In this document: piece after piece, positions 1 through 57,064 of the stretch
Position numbering within the stretch: position 1 is the first letter of the stretch
How the letters are laid out: each line of letters begins with the position of its first letter
NCBI GenBank assembly: GCA_000388065.2
Contig: KB932203.1
Origin: Fonticula alba ATCC 38817
Taxonomy: Eukaryota; Protista; Nucleariida
DNA length: 57,064 bases
Direction: 5' to 3' (one strand)
Translations under genes and position numbers: made by a program
Notes under the pieces: generated by a model
What the model was told of the DNA's origin: nothing
The model's database searches: none
Seen by the model: only the letters and a program-made list of their open reading frames with translations

Positions 1-244
1 CCCGCCCGCCCGCCCGCCCGCCCCCTTGGACGTCACACCCGGGGACACCCTCTCGCCCCAAGTCGCCGAGGCAACGGCCCGCGTGCCGACGCGCCCGTTC
101 GCGCTCCCGCCCGCCGCCCGCCGCCCGCCGCCCGGCCCGGCCCGGCCCGGCACCGGCTTCAACCCCCGGCAGGCGCTTCGGCCGGCGCCCCGGTGTCGCG
201 CGGGGTTTTCCCGGCGCCTAGAGAATGCCAGCGGCCGAGGGCCC

Positions 245-293
245 GACGCCGGCTCATCACAGCCAGACGCCGGCTCATCACAGCCAGACGCCG
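245..293. repeat. 21-bp tandem repeat, about 2.3 copies
   Basis: gacgccggctcatcacagcca occurs at 245-265 and 266-286, followed by a partial copy gacgccg. Confidence 0.9.
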
Positions 294-2799
294 CCGCCGC
301 TGGCGCATTAGCCCATGTGCATTGCAAAGTACAACGACGGCCCCGCGCACCCCATGATGATCGCGCACCGGCCCGGCGGGCGCCGCGGTGCCCGCCCCCC
401 CGTCGCGCCCGCGCTCCCACACGAAATGCGGTCGGTGTGCGGCCCAAACAAACGGTCCAACTCAGAAGCAGGCGCCCGCATTCCAGAAAATGCCCCCCGC
501 CCCGCCCCACGCGCCCCAGCCGGCTGCCCGGCCGTCTGACCGCGAGCAAGCCGGCAGGGCACCCCCCCCCCGCGCCCGTCGCCGGTCCGGCCGCGCGATC
601 AGGCCCCCGCCAGCGGCGGGAGGCCGGAGCCGGCCGGGGGGCGGCTGCCCATGTGCCCGGGCCGCCCCTCCCGCGGTCTTGGTCTCGACCACGCCACCGG
701 ACGATCAAGGTATATTGGGTGGTTTATTAATTTCCCTGTTCCCGCCTTGAACACGGGCCCCCCCCCCCCGGCAGAAACGGAGCATGCCAGCGCCGGACGG
801 CAACCGGTGAGACCATCCCCCCCCCCCCTCCCGCAGGGCTCCTCACCGGCCCTGCTGCTGCCCGGCGCGCGGCACACAGGGGCCGGCGGCGGGACTGGCG
901 CACAACGCACAACCGCCGGGCACCGCTGGGGGGAGGCGGGGGGGGGCCCGCCCACACACACGTGCCCCCTCGCACGCCAGACATACGCGCGGGAGGCCCC
1001 TCCGCGCCCGCGTCCGGCCCACCCGGAGATCCCCGGCGCACATGGACCGGCCGGCGGGCCCTTTTTAATTGCGAAACCGGGCTCCTCCGGCGCCCCCCCG
1101 GATGAGGGCCCTGCCTTGGGGCCGCCCGCCCCCCCCCCCCCCGACCCCCAGGGCGCCTCCGATGGCGGTGAACATGGCGGGCGGCCGGCCACCCGGCCGG
1201 TTGAAGGCGCGGGCCGGCAGGACCAGCAGGGTCGTCTGCCGGAGAAGGGCTGGCCCGAAGGGCCCCCGTGGCGTGTTTTTTTCGGCCAAAGAGAGTATAC
1301 GGACTTCCTGCCGCGCTGCTGCCCCGCGCACCCAGCCCCCCATGTGTGTGGATGTCTCTGTCGCCGCCGGATCCCGCCGCCAGGACACGCTGTGCGCCGG
1401 CAAGGCGGCCCCGCCCCCGCCCCCCTCCCCCGGACCGGAGTCTCGCCCTGGCAGGGGGGTCCCGCAATCCGACCCGGACCGCGCTCGGGCTGCCCCCCCC
1501 CCCACCCCCAGCCGGCTGCTCTGAGCCTCGCTCGGCCTTCCGGGCAAGCCACATCCCCCGCAGGCCCTGCCCTCCGGGCACCCCCGAAAAGGGGCTACCG
1601 GTTTCTGGGCCGCCTCTCCGCTGGCGCACGCGCGCGCGCGCATGGACACGCCATACCCTGGCCGACACGCCTTCTGGCCGCCGCCCCCCCCCCCCCCCCC
1701 CGGGCGCCTGGCACGAAAAGAGGGGGCTCGCGCGTGGCCACCGCGCCAGGGGGGAAGGGCGGCGCCTGGCGGGCGACCGCGGGCGCCGGGAGCGGACGCA
1801 CGCGCGCGCGCGCGCGCGCCATATTGGCCCCCCGCCAGAGAGGGGGGGGGGACAGGGGAGCCGCGTGTTGAGCCGGACCACCTCCTGCCCCTTCCGCGCC
1901 GGTCGCGCCTGGCGGCGGTTGGGCGGAGGAGGAGGGCCGAGGGCGGGAACGCAGCCATCTTCCCCAGCCAATGCCCCCTGAGAGGCATCACCGCATCCCG
2001 AAAGGACGCGGGCCCCCCCCCCCTCCGGAGCTCTCCCGAGGCCCGAGTCGCGCGAGGGGTCGAGAGCCGCGCTCGACAAGCCGTGTCCAGCTCCCCCTCG
2101 CCGGAGGCCCGCGTCCCGGTGCGCCCGCGGCGAGGCAGCCTCGTCCTCTTCTTCCCTCGGCGCCCACCGCCGGGGCCGTCCCTCGGCTGCTTTCGCCCTT
2201 GCCCGAGCCCCCCCCCCCCTCCCAGGCCGACGAGCCGACGGATGTGGGCATCACCGGCCCGACTTAACCGACGCGGTTACATTTCATGGTCACATGCTAC
2301 TGTCCCAGTGACATGCGCGTGCGGCCTGGTGTGCCGAGCCACCGGCCCGCCCCACGCCCACCAAGAACCGGGGAGGGCCCCACGCGTGCGTCGCGCTTGA
2401 CCATTGGAAGGTCCCGGCCTCCGGAGGCGCTCGGGGCGGCGCGCGTGCGCGCCCTCGGCCGCGGGGAATGCTCGGCGCGCATGCGAGGGCCGTGCGCCGC
2501 CCCCCCCCCCCCCCTGGCGACTGTCCCAGCTGGCCGGGGCCGTCCCCCGGCTGGACCAGGAGGTCTGGGCGGGGGGGGGGGTGGGGCGGATGCCGGGGGG
2601 TGCCGGCGGAGCCGCCCCGGCTCGCATCCGGCCAGCCCCCGCCGAGCAGGAGCCACCTTCATGCGCCGGTGGCCTTGCCGGGCCCTCGCACGCGCGGGCC
2701 GCCCTCCCCTCCTCCCCCCCCCCCCCCCCCCCCCCTGCCCTCCGCCCCTTGGTCGCGCATCCCCCCTCTGATCTGCTTCAGACCCCTCCCTCATCCAAG

Positions 2800-3466
2800 A
2801 TGGACCCGAACACGGCGCAGGTACTGTTCCCCATGGCCCCCCTCCCCTCGTGTCTCCCCTCCCACTGACACCACCCCCGCCCCCGCGCTCCCACGCCTCC
2901 GCGCCTCCGTGTGTGCACGTCGTGGCCGGTGCGGGAAAAAAAAAACAATAACCCCGCCACGCGCACCACAACCAAGACTCTCGAAGATCTCGAGAAGCAC
3001 ATCTCCCTGCTGCTGGAGAACAACACCGAGACCGTCAAGAATGCCACCGACTACCTGAACAAGAACTACCTGAAGTCCCCGCAGAGCGTGCCGGCCCTCT
3101 GCCATCTGATGTTCAACTCGCCGAACCCGGTGGTGCGGCCTTCCTCGTGCTCTCGGCCCCAGCCGCCCACCTGCCCGTCCCTCTCTTTTTTTTTTTTCAT
3201 TGACCTGGCCCCCTTTTTCACGCAAGCGCAGATCCGCCAGATGTCCGCCACCCTCCTCTTCCGCCAGGTCACCCGCTATTGGATCCGCGTCCCTGAGGCC
3301 GAGCGCAATGCCCTCAAGGAGACCATGCTCAACCAGATCGTCTCCGACCCCTCGTCCGTCCCCCCNNNNNNNNNNNNNNNNNNNNNNNNNNNNNNNNNNN
3401 NNNNNNNNNNNNNNNNNNNNNNNNNNNNNNNNNNNNNNNNNNNNNNNNNNNNNNNNNNNNNNNNNN

Positions 3467-3501
<35 letters not shown>

Positions 3502-6500
3502 ACACACACACTCATTAGTGAGGTCGTCCGCCGGGCCATGGCCCGTGTCGTGTCGGTCATCGCCAAGCACGAGGCCGCCAGCAACACCTGGCCGCAGCTC
3601 TTCGACTTCCTGAACCAGTGCTGCATGTCGGCCGACGTGTCCCACCGCGCCCTTGGCCAGCAGCTGTTCCTCACCTGCTCCGACACCATTGCCGAGACCC
3701 TGCGCAAGCACTTCCCCTACCTCTTCCAGAATGTCTTCGCCCGTGGCCTCAAGGACCCGGAGTCGCTGGACATCCGCGTGACCACGGCCCGCACCATCTC
3801 CCGCCTGTCGCTGTTCCTCAAGAGCAGCGAGGAGACCATGCTCTTCCAGAACGTGGCCTCCGACCTGCTGGCCACGCTGGCGGCTTGCATCGCCGAGGAT
3901 GACTCCTCCAACGCCATTCTTGTGTTCGAGGCCATCGACGAGATCCTGGAGCAGGTCCGTGTCTGGCGCCCGGCCGAGCCGATCGCTGTCCACCTCATGC
4001 CATGCCCCGTGCTCCCTTGCCTGGTTGTGGCTTTCATGCCTACACGCATGCACGCGTGCACGCATACATGCCTACGCGCATATATATATATATATATATA
4101 CGCATACATGCACATACACACACGCACACGCCCACTTACTGGCCCCCCCCCTCCCCCCCCCTCCTCCTCCTCGATACCACAGCCCCGCCCCCTCTTTGCC
4201 AGCCACTACATGGAGCTCATCAACAGCGCCATGTCGGCCGTCATCAACCCCGACCTGGAGGAGGACATCCGCCACCGCGCCCTGACCATGATCATGTGGC
4301 TGTCCCTCTACAAGCGCCGCGCCCTCACCTCCACCAAGAAGATCCCGGAAATCGTGGCGCGCATCGTGCACATCCTGGCCGAGCGCGAGGAGCTCGTCCG
4401 CGGCGAGATCATCGCCAATGATGACCCCGACGCGCCGGACCTCTTCAGTGTCGCCTGCGAGACCCTGGACGCCTTCGCGGCCAAGCTCTCCCCGACCGTC
4501 ATCGGCCCCATCATCCTGGACCTGCTGACCCAGGCCTTCGCCCAGGGGGTCGACGCGCCGGCCATGCGCGCCGCCACGCTCATGGCCCTGGGCCTCATTT
4601 CCGAGGGCTGCGCCGACTTCCTCTTCAACAACCACGGGGCCTTCTTCGGCCTCATGGTCCGGGCCCTGGAGGACCCGGTCCCCGGGGTCCGGCAGCTGGC
4701 CTGCCTGGGCCTGGTCCGCCTGGCCACCACCCTGCAGGATCTGATCACCGTCAGCCATGCGGAGATCATCCCCCGGCTGATGCGCATCATGGACGTCGAC
4801 ACCACCGACACGGCTCGCGAAAAGGTCTGCCTCTGCCTGGATGCCATCTGCGAGATCATCGGCGATGGGGTGCTGCCCTACCTGGAGCCGCTGTTCCAGC
4901 GCATCGGCGCCCTCCTGACCACCACCAGCCGCCCGGTGCAGCAGTCCCTGCTGGGCATCATCAGCTCCCTGGCCTTCGCGGCCGGCGAGCGCTTCAGCCC
5001 CTACCTGGACCAGGTCATTTCCATCTTCCGCACGGCCCTCAGCATGACCGCCGAGGAGGATGTCGAGCTCCGTGCCGCTGGCATCAGCTCCCTCGGGGCG
5101 GTGGCCACCTCGGTCGGGGCCGACCTCTTCCGGCCCTACCTGGCCGAGTTCCTGGACCAGGTGAACCTGGTCTTCCAGGATGACAATCCGGCCCTGCGCG
5201 AGGCCAGCTACGAGTTCTACTCGTGCATTGTTCGCGCCTACCGCGACGAGTCGGCCTCCCTGCTGGAGGTGGTCGTCCCGCGCATGTTCGAGTCGGTCAG
5301 CTCCGAGGCCGGCATTCAGCCGGTGGTGGACGACCTCGGCGAGGCCGATGACCTTGACCCGGATGCCGAGGGCAACGGCGAGTTCCTCCACTCGCAGTTC
5401 ATCAGCTCGGCCCCCTACCTGTATGAGAAGGTCCTGGCTGTCAGTGCCCTGGGTGACATGTGCATGCACGCCCCGGCGGCCTTTGCCCCGTACATTGCCC
5501 GGTCGGTGGAGCTCCTGGTCGATCAGGCCGAGTACTTCCACGCCTCGGTCCGCCTGGCCGTGGCCGTTTCCCTGGGCCAGTTCATCAAGAGCTCGCGCAA
5601 CCTGCAAATGGGCACCGTGCCGTTTGAGGAGAACAAGGTATGTGCCGCCCCCCCCCCCCCCCCCCNNNNNNNNNNNNNNNNNNNNNNNNNNNNNNNNNNN
5701 NNNNNNNNNNNNNNNNNNNNNNNNNNNNNNNNNNNNNNNNNNNNNNNNNNNNNNNNNNNNNNNNNNNNNNNNNNNNNNNNNNNNNNNNNNNNNNNNNNNN
5801 NNNNNNNNNNNNNNNNNNNNNNNNNNNNNNNNNNNNNNNNNNNNNNNNNNNNNNNNNNNNNNNNNNNNNNNNNNNNNNNNNNNNNNNNNNNNNNNNNNNN
5901 NNNNNNNNNNNNNNNNNNNNNNNNNNNNNNNNNNNNNNNNCCCCCCCCCCCCCACGCCACACGCCCCGTGCCATACCATGCCGCGTTCTCCCCTCCCTCT
6001 CGCGTGCCTGTCCGACCGAATGGCGGGGCCTGGGTCTTGTCCCCTGCAGAAGAAGGAGATCACCCCGGAGCTGCAGGATCTCCTGAACAAGATCGTGCCG
6101 ACCGTCATCGAGATGCTGGTGGCCGATGTGGATCCGTGCGTTTGGCGAGGGCCGACTGCTGGCTGGCTTTTTTGGCCGACCCTTTTCTTTTCTCCTCTCT
6201 CACACCGGATCTCGCATCCGCCGCGCGTCCCTCCCCTACCCCCCCTCCCCCTGCCTCCCCGTTCCCAGTGAGGTCTCTCGCGAGTGTATCTCCATCATCA
6301 GCGAGATGCTGCGCCATGTTGGCCCCTGCCTGCTGACCGAGGAGTGTGCGTCTCCCTCCTCGCGGCTGGCCCCTCTCTGTCTGTTCCCCTGCGCGCATGC
6401 GCACGCACAGGCGGCCTGCTAACCCTGTTTTGTGCCCAGCCTTCTCCGAGATCTCCACCATCCTGGTGATGATCTTCAGCGGCCAGCTTCCCTGCCAGAT

Positions 6501-6701
6501 GGACGATGATGATGACGACGACGAGGAGGAGGACAAGAGCCACGACGGTGGCGATGCCGACATGTCCGAGTTCGAGCTCATGATCCTCGAGTCCGGTGCC
6601 GATCTGGCTGGCTCGCTGGCGCTCACCTACCCGGCGCATTTCGGTCCTGTCCTGCAGAAGGCCTACCCCCACCTCATCAAGTTCGGCGTGCGTCGGCATC
6701 C

Positions 6702-6746
<45 letters not shown>

Positions 6747-7816
6747 TTCTCTCCGAGCGTCTCCCCCTTCCCTGTATGCACGTGCTTTCTGACACCCGCC
6801 CCGCCCCGCTGCCGCCGTCTCGTCCCCTCTCGCACAGTCCCCCAAGAGCACCGACCACCTCCGGTCCATGGTTGTTGGCTGCCTGGCCGAGGTTGCTGAG
6901 GGCATGATCCACCCCCATCTGGCCCCCTTCGCCGAGAGCATGGCCACCGGCTTCATGAGTGCCTTCAGCGACAAGGAGCCCGAGGTCCGCCGCAATGCCG
7001 CTTACGGCCTGGGCTGCACCTACTTCAATGCCCCGGACAGCCTGCAGGCGTACGTGCTGCTTCCAACTTCGCTTTCTGCCCGCGTGCTTCTTGATTTCCC
7101 CTTTTCCTTTGAACGGGGCGCGGCCTTCGCTTCGCCCCGGGCCATTCCTCTCTTAGTCCACCGTGTCATGCCCATCGCCCTACGCACGCACACGCACACG
7201 CACACACACACGCACACACACACGCACTTGAACCTGACGCATGCGCGCCTCCCTTTCACCCATTCACTGCACACAGTCACGCCCAGTCGATCCTCATCAG
7301 CCTGAACAAGCTCAGCCACGACAAGAGCGCCGAGGTCAAGGACCATGCGGTTGGCGCCGTGGCCCGCATGATTCTTGCCACTCCCGAGGCTGTTCCGCTG
7401 GAGTCGGTACGTGACCAGTCCCATGTCTGTCCGTTTGTCCCTCTCCTGCCCCCCCACTAACACCCTTCCCCTTTTCACGCACGCGCACACAGATCGTCCC
7501 CACCATTCTCAAGAACCACATCCCCCTGAACCAGGTCGACGATGAGGGGGATGTCATCTTCAACTGCCTGACCCGCGTGCTGGCCCTCCGCCCGGATATC
7601 ATCAACGTGGCCCAGGACGATGCGCTGGCCCTGCACCTGGTGTCCAACACCGCTGCCATGCTGTCCGTGTCGGACATCCGCACCCCGGTCATCGAGGCTG
7701 GCAAGGGCTTCCTGAAGGCCGTGGCCGAGGCCATGGGCCTGGACAAGTTCAAGCAGCTGGCCGCCACCCTGGACGCCGGCAAGCAGGCCCTCCTCGGCCA
7801 GCTTCTCTTCAACTAA
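2800..7816 (+). CDS. IPO4: Importin-4 / karyopherin-beta (Kap123-like), HEAT-repeat nuclear import receptor, 11 exons visible
   Basis: Phase-consistent GT-AG exons: 2800-2820, 2977-3132, 3232-3353, 3519-3954, 4183-5637, 6050-6135, 6269-6345, 6440-6687, 6838-7049, 7277-7406, 7493-7816 (TAA). Importin-beta-like N-terminus (IRQMSATLLFRQV), HEAT motifs (LEDPVPGVRQLACLGL, FSDKEPEVRRNAAYGLG), acidic loop DDDDDDDEEED and C-terminal VKDHAVGAVARMI...IPLNQVDDE fit IPO4/Kap123. Two introns contain N gaps. Confidence 0.85.
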
Positions 7817-8383
7817 GCAGTGGGCTTCCTCTCGACCACCGCGCCTTCCCTGAGGAGGCGCCACAACAACCGTCAAGAGGAGGAGTGCGCGGGGCCGGGG
7901 CCCGGGGCCCGGGGGAGGCCTCGCACGGTGTGCTACCCTGTGTGCCGCTCGCTCTCCCCCTCTCCCCTGGCGTTCTCCCGCCTCTCCTCATCTCGCCTCT
8001 TTCCTCCGCCATGTGCATCACCCCCCTCCCCCCCGTGTGCACACATAGATCCCCTTTTCCCTTCACACGTCCACATGTGCGCGTCCCCCCCTCTTTCTCC
8101 CCTTCTCGCCCCTCCAGGAAATATACGCTCCGTGTACGAATGTAAGGACACGCTTGCCGCACGCATGCGCATGTAGTGGCGCATGAAAGCATGCATGCCA
8201 AGACTCCCCCCTTCCGGGCCCCGCCACAGACACAGTACTTTGGCCACCGAGGACAGCAGCAAAGAAGATGCCGGGGCGGGATGTGTCCGGCCGCAGGGGG
8301 AGATGGCCTGCTTGTTGGTGGAGCAAATGCGTGCATCTTCAAACCGGGCACGCGCTCTCCGTGCGCGTTGTGCCCTGGTGCCG

Positions 8384-8387
<4 letters not shown>

Positions 8388-8440
<53 letters not shown>
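8388..8440. repeat. (TC)n microsatellite; similar tracts occur near 6705, 40950, 52495, 54925 and 56405
   Basis: Uninterrupted TC dinucleotide run seen directly in the sequence. Confidence 0.9.
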
Positions 8441-8442
<2 letters not shown>

Positions 8443-9948
8443 CCGGGGTGGGTGGCTGGATGCGCGGGGTGACCGCGGGCGCCCGCATGATTCGGGCGAG
8501 GAACACCATTATCACATGCCAACGAAGAGGACACCCTGACCCTCGGCCGCGTTTGTGAGGGGACCCTCGTGGGGTATTTGCTAATATTGTCAGGGGCGCG
8601 CGCGCCGCACCGTCGGGGGGGCCCATCTGTCTGTGCATGCGCATATCTGAGCCATCTTGCTTGTGTGTGGGGGGGGGGAGGGGGGCTGGTCCTTCCCCCG
8701 GGCAAGGGACAAGGAAGGGGGTTGCTGGCCGCGGAGCCGGGCACTGGTCAGGCAGCATTTAGCGGCTTACATCGGGCGAGGGGGTGGGCAGGACGGCCCT
8801 GCTGGTGTCGGGGCAAAGGGTATGAGCGAGGCGCTTGCTCATCGCCTCTCGTCACGGTCCGGCAGCCGGGAGGGCGAGAAAGAGGGGTGGGGGTGCGGGT
8901 GTCCTGGCGCCGCCGGTGCAGGGTTCTCGCGCCTGGGCCCGGCCCCGCCCAGGGTGGCGGCGGGGCATCCACACGGCTGCCTAGCAAAAGGGGGAAGCCG
9001 GCCGGCCAAGGAGGAGCCCAAAAACGTGCGGTCTGGGACACACGTCCGCGACGCCGGAGGATGGGCTACCCGGTGTGCCCCCTCGCCCCCCACCCCGAGG
9101 GGAACAGCGGGGCCAGGGATGTGTCCAGAGGCATCCTCGTGTCAAGCCCCCCAGTCTCCCCCCCCCCCCCCCCCCGTACGGTGCCCGAGCGACATGCTGG
9201 GCGGGAGAACTGGCGCAGACAAGGCCCTCAGGGACGCGTAGGGCGGCGGGGCGAGGGAGAAGGCCGGAGAGGGAAGGGCAGCGCACACCCAAGGGGTGGT
9301 ACGATGGCCTGCCGCTTTGTGTAGCCGATACAGCAGACTTCCACTCTCGGTTTCTTTCCCCCTCCCGATGTTCGCCTTCTCCTCCTCTCCCTCCATCCCC
9401 CTCTCTTTCCCTCAGCCTCCACTCGCCTCCTGTGCCATTTTGCCGTCCCTCTCTCTCGCCCACCTGCTGCCTTTTTCATGCGCCCCTGGTGCACATGTGT
9501 GCATTCCACCCGCCGCATCTGGCACGGGCCAGTCCGTGTCGCGCGTGTGGGTGTGTGTGCGCGCGCGCGCGCACGCCATGTCACGGGGTGGCCCGGAGCC
9601 CCGGCCAGACATTTCGATGCCCGCACATGGGCGCGCCGCTCCTCCCTCCCCTCTCCCCCCTCCCCCTCGGACCCCCTCGGGATGATCACTCCCCCACTCT
9701 CTCCTCCCCCTCCTCCTCCTCCTGCCTCCCTCCTGGCCACCCATTAACGAGACCTGTCTGCTTCCGTGTCCCTCACTCTTTCGACGCCGGTGTCCCGCCA
9801 GTTGGTTGATCATCAGGCTCCTTTGTATGTGCTCTGCCTGCTGGCTCCCCCCCCCCCCGCTGCTTCCCACCACGACCACTCCCTTTGCTCCTCCTCTAAC
9901 TCGTCCGCCACTCGCACGCACCCTCCCTCCCTCCCTCCCAACAGAACC

Positions 9949-11087
9949 ATGTCCGTCCGCCTCGGCCTTCTGGCCCTCTCCGGCCCCGCCCTCTACGCCA
10001 CCGTCTCCTCTGCCAAGAAGATGGAGAACTCCGATGCCCTGCACGCTCCCCACTACCCGTGGCACTTCAACAAGCCGCTCGGCACCTTCGACCACGCCGC
10101 TCTGCGCCGTGGTTTCGAGGTGTACAAGCAGGTGTGCGCCTCCTGCCACGGTCTCTCGCGCGTGGCCTTCCGCAACCTGGTCGGCGTGACCCACACCGCC
10201 GCCGAGGCCAAGATGCTGGCCGAGGAGATCGAGTTCCAGGACGGCCCCGATGAGAACGGTGACATGTTCATGCGCCCCGGCAAGGTGCGCCAACTGGGCC
10301 CCGGCTTGTCCCTCCTCGCCGCGCCCCCCGCCGCCCTCCCCCTGCTCCTCCTCGCCGCGCCCCTTGTTGCTGACTGCCCTCTCCCCTCCCGTCCGCCCTC
10401 CTCCTCGCTCGCTCTGGCACGCGTACATCCGCACGCGCCCGCAGCTCTCCGACTACTTCCCCGAGCCCTACGCCAACGAGAACGCCGCCCGCGCCGCCAA
10501 CAACGGTGCCTACCCCCCGGACCTGTCTCTCATGACCAAGGCCCGCCACAACGGCAGCGACTACCTCTTCGCCCTGCTGATGGGTTACTGCGAGCCCCCT
10601 GGCGGTGTTGAGATCCGCGATGGCCTCCACTACAACCCGTACTTCCCCGGTGGTGCCATCGGTATGGCCCGCCAGCTGTTCGATGACATGATCGAGTACG
10701 ATGACGGCACCCCCGCCACTTCCAGCCAGATGGCCAAGGATGTCACCGAGTTCCTGTCCTGGGCTGCCGAGCCCGAGATGACTGAGCGCAAGCTCATGGG
10801 TCTCCGCGTGCGTGCTCTCAATTGCTCTCGCTCTTTCTCCTCCCCCTCGCGAAGAAGGGGGCGACCCACCGTGCCATGCTGCTGCATCCATATAGCCTGT
10901 CTGCCCCTTTGCTGACGCTGGAATCCGGCTCCCCCTGGCCCCTTCGATGCCATGTGCGCCCCACCACGCTGTGCAGGCCATGGTCCTCATGACTTTCGCT
11001 GCTGCGGCCACCTGGTACATCAAGCGCCACCGGTGGACCGTCATCAAGAACCGCAAGGTCGTCTACAACCCCATGATGAAGAACTAA
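9949..11087 (+). CDS. CYC1: Cytochrome c1, heme protein subunit of mitochondrial complex III
   Basis: Exons 9949-10284, 10445-10807, 10977-11087 (TAA). Motifs: [28 protein letters not shown] (CxxCH heme site), [21 protein letters not shown] (Met ligand), [12 protein letters not shown], and a C-terminal TM helix followed by [15 protein letters not shown]. An extra upstream exon cannot be excluded. Confidence 0.97.
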
Positions 11088-11964
11088 GTCCCCTGCGGCC
11101 CCGCCCCCCCCCCCTTCTGGCGACCACGGCCCCTCGTCTCCCTGGCTGATGGCCGGTCGGTATGTGAGCGTGAGTGTGCGCGCGTGCGCGAGTGTGCCGC
11201 CCTCTGTCTGGGATAGGGACCGCTCTGCTCGCCCTCCCCTGTCTCTCTCCCTCCCTCCCTCTCTCTCTCTTCCGTCGGCGGCGCGCCTCGCCGTTCCTTG
11301 CTCCACATGCACCCATCTGCGTGGGTATCCCGGGGATGTCGATGGCCCGCCACATTCACGCAGGGAGAGGAGCAATTCGCCCCCCTCTCACACCCACACC
11401 CGCGCGCGCGCGCGCGCGCGTGCGCATGTGCCATGTGTCCCCCCCCTCCCCCGCGCCCCTTCCCCTCCGCTCCCTCCCATGTGCTTGCCCATGGCATGGG
11501 GCGTCCCCTGGACGTCGGGTTCGGGAGGCGTCGTGGTGTCACGCGCGCGCGTGTGCTCGTCGCTTTTCAGTCACTTTCTCCCCCCTCCTCTCCAGAACTT
11601 GCCGGTGCATATCCCACTACACACTGGCCCTTCTCCCCTCCCCCCCCCCCTGTACACGAGCGGGGGCATGTTCGACGTGGACGAATGTGTGGCGTCGTAT
11701 ACACTGCCCGCGTAGCACCTCGTCCCATCCCCCCCCCCCTCCTTTCCCCCTCCCTGCCGCAAACCCAAATACACCCCTGTTGTGAAGATTGCCCCCTCGC
11801 CTCCCTCCCCCTCGCGCGCGCGCGCGCGCCTGTCGCATCTCCCCTTTCGGACGGGCGGGAGGGAGACACCCCTGCCCCATGCTTGCTGTGGCCGTGGCCT
11901 CTGGGCGGGTGAAAAAGGGCGAAAGGTGGCTCTCTGTTGCGGCACTTTATTTGTCCTTCTCAGT

Positions 11965-12531
11965 TCATGCTAGGAGGTGCATGACCCGGATGATGTCAGC
12001 CAGGTCTGCGGCCAGGGGCTGGAGCTCCGGCGGCAAATCCTGCTCCTCTGGGTCGGCGCAGAACCCGGGTGCCGGCGCTTCGACCGGCGGGACGGACCCA
12101 TCCGCTCGAAGGATGCGCTCCAGCAGGGCCGCATCCGGCACCAGCGGCGTGAGACGAAGGCCGGGACGCGCATCCGCCCCGCCGCTGGCCGGCCGGGAGC
12201 CCGGCTGCAGGAAGACCGGCGTCACGGGGCGCCCATCGCGAGGCGCTGTCGCCGTCGGCCGAGCCTCGCTCCGCTGCTTCAGTGTCTCGGGCATCGCTGC
12301 GTGAGAGTAGGCGGGGAGAAGAAGGGGCAGGCAAAGAGTACGCCGTCAGTCATCAAGACGCGCCGGCACATGCATACCCGCCGGGCACCCGGGGCCGGGC
12401 GAGATGCCTCCGGCAGAAGACGCACCGGTGTCCAGGCCTGGCGCAGGCTGTGCGAGGGCAGCCGCCGGGCCGGCATTCTCCTTGCTCAAGGACCGCCCGG
12501 GGGCGGGAACAGGGGCGAGAAAGGAATCCAT
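11965..12531 (-). CDS. Small 161-aa two-exon protein with N-terminal KEN box; putative securin (separase inhibitor)
   Basis: Exon 1 is 12531-12378 (MDSFLAPVPAPGRSLSKENAGP...). The intron has a GTATGC donor and CAG acceptor (12377-12297). Exon 2 is 12296-11965 (TGA). Phases match and codons are GC3-rich. VPPVEAPAPGFCADPEEQDLPPELQ resembles the securin segment [25 protein letters not shown]. The gene model is better supported than the family call. Confidence 0.5.
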
Positions 12532-13100
12532 GACGCCAGGGGGGAGGGGCGGAGGGCGAGAGCAGAGAGGGCGAGCAAGAGGAAGAGGGCGCTTGCGGGT
12601 GTTCCCCCTGCCGGCAGCAGCGACGGGCTCGCGGGCGATATTTTTTATTGTTGTTGTTTTTTTTTCCCTGTTTATTGGCCGCCCCTCTCCCCATCCAAAG
12701 CCCCCGCGCCGTAGAACCAGCACCTCCCCAGTGTCTGTCTGGGGGGCGAGGCCGGGGGGGGGGGGNNNNNNNNNNNNNNNNNNNNNNNNNNNNNNNNNNN
12801 NNNNNNNNNNNNNNNNNNNNNNNNNNNNNNNNNNNNNNNNNNNNNNNNNNNNNNNNNNNNNNNNNNNNNNNNNNNNNNNNNNNNNNNNNNNNNNNNNNNN
12901 NNNNNNNNNNNNNNNNNNNNNNNNNNNNNNNNNNNNNNNNNNNNNNNNNNNNNNNNNNNNNNNNNNNNNNNNNNNNNNNNNNNNNNNNNNNNNNNNNNNN
13001 NNNNNNNNNNNNNNNNNNNNNNNNNNNNNNNNNNNNNNNNNNNNNNNNNNNNNNNNNNNNNNNNNNNNNNNNNNNNNNNNNNNNNNNNNNNNNNNNNNNN

Positions 13101-13149
<49 letters not shown>

Positions 13150-13410
13150 GAACCCTCAGACGGTGACCTTCGCTTGACACGAGGCCGGGATTTTTCCGCT
13201 CCCACCTGGTGCCCCGGCCGGAACGGTGGAGGCGCATTCCAGCCCCGCCCCTCCCTCCCTTTGCCAGCCTCATCTCTACCTGCCCCGTGCCTTGGCATTT
13301 CCCTGCCCCCACCCCTCCCTCCCTATCTCTCTCTCTCTCTCTCTCCCCTCCCCCTCTCCCTCCTCCCCCCACCGTCGCCCGTGTCTCTGGCCCCACCCCC
13401 ACCTAGCTCG

Positions 13411-16400
13411 ATGCTGGCACTCCTTCGCCCGCGGTTGTCCCGACTAGCGGGCACGTCCGGCCGATCAGCGACCGCAACCGTGGTCGCCCGGCTCAGCTCC
13501 ACCGACAGCAGTGTCTCACATGTGACGGATCCCCCCCAGCCATCGACCGCAGGGCTCCCCGCGCATGCATCTTCATCCTCGCAGGACTATGCCCTTAGTA
13601 GCCTGTGCTGTCCGCAGCCCCATTTCTTCCTGGACCATGTTCGCTTTGAAGGACACACGCACTTCCACGACTTGCACGAGGACACCCGGCCACCAATCCT
13701 GCCGCATCTGGAACACCACCGGAGCAGCATCCACATCGGGGAGTTTCGCTCGCTGACCCATCTTTCGGTCGACTCCCTCGAGGCCATCTACCAAGACGCG
13801 GATCGGAATCTCGAACACATATGCTCCGCCGTGGAGCAGCCTTTCGTCCAGCCGACCTCCGTGTTGCGATTTACTTTCGACTCAACAGTCCCAAGTGCGC
13901 ACATCTTGTCCCATTGGGGAGCGGTGGCTGCCGGCGCCGGTCTTCGGGCCCGTTGCTGGCGCCGCCTTTTTGCTGCTCTTCCCTTGTCCCGGCCATTTGC
14001 CGTGTCCTGGGGAGCGGACGATTGCTGATGCCCCTTTTCCTCCCCCCCTCCCCCCCCTCCCTCCCCTCCATCCTGGCTTGCCCCGCAGCCTCATGGCAAT
14101 TTAGCAACCTATCAGCCAAGCTGCTCCAGTCGCCGACACCGATCAGCGAGCTCCACCTTTCATCGGCCGGTGCGTGTGCTTGGCTCCGGTCCCCCGCCCC
14201 TCCCCTCGTGGCACCCTGTCGAACCACTTGTCCTGGGATGTGTGCCCCTGCTAACTGTGTCCCCCGTCAAGGTAGGAAGTCCCCTTCGTTGCGACCTCTT
14301 GTCCGGCTCCATCTGGCACGCCATCGCGACACGGCACTTTATGTCTCTGGAGCGCGTGACCATCGACAGTACGGCCCTCTTCTCTCGGCCAGTCAGCCAG
14401 CCGAAGCCCGCCATCCACCATCAATGCCCATGATGCCTGTCTTTCCGTGGCGCCTGACCTGCCTGTCCCCTTGAAGATATCTCCGTCACCAAACAGACCC
14501 TCCGGCGGCTGTCCACGCTCCCTCGCTTGGCCCATCTTCACTTTTCCAGTACGATGATAGACGACACATCGGGGTTCCTTCCCTCTCGAATGTCCATGCA
14601 TAGCCTTCCCCCCTGTCGCATCTCTGACGCACTTGCCTCCGCTCTTCCGTCGGGCTCCGCGTGCATTGCGGCTGCCAGATTGCCAAGGATCCTCCGACGC
14701 TTTGTTTGTCATGTTTGATCACAACCGCGAGTACGGCGACCCCTCAATGGCTAGGAACGCGCAGCTCCCCATTTATTTGAGGCAATTTGGCGCTCTGAAG
14801 AGCCTCGTCATCGATGTCAGTGCGTAGCCCCTGTCTCTCTCTCTCTCCCCCCCCCCCTCCCCCTTCACTCGCTTCCCCTGCATCTCCTGTGCTTCTCTCT
14901 GTGCCCATGTGCTTCTTCCTCTGTGCGATTCGAGCTGCAGGTCTATCGGAGCAAGCATAGAGCTGTCCCTCCTCTCCCTCCCTCCCCCCCCCCCACCTCG
15001 CTTTTGTGTGTGCGCGTGTCTGTCTCTGGCGTGCCCGACAAAGAGACACAGCGCATGCGCCAGAGGCAAGGTGTCAGAGCAGAGCGTCGGGGGGAAGGGG
15101 GACAAACTTTCGCCCAGCGTTCCCTCACATGCTGACTGCCCCCGAAGCCGGGCTGCCACAAAACTCCAAGTCCCGGAAAGCCGGTCTGTCTTCGCTGGTC
15201 TCCCTGCTGGAGTGGTGCATGTATGACCCCCTGCTTCATCCGACCTCGCGCAAGGCTTTCCTCACGGACCTCCCGCCGCCTGCCCTCTCGACGGTCGTGC
15301 TCAGGGGAATGAACTTCTCTCTGCAACAAATGACCGGGACTGGGAAGCTGCTCGAGGATCAGGTCCGGTCTTACACGTCCCTCCGGCACCTGTCTTTCTC
15401 CCGTACGTGTGGCCCTTGCTCCTTGCCTGTGCCTCCTGCGCGGCACTCCTGCCGGGAGGGCGGGAGCACGAGAAAGATCCCCACAGGCCGCCATTCCTTC
15501 TGACACCCTCTCCTCCATCATGTCCCCCCTCTCCCACTTGCCTCGCCCGGCAGAGTCCCGCATCATCAATGGGTCTGAGATTTTTTCACAAATCCTGAAC
15601 TCCGTCTTGCCGATGCTGCACCTGGTCGAGCTCCCCGAGCGCGAGTCGTACTCCCTGCACCGGGCTCTTCACAACATGCGGGACTCCCTTTCAGCCCCCC
15701 ACTTCTTGGTTGTGCCGCAATCCAGCATCATCGGCAAACCGGCGGTTATCAGGGCCATCAACAGCATTCTCACCGCGAAGTTTCTCCACCATACGTCCCT
15801 GCGAAACATCCTGGTCCTGGGTGACCAGTCTGATTTGGTGGAGTGGCAATCGAGCCTCATCAAGACATGGCAGCGCATTCCGGACGCCAACCGCCCGGAG
15901 TATCTCCAACATCTGCCGGCCCATCCGGTGGTCGGGTCCGCCGCGCAGGCGGTTCACTTCCTGCCCGGCGCGGCGTCGCCGCTTCCCTGGTCCCTAAGCT
16001 GCTTCGCACAGCATGGCCCCGTCACCGAAGACACCACCGCGGCACCAGCCGACCAAACTGCGAGCTTTCACTTTGCCGGGCCGCTGGAGCAAACCGTCAA
16101 CCAGCACCTGCTGGCTGGCCGGCGAACGGCCGGCTTCTTCGCCGGGCTCCTGGCTCCCCTGGTCTCCAAGGCCATTGTGGATCGGAAGTTCTTGGAGCTT
16201 CAGCCCGGCGAGAAGCCGCCTCCTCCGGCGACCATTCAGACGCAATGGGACCACTACCAGGAGGTCCAGAGCGCGAACCTGTACCTGGCCTGGTATTCGG
16301 CGAGTCGCGACCATCAGAACTCCTCGCACCCGGAGAAGGATCTTTCCCATGGCCCGTCCATCAATGGCCTACATGCTGGGCCCCTCTCCGCGGAGCATGT

Positions 16401-17286
16401 GGCCCTGGTGCAGGACGCCCTGCTGGCCAACCAGGCGGCGGCCTTTGTCACCCAGCGGGGCATCAAGCGCCTGACCGTGGACCAATTCAATTTGCTGGTG
16501 CGCTTCATGCTGCCGGATTTGGCCCCGCTGGCTCGGAGTTCCGGGGCGGTCTCCTGCAGCGCCGGCGACCGGGCTGCCGGTGATGCCGTGGCCAATGATG
16601 GTGGCGATGCTGGTCTTCCTGCTGAGGCTCCGTCGCCGGATGTTGCCACGTCTGTGCTGCGCCTGAGGACCGACTACAGCCTGTCGAATTTGCTGCACCG
16701 CATCTCGGCGCTGGAGATCTTGGTCGATGGAAATGGCCAGCCAGCCCGCATGGATCATGTCCTGGAGCTGGTCATCCGCCTGCGCCTGCTGGCTGCCCCG
16801 GGCACCACGCCGCCGGACTCCACCTCCTTCATCCACTGGACCCAGCACCAGGTGCATGCGTGGTTGCACCTGCTCCCGGCGGAGCTGACCGAGCCGCTGA
16901 TGGTGCAGGGGGTGCTCAACGAGCACATTACCCCGAAGAATGGCATGCAGCTGCTGGCTCTCGCCAATGCCATCCATCACATCTCCGGTGAGAAGTTGTT
17001 CCTAAGGGGCCTGCCCTCGACGAGCTCCAGGTGTGGCCCCTACCCGCAGGCCCTGTCCACCCTGCTCGGGCTCTCTGTCAGCCATGAAGGAGCCATCAGT
17101 GTCGAGGGGGACCCCGAGAACCTCAGCCATACGGGCATCTCGTCGGCTGTGCTGTCGCTGCTCAATGCGAATGCCACCAGCCCGATATACTCGGTGCCCT
17201 CGTGGGTTTCGTCCTTGGACCTGAACAAGCCGCTGGCCACGCTGATCTATTCTCCACTACCGGCCCCGCCCACCACCTCGAGCTAA
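13411..17286 (+). CDS. Hypothetical multi-exon protein with mitochondrial presequence-like N-terminus and degenerate leucine-rich-repeat-like motifs
   Basis: The start MLALLRPRLSRLAGTSGRS...ARL/SS is Arg-rich and acid-free. Approximate exons: 13411-13894, 14089-14169, 14275-14368, 14477 to ~14590, ~14690-14818, ~15150-15405 and ~15550-17286. Recurrent LxxLxL-type segments: FRSLTHLSVDS, FMSLERVTID, LPRLAHLHFSSTMIDD, FGALKSLVIDV, YTSLRHLSFS. Internal boundaries are partly uncertain. Confidence 0.6.
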
Positions 17287-19839
17287 AAATCCGGTTGGCG
17301 GCGGCGGCGGCGGCGGCGGCGGGGTGATGTGCCGGCATTTTGCTCCTCCCCGTTGGCGTTGGCCGCCCCGCCCCGCCCCGCCCCCTCCCCTCCTTGATGT
17401 ACATCGCGGCCCTGTGCCCCTCTCTGGCCGGAGGGGGGTGAGGGGGGCACACGCGCGCACCCATAGAGCGCGCGCACGCGCGCGTGCGCATTCTCTCCCA
17501 CACCCCCGCGCCCTTTGCCCCGGCCTACCTCGGCGGCGGGGGGGGGGGGGGCCCTTGGGCAGAGAAAATACCTTTCACAATACCCCCCGGAGCTGTGGTC
17601 AGCTCACCCTCCCATCCATATACACACACGCACACGCACACGCACGGAATACGTGGGGTCCGCACGGCAGGGCGCTGGCAGGGCGGGGGGGGGAGGGGAT
17701 CTGCCGAGCCGGGGGAGGGCGGGCCACTGACCGCGGGACGCCCTCCCGTCCGTTGGGTCCTGGGCGAGTCCTCACATTTTCGCCTTCCCGGCATCTCGTC
17801 CCCTCGATGCCCCGGCGGGGCGTCTCCGCTGGCAGCCGGCCAGCCCCAGCACCACGTTGGCCCAAATGCCCCCAGCTGGGGACGTGCGTTTGACTGGGGC
17901 TCGGGGAGAATGGGCGGGGCACAGACGAGACAGGGCCCGCAGAAAGGACGGAGCAGGGAAAGGGGGGGAGGGGGCGGCGGAGGACGGGCATACGCGTGTG
18001 CTTACGTGCACCGGGCGCCAACCTGGCGACGCGACGCCACGTCCGAAAGTCCGGGGGGGGGGGGGAGGTCGCGCGGCGGCCCGGCGCAGGCCCCAGGTGT
18101 CTGTGCAAGCGGAAACCGGTCCGCCTGGGTCCCCTGGTGGCGCGGGTCGCAGCGGCCGGAATGGCGGCCGGACCTAAATACGTGTTGATATTGCGTCAAC
18201 CGGGCTGGGGCCCCCATCTGCACTGTTCCTGGGGGCAAGCCTCAAACGCGTCTCCCGGGTGCAGTGAACGGGGGGCAGGGGGGCAGGGGGGGGGGGGACC
18301 GGGGAACATGCAGGCCCAAGCAAATGCAGGCGCCCGCGTGCGCGTTCCTCCCCCCGCCCCGCGCTAACGGCCCAGATGCGCTCCTCCATTTCCTAGCCCA
18401 ACTCCCGGCCGATCAGGGGGGGGGGCCAAAGGCATATTGTGGCCGACCGACCAGCTTACGGCAGACAGCGGCGCACATCTCGCCAGCCTGTCGCCAGGCC
18501 TCGGCAGGGGGGGGGGGATACGGCCGGACGGCGCCGGGCGGGGGCACGCGCACGCATGGCGGCGCCCGCCTGTGGCGCGCGGCCCGGTGTGACGCGCCGA
18601 AGCCCGCCCCCCCACCCCCCCCCGGGTTGCGGGGGCCTGGGAAAAAAGAAAGGGCCATGCGGCCCCTGTGCGCAGCAGGCTGCGTGGACCGCCGTCCCTG
18701 CCCAAAAAGAAAACCCGGCGGGTGCCCGGCGCCCGGGACATGTGTCTCCCTCTGTCCAGGGCCGCGATGTAGGCGAGCACATTGCCTGCGGCCGTTTGAC
18801 GGTTGCTCTATTGTCACCAATGTCCGTGGCCGGGCTTCCAGAGGGGGCGGGGCGAGTCTCGGATGTGGCGAGCAAAAGGCGTCAATAAAATAGTCTGAAG
18901 GCACTTCCCCTCCGGCCTCACCGGGCCGCGGGGGGGGGGGGGGGGAACGGTGGGCAAAAATGTCCCGCCCCCGCACTCCAACATTGCCCCCCCCCCCCTG
19001 CAGCTTCGGGAGCACGCGGCGCTTGCTCCACGCCCGGGGGCGGCGCTCCCCGGCGCCCTCTCCCCCCCCCCCACAGGCGGTTAAGGCGCCGCCGAACGCA
19101 CTCGCGCGCCAACACGGACGCGCGTCGCCTGTGCGCGGGGACTCCCCCGGCGGCGCTTTCGGCCGCCCGTAGGGGGTGCTCCCATATGATTTTGCCGGAG
19201 CGGTGTTGCCCTGATCCGCCCCGCCGGGTGGATTACCAAAGCTAGCCCCCTTCCGCGCGGGGGGGGGGGGGGGGGCGCGGAGCGGCGTGCAACAGGACAC
19301 ACACCGGCGCGTGCGCGGGCAGCCGCGCCAGTGTGCGCTTATTTTCGCACCGTGCTCCAGCCCGGGGTGACGGAGCGCACCCGAGGGGGCGGGGGTGGCG
19401 GGTGGGGGGGGGGAGCCTGGGCGGACGAGGGCCCAGGAGCCGGAGAGAGTCGGGTGGTGCCGGCCGGCCGGCATGGGCGCTCCCCATCTCCGCCGGCCGG
19501 GCCCTCGCCCCCCCCCGCCCAGAGGTATATGCCCATACCAGTGTCGCGGAAGCGACCGCAAGTGTCAGCATCAGCCTCCGGAGAGAGCCCCTTCAACTGC
19601 ATTTCCCCCAATCTCCCCCCTTCCCCCTGTCCGCCCGCCCGCCTGCCCGGGGCTCTTCTGCGTTTCCCCCCCCGCGTCCGTTCTCGTTCCCAGACAGTTG
19701 TCACTTCTCCCCCCCCCCCTGCCCTCCCTCCTGGCCGAGAGCAAGTGGACCCCTCGCGGCCCCTCCCCGCCGCCATCGTCGTCGCCACACGCACACATAC
19801 ACCTACCTGCCCGCCCCCCCCCCCCCCACGCGCGCGCAA

Positions 19840-21544
19840 ATGACCACCGAGCCCGGCCCCCCTCCCGCCCCGGCGGAGGGCCACCCCTCGCCCCCCGCGC
19901 CGGCCCCCACCAAGGGTGACACCAGCCCCAGCAGCCCCGGCTCGCCGGACACCTCGGACGCGGCCTCCTCGCCGGACACCACCCCGCCGATGGCCGGCGG
20001 GGCCGAGGCCCCCGGCACCGAGTCCAAGCCCCAGGCCGACCCGGAGGCCGGCGACGCGCCGAACGCCGCCAACTACGGCGATGACATCCCCCGGGGCTAT
20101 GTCAATGCCCGCGGCGAGACCCCCTTCAACACGCGGAACTGGCTGTCCAAGATGATCTTCCTCTACGTGCAGCCGGTGATCATGATCGGCCGCAAGCGGC
20201 CTCTGGACTTCGGCGACCTCTTCGAGCTGCCGGCCGCCGCGCAGGCCGAGCACCTGGCCGACTCGCTGGAAACCCTGTGGGCCGAGGAGCAGCGCCGGCA
20301 CCCGGATCGGCCGCTGCTGATCCGGCCGCTGGTCCGGCACTTCCTGCCGCGCATGCTGCTCGGGTCGCTCTTCCTGGCCATCGAAATCACCTTCAAGATC
20401 GCGCAGGCCATCTTCCTCCGGTACCTGATCCTGTCCATCGGCAGCCCGGCCTACACCACCACCGACATCTACCTCTTCGCCCTGGGTGTGGTGCTCAGTG
20501 CCCTGGTTTTCGCCATCATCCACCACCACTACTTCTTCACGGTGCAGCGCGTTGGCGTGCAGGCCAAGTCGGCCCTCATCACCCTGGTTTATCGGAAGTC
20601 CCTGCGTTTGGCCCCGTCGGCCTCCTCCTCCGGGCAGGTGGTCAACCTGATCTCCAATGACGCCCAGCGCCTCGAGGATGCCGGGCCCTTCTTCCTGTTC
20701 GGCTGGGGCGCCCCGGTCGAGGCGCTGGCCGTGCTGATTGTCCTCTGGCTGGAAATCGGCCCGTCGGTGCTCATCGGCTATGCCATCCTGCTGAGTCTGC
20801 TCCCGCTGCAGGCCTGGTTCGCGCGGCTCTTCACCGGCATCCGCCGTGGCCTGGTGGCCGCTCGTGACAACCGTGTCCGCGCTGTCGGCGACTCGCTCGA
20901 GGGCGTGTCCATCCTCAAGCTCCTGGGCTGGGAGGGCCCCTTCGCCGATCGCATCAAGATCCTCCGGCGCCTGGAGCTTTCCTGGCTGTGGAAGTCCTCG
21001 GCCATTCGGGCCTCCAATGAGGCCATCTTCTTCGTGGCCCCGGTCCTCATCAGTGTTTGCACTTTCATCCCCTACGTGTACATCACCGGGTCCCCGGCGC
21101 TCGGGGCCGATGTGGTCTTCCCCACCATTGCCCTGTACAATGTCGTGCGCTTGTCCATGACCAACTTCTTCCCGAAGGCCGTCGAGGGTGTGGCCGACTC
21201 GCTGTGCGTACCAGGCAGCCGCTTCCTCGCCCCTGCTGTGCCTTCCCTTTCCCCTTCCCCTGATGGGGCGCTTCCCCCTGGTGCCGTCCTCCACCGGGGG
21301 AGTTTCCTCCGGGACTGACATCATTCCTCTCTCTCCCTCTCCCTCCCTCCCTCCCTCTCTCTCTCTCCCTCCACGCGCGCGCCCTTTCAGCGTCTCGGTC
21401 CGCCGTATCCAGACCTTCCTCGAGTTGGAGGAGATGCCCAGCGTGAAGCCGGCCGACATGGCCGCCGGCGAGATGGTGCGTCCCCGGACCCCCCCCCCCC
21501 CTCCTTGATCCATGCCTCTGCTCGATCCATGCCCCTGACACTCG

Positions 21545-21578
<34 letters not shown>

Positions 21579-24500
21579 CCCTCCCCGATGCACTTGCGTG
21601 TACCGTCCACTCCCAGGGCGCCTCGGAGGATGGCCCCGCGGCCGTGTTCGAGAATGCCTCCTTCGCATGGCCCCTGCCACCGGCCGAGCTGCTGGCTGCC
21701 TCGAAGAAGGGCAGCGAGGAGGCCGCCGCCAGGGAGGCCGCCGCCACCGCCAACGAAGCCAATGGCGACGCCGGTGACAGCCCGGTGTCCATCCCCATGA
21801 ACATCATTGTCCCCTCGGGCGAGGACTCCAGCGGCCGACTGGCGCTCTGCCTGTCGGATATCTCCTTCACCCTGCCCCGGCGGCACTTGATGAGTGTCAT
21901 CGGCCCGGTGGGCAGTGGCAAGTCCTCCCTGTGCATGGCCCTTCTGGGAGAGATTGCCCGGCTGAACGGGTCGGTCTCCAGCCTCCAGCGCATGGCCTAC
22001 TCGGCGCAAACCCCCTGGATTTTGTCGGACACCATCCGCGGGAACATCACCTTCGGGCAGCCCTACTGCGCGGAGAAGTTCGCCCGGGTGGTGGATGCCG
22101 CGTGCCTCGGGCCGGACCTGGCCCGCTGGCCGAGCGGCGCCAATACCGTGGTCAGCGAGCGCGGCTCGACCCTGAGTGGCGGCCAGCGCGCTCGCATCAG
22201 CCTGGCCCGTGCTCTCTACTTCGACGCGGACATCTATGTCCTGGATGACCCGCTGTCGGCGGTGGATGCGCGCGTTGGCCGGCGCATGTTCGAGCGTGCC
22301 ATCCAGGGCTACCTCAAGGACAAGGCCGTGGTCCTGGTGACGCATCAGTTGCAATTCGCCGCCCGGGCGGACTCCATCCTCCTGCTGGAGTCCGGCCGTG
22401 TGGCTGGCCATGGCACCTTCGAAGAGGTGACCGCCCTGAATACCCCCTTCGCGCGGTTCTTCGCCGGGTACATGAGCCAGGTGCATGGCGGCCCGGCGGC
22501 CGGGGCCGGCCCGACGGCCGGAGCCGCCTCCCGCCCGGACGACACCGAATGGGCCACGGCCATCTCCGAGGAGGAGCCCGGCCCGGCCGATCAGAGTGCC
22601 ATCGCCTCCGAGGACCGCGTCGAGGGTGGTGTCACTTTCCACTCGTATGCCGCCTACTACCGGTATGCCGGCGGTTGGCTGGGCATTTGGGTGCTGGTGC
22701 CGCTGCTGTTGCTGCTGGTTCTCGGCCAGGCCGGCATGCTGGCCGCCGATTGGTTCCTCTCCTACTGGACCAATCCCCTGACCGGCGGGGCGTCCTCCCT
22801 GCTGGAGCACTTCCCGGCCATCTTCGGCGGGATTGCCGGCGTGGCGTCGCTCATTTCCTTCACCCGGGCCTGGGCATACTATGGGCTGTCCATTCGAGCC
22901 GGCCGGCGCATCTTCGAGGATATGCTGACCTCGGTGCTCGGTGCGCCATTGAGCTTCTTCACGGCCAACCCCCATGGCCGGGTGTTGAATCGCTTCTCCA
23001 AGGACCAGACCCTGTCGGATGAGATGTTCCCGGTGGTGTCCTTCGACTTCCTGCAGTGCTTTTGCATGGTCATCGGCTGTGTGGTCATGATTGGCATTGT
23101 CATCCCGTGGGTGCTGCTGGCGTTGATCCCGATCACGGTGCTCTTCTGGCTGTTGCGCACGCTCTTTGTCGGGTCTTCGCGTGAAATCAAGCGTCTGGAT
23201 GCCCTGTCCCGGTCGCCGCTGTCCTCGCATCTGTCCATGACCCTGGACGGCCTGGCCACCATTCGGTCCTTCGGCCGGGAGAACTCCTTCACCGAGGTCT
23301 TCCACCGGCGGCAGGATGCCAACATCCGTACGGTTTATGCCTTCCTGTCGACCTCGCGCTGGTTCGCCGTTCGGCTGGATCTGCTGTGTGCGGGGTTCCT
23401 GTGCGTGGCGGCCTTCGCCTCGGCGGCCATTGCCTCCAGTGGTACCCTGGCCCCGAGTCTGGTGGGCTTGGGCCTGTCGTATGTCATGCAGATGATGGGC
23501 CTCTTCCAGTGGTGTGCCCGTCAGTCGGCCGAGGTGGAGAACCTCATGGTGTCGGTCGAGCGCCTGGTCCAGTATACGGCCCTGCCGAGTGAGGCCCCTC
23601 TGCGGGTGGATGCCACCCGGCCGCCGGCCGATTGGCCCACTCGCGGGGAGATCACCCTGCGTGGCATGAGTCTCCGGTATAACCCGGCCGCGGATCCGGT
23701 TCTCCGGGACCTGCATCTGACCATCCCCGGTGGGGCCAAGGTCGGCATTGTCGGTCGCACTGGCGCCGGCAAGTCCTCCATGGCGTTGGCGCTCTTCCGC
23801 ATGGTGGAGCCGACCGCCGGCACGGTGTTCATCGATGGGGTCAGCACCACGGAGCTGGGTCTGCATGATCTGCGCCTGCGATTGGCCATCATTCCCCAGG
23901 AGCCGTTCCTCTTCCGGGGGACCATTCGCTTCAATTTGGACCCCTTCGATGAGCATACTGATGCCGCCATTTGGGAGGCCCTCCGGTCGAGCGAGCTTTT
24001 CACCAGTGTCTCGGAGATGCCGGGCGGCCTGCATGCCCCGGTGGCGGAGAATGGGTCCAACTTCTCGACCGGCGAGCGCCAGCTCCTGTGCCTGGCTCGG
24101 GCGGTTTTGCGCCGGGCTCGGGTCATTGTCCTGGACGAGTGCACGGCCAATGTCGACGCCAATACCGACTCCCTCATCCAGAAGGCCATGCGTCAGTCCT
24201 TCGGCTCGAGCACCGTCATCGCCGTGGCTCATCGTCTGTCCACGGTGGCCGACTACGACTACATCCTGGTCCTGGACCGCGGCCAGATCCTGGAGTTCGG
24301 CCCGCCGCGCAAGCTGCTCGAGGGTGCGTGATTTCCTGCCCCGCCCCCCCCCCCCCGCCTGTGTGCCCCCCTTTTCCTTTGTTTATGTGTGTGTGTCCTC
24401 CCTCCCGCCGGCGCGCCTATGATCTAACGCCACTTCCTGCGCGTGTTCTCCTCTTTTGCCCGTCTCTCTCTCTCTCTCTCCCCCCTCTTGCTCCTTCCTC

Positions 24501-24997
24501 CTGCCGCCCTGGGCGATGTGCCTGCCTGCCTGCTTGCATGTGTGTGTGTGTGTCTTTGTATGTGCACAGATAATGATGGTGCTCTCAGTCGTCTCGTTGA
24601 GGAGACCGGCCCGGCCATGGCCAGCCAGCTGAAGCGTGTCATGCGCGGTGAGATGGACCTTTCGGAGATGGATGTCTCGCTGGATGAGTCGCAGAAGAAG
24701 GATGCCGGCACCGTGATTTCTGCCGAGACCGCGGCGCTCGCAGCTGTGACTGCGTCGGCCACCGCGGCCGCGTTGTCGACTCCGGGCATTGATGCCAGCT
24801 TGACTGCCGAGTTGGTTGAGTCCAGCGAGGAGGAGAAGCAGGCTGAGGTTGATGCTGAGCCTGAGACTGATGGTGACGCCGGTGCTGAGGCTGAGGCTGA
24901 GGCTGAGGCTGAGGCTGAGGCTGAGGCTGAGGCTGAGGCTGAGGCTGAGGTTGAGGCTGAGGTTGAGGTTGAGCCTGAGCCTGAACCTGAGCCTGAA

Positions 24998-25047
<50 letters not shown>

Positions 25048-25255
25048 TGAGCCCGAGCCCGAGCCTGATACTGAGCCCGAGCCTGAGCCCGAGCCTGAGC
25101 CTGAGCCTGAGTCTGAGCCCGAGCCCGAGCCTGAATCCAGCTCCAACACCGAGTCCAGCTCCGAGTCCAGTTCCGAGTCCGGCACTGAGTCTGACACCGA
25201 CTCCGACTCCGACTCATATTCCAGCTCGGACTCCGGCACCGAGAGCGACGACTGA
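19840..25255 (+). CDS. ABC transporter subfamily C (MRP4/ABCC4-like, no TMD0) with long acidic C-terminal tail
   Basis: Exons 19840-21203, 21391-21475, 21617-24323, 24570-25255 (TGA). Architecture TMD1-NBD1-TMD2-NBD2. NBD1: [27 protein letters not shown]2: [23 protein letters not shown]. Also the Lasso-like N-terminus [22 protein letters not shown] and [17 protein letters not shown]. Confidence 0.95.
24884..25135 (+). repeat. Coding hexamer repeats (GCTGAG)n then (CCYGAR)n encoding (AE)n and (PE)n
   Basis: Seen directly in the last exon of the ABCC gene. Confidence 0.9.
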
Positions 25256-25749
25256 TCTCCACCCCAACCTTCAATGCTGGTCCCCGCCGCTGGGCGTAGA
25301 TAGCCAGCAAGGGGACATTGCATCGCACCCCCCCCCCCCCCCCCCCCCCTTAGACACCTTGTGTAACTCCCTACCCCAAACAATAGATTTATCCTTTGCT
25401 GCCTCTAAACAGATTGTACCTCGCGCTGAGATCTACTGTATCAGAACAAGATCGCCGATCATGCCGCAGATCCCGGTGCATCGGCCCTGGTTGTGTGCGT
25501 GTGCATGTGCGTGTATGCGTGCATGTGTCTGTCCACCCTCATCTGCCGCCTAAACAGCCACCCGGCTTGGAAGATCCCACAACATGTGTTTCCTTACATC
25601 CTGCTGTTGTCGCCCGCATACCCCCCCCCCCACTTTCTCTGCCTTCGCCTCCCTCCTCGTCTGCGTGTCTGCACACATACACACACACACACTCCTGTTC
25701 CCGGTCCTCTTCTTCTGTCTCTCTCTCTCTCTCTCTCTTTCTTCCCCAC

Positions 25750-28583
25750 ATGCTCGCCCTCCAAGCAGCCCGGACGGCCGGGTCAGCGGGCGCGCGCCGG
25801 GCTCTATCAACCGACGCGCGCCCCTGGCGCACGGTCGTCGGTTTGGAGATGCATGCGCAGCTAGGCGGCGGCATCAAGCTATTCTCTCAGCCCACAGGGC
25901 AGGAAGTTGGCGGCTCCGGGGAGCCGGTGCGGCCGCGTGGCGACTCGCTGCGTGGTTTCTCGGCGGCCGTGGCGGCCGCAGCCGGCAACGGCGATGGGCC
26001 ACGCACGGCGACCATCGTGGCCACCGCCTCGGCCGCGCCCAACACCCATGTGGCCGCTTGCGACCTGGGCATGCCTGGCGCCCTGCCGGTTCCCAATCCG
26101 CTGGCCGTGCGGTTGGCCTTGCGGCTGGGTTGCGCCCTGGGGGGCCACCCCTTCCCCGCGCCGGGGGCCTCCCTGCAGGCGGCCCCTTGCGGGACTCCGG
26201 TGCCGGAGCACACCCTGCTCACCTTCGACCGGAAGCATTACGCCTATCGGGATTCGGCCCTCGGGTACCAGATCACGCAACTCCGGGCGCCGATCATCCT
26301 CGGTGGCCGGGTGCCGGTGGATGAGCCCGGCCTGCCGGCAACCGCTTCCGCCCCCGGGCACGAGGTGGACATTCAGCACATCCAACTGGAGCAGGACACG
26401 GCCAAGTCGCTGTTCGGCCTGTCGGCGGACCTGCTGCGGCCGGCCGGCGGGGCCTCGGCCAGCCCGGCGGCAATGCCGGCGTCTGCCCCTGCCGGCAGCC
26501 GGTCGGTCATGATGGACTGGAACCGCGCCGGGGTGGCCCTGGTGGAGATCGTTACTCGGCCGAATGTGCGCGATGCGCTGGACGCCGTGGCCGTGGTCCG
26601 GCACATCCAGTCCGTCATCCGGACTTGTGGCGTGGGCAGTGCCAACCTCGAGGATGGGTCCCTCCGGTGCGATGTCAATATCTCCGTGCACCGGGAGGGC
26701 GACCCGCTGGGGACGCGCGTGGAGATCAAGAATCTCAATTCCCTGCGATCGATCGCCGGCTCGGTACGTGGCGTGCATGTGCACTTGCTTATCCACCTCG
26801 ATCGGTGCCTTTGTGTGTCCTTGTGTGCTTGCCTGCGTGTGTGTGTGTGCTTGTCGATCTGCCTGGCCACCCGCCTGGCTGCCCGCATGCCTGGCTGCCT
26901 GCCCCGCGGCCTTCCTGTCTGACTCTCCGCCCTCCCCTCCCCTCGAAGATCAACTTTGAGGTTGCCCGACAGGTGGCCCTCCTGGAGTCCGGGGGGACGG
27001 TGGCCCAGGAGACGCGGTCCTGGCGCGCGGCGGCCACCGTGCCTTCGGACTATCTGACTGGCCTGCCCGCGGCCCTTGCCAAGAGCAGCCACGTCACCGT
27101 TCCCCTGCGATCGAAGGACTCGGCCAAGGATTACCGCTTCATCCCCGAGGTGAATGTGGCCCCGCTGCTGATCCCGGCGGCCGTGGTGCACCAGGAGCTG
27201 CGCCACATCGGCGAGCTGCCGCATGCCACGGTCATCCGGCTGTCCGGCCCCGGGGCTGGCATCTCCCCGGCCGAGGCACGGCATCTGATGACCTTCGGCC
27301 ACCCGGCGGTGGAGCTCTTTGAGCGGTGCTTGGCTGGCGGGGGCCCTGTGGCCCCGGACCTGCCGCGGCTGATCTACAACATGTGCGTGCCGCCTCTCGT
27401 GGTTCCTTGCGCCCGCCCCCCGCCCCCTCGCCCCCCCCCCCCTTGCCCGTGTGCCCAAAGGCCCTAACCATGCATGCCGGGCACGCCGGGTAGCATTACA
27501 TCCGAGATCCTGGGCCAGCTGAGTGCCACCTCGACGTCGGGGCTCGGCACCCGGGGTGACACCCCGGCCGCGGCCCCCTCCACCTACGGGGAGGATGGCG
27601 ACGCCTCGTACTCCATCATCACCGGGGCCGGCGGCGACGGTGCCGGCCCCACCGGGGAGGATGGCGATCTGCCGGCCGGGCCCCTCCATGGCCCGCTGGG
27701 CAGCCTGGCCCTGGAGCCGCTGGCATTGCACCTGCGTGCCCTGGCGGACCTGCGTCTGGCCGGACGCATCAACAGCCCTTCGCTCAAGCGCCTGGTGAGC
27801 ATCATGCTGCGGCACGCGTTGCAGTGGCGCGTGGCGGCCGGGGCCGGGGCCGGGGCGGGCGCCGCCCCGCCGGCACTTGTCGGGCTGCTGGAGGCCGATC
27901 GCCTGCTGGCAGCCATGGCCGCTGGCGATGGGGCGCGCCCTCTGCCGCGCGCGGCCCCGGAGCCTGGCGATGCGCCGGGGGGCAGCCCCGGGGCGGGGAA
28001 GCCGGCCGAGGACGGCCCCGAGGAGGCGGCCTCCCGTTCGGGATACCACCCGGCGGTCGTGACCCGGGGCCAGGCGGCGCTGGTGGCCCGGGTGGCCCAG
28101 CTCCGGGCCCGGTCCGGCGCGACGCTCCCCATGCCGTCCGATGCGCTGGAGGGGGCCGCGGCGCCGGTGGTCGCGGCGGCGGCGGCGGCATCGGCCCCCG
28201 GCGGCCACAGCGAGGCCATCCTCCTGCGCGGGGTCCCGCTGTTGGATCTGGACCAGCTGGCCGGGCAGCTGGGGCTGCTGGTGGTTCGCGATGAAGGGGC
28301 CCTCCAACAGGCCGTGGCGGCTGTGCTGGCCGCGCACCCGGACACGGTGGCCGATTCGCGCCGGCGCTATGCCGAGTACCTGGCTCTGGAGCAAGCTCGG
28401 GAGGCGGCGGCGGCGGCGAAGGCCGGCCCCGGCGGCGGCACTTCCCCCCCCCGTAAGCCATACCGCTGTCGTCTGGAGGCCTGGCTTGTGGGCCAGGTGA
28501 TGAAGCAGCTGGCCGGCCGAGCTGACTCGGCCGAGGTCTCGCGGTGCATCCACCAGGGGATCTGGCCTGAGGGCCGAGCCTGA
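25750..28583 (+). CDS. GATB: Mitochondrial glutamyl-tRNA(Gln) amidotransferase subunit B (GatB/Pet112)
   Basis: Exons 25750-26763, 26949-27382, 27494-28583 (TGA). Presequence followed by VVGLEMHAQL, FDRKHY...GYQITQ, IQLEQDTAKS, DWNRAGVALVEIVTRP, GSLRCDVNIS, RVEIKNLNS, QETRSW, DYRF, and C-terminal WLVGQVMKQLAGRAD (GatB/YqeY end). Confidence 0.93.
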
Positions 28584-30015
28584 GGCCGGGTGCCGGGCGC
28601 CGGGCGCCGGGACCAGCCGGCGGCAGCGGCGGTGGCGGCCATCGTGCTCCCGCCTTTTTTCGGCGCCCTCTCTCGTGTGGTTCTTCGGAGCGCCCGATAA
28701 TGCCATTCTGATAGACGATTGTAGACAAGCCCTCTTTGGCTCCCGCGTCCGGGGTATTTCCTAGATCCGGCGCGTCCGTTGGCCGATTCGGGGTTGCGGC
28801 TTGGGTGGCCGATGTGTTGGTAGTTGACTGGCCAGGCGCCGGGGGTACTGCAGCCCGAGGGTTAGAGAACCTCGGACCGGACGCTTTTCTGGGGGGGGGG
28901 GGGTCGGGCGCGGGCAGGTGTTCGGGCACGCCGCCCCCTAGCCGGGACCGCCGGCCTGTGTGTGTGTGCGTGAATGCCCTCTGCGTCAGACGCGCACGGG
29001 GGAGGCCCCTTTCGCGTGGCATTCGCGCAGGACGACCGAGCCGAGCCCGCGAAATCCCTCAAGGGACATGTGTGCCCGGGGCACATCCATCCAGCTGGAG
29101 ACAGGGGGGGGGGGGGGGGGACGGCCATGTCGCGAGATGGGTCTGCTTGGGCCGCGTCCCTGGCCAGCCGCCCCCTCTCCAAGCCGGCCCAAGGATGGGG
29201 GGCCAGGACGAACCGGGGCTCGTGCGCTCCGAAGGCCTCCCCACTCCCAGCCGGGGAGGGGGGCGGGGGGAAGGGGGGGGGGCGGAGGGGATGATGCTTC
29301 GGGAACAGACGCGAGCTGGCCGGGCCCCGTCCTCTCCCCCGGTGCCCTCGTTCGCACACGAGACCGGAGGACTCATTCTTGGGAGGGCACCCCCTCAGCC
29401 GGCCGGCCCATGCCCAGGCAACCAGAAGGCCTCAGACTCTCTCCCGTTGGTTTGTCCCGGCTCTCCTCTGTCGTATGCCTCCCCTCCCCCTCCCCCCTCT
29501 CCCTCTCCCCCTCTCTCCCTTCGCCCCTCGCCTTTCGCCTCGCCCCTCCTTCGCCCGCCGCCGCCGCCGCCTGGAGCGGGTCTATCCTACCACGAGGACG
29601 ACGACAGTGGCAGCAGCGGCATGTGCTCCTCCGGTCGTGCTTTTCCCCCCTCGTGCACCCGGATGCTGCCCCCGCATGCGGCCTGTCACACGGTTGTTCC
29701 TTAGCCGGGGCTCCTCTTCCCTTCCCCTTCCCCTCGCGCTGTCCGATGTGCGGGCGCACACATGGCCGGGGGTCACGGTCTGCCCTTTCGCCCAGCCGGA
29801 GCGGAGGTCCTCACCCGGGGCACGGCTGCATCGCACGCGTGGGCTCCCCCTCCCATGTCCGTGTGCTTTGCGCGCGCGCGCGCGCGCGTGTGTGTGTGTG
29901 TGCACGGACATGCGCACCCCCATCTCCGGATGTGATGCTGTGTCCCTCCCCTGTGTGTGTGTCCTCTTGCTCTGGAGCCGCGCAGTCGCAGGGCAGACGG
30001 GGCCCCCTCCCCACC

Positions 30016-30812
30016 ATGATGCGCCTTTGCCTTCGCGGCCGAACGCCGGCTTCGCCGCACATTCCCCCCCCCCCTCCCCCGCCTCCTCCNNNNNNNNNNN
30101 NNNNNNNNNNNNNNNNNNNNNNNNNNNNNNNNNNNNNNNNNNNNNNNNNNNNNNNNNNNNNNNNNNNNNNNNNNNNNNNNNNNNNNNNNNNNNNNNNNNN
30201 NNNNNNNNNNNNNNNNNNNNNNNNNNNNNNNNNNNNNNNNNNNNNNNNNNNNNNNNNNNNNNNNNNNNNNNNNNNNNNNNNNNNNNNNNNNNNNNNNNNN
30301 NNNNNNNNNNNNNNNNNNNNNNNNNNNNNNNNNNNNNNNNNNNNNNNNNNNNNNNNNNNNNNNNNNNNNNNNNNNNNNNNNNNNNNNNNNNNNNNNNNNN
30401 NNNNNNNNNNNNNNNNNNNNNNNNNNNNNNNNNNNNNNNNNNNNNNNNNNNNNNNNNNNNNNNNNNNNNNNNNNNNNNNNNNNNNNNNNNNNNNNNNNNN
30501 NNNNNNNNNNNNNNNNNNNNNNNNNNNNNNNNNNNNNNNNNNNNNNNNNNNNNNNNNNNNNNNNNNNNNNNNNNNNNNNNNNNNNNNNNNNNNNNNNNNN
30601 NNNNNNNNNNNNNNNNNNNNNNNNNNNNNNNNNNNNNNNNNNNNNNNNNNNNNNNNCCCGGATGGCCTCGCCCTCGGGGGGTCCTCGGCAACGACGAAGA
30701 AGGCTCCCCAGAGACCGTCCCTCCCCCTCCCCTCCTCCCCCCCTCCCCGACCGCTTTGCCGCCTTCCCACTCGCTCCCTCCTCCTGCTTCCCGCCGCCCC
30801 ATTTTTGCCCCT

Positions 30813-30851
<39 letters not shown>

Positions 30852-31113
30852 CCTCCTTCCCTCTGGCGCTCTCTCCTCCGCTGGCTCCCACTGACACTCT
30901 CCTCTGCCGGCGTTCGCCTCCCCCCCCCCCCGCGCCACTCCGCAGTCCCGCCTCGAGCACCTCGCCAAGATCGAGGCCCAGGCTCGCGCTGCCGACCAGG
31001 CTGACCTTGTTGGCAACCTTTACAACCGCGTCATCAAGGCCACCCAGGACCCGAAGTTCCGCGAGGCCGCCCTCAAGAAGAGCCTTGCCGACCTCGAGGC
31101 CCTCCAGGTCTAA
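30016..31113 (+). CDS. ATP4: Mitochondrial ATP synthase peripheral-stalk subunit b (ATP4/ATP5PB-like), partial; most of the gene lies in the N gap
   Basis: The last exon 30946-31113 encodes SRLEHLAKIEAQARAADQADLVGNLYNRVIKATQDPKFREAALKKSLADLEALQV*, similar to subunit-b C-termini (yeast-type PKFQEKVLQQSI; animal-type RLDYH...EQ). The start at ccaccATG 30016 (MMRLCLRGR) is tentative. Confidence 0.6.
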
Positions 31114-33625
31114 GGGTCTGTCGCGCGCGCCCCTTCCCTCGGATGCTCGTGCACGCCCCCGCGTGAGCGCGCACGCGCTTCCTCCCCCCCTCTTTCGGCG
31201 TGTGCGCCTCGTCCGCTTCGACATGCGGGCCGAGGGCCCGAAGGCAAGAGGGCGGGCCAGAGGGGCACGACCGCGTGCGCCCGCGCGCCCCCACGCGGCG
31301 TTGCCACCCCTCTGTGCTGGTGCCCGGGGGCGGAGCCCTGTTACCGGGCCCCTCCCCGGGGGGCCTATGCGCACTCACACACGATACACACACACACATA
31401 TACATACCCTTGTCTCAGGACTCATGTGAAACCCGGTGACGTACGATGCAGTCGTTGGGGGGCGGGAGGGGGAGTGGGGCGGGGGCATTGACGCGCGGGC
31501 GCACACCGCGGCTCTCGGCATGGCATGCGAGCCTTTGACCTGGCTGCCCAGGCAGCTCCTCGGGGACTCGCCCGGATGCTCCCTTGGGTGAGGTCGGCTT
31601 TGCCTGCCGCTCCTGGCCGGTGTGCTGCCCGCCGGGCATGGCGCAGGCGGGGGGCGCGAGGAGAACACGCGGCGGGGCCGCCGGGGCTCGGCGGTCTCTG
31701 GATGCGGCCCCCTCCAACACGCTCTTTTCCACACGAAGAACACGCAGAATCGGCCTTTCCCTGGCCCGGGCGCCTCTTGGCATGGCCGATCGCAGCCAGC
31801 TCGCATGCCTGAGAGGCGCCACCCAGGGACAACAAGACAGCACCGGGGGCCGGACCGAAAGAGGGTGGCCGGGAGAAACAACCCGACCAGCATATGCATG
31901 CGCATGCATGGGGAACGATTCAATGTCAGGCTATTAAAAAAGTGGGATAAAATACACGCGCATACACATGCATACACACACACGCACCCACCCACGCACA
32001 CAGACACACACACATTCGAACGCGGACCCGTCTGTGTCTCCGCTGTTTCTCCCCCTCTGCCTCTCGTCTTCTCTGTTAATCTCTTCTTCTCACCGGCCAC
32101 TGCCTGCTGGCCGTCGCGAGACGCGCCGAACAGGCGATGCTAAATGCGGCTTAATTGACACGGTCACGGAATGTACGCACGTGACCATCATCCACCGCGC
32201 ACAAGCGTGGACTCCCCGGCCTCTGAACTAGGGCTCTCGGTGCACACGCACACACGCGCGCGCGCGCGCGCAACTGCCTGTTGCTGTTCCTCTCTCTCCC
32301 TCTCTGGCTCCCTGACTCTCTCGCGAACCGCACCCACCGCCTCCCGGGAGCCGGGTGTCCCCATGTCGCCCGGGTCCCGCGAACAGAGCTCCGCAGAGAT
32401 TTCCCGGCTTCCCGAGGCGTGACATTGGAGAGCACAAGAAAAAATGGCCCCGTCTCCCGCGCGCGCGCGCGCGGGCACGCGCGTCCCCGAGGGTGCCTGA
32501 ACTACCGACGCTGGGATTTTTTACCAGGGTGCGGCGGGCCAACCGTTTTTTTCGCCTCGGTGCCCGACCCGTGGCAGCCAGCCCACGCCGCTGGGTTGCC
32601 TGCGTTGCTCGCCTCTGAATAGCGCGCGCGCGCGCGCGAGCTCGTGCCTGTGTGTGTGTGTGTGTGTGTCTGCGCGCCCATGATATTTCCATGGGTCGGG
32701 AGAGTGGGCCATGTACTGGGGGCGTGCCGGCCCCGACGCGCGTGCTCTCCCCCCCCCCCCCCCCCCCCCCCCCCCCCGCGCGGGACCCGCGCAATATACC
32801 CCGGCACCGGGCGCCCGAGGGCGCGCGTCTAGCGCTTTCGTCCCAATGGGCCGCGCGCATTATCCCGGTCCGGCCCCCTTCCCCTTTGCGGGCCGCCCCG
32901 GGGCGCCGGCGGCCNNNNNNNNNNNNNNNNNNNNNNNNNNNNNNNNNNNNNNNNNNNNNNNNNNNNNNNNNNNNNNNNNNNNNNNNNNNNNNNNNNNNNN
33001 NNNNNNNNNNNNNNNNNNNNNNNNNNNNNNNNNNNNNNNNNNNNNNNNNNNNNNNNNNNNNNNNNNNNNNNNNNNNNNNNNNNNNNNNNNNNNNNNNNNN
33101 NNNNNNNNNNNNNNNNNNNNNNNNNNNNNNNNNNNNNNNNNNNNNNNNNNNNNNNNNNNNNNNNNNNNNNNNNNNNNNNNNNNNNNNNNNNNNNNNNNNN
33201 NNNNNNNNNNNNNNNNNNNNNNNNNNNNNNNNNNNNNNNNNNNNNNNNNNNNNNNNNNNNNNNNNNNNNNNNNNNNNNNNNNNNNNNNNNNNNNNNNNNN
33301 NNNNNNNNNNNNNNNNNNNNNNNNNNNNTCCCACCTCCCCCCACTCCCCCCCGCTCATCCACAGGGCCCCTTTCTCGCCCCCCTTTTTTTCTACGCTTTC
33401 CCCTTCGCCTGAACCGGCCGAAGACACCGTGCGTTTCCATTCCCCCCCCCCCCCAGCATTCTCGGCTTGGTGCCCCCGCCCCCGCCCCCCTCCCTCCGAG
33501 TCCTCGCTCACCGTCTGCGCGCCCCTCGTCCCCGGTCCGTGGTCTCCGGCCCCTTCGCCCGGCTCTCCCCCCCCCCCCTCCGAACGTCTCTCCCGACAGC
33601 CGGCCCGCGCCCCATTACCACCACC

Positions 33626-36600
33626 ATGGAGGAGCCGTCGCCCGCCCCCCGCAAGAGCGTGAAGGCCGTCCAGTTCGGTCTCTTCTCGCCCCAGGAGATT
33701 GTATGCGCCGTGTTGCCTGCGTCCTGGCCCACCCCTATACGACCCCGCTCACAAATCGCCCCCCCTCCCTCCGACCCCCTCCACAGAGCGACATGTCCGT
33801 CTGCTGCATTCAGCATGCCGAGCTCTATGACCCGGCCACCGGGGCGCCCATTCAGTGCGTGCCGCATCTGCGCGCCTGTGCGCGCGCGCGCGCGCGCGAG
33901 CTGCTCCATCACCTGCTCTCTCCTGCTTTCGCTCGCTTGTGCTGATGTCCCTATCTGCTTTCCCGTGGCCCCCGTCTGCCCCCCTCTTCCTCCTGGCATC
34001 TTCCTTTCCTGGCATCTTCCTTTCCTGGCATCTTCCTCTCCTGGCATCTTCCTCTCCTTGCTCGGCCCCTCTCACTCTTTCTCTCTCCCTCCCACTCTTT
34101 CTCTCCCCCCTCCCATCCTATCTGCCCCCCCCCCTCCTGCTCCCCCCTTCCCCAGCGGCGGACTGTTCGACCCTCGACTCGGCCCCGACTCGCAGGACCA
34201 CCAGTGCGCCACGTGCGAGATGACCACCGAGTGCCCCGGGCACTTCGGGCACCTGGACCTCGTGCGCCCGGTCTTCCACCTGGGCTTCAAGTCCAAGCTG
34301 ATGCGGGTCCTGCGCAGTGTGTGCGGGTCCTGCTCGGCCCTGCTGGTGAAGAAGGACGACCCGGCGTGCAAGGACATCCTGGCGCGCTTCACCGGCCGGC
34401 ATCGACTCCAGCGGGTGTCGGACCTGGCCAAGACCCGGCGCAAGTGCGACGCCTGCGAGCAGTACCAGCGCCTGTTCAAGTATGACAAGATGTCCTTCGG
34501 CTTCATGTACACCTCCAAGAAGCAGGTGTCCGCCGGGGACGAGGGCGACGAGGCGGCCGGCGCCTCGCACGGCCACAACCAGCATGACATGCTGACGCCG
34601 GAGATTGCCATGCGCATCATGAAGAACATCACCGACGAGGATATCGACGCGTTGGGCTTCGACCCGGTGCATGCGCGCCCCGAGTGGATGGTCATCGAGA
34701 AGCTGCCCATCCCCCCGCCCCAGGTCCGGCCCAGTGTGGCGGTCGAGGGCACCAAGAAGAGCAATGACGACTTGGTGTTTGCCCTGCGGGAGATCATCAA
34801 GCGCAACAACATGATCGCCAACACCCAGCAGAGTGAGCGCGACCGGGCCAAGATGCTCATCAACCTGCAGTACTACATCAAGTCCTACATGGACAACCAC
34901 CAAGACCCGAAGTTCAACCTGAAGACCGGTCGCCCGATCAAGGCCATCACCCAGCGTCTCAAGGGCAAGGAGGGCCGCATCCGGCACAATCTCATGGGCA
35001 AGCGTGTGAACTTCTCCGCGCGTACGGTCATCGGCCCGGACCCGAGCCTGGCCCTGGACCAGGTGGGCGTGCCGCGGTCCATCGCCGCCAACCTCACCTT
35101 CCCGGAGCGAGTGACCCCGCTCAATCACGAGGAGCTGACGCGCCTGGTGCAGGCCGGCCCGCAGGCGTACCCCGGCGCGCGGTATGTCACCAGCGCCAAT
35201 GGCCCGCGACGGGATCTGGCCCGCGTGCATGACACCTCGGCCGTGCAGCTGCAATATGGCGACATCGTGGACCGGTACATCCGGGATGACGACCTGGTTC
35301 TCTTCAATCGTCAGCCCTCCTTGCACAAGATGTCCATGATGGGCCACCGGGTCAAGGTCATGCCGTTCAGTACCTTCCGGCTGAATCTTTCGGTGACCAC
35401 GCCGTACAACGCCGATTTCGATGGCGATGAGATGAACCTCCACGTGCCGCAAACCATCGAGGCCCGGACCGAGCTCCTGAAGTTGGCCATGGTCCCGACG
35501 CAGATTGTCTCGCCGCAGGCCAACAAGCCGGTCATGGGTATTGTGCAGGATTCCCTGCTGGCGGTCAATCTCTTCAGTCGGCGGGATTGCTTCCTGGAGA
35601 AGCATCTGGTCATGAACCTGCTCATGTGGTTCCCCCACTGGAAGGGGGTGGTGCCGATTCCGGCCATCCTCAAGCCCAAGCCCCTGTGGACCGGCAAGCA
35701 GCTGCTGTCCATGATCATCCCGCCGGACATCAGTCTCTCCACCAATCACTCCACGCACAATGAGGAGGAGGATGCCGATCCGATTACCCAGCACCTGACC
35801 CCGGGCGACACGCGCGTGGTCATCGACAACAGTGTCCTCCTGTCGGGCATGGTGTGCAAGAAGACCGTCGGTTCGGCACAGGGCGGTCTCATCCATGTGA
35901 TTTGCATTGAGTACAGCAACAAGCCCAATGTGGCGGCCGAGTTCATGACCAACATCCAGTACATCGTCAACAACTGGCTGCTCTTCCATGGGTTCAGTGT
36001 GGGCATCGGTGACGGCATGATTCCCCAGTCGGCCGTGGACAAGATCACCTCCACCATCCGCACGGCCCGTGTGAAGGTCATCGGCGAGATCAACAATGCC
36101 ATTCACGGAGACCTGAAGGAGGGTCGTGGTATGACCATCCGCGACACGCTGGAGGGCCTGGCCAATGCCGAGTTGTCCATGGTCCGTTCGGAGGCCGGTA
36201 AGATCTCCCTCAAGTACCTGCAGCCCTTCAACAACTTCCGTGCCATGGTGGACGCCGGGTCCAAGGGTTCGTCGATCAATATTTCCCAGATTTCCGCCTG
36301 TGTCGGCCAGCAAAATGTCGAGGGCAAGCGCATTCCCTTTGGCTTCCGGGATCGGACCCTGCCGCACTTCACCAAGGACGATTTCAGTGCCGATTCCCGT
36401 GGCTTCGTCGAGAGCAGCTACATCGAGGGGCTCAACCCGATGGAGTTCTTCTTCCACACCATGGGTGGTCGTGAGGGGCTGATTGACACGGCCGTCAAGA
36501 CCGCCGAGACGGGTTACATCCAGCGTCGACTGATCAAGGCCATGGAGGACATCATGGTCCGGTATGATGGGACCGTGCGGAATTCCCTCGGCGAGGTGAT

Positions 36601-36999
36601 TCAGTTCTGCTATGGTGAGGATGGCCTGAATGCCCAGTTTGTCGAGCACCAGAAGCTGGACCTGATGTCCCTGACGAATGAGGAATTTGCCGGGCGCTAC
36701 CGGATCAACCTCCTGCAGGACCCGCTCTTCAAGGCGGCCAACAACTATGTCTCGAACACGGTACGCCCTTTGTCCCGCATGTGATGGCCTGTGCTCTTGG
36801 TCATTCGACCTTTTTTTTCTTTTTTTCTTTTTTTTCTTTTGCTGTTCCTCGGGCGTGCTGCGCATAGCTCCTCCCCTTGGGGGAGGGGGGAGGGGGGCTG
36901 GCCACCGAGTGAGCGGACTGGCCACCTTCCCGCTGTCCACGCATACTTACCACATCGCCTTCACCCGTGCATGCATGACTGGACATATGCTCGCACATG

Positions 37000-37031
<32 letters not shown>

Positions 37032-40004
37032 TTTGCCAATCTTCCACCACAGGTCTCCCAGTTCGTCATGGCCAACATCAAGACCGTGCAGGATGCCCTG
37101 ACCACCGAGTACAACCAGCTGCTGGAGGACCGGGCCACGCTGCAGGAGTTCATCTTCCCGCGGCTGCGCGAGGACAAGTGCTACCTGCCGGTGAATGTCC
37201 TGCGGCTGATCCGCCACTCGCGGCGCATGCGCCAGCACAATGACACCCTCATCTGCGACCTGTCGCCGGTGCAGATTGTCGAAGAGGTGGCCAATCTGTG
37301 CGACCGGATTGTGGTCATCTCCGGCGACGACCCCATCAGTCGAACGGCCAACCGCAATGCCACCATGCTCTTCCGGATCCTCATCCGCCAGTATCTGTCC
37401 GTGCGCCGGGTGGTGGCGGAATTCCGCTTCGATCGGAGCTCCTTCCAGTGGGTCATCCACCAGATTGAGAGCCGCTTCCGGGATTCCATCATCCACCCGG
37501 GCGAGGCGGTGGGCACCATCGCCGCGCAGTCCATCGGTGAGCCGGCCACCCAGATGACCCTGAACACCTTCCACTCGGCCGGTATCGGCGCCAAGAACAT
37601 CACTCTCGGTGTCCCCCGACTGCGGGAGCTGATCGATGTGGCCCGGTCCATCAAGACCCCGTCCATGTCCATCATGCTGGTGGATGAGTTCAACCACTCG
37701 GAGAAGCAGGCTCACAAGGCGCTGGCGGCCATCGAGCACACCACCCTGGCCAAGGTCACCCACAAGTCCCAGGTGATCTACGATCCGGACCAGGCCAACG
37801 CCTCGGTGGTCGAGGCGGATGACGATTTCATCCAGCTGTTCTTCGCCACGGAGGTATGTCCTCCCGAGAGTGGCTCTGTGTGTGTGTGTGTGGTGGCGGT
37901 GGCGGGGGTAGTGGGCTGTTTCCTCTTCGTTCTTTTCCTTTTCCCCCTTTTTTTGGTACATCCCTCTTTTTTTTTCTCCCCCCTAATCCCGTTTCCCTCT
38001 TTCTCTCCCGCTTCGGCTCGCCGGCCAACAGAACGTGGATCCCGCCTCCCTTTCCCCCTGGGTGCTGCGCCTGGAGCTGGACCGCTCGGCGATGGAGGCC
38101 AAGCGCTGTTCCATGGACGAGGTGGCCGGCAAGATCGCCGAGCACCTAGTGCCGGCCAGCGACTTCGTCCTGATGCACTCGCACGACAACTACGAGAAGC
38201 TGGTCCTGCGCATCAGCATCCGCAACACCTCCGACTCCATGGACCAGAACTTCCCCGGGGACAAGATCCTCATCCAGTACGAGCGCAAGCTCCTGTCCAA
38301 GGTGGTGCTCAAGGGCATCGACAAGATCAAGCAGGTGAAGATCGACAAGATCCAGAACCCCAGCATCACGGTCGACGGCGGGCTGACCCCCTCCGGGCCG
38401 GCCGAGAACTACCTGGTCACCACCGGATCCAACATGCGGGATGTCCTGTCCAGCGAGTTTGTGGAGTTCCGCAACACCGTCACCAACAACATCGTCGAGA
38501 CGTGCGAAGTTTTGGGCATCGAGGCCGCTCGGCAGACCCTGCTGCTGGAGTTGAAGCGGGTCATCGAGTTCGACGGGAACTACGTCAACTACCACCACCT
38601 GGGCCTGCTGTGCGACGTGATGACCTACCGTGGCTTCCTGATGCCGATCAACCGCCATGGCTTCAACCGCAATTCCACCGGTGCCCTGATGCGGTCTTCC
38701 TACGAGGAGACCGTGGATGTTCTGCTGGAGGCGGCGGCCCATGCGGAGATCGACCGCATGCAGGGTGTCTCGGAGAACATCCTTCTGGGCCAGCTGTCGC
38801 CGGTGGGAACCGGCGTGTTCGATGTCATGCTCGATGAGGACAAGCTCCGCGAGGCCATTCCCCTGTCCAGTGTGGTGACTGGCGAGACGTGCGTCCCTCT
38901 CTTCGTCCGGCCGTCCTCCTTTTGCTCTCATCCCCCCCCCCCCCNNNNNNNNNNNNNNNNNNNNNNNNNNNNNNNNNNNNNNNNNNNNNNNNNNNNNNNN
39001 NNNNNNNNNNNNNNNNNNNNNNNNNNNNNNNNNNNNNNNNNNNNNNNNNNNNNNNNNNNNNNNNNNNNNNNNNNNNNNNNNNNNNNNNNNNNNNNNNNNN
39101 NNNNNNNNNNNNNNNNNNNNNNNNNNNNNNNNNNNNNNNNNNNNNNNNNNNNNNNNNNNNNNNNNNNNNNNNNNNNNNNNNNNNNNNNNNNNNNNNNNNN
39201 NNNNNNNNNNNNNNNNNNNNNNNNNNNNNNNNNNNNNNNNNNNNNNNNNNNNNNNNNNNNNNNNNNNNNNNNNNNNNNNNNNNNNNNNNNNNNNNNNNNN
39301 NNNNNNNNNNNNNNNNNNNNNNNNNNNNNNNNNNNNNNNNNNNNNNNNNNNNNNNNNNNNNNNNNNNNNNNNNNNNNNNNNNNNNNNNNNNNNNNNNNNN
39401 NNNNNNNNNNNNNNNNNNNNNNNNNNNNNNNNNNNNNNNNNNNNNNNNNNNNNNNNNNNNNNNNNNNNNNNNNNNNNNNNNNNNNNNNNNNNNNNNNNNN
39501 NNNNNNNNNNNNNNNNNNNNNNNNNNNNNNNNNNNNNNNNNNNNNNNNNNNNNNNNNNNNNNNNNNNNNNNNNNNNNNNNNNNNNNNNNNNNNNNNNNNN
39601 NNNNNNNNNNNNNNNNNNNNNNNNNNNNNNNNNNNNNNNNNNNNNNNNNNNNNNNNNNNNNNNNNNNNNNNNNNNNNNNNNNNNNNNNNNNNNNNNNNNN
39701 NNNNNNNNNNNNNNNNNNNNNNNNNNNNNNNNNNNNNNNNNNNNNNNNNNNNNNNNNNNNNNNNNNNNNNNNNNNNNNNNNNNNNNNNNNNNNNNNNNNN
39801 NNNNNNNNNNNNNNNNNNNNNNNNNNNNNNNNNNNNNNNNNNNNNNNNNNNNNNNNNNNNNNNNNNNNNNNNNNNNNNNNNNNNCCGGCCTACTCGCCCA
39901 CGAGCCCGGCCTACTCTCCCACGAGCCCGGCCTATTCCCCCACGAGTCCGGCCTACTCCCCGACCTCCAGTTCATACTCCTCCTCTTCTTCCTCCTCGTA
40001 CTGA
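33626..40004 (+). CDS. RPB1: DNA-directed RNA polymerase II largest subunit with heptad CTD
   Basis: Exons 33626-33700, 33787-33854, 34156-36760, 37053-37853, 38032-38888, then the gap, then the CTD ending TGA at 40004. Motifs: [35 protein letters not shown] (catalytic loop), [18 protein letters not shown] (bridge helix), [15 protein letters not shown] (trigger loop) and YSPTSP repeats. Confidence 0.99.
33991..34057. repeat. 16-bp minisatellite, 4 copies, in RPB1 intron 2
   Basis: tcctggcatcttcct[t/c] repeated four times plus tcc. Confidence 0.9.
38945..39884. other. Assembly gap (N run) hiding most of the RPB1 linker/CTD; other gaps at 3366-3466, 5666-5940, ~12766-13100, 30090-30656, 32915-33328 and 44161-44221
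   Basis: Runs of n in the sequence, most abutting poly-C or poly-G tracts. Confidence 1.
39885..39969 (+). repeat. RPB1 CTD 21-bp heptad repeats (visible 3' end only)
   Basis: Encodes [28 protein letters not shown]; the rest is hidden in the gap 38945-39884. Confidence 0.95.
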
Positions 40005-40618
40005 GAGGGGCGTCCCCTGTACAGTACCCTTTCCCTTTCTCATATTACGCGCACGCGCTCGCCCTCTCTCCCGCTCCCCTTTTCTCGTCTCCTCCCGCTC
40101 CTCCTGCCCGTCAATCTCCCCTCTTGTGGCGAGGCGCGGAGGGGCCCAGGGCAGGCATGAAGAGGGGGGGGAACCACGCCCGCGGGGAGGAAGCAGCAGC
40201 CGGGGCCGCCCTCCAAAAATCAAAACCCCGTGTGCGCGCCTACCGCGCCGGGGCAGAAAAGACATCCCCCCCTCCCCCCCTTCCACTCTGCTGATCGCGC
40301 CCTTGCGTCATCGCGCCGGCCCCTCCCCTCTGTCCTTCCCCTATCACCCTTTCCACCTTTCAACATCCCCCTCTCTCTGTCCGGCGCCAGGCGCGGCGGC
40401 TCTCTCCCTCGGCCACGGCATACTAGAATACACCCCCCCTCCCCGTCACCCTCTTGCTCGCCCGACGGAAGACAGGCATCACATGGCGTGGCCGCCCCCC
40501 CCCCCCCCCCCACGTGTAATGCTTTTCGCGATCGGGGCAGGCCCATATAGTGTTCTATCTCTATTTCATTTTCATCAATGGATGGCCCCAGGGGGAGGCC
40601 GGGGCGGCTGGGGCACAC

Positions 40619-40940
40619 TTAGGCAGGCGTCTCCGGCGTGGCAGGGGCCCCTGCCGACATGGTGGCAGATTCAGGCACGGCCTCGGGAGCAGTGACGTCC
40701 GACGAGGCGTTCTCAGCCTCATAGTCATCCAGAATGCTGAGCATGTGTGCCTGGCGCTGGGCCTTCTCCCGGGCCACCGGGTGTGCGAACTGCGAGGTGA
40801 GCGGATCGAACACGCCAAAGCGCCGGAGGGCCGAGATCAGGCCAAACTCCGAGACCAGGTCATACTCGATGGTGGAAATGGTGACTGCGAAGCGCCGCGA
40901 GGAGTGGGTCTGTTATGGCGGGGGTGGTGAGTAGAAGGGG

Positions 40941-40984
<44 letters not shown>

Positions 40985-41673
40985 GGCAATGGGCAGCAGT
41001 GTTGGTGCACAGGACAGGAGAAGGCAAGAGCAGGGGACATTTGCACAAGTCCGAGTGGTCCCCCCAGTCCCCTTCTCCGTCCTCCTCTTCAAGCCCAGGT
41101 AGAGCGCACGCACCGCCGACTCGATCGGCCGTGGCTGGATCAGCTCCACCTTGTTGGAGTCGCCCATGCCGCGGCTCCGGCAGAAGTCCGTGAAGCGTGA
41201 GCAGTCCACGCACAAAAAGGCGATCTCCTGGCTGGCGGCTTGTTCCTCCGGCGACCGAAGGCGGAAGGCCAGCCGCCGCGAGGTGTTGGCCACCGCCTCC
41301 GAGTAGGGGTTGCTGGAGATCCAGCAGAAGCACCGGCGTGAGCGTGAGCGGGGGGGGGGGGGGGGGGGGGCACACCTGTGCGAGGGCGAGCGGCATGCAT
41401 GGGCGCATGTCGGTGCGGTGGGCAGGCGGCAAGGACAGGGCAGATGGGCGATCGGCTGCGCGCGTACCCGGGTGTCATCAACATCAGGAGAACCGTCCGA
41501 CCGGAGGAGATGAGCCGCTTGAGGTCGTTATCCGAGCGCCAGAAGAGCCGATAGTCCGGGATGGCAGCCAGGTTCTGCTGGAAGCCGAAGAAGGACCGCA
41601 GCTTGGATTCGACCTTCTGAGGCCACGAGAGTGACTCCCAGTGCTGGCGGTCGATCATTTCGTCCGTGAGCAT
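40619..41673 (-). CDS. Hypothetical ~231-aa protein, probable thioredoxin-like fold lacking CxxC
   Basis: Phase-consistent exons 41673-41468, 41312-41114, 40909-40619. DLKRLISSGRTVLLMLMTPGNPYS...EIAFLCVDCSRFTDFCRSRG resembles the thioredoxin pattern (helix, xVLVxFxAPW, helix, xFxxVDC...LCxxxG). The second donor is chosen by consensus (GTGCGT). Confidence 0.6.
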
Positions 41674-42232
41674 GGTGTCTGTCAAGGAACGGGGGGGGGG
41701 GGAGGGGGGGGCGCGGAGAGAGACGGAAGGTGGTGGTGGGGGGTGGGGGGGAGAGAGAGAAGGCGGGGAGGAGCGCTGGCCGCCTCCCCGCGTCTGCGGC
41801 CAACACACCACGCCCCGTGAAAGAGATGGGCGCGGCCACCCGCCCGGGTGCGTGGGCAGCTGGCCCGACGCGCTCCGTCGCTCGCATCACATGCGCCCAC
41901 TGTCCGGTCACCAGTCGGCAGTCCGGGGAGGGGGAGGGGGAGACGCTTTGCCGGGTGCCGCTGGCCGCGCCTGGGGATGGTCGGGGCGGCCCCGGCTGCC
42001 CGGCGCACGCTCCCGGGGCCAGAGTCACCCGCCCGCTCCGCCCGCTCGTCCAGTAGAGCGCCCCTTTTCCCAGCTAGTATACAGGGGGCACATCCTGGCA
42101 ACGACGGGGCCTTTTTGTGCGCCGGCCCCGGGCTCAGCTCCGGCCCTGATCGGGCTGGTGCAGATCTCCAAGCCCCCTCCCTGCTTGCCTTCCCCTCGGC
42201 CTCCCTTCCTCCTTCCCCTCCCCCGGTCCGGC

Positions 42233-43281
42233 ATGATGGCCAAGCCCGCAGCCGCTCCCGGCGCCGAGAGCGCCGACTTCCCGGCCATCTACAACTTCCC
42301 CCCTTTTTTCACGTACGCCCTCTGTCCGTCTGCCCCCCGCGTCCCGGCGTGCCCCCCTCCTCCCCCCCCCACACACACCCACTCACTTTCGCACCGCCCC
42401 CCGCCTACGCCCACCCACCCACTCACCCGCCCTCCCGCCCTCCCGCCCCCGCGCAAGCAGCCTTCAACCCAACCAGGACACTCGCTCGCGGCAGCTGGAC
42501 ACCTGGACACAGCTGATTCTCAGTCACACGGCCCCGGCCTCCGGGACAGTGGGCAGCCTCAAGCAGCGCCTCGCCACAGCGGACCTATTTAATGCGCGTG
42601 ACGTGCCCTTCGTCAACTCCAACATTGGAAGTGCGCTGCCGCCGTCTGCCCCCCACCTCGCTTCCCCCCACCTCCGTGCCAATCACTCACCTTTGTCTGG
42701 CATCCGTCCCCCTTTGCCCGCGGCTACAACTATTCTCGTGCTCCTGTCCTCTACCCCTCCCCCCCCCCCCTCCCCCACCCTTCCACACACACACACACAC
42801 ACATACATACACGTGCGCGCGCGCACCACCAAACACACTCACAGGAAAGATCTCCCCCGAGCTGGGGCGCGCCATCCTCGACCACATGCTCGAGCGGGGA
42901 AATGCCATCCCCTGCCCGTCGGCAACGATGGTTCCGGCACCGGCTGGGGCCAAGCAGCAGGCAGGCACACGCGCCACTTCCAGCCCCAGCAGCCCCGGCA
43001 ATTCCGGCACCTTCTCCGGGACCTTCTACTCACACTTGCTGATCCTCCACCGGTCGGCCTTCGAGTGGGCGGATCTCATCGAGCGCTATGCCGCCGAGGT
43101 GGGCCTCCGCGACACGGTCCTCACCCTGGAGGAGTTCCTGCTGGGCCGCGAGACCGAGGACCAGCCCTTTCACGGGATGGACCGTACCTTCTTCAAGACG
43201 GTCGTCGCCCCGGAGCTGGGCCGCCGCAACCGGGTCATTCTCTTTGGCTCCGATGACGAGGAGGGCCTGAAGTTCGTGTGA
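42233..43281 (+). CDS. VPS25: ESCRT-II subunit VPS25
   Basis: Exons 42233-42312, 42461-42630, 42845-43281 (TGA). Motifs FPAIYNFPPFFTLQPNQDTRSRQLDTW, EWADLIERY, VLTLEEF and C-terminal GLKFV. Confidence 0.93.
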
Positions 43282-43495
43282 TTTTTGGCACACCGGCCAA
43301 AAATAATAGCTCCTCCACTCTGTCTTATCACAAGGGGGCATGTATTTCTGGGCGGGGGGGGGGGGTGATGTGGCTGCGCATTGCGGACGCCACGCTGTTT
43401 TGCGCGGAGCGCGGTGGACCGCCTCTTGGAGGACGGCTCTACTTGACTGGGGAGGGGGGACGTATTGGGACCGGGGTGCCGACCGTGCAGACGCT

Positions 43496-44442
43496 TTACC
43501 GGCCGGAGCGACGCATGAGGAGGTAGACATCCTCACCGAGGGCGAGGTTGTTCAGGTGGCGGGGAGCCACCTTCAGGCACATCAGCAGACCGCCGAAGGA
43601 AATGAAAAGGATGCTGCAGCGAGGGGGGGAGAGTGTGCAGACATGTGTCAGGATACAGGAGCCCACTCACAGGGAGAGAGAGAGAGGGGTGGGGGGGGAG
43701 ACAAAGGAAAGGAGCCAGGGCTCCGGGGGCCGGGGGGGGGGGAGGAGGAACGTACATCCTCCGGTCGCCGTCCTCCGGGACCGAGCGGTACACGCGGCCG
43801 TGCATGACATATTCGAAGTTGTCGGCCAGGGAGGGAGCGCCGCGCTGGTCGAAGCCAACCGGGTCGGCCGAATCGAGGGAAAGCTGCACGCGCAGGGGCC
43901 AGGAAAAGCAACAGGGTCAGACGACGGCATGGCGGGCCGAGGCATGGCCGGGCGGGTGACACCGGGGCAAAGCCCCAGGGACAAGAGCAAAGGGGAAAGG
44001 CAAAAGACACCGTCGCACCGTCTTGGACAGGACCAGGTAGAACTTGTTGTCGGCCTCCTTGTTCAGGGGGAACAGGTCCGAGTGCACATCGAGGGTGATC
44101 TCACCGGCGGTGTTTTCGCCGTTGGCCACGATGCGGGTGACTGTGACCGGGGGAGGGGGGNNNNNNNNNNNNNNNNNNNNNNNNNNNNNNNNNNNNNNNN
44201 NNNNNNNNNNNNNNNNNNNNNCGGTCTCCGCCATGCGCAGGCACGCGTGCGCGTGGGGAGCGGCCGGCCGGCCGGCAGACAGGTCAGCGACGGGAGGGCA
44301 CACGAGAGAAGGAGCCAAGAAGGACCAGCAACCGGCGGCCAAGAAGCGAAGGGGCAGACGACGCACCACGGTCGAACGGCTTGCCGCCGGGGTCCTGCTC
44401 GAAGACCTCGAAGTAATCCTCAAACTGGTGGGCAGAGGACAT
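43496..44442 (-). CDS. RPB8: RNA polymerases I/II/III shared subunit RPABC3
   Basis: Phase-consistent exons 44442-44367, 44140-44019, 43883-43756, 43613-43496 (TAA). Motifs FEDYFEV...DPGGKPFDRVTRI, LDVHSDLFP, SLADNFEYVMHGRVY, ISFGGLLM and VYLLMR. Confidence 0.97.
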
Positions 44443-44971
44443 GGCGCGAGATGTGAAGCAAGGGGCAGAAAGGGAGGAGAGGCAGAAAGAAGGGTGGTGA
44501 AAGGGGAGGGAGAGGAGGGGGGGGGGGGGCGGCAAGGGGCCGATCGCGCAGAGGGGGGTGGCCCGGCGCGCCGAGCCGGCCCGCCAGCGGCCAGCCCGTT
44601 CACTTGAATGGCCCTCCCCGGCCTGGGGAGGGGAGCTGTGTGAGGCGGCGTCTGACGGCGCTCCGGTCTCCGCCATGCGCAGGCACGCGTGCGCGTGCGT
44701 AGAGGCCGTCTGGCGCCCTGGCCGCCCCCGGGGGTGCGGCAAACAGGCCTGCCTCGAGGCCCAACGCGCGGCGCTCTCCCTTGCCGGCGCCCCCGCTCGT
44801 GCCCGCCGCCCTCTCCCCGCCCTGTCCCGCCTACACACGCACACACACACACACACACACGCAGGTCCTCCCCGAGGAAAAAAAGGAACTCCGCGCCAGG
44901 TGGAGGCGGGTGCGGTGCATGTGATCATATCATGTGTGTGCTACACAGTGCTATTATATCAGAACGCCACA

Positions 44972-47900
44972 TCAAAGCCTGCCATACCCATCGTCATCCT
45001 CGTCCGAAGGCCCGGCGATGCCGGCATGGAGGAAGTCCAGCCCGAGGTCGCCAGCCGGCTGGTCCTCGTCCGACATTTCCTCGGGCTCGGTGGCCTGGCT
45101 GTCAGAGCCCGAAAGCTCGGCATGGGCCTCCGTCGGGGGCCGAAGCGCCTGCACGCTGATCCCCGTCTCGCTGGCAGCCCACACGTCGGTCGGGATCACC
45201 TGCGACGAGACAACCTCCCCATCCAGGGCCCGGTGCTTCAGGTGCCCAATCCAGTAGGCAGCGGATGCGTCATTGCGCTCCAGCATCTGCCGGACACGGA
45301 AGAGCAGCGTCTCCAGGTCCCGCCGGAGCGGGGCCACGAGCCTCAAGGCCGTCGGCGGGAGGGTCGGCGTGCCATGGCTGGCAGCTGCGTCACGCGCCCG
45401 GGCAGTTGTGCCGGCGCTTGCCGAACGAGCCTGGCGCTTGCGCGCTCTCCCGCCGGCGTCGGTGGAGGTGGCGCCCGCGGCCGCGGCCGCGGCCGCCACC
45501 GCCTCCCGAGACGAAGAGCTTTTCACCAGCGAACAGGCGGACTGCAAGACACGCGTGCTCTTCTGCAAGGCCGCAAGCAGGGCCAGCACCGCCTGCCGGT
45601 GCGAGTGGCTCATGCCGAAGATCCGATCAAAGCAAGGCATCACATGCCGCATCCAGGCCCCGACGAAGGACCGGCCCAGGCGCAGGCAGGTCACCAGCAC
45701 CCCGGAGAAGGGAGCCGCTAGGACTGCATCATCCGCGGCGCGGATGGCCCCAACCAGCCCGGTGAAAGTCCCCAGGAGGAGCTCCAGTCGGCTGAGAACG
45801 ACAGCAGCTGCCCGTGCATGTGTTGATGCGTGTGGGTGGCGCGGGGGTGGCGCGGGGGTGTGAAGGAGGGCAGAGGAGGGAGGGGGGGGGGGAGGGAGTG
45901 CAGATTGCTCATAGGGTCAGTGACAGAAGCGGAAACATTGCCGAAGAGAAAGGCGGCTTCGCACCGCTGTCATGGCGCCGGTCCAGCAGACTGGGCGATA
46001 GGTGGGTCACATTGGCCACCAGCGCCTCGAAGCACAAACGGTGGTACTGGACAAAAGTTTGCAGCGTGATGCTCGATAGCCAGGAGTGTGTATCGTCCAT
46101 GGCTGCGGCGGTCTCGCCGTCGGCTGACTGTGATACGTCGGGCGAGAGGGAGCTCCATCCGCTTAGGAGCGGCCGCTCCAGAGCCTCGGCCAGGTCCTCG
46201 GCCCCCGCCGGCAGCCGCTCCAGCGCCTGCTGGTACTCGGGCAGGATCTGCCGGCAGAAGGGGATAACCACATGCGAGAAGGCCGCCGGAGATAGGAGGA
46301 GGTGCGCTCGGAGGACCAGCTCCAACTCAGATGTCTTCCGAGAGAGAGAGGGAGGGAGGGAGGGAGGGGGGAGGGAAGAAGAGAGAAAGGGGGGAAGGAA
46401 GAGGAAGGAGGGAGAAAGAGAGACAACCATTGCCGGGTTAGACGGCCACGGACGGAGAAGGAGAGAAAGGCGGGACAGAGGAGCAGCCATCGACCCAGGG
46501 CAGGCGCACATTCATGGTGGCCAGGTTCGGCACGCCGGCCAGCAAACGCCCCGCGAAGTCCGAAATGAGATGGAGAGGCCCGACGTCCGAGGCCGGGGAT
46601 GGCCGGGGCGCAGCCAACGCCGCGGGGCCCGCCGCTGCCGGGCAGATTGAGAAGAGCCGCGAAATGGCGAGTGCCGCGCGCAAAAGTTGCAACGGCTGCC
46701 GGTGCTCCACATCCGCCAGGCAGGGGGAGCTAGCAAGATCGATGGGAGGCCACGAGTCAGGCGCCAAATGGGACCGCATGCCAAAAAGCACCAAGGGACG
46801 CACAATAGCAGTGCCTGCAGGATGGTTTCCAAGTCGCAGTGACCACTGGCCGGGGGGGCCTCGACCAGCCGCAGGAAGAAGATGCTCACTTTCCGAGCGG
46901 TCTGCAGGAATGTCTGGGGCCAGGCGGAAGAGTCGGACAGAAACGCCGTGAGAAGCGGGGCACGGGCCAGAACAGGGAGCAGAGTAAAAAGCAGGGCAAC
47001 GAGCAGAGCAAGGGCCAGGCCGGACACGAGGACAGCCCAAAGGCCGGTGGGGGGGGGTACCTGGCGCAGAAGGTGCAGGAAGCCGGATGGCGAGTGCCGA
47101 GTCACCGATGCCAGAGGAGCCAGGTCGCTCTTGGGCGTTCGACCCAGCTGCACAAGGCTGGTGGCCACACGCTCGAGCACCCGCAGACCGGTACCGGCGG
47201 AATCCATCAGGTCCGCAATCTGCACACACGCGTGCGAGGTTGCCGGCGAAAGGACACGCGGGCGGGTGGGCAGGCAGGGAGTTAGCCCGGGCCAAGGGAG
47301 GAAGCAAGAATGGGCAACAACACAGCCGGGGGGCGAGTCTCCACACGCACGACATCATTCATGTCAGCCGACATCCGAAGAGCCTTGGGCGCCAGGGGGG
47401 GGGGGGGGGGGACGGGACGGGACGGCCGGGCGGGAGGAAGGGAGGAAGGGAGGAAGGGAAAAGGGGGGGGGGGGCAAGCACGGTTGGACGGGGATCGGTC
47501 AACATTTGACGGTCAAGGGCCGGAGGAAGAAGCAACACCGCAAAAGGGCACGCGCGCACCCGGTCCAGACGGAACAGAGCACACAGCGAGTACAGCCAGA
47601 TGTGACTGAGCCCGCCCTGCAACAGGAGGACGGAGATCCAGTGGGCCGGTGGCCAGCTGCTCGACACCGATTCCAGCGGCGCATCAATGTGCGCCTCCTC
47701 CGACTCGGGCAATCCATCGGCCGTGGCCGTGGCCGTGGCATCGGGAGATGCGTCATCGGCCAGGGGCTGCGCCGGCGCGGAGTCCGCGCTGGGGGCCGGC
47801 GCCCCGGGTGCCTGGAGGTATGCCGAAGACCACACCAGGCCGGTGCCGGCCAGCGCGGTGATCAGCCCATTGAAGTGAGTCGATGTGGCGGTCTTCATGC

Positions 47901-50900
47901 CGGTCATGCTGGCCAGGCTGTCAAATAGACCCACCGTGGAGCTGGTGAGGAAGTGACTGCAGAAGCGAATCTGCCAGCGGCAGCGGCAGCCACAACGAGG
48001 CGACAGGAGCCCGGGGGGGGGGGGGAGATCAAGGGAGGAGAGAGGCCGAGAACGCGAAGGAGTGCGAGATCAGGAGGAGAACGTCAGTCACAGCGCCTCC
48101 AGACCGGCCCAGTGCCCAGCGAAGAAGGACACCCAGACACACCTCGCTTGAGAGGCTGGAATCCATCTCGGCGGTCATCAGCGAGCGGAGCTGTGACCGT
48201 TGGGCGATCAGCGACGCGGCGCTCGCCTGTTGCCAGAGTCGACCAGAGGGAGTCAGTGGGGGCCAGGCACACGAAGAACATTCACGGGGAGAGGAGCCTT
48301 CCCGGCGATGCCACGGCCATCGCGTACCTTGAGCGGTGTGAAGCGCCGGACAAAAAGACTACCGACGAGCGAGCGCAAGAGCAGCAAAAGTGTCAGATCC
48401 CAGGCAGGGCCGTGGCCAGCAGGAGGAGGAGGGGGGCGGGGGGCGGGGCGGGGCGGGGGGCGGGGCGGACAAGCATGCAAAGAGAAGCGGACCTGACGAG
48501 GCGTGCCGGCGGCTCGGTACTCAGCTGCAAAGGCCACACCACACGGAGAAGAGGTGAGAGCGGAGCCCGGACAACACAATGCAAAACCCAAAGCGCACCA
48601 GATCGATGATGGCCTCTTCAGAGAGGGCCCCCTCGTCGCTGAGCAGGATGGCCGCCGACAAATGCGCAGCCAGAGCCCCAGGCGGCACGGTAAGACCAGC
48701 GGCCGGGCGCGCACGGCGCCGGGCACCGCCACCCCCGCCACCCCCGCCACCGCCGGTTCCAGGAGTTGCCTTCAGCGAGGCATTGACCAGTGTCAGCAGG
48801 CATGTCTCCAGGTGGATGAGCTGCCCGGCCCGACAGTAGAGCACCGATCGCAGGGTGCGCAGGCCTTCCCGGTGGGCATGGTGTACGGCCCCACCGCCGG
48901 GGAGGAACTGCAAGCCCTGCAGCGCCTGGAGATCCGGGTCACAGTGCTCCAGCTGCGCTCGAAACAGAACCGCCAGCCATGGCGTAAAGGCATTGAGCAG
49001 GTGTCGCAGCCTTCAACGGAAGGAGGAGGCGGTAGGAGCCATTCACGGTGGGGCACGCAGTCGGCCACAGCGGCATGGTCAGTCGGGGGGAGGGGGGGAG
49101 GGGGGGGAGGCGAGACGGAGCAACACAATGGCAGAGATTGGAACCGGATCCCCCGTGGCAGGGGGCCAGCCCGACAAGGCAACCACATGCGCACCAGTTG
49201 ATAGCATAGAAGAGCGACAGGATGACCGCCGGCGAGGGAGCCAGCTCGCCGATCTGCAAATGTTCCGGTCACACAAGGTGGCATTCAGTCAGGTCCGGCG
49301 GGAATCCACAGCACATGGGAGGAAGTGGCGGCGGTGGTGGCAGAAATGAGCAGACAAGTGGAGCGCACCGCCTCCACGTCAAACAAGGCAATCGGCGACA
49401 GGATGATCGGATCGATGACAGCCAGTAGCGGCTCATTTGAGGCCCCGGTCGCAAAGGCCGGGCCGGCGCCCGGGCCCAGCGAGAAGGAGCTGCAATACCG
49501 GTACAACAGGAAGTGCGAGCCCAGCGTGGACAGCCGCAGGCGTCGAGGCTTCCCCTGGGCACTGAGCAGCAGGCACCGATGGATCGCGGCCACCAGCGAC
49601 GGACCGCCTCCGACCGGACTGGCCGACGTGTGGGCAGAGCCGACCAGAGACAAGCTTGCCAGCGACTCCGACCCATGATCGCCCCCGAGGGATGATGCCA
49701 CCGAGGGGTAAATGTCCACGCACACGGCCGGTGGAAGTGGCTGTATGTGCACGTGCATGTGCAGTTGTGTGTGTGGGGGGGGGGGGGGGGAGATATGGGG
49801 GCCGAACAAATGTGAGTGCCTGAGGAGGAACCGAAGGAGAAAGGGGAACTGCAGCCATGGACGCAAAGTGCAGCAGCAAGAAGGAGGGCCCATGGCCATT
49901 GGGCGCACGGTGTTCGTATTCGGAGAGGCCACATGGAGCTCCACGGACACAGGGGGCGAAAGCGGCCGAGCTGCCGGAACATGACGGCCGCCCCCGGCAG
50001 CCGGAGCCTCCAGGAGGGAAACTCGCGAGGCCAACTCCGACGGCGACACCAGGTACCGGCTCTGCCCGCCACAGGGTAGGCTCCAGGATGTCAGTCCCAA
50101 GTGGGCGGAAGGGAGAAGGGCGACCCCGGCCGAGCAGACTCGCTGCGTCCCGGTGAACGGACCTGAAACTGAACAATCACGTCCTTGAGAATGAAGGACA
50201 AGAGGGACTCATCGACCGCGCGCCACGGGGCCAACAGGCCGCCCGGGCAGATGGGCAGCTCTGGCCGCGAACCTGGCCCCTGCGAGCCCTGGAATTGCTG
50301 AACTGTGCGCAGGAAGCGTGTCAGCTCCCGGAGGAAATGCCCGTGATGGGCCTGCACCGCATCATGGCCGCCGTCCGATGGTGCAAGACAGGGACAGGGG
50401 AAGTACGTCAGCAGGGAGCTCAGGACTGAAACCCCAACAGCCAGCGGGACCAGGGCAGCACCGTCACAGGATGCAGCACTTGCAAAGAGAGGGGGAAAAG
50501 AGCGGAAGACAGAGGGATATAGGGGGAGGGGGGGGGGGCGGGGGGGCGGGGGGGCGGGGGAAGGAAGAGAAGGGATGCACCTGCGACAGCCGGGCCATGT
50601 CGCTCAGCAGACAGAAGAGCCCACGCCCATGGCGGGACAATGTCTGCCGGAAGGACTCACTGAGCGTCGTCAGGTCGGGGTCTTGCATCAGACGTCCGAG
50701 CTCACCGACTGCGGCGAAGATGCCCGACATGAAGAGCCGGTGCCGGGCCAGCAAAGCCGGCGAGAAGGTACGCGAGTGGCTCGGGCCACCGAGCACCGCG
50801 CCATCATCCTCCGCCAATGCCGCCAGATACCGGTGGAAGGTCGAAAGCAGGAAGCTCTGTGCACCGGCGAGGGAGGCAGGAGGTCAGAAGGCGCCCTCGC

Positions 50901-52492
50901 CGGACGCGTGGACGGGAGGGGGAGAGAGAGAGAGAGAGAGGCAAAAACAGAAGGAGCAAGGCTTGGGAAAAGACGATGGACAGGCGTGGGGGCACCTTTG
51001 AGCGCGAGCGCGAGCGCGGCCGAAACTCCGGCCCACGCAGAGACAGGCGCGTGGCCAGGTGAGCCAGCACTGCGAAGAGCCCGCGGCTGGTGGTCTCCGC
51101 GATTCCCGGCGGCGTCCCGGTCGCCAGCGACAGGACCGTCCCCTGGAGAACCGGCACCAGGGGATCCAGCCCGGCCGGGCCCAAATGCTCCGGCAGCTCC
51201 GGATGCAGGCCACGGGGGTGGCAAATCCAAGCCAGCGCGCATGCCCCGAGCAGGATCCGCACCTCCTACGACGAGTTAGTGGCCAGAGGGAGCTCCGGAA
51301 GGCGGGAGAAGGGAGCGCAAATGAAAGCCCCGCCGATGGGTCGCCCCCCCCCCCCGCCCCCCCCCCCATCGAGGACGCACCTCTCGTGAAGCCAGCAGGT
51401 CCGCCAAAGAACCCACCACTTGGCGCTGGAGGTGCTGCACGTCGGCCGGGCTGAGCCCCGGGTCGGCCAGGCCAACATCAGACCCCGGCGTGGCCCATTG
51501 CCCGGCCACGCGCTGTGCCACGGGCAAAAGGCAGAACAACAGTGCGGCCCAGCGCCCGGCCAGGCCAACCGCGGCCCCGGTAAAGCCTTCGGGCATGATG
51601 GGGTCCATGTTGGCAAGCCCAGGCAGGCGAAAGGCCGGCATGCGAGCCGCCTCGAGGGTGAAGTGTGCCAGTCCGGTTGGGAAAATGGTGAACGCATGGA
51701 GGAGGCTCCAGGGATCGGTTGTGGCAAAAAAAAGACAGAATGGCGTGGATGGGACAAAGGGGACGCGGCGAGAACGAAGAGGCAGCGAAGGAGCAGCAGA
51801 GGGGGCAGCAGAGGGGGTAGCAGAGGACAAACGGAGGCAGACGGTTAATCCGCTGATCGGAGGCCACATACAGTGCAGGGGGAGACCAGAGAGGGAAGAA
51901 AAAAAAAGAAAGACAGAGCGAAAGAGAGGAATGAAGAGGACACGGCCGATCCGCACTCTGGTCTGGTGGAGAAGAGGGCCAGCGTGCGCGCCAGCAAGTC
52001 CGCACGGAGGCGCCCGTGCAAGGTCAGCATGAGAAGCAGCAGGCAGGCCAGAGCCGCCAGGCGGTCTGCCGGCTGCGGCGCCTCCAGCAGGCCGGTCCCA
52101 AAGACCGTGAGCGCTGGGGCATGTGCACTTGAGTTGCCCGGGTGTGCCAGCGAAAAGGCAGTCCCGTGGAGGCCTACGCGCGTGCTGCCCCGTCGACTCG
52201 GGCCGGCGTCCATGACGCCAGCCGCCAAGCGTATCAGCAGGACCAGATCCAATGGCGACGGACCAGCCGACTGGAGGCCAGGTAGGTGTTGGGGGAGGGA
52301 AACAAGGGCAAACCGTGAGCAGAGGACAAATGACCCTCCCGCCAGGACATGCCGCCAGAGAGACGCACATCGTCGAATGCCGAGCGGAGCCAATGGAAGC
52401 CGACGTGCGGCTCATTGGTGAAAAGTGTCATGAGCGTGTCTGGAAGGGCATAAAACAGGTAAGAGGTTGTCGAAAAGGGAAATGAGGAGAGC

Positions 52493-52528
<36 letters not shown>

Positions 52529-54854
52529 TGGCCAGGCATAGCAGACGTCGGGAGGCGCACCTTGCAGCGACAGGTGCAGATCGGGCGAGAGGGCTGGGCT
52601 GCCAAGCTCCCCAGACAGGGCGCGGGCCGCCACGTCCGGGCCCCCGCCATCCATTCCGCCGCCAGTGTCCGAGGCCACCAACCCCACGCCGAGAGCCAGC
52701 AGCCGGGCTCCGGCCACTCGAGCCGCATGGCCGGCTACCTGCCGCACAACGGCCACCGACTGCGACAGCTCCGACTCCGGGGACACCTGCCGGAGCATGG
52801 TGTGCAACGCCTGCAAAGCCGCCCCGGCCAAGGGGATCCCCCGGAGCTGATCACCCCCAGGGCCAGGGGCCACGAGCATGCTTAACGGGCTGGACAGGCA
52901 CCGGTCAGCCAGGAGATCGCTGTGCGGCCCGCCGGCCAGCCAGGCGGCCGCCACGCGCCCGGCCCCGGCCAGCAGAGTTTCCGTGACCCCGGGCCAGGTC
53001 CCCGGCGCCAGGGTGTCCAGGCGCCGGCGCAGGAACCCGAGGAAGTGTGCCGTCGACAAGATGTCCCGGTGGGCCTCAAGGCCGGGGCTCGGGGCCGAAG
53101 AGCCGGCACGGGCCACCGCATGGCCCAGCGCCCGGAGCAGAGCAATTTGCAATTGTCCCAGGCCGATGGCCAGCGGACGGTCGGCCACCACCGTGGCTCC
53201 CATTGCCGAAGGCAGCCCCTCGGACCCCGGGGCCCACGCACTCCGGGGGAAGAGAAGCTCATGGATGTCGAAAAGGTCCAGGGCCAGGGACTTTGAGTCA
53301 AGAGGAAGGGCGGAGGAGGGGGGGGGGGGGACGGGGGCGGGAACACATCAGTAAGCGAAGGACTCCGGCAGAGGGAGCAGCAAGAGGCGCAATTTCGGCC
53401 ATATGTGTACCCGGTGCACGGCGTCATCGGCCGCCGGGGTCTCGGCTCGAAGGAAGGAGAAGCGCGGGATCAGCAGGACCAGCCGCTGGAGCAGGTCCCC
53501 GAGCCGCAGGGCGAATTGGCCAACCAGCATGTGTTGACCGCCGGTCAGGGCGGGCTCCTCCAGCCCCGGCATCCGATCTAGCAGCGGCCGAAGGATCCCC
53601 GCCACGGCGCGCAAAACCCGGCCAAAGGGCGATCCACCGCCAGGGACAGGGCCAGCCGGTAGGAGGTCGGCACACAGCAGGACCACCGCCCCGGGCAGAA
53701 GGTGGTCCGATCGGTGGAGGAAGTCCCCAAGCCCCGAGGCCAGCAGGATCCCGGTGTCCGCCATGCCGGTGACAAAGCGCCCATCGGCTCCGGCCGCCGG
53801 GTCGCCGTCCGTGTGGGCCGACTGCTCCAGCAGTGCCTCCAGCCGGGCGGCTCCCTGCTCCAGGGGCACGAGCAGCGCCCGCAACATGGCCGCAAGGGCT
53901 GTCCCCTGTGCCAGGGCATAGGGGAAGCCCCCGGGGTCGCTGGGCTCTGGCGTGGGCGTGCTTGCCCGAGAATGGGCCTGCTGGGCCGTCAGCGTCAACA
54001 GAAGGTCCAACGTGGAGAAGCCCAATTCCACGGACGGGGCATCGGCCTGCGGCTCAAGGACAATGCTGCATGACAGGCGAGTCAGTGACGGGAAGGCGCG
54101 AGAAGAAAGGCAGGGGGGGGGGGAGGCAGGCAGGATGGCGCCCCGGGCCCCGACTCGCTCCCCAGATGGACGCACCTCGACAGACCGCACCACAGCCGGC
54201 TGAGGTCCGAGCGCCGGAGGGCCTTGCCGCCCGGGTGGGGATTCTGGCGGAAAACCAACCCGCAGGAGTATTGGGCGAAGCCGCACGCAGCCGCCAGGGC
54301 CCCGTACGCCAGGCGGTCGCCAGCCAGGCGGTCCCACCAGGAGAGATCAGATGTGTCGCCATGCCCGCTGCCACCGCCACCGCCACCGCCGGGGCCCGAC
54401 AGGAGGGCCTTGTATCCGGCGCCAAGGGCCGCAATGGAGCCTTGATCAAAGATCCGGCCAACGCACTGATCCATGGCCTCGGAGCTGACGGCCGACAGGG
54501 GACCCACCAGTGCCGGGCCCGGCGAACGGAGCAGCGTCAGCAGCGACATGACAATGGTGCGCATGTCTGTGGCCGAGGGGCGGGTGGGCGTGCCCGAACG
54601 GGGTGTCAGAACATCACACATGAGGACCGGGAGGAGCGGCGGAGCGGCGGAGCGGCGGAGCGGAGGACCGAGGCAAACGCACCTGGCTGCGTCCCCGGCG
54701 GATAGCGGCAAACATCACGAACGACCGGCTTGCCGGCCCCGGCGGCGGGCCCACATGCAGGGACTTGCTCGGCCAGGAAGATCCGGCACTCCCGCAGCAG
54801 GTGGCGGAAGTACTCGCCCAGAGGGGGCGACGCAGGTAGAGAGCCTTCAGACAT
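44972..54854 (-). CDS. FANCD2: Fanconi anemia group D2 homologue, large and divergent, roughly 19 or more exons
   Basis: The C-terminal region matches FANCD2: LVTCLRLGRSFVGAWMRHVMPCFDRIF, VLALLAALQKSTRVLQSACS, LRRDLETLLFRVRQMLERNDASAAYWIGHLKHRALDGEVVSSQ (compare human FWLGNLKNRDLQGEEI), and ITLQTFVQYHRL. The first exons splice in phase: 54854-54683, 54566-54176, 54065-53411, 53290-52561, 52439-52369, 52270-51957. Middle exon boundaries, the start and the stop are less certain. Confidence 0.88.
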
Positions 54855-54930
54855 GGTGCATGGTGTGTGCGTGCGCGCGCCGGCCAGCAGGGAGCACACG
54901 GCGGGAGGCGGGAATCGAATCCAGAGAGAG

Positions 54931-54981
<51 letters not shown>

Positions 54982-55482
54982 CGAGGAAAGGTAGGCGTGT
55001 GGGGTGGGTGTTGTGGGTGTGTATGGGGGGGGGGGAGGACGTGTGGGCGGGCGTGGTCGGTGCATGTACGGGTATAGCTAGTCCCGCACGCGGTGGAGGA
55101 TGCGCCGCGTTGGAGGGGGGACGCTTTTCCGGCACCCACGGACGCCGGCCCAACGGGCATGGAGATCGCCCGCCCCCCCGATCGCCGCCGCGCGATCTCC
55201 GCGCCCCCCCCCCCTCCGCCGGGCCCCGGCCGGGACGGCCCAAGGGCCATGCCGTTGGCATATGGTGGCGCCCGATGCCATGATGCGTTGGTGTCTCCTC
55301 CTTGTGTCATGTGCCCGGGAGAACGTCATTCTACGGGCCTTAATATGATGGCGATCCGGCCACCCTGCGGGCGCCCGAGACTCGATCCACCCCTCCCCCT
55401 CCCTCTCCCCCTCCTACTGTCTGATCCCCCGCGCGCGCGTGCCCCTCCCGCCCCCTCCCTCAGACAGGTACCCGCCCGGGCT

Positions 55483-55579
55483 CGCCTCCTCCCCTCTGTC
55501 GCCTCCTCCCCTCTGTCGCCTCCTCCCCTCTGTCGCTTCCTCCCCTCCGTCGCTTCCTCCCCTCGTCGCCTCTTCCCTC
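55483..55579. repeat. 17-bp minisatellite, about 5.7 copies, in the putative 5' UTR intron of MRPL32
   Basis: cgcctcctcccctctgt repeated three times exactly, then degenerate copies. Confidence 0.9.
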
Positions 55580-55666
55580 TTTGAGACCCTTGCTTCCTCT
55601 TGCTCACACGGCTTTATCCCCCACCCACCCCCCCCCCTCTCCCTGCCTCCTGCGCGTGGGCGACAG

Positions 55667-56334
55667 ATGCTCGCCATCCTCTCCGCGCGCACTGCCGCCC
55701 TCGCCCACAACACGGTGATGACCGCGCGGCAGACCGTCGTCCACGCGGCCGGTGTCCTCCGCCACTCCCTCTTCGGGGAGGAGTACCCTCCGTATGGGCA
55801 TCAGCTCCAGCTGGCGGGTGATTTCGCGCCGGCTCCCGCCGCCCCGGCCGGCCCCGGCCTGCTGGAGGCCCTGTCCCGCCCGTGGGTGCTCTTCGCCGTG
55901 CCCAAGAAGAAGGTCTCCCGGCCCATGCGTCGCAACCGCATCGTCCACAAGCAGGTATGCCCCGAAGCTGCTCCTTGATATGCCCCCTGTGGTGGCGTGA
56001 GTTGGAATGCGGAGCGGGGGAGGGGCACTCGGGCTGGCTGGCTGGCTGACGCTTGACCTACCGGCTTTACCAAACACGCACATACACGCACATACACACA
56101 CACACTCACACACGTCATCTGCCCTGTTTCAACCTCCCCTCCCGCTCTCGCTGGGCACCACAGCTTCAGAAGATCACCAACGTCGAGGACTGCCCCAGCT
56201 GCGGCTCCCCTCGACTTCTGCAGAACCTCTGCCGCAACTGCCGCACCATTGTCACCGCCGACGGCCAGCTCCACCCCGCCTCCAAGCTCCCTTACATCCC
56301 GGAGATCGACAACGCCAAGCGCCAGCAGCAGTAA
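55667..56334 (+). CDS. MRPL32: Mitochondrial ribosomal protein bL32m
   Basis: Exons 55667-55954 and 56164-56334 (TAA). A long presequence is followed by LFAVPKKKVSRPMRRNR and the zinc ribbon CPSCG...LCRNC, typical of L32. Confidence 0.92.
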
Positions 56335-56403
56335 ACACGCCTCCGCGCGTCTCCCCACCGCGGAAGGACACCATGGCGGAGCGGGATTTCCGGCCATTAC
56401 GCA

Positions 56404-56439
<36 letters not shown>

Positions 56440-57064
56440 CTGCTCCCCTTCCCCCTCCCGTCACCCTACCACACACACACACACACACACACATACTAGA
56501 CCTTGTACTCCTTTTCGATTCTCTGCTGCTCCTTGGCCCCGGCACGACCGGCACAAGATACGTCCTCTGGCGCGTGGCCCGGCCACCTTCCAGCACCTCC
56601 CCCTTGTAGACTGCTCCCATGTTCCCCCCTCCTCCCTCCCGAAAATGCAAATAATCCTGAAATGTTTGATCTATTACTGGGCGATGTGTGGGGTAGCGGC
56701 CGGGCGAGGGGGAGGACCGGGCCGCCGGGCGGCGGCGGCGATGCCGAATGGTGGGAAGGCCCCCGGCCGCTGGGAAGTGTTTCGGGAATCGGCGAAAGGA
56801 GAGAGATGCAGCTGGAAACCGGCGACTTAGCGCTTGCCACGGGAAGCCTGCTTGCCCTCGCCTGTGACGATGACAAAGGCGGATGGCGAGGGGGGACCGG
56901 GTGTGCGCGCGGCGGCCGGGCACAGGGCAGGTTACCGTGTGATGGGCGGGCAGGGTTGGCGGGCGAGCAGGCACACGTAGGCGCCAGCCGAGCACATCGG
57001 TGGCGGTGCGCGACAAGGAGGGGGCCAGACAGAGGGAGGGAGAGAAGGGGGGGGGGGGGGGGGA

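Follow-up and report, generated by a model that had tools for sequence, protein, structure and literature searches.

A spliced and expressed orphan gene of Fonticula alba as a candidate for a highly diverged, securin-like separase inhibitor

Chromosomes separate in an irreversible step that securins control, and the fast evolution of these proteins leaves most eukaryotic lineages without a known representative. Fonticula alba is a slime mould with a basal position on the fungal side of the opisthokonts. A small locus in a 57,064-nucleotide stretch of its DNA (hereafter the window) raises the question of whether a securin-like protein might be encoded there: an earlier note had assembled open-reading-frame fragments at this place into a 161-aa protein with a KEN box, an RxxL motif and a segment resembling the separase pseudosubstrate of human securin. 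We therefore asked what gene lies at this locus, what its product might look like, and how far the resemblance to securins carries.

The gene model was settled with RNA, in the form of assembled contigs from three 2012 runs (two samples) mapped over 9700-12765. These contigs behave as RNA: both GT..AG introns of the neighbouring cytochrome c1 gene are spliced out of them, and their depth over intergenic DNA is zero. One contig per run covers the locus, joining 11938-12296 to 12426-12522, 12426-12543 or 12426-12548. The joint 12296/12426 recurs in the three runs and leaves intron ends that read CT..AC on the plus strand, that is, GT..AG on the minus strand. Transcript contigs and sequence thus agree on a two-exon, minus-strand gene with its CDS at 12531-11965 and a transcript extending from 12548 to 11938 (Table 1), which bears out the single small spliced gene proposed there. 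The RNA-supported model is identical to the NCBI hypothetical protein H696_02151 (145 aa; Fonticula alba; GCA_000388065.2, scaffold KB932203.1), so that the earlier suggestion of an unannotated gene does not hold.

The proposed splice junction also had to be given up. The earlier note had placed the donor at a GTATGC at 12377, which lies inside the true intron (12425-12297). No contig uses it; all of them are cut at 12425 and use GTGCGT, a donor of the same type as those in cytochrome c1. With the contigs of three runs (two samples) joining 12426 to 12296, the 161-aa model was dropped, and the 16 residues GASSAGGISPGPGCPA that it contained are intronic. As the earlier and the corrected models are in the same frame, the true product is 16 residues shorter, its length of 145 aa being given alike by the RNA contigs and the database model. 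The intron, if retained, brings in an in-frame stop. The word depth of the contigs is 111-128 over H696_02151 versus 98-120 over cytochrome c1, a rough sign of abundant mRNA. Raw RNA reads of a further run, filed under a different organism code, did not map to the region and carry no information on the gene. H696_02151 is a real, well-expressed and lineage-restricted gene of Fonticula alba.

Table 1. Features of the H696_02151 locus, in positions of the window
Feature	Position	Strand	Description	Basis
5' UTR, minimum extent	12532..12548	-	contig starts at 12522, 12543 and 12548; no ATG inside	transcript contigs
Exon 1, coding	12426..12531	-	35 codons + 1 base, MDSFLAPVPAPGRSLSKENAGPAAALAQPAPGLDT; ATG is the first in-frame past an upstream stop	
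KEN	12475..12483	-	residues 17-19, context S-KEN-A-G-P	sequence; consensus PMC3690534
Intron	12297..12425	-	129 nt; donor GTGCGT, polypyrimidine tract, CAG acceptor	transcript contigs
Exon 2, coding	11965..12296	-	residues 36-145 and stop TGA at 11967-11965	
RPGL	12154..12165	-	residues 80-83, minimal RxxL	sequence; consensus PMC3690534
Predicted helix	12100..12132	-	residues 91-101 (AALLERILRAD)	AlphaFold2 pLDDT ~80
VEAPAP, pseudosubstrate-like	12067..12084	-	residues 107-112	ungapped alignment; positions PMC6858450
LPPE	12025..12036	-	residues 123-126; opposite human L130-P-E-E133; fits L-x-x-(pS/D/E)	ungapped alignment
Predicted C-terminal amphipathic helix	11971..12021	-	residues 128-144, QPLAADLADIIRVMHLL	AlphaFold2 pLDDT ~90
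AATAAA, polyadenylation-type signal	11946..11951	-	longest transcript contig stops at 11938	

The 145 residues include 25 Ala, 24 Pro and 18 Leu, with two Lys and a single Asn, in keeping with the Pro/Ala-rich and probably disordered character ascribed to the protein beforehand. The ESM Atlas model has a pLDDT of 0.54 and a pTM of 0.16, and a single-sequence AlphaFold2 prediction averages pLDDT 60, stays below 60 over residues 1-89 and forms helices at 91-101 and 128-144. With pLDDT low over most of its length, H696_02151 is predicted to be mostly disordered, and both models are consistent with the intrinsic disorder that securins display when free.

Searches for relatives left the protein an orphan. 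Pfam (securin family PF04856 included), queried at E<=10, yielded no family for either exon peptide or for the whole protein; its lone listing, DUF3682 on exon 1 (E 0.53), was rejected as a low-complexity match. Word matching of the exon 2 peptide against 5.8 billion proteins returned the self-match alone. An exhaustive phmmer search of 1.84 billion representatives returned two hits, the query protein and a tandem-repeat protein from a bacterium, and no true relative; the bacterial hit (E 3.7e-13) was set aside as one chance 13/25 match counted seven times over. Against the PDB, phmmer gave zero matches for the whole protein or for residues 1-45. With residues 100-145, the best matches were designed helical repeat proteins (E 0.65-2), and the human securin chain 7NJ1_B was not retrieved at E<=10. 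Searches of the ESM Atlas by features and by structure (whole protein and residues 88-145) produced only sub-threshold, unrelated rows, and full-text searches of the literature turned up no paper that names both Fonticula and securin. Neither Pfam PF04856 nor the solved securin chains thus place the protein in the securin family; membership is unproven and cannot be claimed, and H696_02151 is, on its sequence, an orphan. Known securins of different clades often fail the same sequence-family test. Securins are known to elude sequence searches (PMC6690013, PMC6743357) and can be unrecognisable even within ascomycetes (PMC6743357). Hence, the failure of Pfam and phmmer is to be expected of a true securin and weighs little against a securin identity.

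According to Cromer et al. (PMC6690013), securins conserve only a region of KEN and D boxes at the N-terminus, disorder, and a patch whose invariant Glu acts as the pseudosubstrate; as far as sequence and prediction can tell all three appear to be present in H696_02151. The KEN that had been noticed is there, near the N-terminus. The KEN-box consensus has Pro at P+3 and Asp/Asn at P-1 (PMC3690534); in H696_02151 the P+3 Pro fits, and P-1 is Ser, not Asp/Asn. The motif takes up one of the two Lys and the sole Asn of the protein, and only 0.08% of composition-preserving shuffles contain a KEN, making it improbable for this composition and more than chance. Situated in a predicted disordered segment, it is a candidate N-terminal degron of the securin kind. 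The mid-protein RPGL is likewise found as claimed. It is uninformative, however, with an RxxL arising in 78% of shuffles and hence not beyond chance. The D-box consensus is RxxLxxxxN with small residues at P2 and P5 (PMC3690534). Around RPGL, P-1 is Ala (not Pro), P2 is Pro, P5 is a bulky Arg and P9 lacks Asn, with Thr86-Pro87 next, so that it would at most be a D-box of poor fit.

The securin-like stretch VPPVEAPAPGFCADPEEQDLPPELQ occupies 12093-12019 on the minus strand, as described before, and the human 25-mer set against it in the earlier note is exactly residues 111-135 of human securin (PDB 7NJ1_B). On recomputation, the count of 10/25 ungapped identities stood, as did the placement of Glu at P4, a non-Arg residue at P1 and Pro at P1': E108 lies opposite human E115, A111 opposite F118 and P112 opposite P119. 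The human register is anchored by the observation that changing F118-P119 to Arg-Glu makes human securin cleavable, and therefore E115 is P4, F118 is P1 and P119 is P1' (Rosen et al., PMC6858450). The P6 residue is acidic or phosphorylated in separase substrates and securin; its equivalent here is Pro106. The patch (S/D/E)-x-E-x-x-[non-Arg] thus has P4, P1 and P1' in register and Pro at P6, and the bare pattern is common by chance. As a rule, pseudosubstrates resemble the separase sites found in the same species. Twelve residues past P1, the same distance as in human securin, follows LPPE. In the human protein L130-P131, with E132 contributing, is a docking motif in which Leu-Pro is most critical, and budding yeast has VPE at this place (PMC6858450). 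In structures published in 2025, a hydrophobic groove takes up the Leu of LPEE and a basic site its second Glu, with L-x-x-(pS/D/E) as the generalised form (PMC12609080). By its sequence, L123-P-P-E126 is a putative LPE/LxxE docking motif of this kind. In all, E108, A111, P112, L123, P124 and E126 fall on mapped human positions, at human spacing and without a gap.

Human securin also features an NxLxΦE motif and a hydrophobic stretch at 136-146 (PMC10317155). NxLxΦE, which has been described for human securin, Scc1 and AIL1, sits between the pseudosubstrate and the LPE. It is absent from H696_02151, where the aligned residues are F-C-A-D-P-E, since the sole Asn of the protein sits in the KEN. 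The helix predicted at 128-144 occupies the place of the human hydrophobic stretch. Only 38 residues separate the P4 Glu from the C-terminus, versus ~90 in human securin, and these correspond to no more than the human core at 113-146, the part that lies along the HEAT-repeat domain being left out; the long C-terminal segment by which securins interact with separase along the whole enzyme is accordingly missing.

How significant the 25-mer match appears depends on the measure chosen. Ten or more identities were reached in 0/20000 shuffles of the whole protein and in 1/20000 shuffles of residues 86-145, and when the window is translated in six frames, the runner-up among its 79,113 stop-free 25-mers has 8 identities. 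The ungapped BLOSUM62 local score of 31, by comparison, was reached in 15/1500 whole-protein, 9/1500 local and 41/1500 human-motif shuffles. The p value is therefore ~0.006-0.03 by BLOSUM62 score versus below 1e-4 by identity count alone. The modest score results from several severe mismatches, such as Pro or Gly opposite Phe. Of the shuffles, 15.5% contain the minimal pattern of these elements, E..[^R]P.{6,16}L..[DE].

From these data we regard H696_02151 as a plausible, though less likely than not, candidate for a securin-like separase inhibitor, its membership unproven. The securin reading of the earlier note thus survives in part: the KEN, the LxxE, the predicted disorder and the in-register core residues speak for it, whereas family homology, NxLxΦE, an acidic P6 and the long C-terminal tail are missing and the D-box is poor. 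In its favour we counted the constellation of a small disordered orphan with an improbable N-terminal KENxxP and a downstream in-register core match, and the order of the elements (KEN, RxxL, pseudosubstrate, LxxE, hydrophobic stretch), which is the human order (PMC10317155). Against it we counted the zero detectable homology and an unbiased PDB search that misses securin; a significance that varies with the metric (BLOSUM p ~0.01, and the frequent minimal pattern); the missing NxLxΦE and acidic P6 and the poor context of the RxxL; and the brevity of both the 38-residue C-terminal part and the whole protein, which at 145 aa is shorter than the securins named in the cited papers. In addition, the searches yielded no relatives that could reveal a conservation of the motifs.

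The most likely single mechanism, which we offer tentatively, would be that of a minimal, highly diverged securin. We infer its functional steps, from recognition by the APC/C to the binding and inhibition of separase, and they might unfold as follows. Before anaphase, VEAPAP would sit in the separase active site as a pseudosubstrate, in an uncleavable form where Glu fills P4, Ala replaces Arg at P1 and P1' is Pro. L123 and E126 of LPPE would fill the LxxE docking site, and the C-terminal amphipathic helix could pack onto the adjoining hydrophobic surface. At anaphase onset, the N-terminal KENxxP would bind Cdc20/Cdh1 and direct the protein to destruction through the APC/C.

The foremost alternative, which we consider possible if somewhat doubtful, is that H696_02151 is a lineage-specific disordered protein outside the separase and APC/C systems, its KEN and securin-like stretch having arisen by chance in a sequence rich in Pro, Ala, Glu, Asp and Leu. 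The segment 'DPEE...LPPELQPLAADLADIIRV' might then be a loop bearing a helix cap, with an amphipathic helix after it that serves a different protein contact, a view with which the unbiased PDB search is consistent in ranking helical repeats (DPExxELAxELxxLA), and not securin, on top. The absence of relatives and of any family in the searches above, the BLOSUM p of ~0.01 and the frequency of the minimal pattern in shuffles point the same way, and a like short ungapped match, 13/25 to the unrelated bacterial repeat protein, did arise by chance. Moreover, the identity count was picked as the measure after the match had been seen. Chance, however, accounts poorly for a KEN that is rare for the composition and is followed by the consensus P+3 Pro, for an identity count far beyond that of the shuffles, and for matched residues that are the mapped functional positions with the human spacing kept.

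The rarity of the KEN and its KENxxP context in a disordered N-terminus could also point to a substrate or regulator of the APC/C of another kind, for instance a pseudosubstrate-type inhibitor or a small regulator of mitosis, with helices that bind a partner other than separase and a fortuitous likeness to securin. Small size, disorder and a lack of detectable homologues are common among APC/C substrates, and the two confidently predicted helices suggest a module that folds upon binding, which the extended binding of securin does not need. We nevertheless deem this unlikely: there is no good second degron, Pfam and the PDB show no likeness to any other known KEN-bearing family, and why the securin core is matched in register would go unexplained.

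Several properties of the transcript bear on the translation of the frame. The ORF starts at the first ATG, in a context with G at -3 and G at +4, and spans nearly the whole mRNA, from 17 nt past the contig 5' end to 14 nt ahead of the AATAAA; its intron is in phase, so that the reading frame runs on over the joint. The GC content by codon position 1/2/3 is 0.80/0.58/0.79 versus 0.61/0.43/0.885 in cytochrome c1, GC2 being the lowest, as in coding sequence, and GC3 not enriched, unlike in cytochrome c1. The mRNA is 71% G+C, and a second of its frames is open for ~139 codons, without an ATG. On the plus strand, an antisense ORF of 245 aa (11977-12714) is exactly codon-aligned to the CDS and crosses the intron; it is open because G+C-rich sense codons seldom yield antisense stops, and the splice orientation identifies the minus strand as the transcribed one over this interval. 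The H696_02151 ORF is thus probably translated, as judged by its sequence properties. That the 145 codons of this real transcript are an untranslated frame, open by chance as long frames can be in G+C-rich RNA, as the open second and antisense frames, a GC3 (0.79) no higher than GC1 (0.80) and the lack of homologues to reveal purifying selection might suggest, is very improbable in view of the first-ATG start in good context, the near-complete use of the mRNA, the in-phase intron, the coding-like GC2 and the want of an ATG in the rival frame.

Returning to the securin hypothesis, we compared H696_02151 with known members. Human securin (PTTG1; 7NJ1 chain B, core 111-146) shares with the predicted-disordered Fonticula protein a KEN-x-x-P near the N-terminus and the same succession of elements from there through RxxL, pseudosubstrate and L-P-x-E to the hydrophobic stretch. 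Their 10/25 identities include the P4 Glu, the P1' Pro and the Leu, Pro and second Glu of LPEE; P1 is non-Arg and the P1-to-Leu spacing 12 residues in both. The human protein is longer, with 202 aa versus 145 aa, and has Glu at P6 where H696_02151 has Pro; the latter further differs in its want of NxLxΦE and its poor D-box.

Like H696_02151, Pds1 of S. cerevisiae, Cut2 of S. pombe and the candidate securin Eip1 of C. albicans belong to the Holomycota side. Pds1 and Cut2 are larger than Eip1, which itself has 325 aa (PMC6743357) versus the 145 aa of H696_02151; the latter is set beside these proteins by description. As with H696_02151, the fungal securins are lineage-restricted, fast-evolving and disordered, and it is chiefly their KEN/D boxes and their binding to separase, rather than their sequence, that identify them (PMC6743357, PMC6690013). 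They were found by genetics or separase pull-down, whereas H696_02151 is known from sequence and transcripts. The plant PATRONUS1/2 and RSS1 offer a precedent for extreme divergence, having been traced through KEN/D boxes and the Glu patch alone (PMC6690013). PATRONUS differs in that it was shown to interact with separase, to antagonise it genetically and to be linked to animal securins through PSI-BLAST. The plant and Candida securins came only from genetics and pull-downs (PMC6690013, PMC6743357).

That H696_02151 is the Fonticula alba securin, with 145 aa shorter than the securins named in the cited papers and with only an N-terminal KEN degron and a core of ~38 residues kept, the latter made up of pseudosubstrate, LxxE dock and hydrophobic helix, is an idea that we entertain with considerable doubt. 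If true, it would mean that the human-type core motif, spacing included, is older than the divergence of animals from fungi and that the long tail embracing separase is dispensable. A Fonticula securin with an in-register pseudosubstrate-LxxE core would help to define the ancestral parts of securins and offer a motif-anchored route to those of other protists, and its 145 aa would show how little protein inhibition needs. Should the candidate fail, it would counsel caution regarding short-motif matches in Pro/Glu-rich disordered proteins.

Several observations concern the surroundings of the gene. H696_02151 lies tail-to-tail with the cytochrome c1 gene (plus strand; ATG 9949, stop 11085-11087), on whose far side is an importin-beta-like gene of 1088 aa. 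At position 10709, within cytochrome c1, the RNA contigs of three runs (two samples) have C where the assembly has A, changing codon 201 from ACC (Thr) to CCC (Pro) in the conserved DDGTPAT stretch; the mismatch could reflect an error in the assembly, a difference between strains or editing. Where the 3' ends of the two genes converge, the interval 11810-11830 holds ~18 nt of (GC)n together with G-rich tracts, to which short unrelated contig pieces align spuriously. Upstream, ~220 nt from the 5' end of H696_02151, there is an assembly gap (12766-13100) with a C-run alongside; beyond it lie two large genes, L001:5246-9121 and L001:1-2692, of 952 aa and at least 1613 aa, without a Pfam family on record. 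Closer in, at 12636-12672, an unusual A/T-rich patch (minus-strand reading aaaaaaaaacaacaacaataaaaaatatc) precedes the contig starts by ~90-120 nt and may be the core promoter.

What the first reader, a model, noticed from the sequence alone, without database searches (positions are those of the whole stretch)
52850..53060. FANCD2 homologue appears to lack the monoubiquitination lysine (K561-equivalent reads Arg)
Seen: exon 4 reads [61 protein letters not shown]...QLRGIPLAGAA, with the Arg codon CGG at 52903-52901. From my splice model this is about residue 536. There is no Lys anywhere in this helix or its flanks. Established: human FANCD2 reads [31 protein letters not shown]...DDMHLVIRK(561)QLSST...KLIGIIGA, K561 is ubiquitinated by UBE2T/FANCL, and K561R is the standard ubiquitination-dead mutant. 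Inference: the by-eye alignment ([16 protein letters not shown] vs [25 protein letters not shown] vs LVIRKQLSS) puts Arg, or Cys with a one-residue shift, at K561. This would imply an FA-pathway clamp working without D2 ubiquitination, using FANCI or another site, or repurposed in this lineage.
Basis: partly seen in the sequence, partly recalled or inferred. Interest (0 to 1): 0.8.

Follow-up and report, generated by a model that had tools for sequence, protein, structure and literature searches.

The report
Diverged FANCD2; acceptor lysine misplaced by reader

Summary
The equation R536 = K561 is wrong. A full-length profile alignment (hhalign probability 99.8) and a structural match (Z 18-21) put human residues ~480-829 on residues 880-1400. 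R536 falls near human ~260, upstream of a collinear anchor (655-690 ~ human 354-385).

The real K561 neighbourhood is residues 961-1016 (exons 8/9, about 51040-50740). It is bounded by RGLFAVLAHLAT (~[12 protein letters not shown]) and RLFMSGIFAAVGELG (~KLIGIIGAVTMAG). There the hhIRKQL motif is unrecognisable. This lysine is invariant in 36 diverse FANCD2s. No method places a Lys on that column (hhalign A989, MAFFT H1015, best ungapped register R985).

The only Lys between residues 173 and 1123 is K976 (AAG 50998-50996, last codon of exon 8). It lies at the N-terminal end of the helix whose C-terminal end carries K561 elsewhere. Local confidence is low (hhalign 1-3, pLDDT <50). The broader idea, that the canonical acceptor lysine is lost or displaced, remains open and about even odds.

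The parts
44975..54854 (-). FANCD2 orthologue: 24 coding exons, 2224 aa (protein P0001)
   Evidence: Exact mapping of P0001 onto the window. Pfam FancD2 at 63.2 bits. hhalign against a 38-sequence FANCD2 family alignment: probability 99.8, Q276-2160 ~ T39-1412.
52562..53290 (-). It corresponds to the N-terminal solenoid, about human 190-350.
   Evidence: low local confidence, but upstream of the 655-690 ~ 354-385 anchor. No significant local match on its own.
52901..52903 (-). Not the equivalent.
   Evidence: Pairs with human-like ~263 in hhalign. Lies 344 residues before the segment that superposes on human 480-829. Unchanged in RNA and DNA contigs.
51047..51085 (-). Upstream anchor, aa 947-959 RGLFAVLAHLAT, matching [12 protein letters not shown] (human-like 531-542)
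   Evidence: hhalign confidence 5-8. Helix 941-962 in the model against helix 527-542 in the reference model.
50996..50998 (-). AAG = Lys976, last codon of exon 8. It is the only Lys between residues 173 and 1123, and the third residue of predicted helix 974-995.
   Evidence: Identical in the soil-metagenome contig X29, 50552-51263.
50857..50995 (-). Intron 8 (139 nt, phase 0, AAG|GTGCCC...CACAG|AGC). Not covered by RNA.
   Evidence: gene-wide donor consensus GTGCG. No RNA contig spans it.
50800..50856 (-). Start of exon 9: aa 977-995, the body of the helix that is topologically the K561 helix. The expected K561-equivalent lies at about 985-993 (R985 = CGG 50832-50830; A989 = 50820-50818). There is no Lys.
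   Evidence: hhalign puts the K column on A989. The best ungapped register is R985. The helix order matches one-to-one between models.
50740..50742 (-). His1015, the residue MAFFT places on the K561 column (ALLARHRLF ~ HLVIRKQLS)
50695..50739 (-). Downstream anchor, aa 1016-1030 RLFMSGIFAAVGELG, matching KLIGIIGAVTMAG (human-like 572-584)
   Evidence: hhalign confidence up to 6. MAFFT near-invariant G column on G1021. pLDDT rises to 78-89 from here on.
50163..50216 (-). Strong anchor, aa 1114-1131 VDESLLSFILKDVIVQFQ, matching the human ~645-662 helix
   Evidence: hmmsearch domain, HMM 591-744 ~ P0001 1114-1335, E 5e-10. hhalign confidence 9.
51706..51956 (-). Intron 6, confirmed spliced out in an RNA-library contig
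   Evidence: X1 record 6 joins 51705|51957, with ends GT..AG on the minus strand.
44975..45808 (-). Last exon (aa 1947-2224), the well-conserved FANCD2 C-terminal region
   Evidence: Pfam E 4e-16. Human FANCD2 1289-1446. Own HMM domains at E 1e-24 and 2e-23.

Best explanation
This is the single, intact, transcribed FANCD2 orthologue of Fonticula alba. It is greatly expanded (2224 aa against about 1450) and extremely Lys-poor (15 Lys, 0.67%). Arg536 lies in the N-terminal solenoid and has nothing to do with ubiquitination.

The segment homologous to the K561 site is aa 961-1016 in exons 8/9. Helix 974-995 is the counterpart of the helix that carries K561 two residues before its C-terminal end. 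At that end the Fonticula protein has R985...AALAEDD, with no Lys and no hhIRKQL motif. So the canonical acceptor lysine has most likely been replaced. This fits the K-to-R/other drift seen at other conserved Lys columns of this protein.

Shown: homology, the gene model outside intron 8, the location of the site region, and the absence of any Lys from 977 to 1123. Inferred: that the canonical site is really lost, so that D2 here is either not ubiquitinated or is modified at a non-canonical place. The clamp would then work through the conserved C-terminal domain and FANCI.
For: Homology and placement: (VIA-align Z 18-21: model 1-521 = aa 880-1400 ~ human 480-829). K column: invariant in 36 diverse FANCD2s and present in 36 of 38. 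It is kept even in another Lys-poor (0.8%) orthologue, P0146 (LLQKEL). No method aligns a Lys to it: A989, H1015, R985. No further Lys codon occurs in any coding-like frame between 51400 and 50100. Helix-for-helix correspondence between the Fonticula model and the mammal-like reference model puts K562 at the C-end of helix 548-564 and K976 at the N-end of helix 974-995. Elsewhere the protein has R at conserved-K columns (R2109, R2119). The sequence is verified in independent DNA and RNA contigs, and one intron is confirmed.
Against: The 961-1016 stretch is the weakest part of every analysis: hhalign confidence 1-3 and AF2 pLDDT below 50 for aa 962-981 and 986-1014. The three methods disagree on the register. 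K976 is the only Lys in 950 residues, yet it falls inside the 56-residue interval that must hold the site (about 6% by chance at the local Lys density). This hints that it may be kept for a reason. The protein does keep the two most conserved other Lys (K2042, K2137). The exon 8/9 junction is not RNA-verified. Presence of FANCI, FANCL and UBE2T in this genome was not tested.
Confidence: 0.5

Rival explanations
1. The acceptor lysine is retained as K976. The site is functionally conserved but the surrounding sequence has diverged beyond recognition, or the Lys has slid to the start of the helix next to a flexible RS-rich loop. On this reading the protein is an ordinary, ubiquitinatable FANCD2.
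For: K976 is the only Lys between residues 173 and 1123, and it lies between the two anchors that bracket the site. The spacing from the RGLFAVLAHLAT anchor to K976 is 17 residues, against 20 in the mammal-like sequence. KSFLLSTFHRY resembles human KQLSSTVFKYK by eye. The local alignment and model are low-confidence.
Against: The register with K976 on the K column scores at the protein-wide average (z -0.1). It was chosen by no alignment in which the paired residue could be read reliably (hhalign, MAFFT L/G/E-INS-i, ungapped profile; the MAFFT --add --keeplength rows returned unreliable numbering and were discounted). The residues before it (PEFRPRSRSRS) cannot form the buried hydrophobic helix that precedes K561. 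The helix count between anchors is 4 in both models, which puts K976 at the wrong end of the K-helix. An AAG at an exon end is also favoured by the splice donor: 2 of the 15 Lys (K976, K1484) are exon-terminal AAG|GT.
Confidence: 0.33
2. One reading: the helix in exon 4 is the K561 helix, and Arg536 (or Cys537) occupies the acceptor position.
For: By-eye similarity of [16 protein letters not shown] to [16 protein letters not shown] and of LLADRCLSS to LVIRKQLSS. The local profile score is z about 2.2.
Against: The collinear alignment pairs R536 with human ~260 and places the true [31 protein letters not shown] counterpart at aa 921-959. The structure match puts human 480-829 on aa 880-1400. 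Exon 4 alone matches nothing significantly. Higher-scoring chance hits occur elsewhere in the protein.
Confidence: 0.02
3. Gene-model artefact: the real mRNA differs around exons 8/9 and encodes a canonical RKQL-type site.
For: The exon 8/9 junction has no RNA support. The donor GTGCC departs by one base from the gene's GTGCG consensus.
Against: Between 51400 and 50100 the only Lys codons in coding-like context in any minus-strand frame are K976 and K1124. A six-frame search with the family HMM finds no extra FANCD2-like piece. The candidate site residues 977-1030 lie in one uninterrupted exon, together with the downstream anchor.
Confidence: 0.05
4. The gene is under relaxed constraint or has been repurposed. 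Loss of the Lys is then part of a general decay of the FA ubiquitination module in this lineage.
For: The N-terminal two-thirds are barely recognisable. About 770 extra residues of low-complexity insertions are present. Only the C-terminal ~330 aa are well conserved.
Against: The reading frame is intact across 24 exons. The gene is transcribed and spliced. The fold is retained helix by helix in the middle region. GC3 is strongly elevated in the coding frame. A FANCI-like gene is noted elsewhere in the genome (unchecked).
Confidence: 0.1

Closest known systems
Human/vertebrate FANCD2 (PDB 6VAE, 7KZV, 7AY1, 3S4W; acceptor K561)
   Same: The Pfam FancD2 domain is present. The full length is collinear with the family profile (probability 99.8). 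The middle region has the same order of helices and strands and superposes at Z 18-21. The C-terminal region (human 1289-1446) is clearly conserved, including an acidic tail.
   Different: It has 2224 aa against 1451, with many Gly/Ala/Pro/Ser-rich insertions, and 0.67% Lys against about 6%. The hhIRKQL...KYKxxG acceptor motif is unrecognisable, and no Lys aligns with K561. The loop after the K-helix is 13 residues rather than 4.
P0146, an intronless FANCD2 from ENA assembly ERZ1300892 (another Lys-poor, GC-rich eukaryote)
   Same: It shows comparable Lys depletion (0.8%) and the same family.
   Different: It keeps a recognisable LLQKEL...YQRIG acceptor motif with the Lys in the invariant column. 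Lys depletion alone therefore does not force loss of the site.
FANCD2 K561R, the laboratory ubiquitination-dead mutant
   Same: If R985 is the true equivalent (TFHRYL ~ VIRKQL), the Fonticula protein would be a natural K-to-R at this position.
   Different: The register is not established (R985, A989 or H1015). The natural protein has a spare Lys (K976) one helix-length away.
FANCI (paralogous solenoid; PDB 3S51)
   Same: The fold is the same class: the model matches FANCI at Z about 10.
   Different: The match is much weaker than to FANCD2 (Z 18-21), and the Pfam hit is FancD2 rather than the FANCI families.

Membership tests
FANCD2 (Pfam PF14631) | Significant match to the family profile above the curated threshold | tested here: met
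   P0001 scores 63.2 bits against a cut-off of 27, E 1.2e-17. The own family HMM gives E 8e-54.
FANCD2 (Pfam PF14631) | Collinear full-length homology, not only the C-terminal domain | tested here: met
   hhalign probability 99.8, aa 276-2160 ~ 39-1412 of a mammal-like FANCD2. Local confidence is low over much of the N-terminal half.
FANCD2 (Pfam PF14631) | FANCD2 fold of the middle region (human ~480-830) | tested here: met
   AF2 model pTM 0.70. The top 11 Foldseek PDB hits are FANCD2. VIA-align Z 18-21 over human 480-829, against about Z 10 for FANCI.
FANCD2 (Pfam PF14631) | Invariant acceptor lysine in the hhIRKQL motif at the C-terminal end of the helix before KYKxxGhhGA | tested here: inconclusive
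   No Lys is on the column by hhalign (A989), MAFFT (H1015) or the ungapped profile (R985). The only Lys nearby is K976, at the other end of the helix. The region has low confidence, so loss is likely but not proven.
Fanconi ID2 ubiquitination module | Partner FANCI with its own acceptor Lys in the same genome | not tested
   There is only an unchecked earlier first-reader note of a FANCI-like protein on another piece of this genome. No FANCI query sequence was available from the tools.
Fanconi ID2 ubiquitination module | E3 FANCL and E2 UBE2T (and USP1/UAF1) encoded in the genome | not testable with these tools
   Only this window of the genome can be read. The one paper that screened Fonticula alba for FA proteins does not discuss its ID2 or FANCL status in the text read.

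The most novel reading that the evidence does not exclude
Fonticula alba FANCD2 has truly lost the one residue that is invariant in other FANCD2s, the monoubiquitination lysine. Yet the gene remains intact, expressed and correctly folded. The FANCI-FANCD2 clamp in this lineage would then work without D2 ubiquitination, through FANCI-only modification, a non-canonical site, or a ubiquitin-independent mode.
Probability: 0.4. Interest if true: 0.7.

Novelty: new variant of a known kind. Interest (0 to 1): 0.42.

Why it matters
FANCD2 monoubiquitination at K561 is treated as the defining switch of the Fanconi pathway, and the Lys was the only invariant column in an alignment of 36 diverse orthologues made here. 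A natural orthologue that keeps the fold and the conserved C-terminal domain but lacks that Lys would be a ready-made separation-of-function allele. It would let one ask what FANCD2 does without its own ubiquitin, and whether FANCI ubiquitination or DNA clamping alone suffices. If instead K976 turns out to be the acceptor, the case shows how far the site can move along the helix, which bears on how UBE2T-FANCL selects its target. It is also a caution for by-eye motif matching in helical-repeat proteins.

Tried and rejected
- **Pfam on exon-sized pieces.** Scans of 25 minus-strand ORF pieces found only the last exon.
- **PDB search with exon 4.** phmmer of the exon-4 ORF against PDB sequences found nothing.
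- **Sub-profile searches.** Sub-HMMs of the K561 region (human-like 520-600, 480-640 and others) against P0001, and the full family HMM against a six-frame translation of the window, gave no significant hit in the region.
- **hmmalign.** In glocal mode it aligned only the C-terminus and was uninformative.
- **Short-motif scanning.** It does not discriminate: many unrelated helices outscore every candidate.
- **An alternative local match.** It would leave 30 residues for three helices before the E 5e-10 anchor at 1114.
- **My own first by-eye alignment.** K976 = K561 was downgraded after the register scores and the helix-by-helix comparison.
- **RNA support for the exon 8/9 junction.** The only RNA run of the organism (X1, small, 2012) does not cover it.
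- **Pattern scan of genome contigs.** It found nothing because that collection is prokaryotic.
- **The search for homologous proteins.** Not spent. The exhaustive representative search found no relative closer than about 45% identity even for the best-conserved exon, so bridging sequences are not in the database.
- **MAFFT --add --keeplength.** Its residue numbers were unreliable and are ignored.

Full report
**Observation.** CGG at 52903-52901 encodes Arg. An exhaustive protein search with the last exon returned the genome's own annotated product, P0001 (2224 aa, 100% identical). Mapping it back gives 24 coding exons from 54854 down to 44975. An RNA-library contig (X1, 52771-52922) and an independent soil-metagenome DNA contig (X29, 52532-53215) cover the codon without any difference. 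Another X1 contig joins 51705|51957 across intron 6, so the gene is transcribed and spliced. These are assembler contigs, not raw reads. The record is GCA_000388065.2 / KB932203.1. The same assembly number is cited as Fonticula alba in PMC11061109.

**Is it FANCD2?** Yes.
- The last exon hits Pfam PF14631 (E 4e-16) and human FANCD2 chains at residues 1289-1446.
- The whole protein scores 63.2 bits against a cut-off of 27.
- An HMM built from 38 full-length relatives gives E 8e-54, with domains at 1114-1335, 1902-2044 and 2103-2156.
- All other exon-sized pieces, including exon 4, are individually undetectable by Pfam or by phmmer against PDB.

**Where is K561?** hhalign of P0001 against the family alignment (first row P0086, a mammal-like sequence whose K562 equals human K561) gives probability 99.8 over aa 276-2160 ~ 39-1412. 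Confidence per column shows collinear anchors. Their support comes from this collinear full-length alignment: aligned on their own, the local pieces are not individually significant (E 0.03 for the 649-688 piece).

| P0001 residues | Human-like residues | hhalign confidence |
|---|---|---|
| 655-690 | 354-385 | 5-9 |
| 868-890 | 468-490 | not listed |
| 947-959 (RGLFAVLAHLAT ~ [12 protein letters not shown]) | 531-542 | 5-8 |
| 1016-1030 (RLFMSGIFAAVGELG ~ KLIGIIGAVTMAG) | 572-584 | up to 6 |
| 1114-1137 | 645-668 | 9 |

R536 pairs with about residue 263 and lies upstream of the first anchor.

An AF2 model of aa 880-1400 (pTM 0.70) hits solved FANCD2 structures as its top 11 Foldseek matches. 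It superposes on human residues ~480-829 with Z 18-21. K561 therefore lies inside aa 880-1400, more precisely between the anchors at 961-1016. Exon 4 alone matches nothing significantly. The equation R536 = K561 is refuted.

**What is at the true site?** The Lys column is the only invariant column in a MAFFT alignment of 36 diverse FANCD2 middle regions, and holds K in 36 of 38 sequences in my own alignment. In Fonticula no method puts a Lys on it:
- hhalign gives A989.
- MAFFT in L-, G- and E-INS-i modes on four segment choices gives H1015, once R1005.
- The best ungapped profile register inside 962-1020 gives R985 (TFHRYL ~ VIRKQL, z 2.2).
- The register with K976 on the column scores z -0.1.

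P0001 has only 15 Lys (0.67% against 5.7% in the family). None lies between 173 and 975, or between 977 and 1123. A scan of all three minus-strand frames from 51400 to 50100 finds no other Lys codon in coding-like context. A six-frame HMM search finds no hidden exon.

K976 (AAG 50998-50996) is the last codon of exon 8. It is followed by GTGCCC and a 139-nt CT-rich intron ending CACAG. The gene's donors are almost all GTGCG. The junction has no RNA coverage, but residues 977-1068 are one uninterrupted exon that also holds the downstream anchor.

**Structure-level reading.** A high-confidence reference model of the mammal-like segment 440-830 (pLDDT 91) has six helices in this stretch, with K562 the third residue from the C-terminal end of helix 548-564. 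The Fonticula model has the same number and order of helices.

| Mammal-like reference | Fonticula model |
|---|---|
| 527-542 | 941-962 |
| 548-564 (carries K562) | 974-995 (K976 is its third residue) |
| 569-587 | 1009-1033 |
| 600-622 | 1043-1064 |
| 626-642 | 1068-1091 |
| 647-665 | 1116-1134 |

Helix 974-995 is thus the topological K-helix. K976 is its third residue from the N-terminal end, and the expected acceptor position is about 985-993 (RYLAALAED). That is 9-17 residues, or roughly 15-25 A along a helix, from K976 (inference). The caveat is important. pLDDT is below 50 for aa 962-981 and 986-1014, and hhalign confidence there is 1-3.

**Weighing loss against displacement.**
- For loss: every automatic alignment whose pairing could be read, plus the helix topology. 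There is also a general K-to-R/other drift at conserved Lys columns (R2109, R2119, Q927, A2025).
- Against loss: K976 is the single Lys in 950 residues, yet it falls in the 56-residue interval that must contain the site. The protein keeps the two most conserved other Lys (K2042, K2137). Another equally Lys-poor FANCD2 (P0146, 0.8% Lys, intronless, ENA ERZ1300892) keeps a recognisable LLQKEL site.
- A non-functional reason for K976 also exists. Exon-terminal AAG is favoured by the splice donor, and 2 of the 15 Lys (K976, K1484) are exon-terminal.

**Comparison and novelty.** The gene is already annotated, with a Pfam FancD2 hit on record, so its existence is not new. PMC11061109 included the Fonticula alba proteome in a survey of Fanconi proteins but does not discuss its FANCD2 site. 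No paper found reports a natural FANCD2 without the acceptor Lys. FANCI, FANCL and UBE2T could not be tested with the tools at hand. I class the finding as a new variant of a known kind, held at moderate confidence.

**Verdict.** The title claim is relocated to aa 974-1016 and is still open. The decisive tests are listed under next steps.

Noticed in passing
window 44975-54854 (protein P0001): Extreme lysine depletion: 15 Lys in 2224 aa (0.67%, against 5.7% in 38 relatives), with Arg at 6.9%. Two of the 15 Lys (K976, K1484) are exon-terminal AAG|GT codons, about 13 times the chance expectation.
   Followed up: partly
window 44975-54854, all 23 introns: The splice donors of this gene follow an unusual consensus, G|GTGCG(Y), rather than GTRAGT. 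Introns are short (74-254 nt) and often hold (CT)n or G/C homopolymer runs.
   Followed up: partly
window 50522-50560 (intron 9): A G-rich tract (GGGGGAGGGGGGGGGGGCGGGGGGGCGGGGGGGCGGGGG on the + strand) attracts thousands-fold contig depth from every run laid. The window holds over 50 G or C homopolymers of 12-46 nt.
   Followed up: no
window 3366-3466, 5666-5940, 12766-13100, 30090-30656, 32915-33328, 38945-39884, 44161-44221: There are seven assembly gaps (runs of N), several flanked by long C or G homopolymers. The apparent low-GC stretch at 38-40 kb is largely the 940-N gap.
   Followed up: partly
window 49000-54900, runs X29, X30-X33, X34: Near-identical DNA (4 single-base differences and one 3-nt insertion in 5.9 kb) occurs in a soil metagenome, a sediment metagenome and 2025 DNA runs labelled as a different organism. 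This suggests that this protist is a common environmental or culture companion.
   Followed up: no
L001:1001-5101: P0146 is an intronless 1366-aa FANCD2 with 0.8% Lys, from ENA assembly ERZ1300892, next to a Mis12-family gene. It keeps the acceptor Lys (LLQKEL), which makes it a useful control for GC-driven Lys loss.
   Followed up: partly
P0001 aa 1410-1430 (window about 48760-48700): A Gly run followed by RRRARP (GTGGGGGGGGGGGARRRARPAAG) lies where the mammal-like protein has a Lys/Arg-rich stretch (KSKNKGN-LRRRRKK). This is another place where Lys seems replaced by Arg.
   Followed up: no
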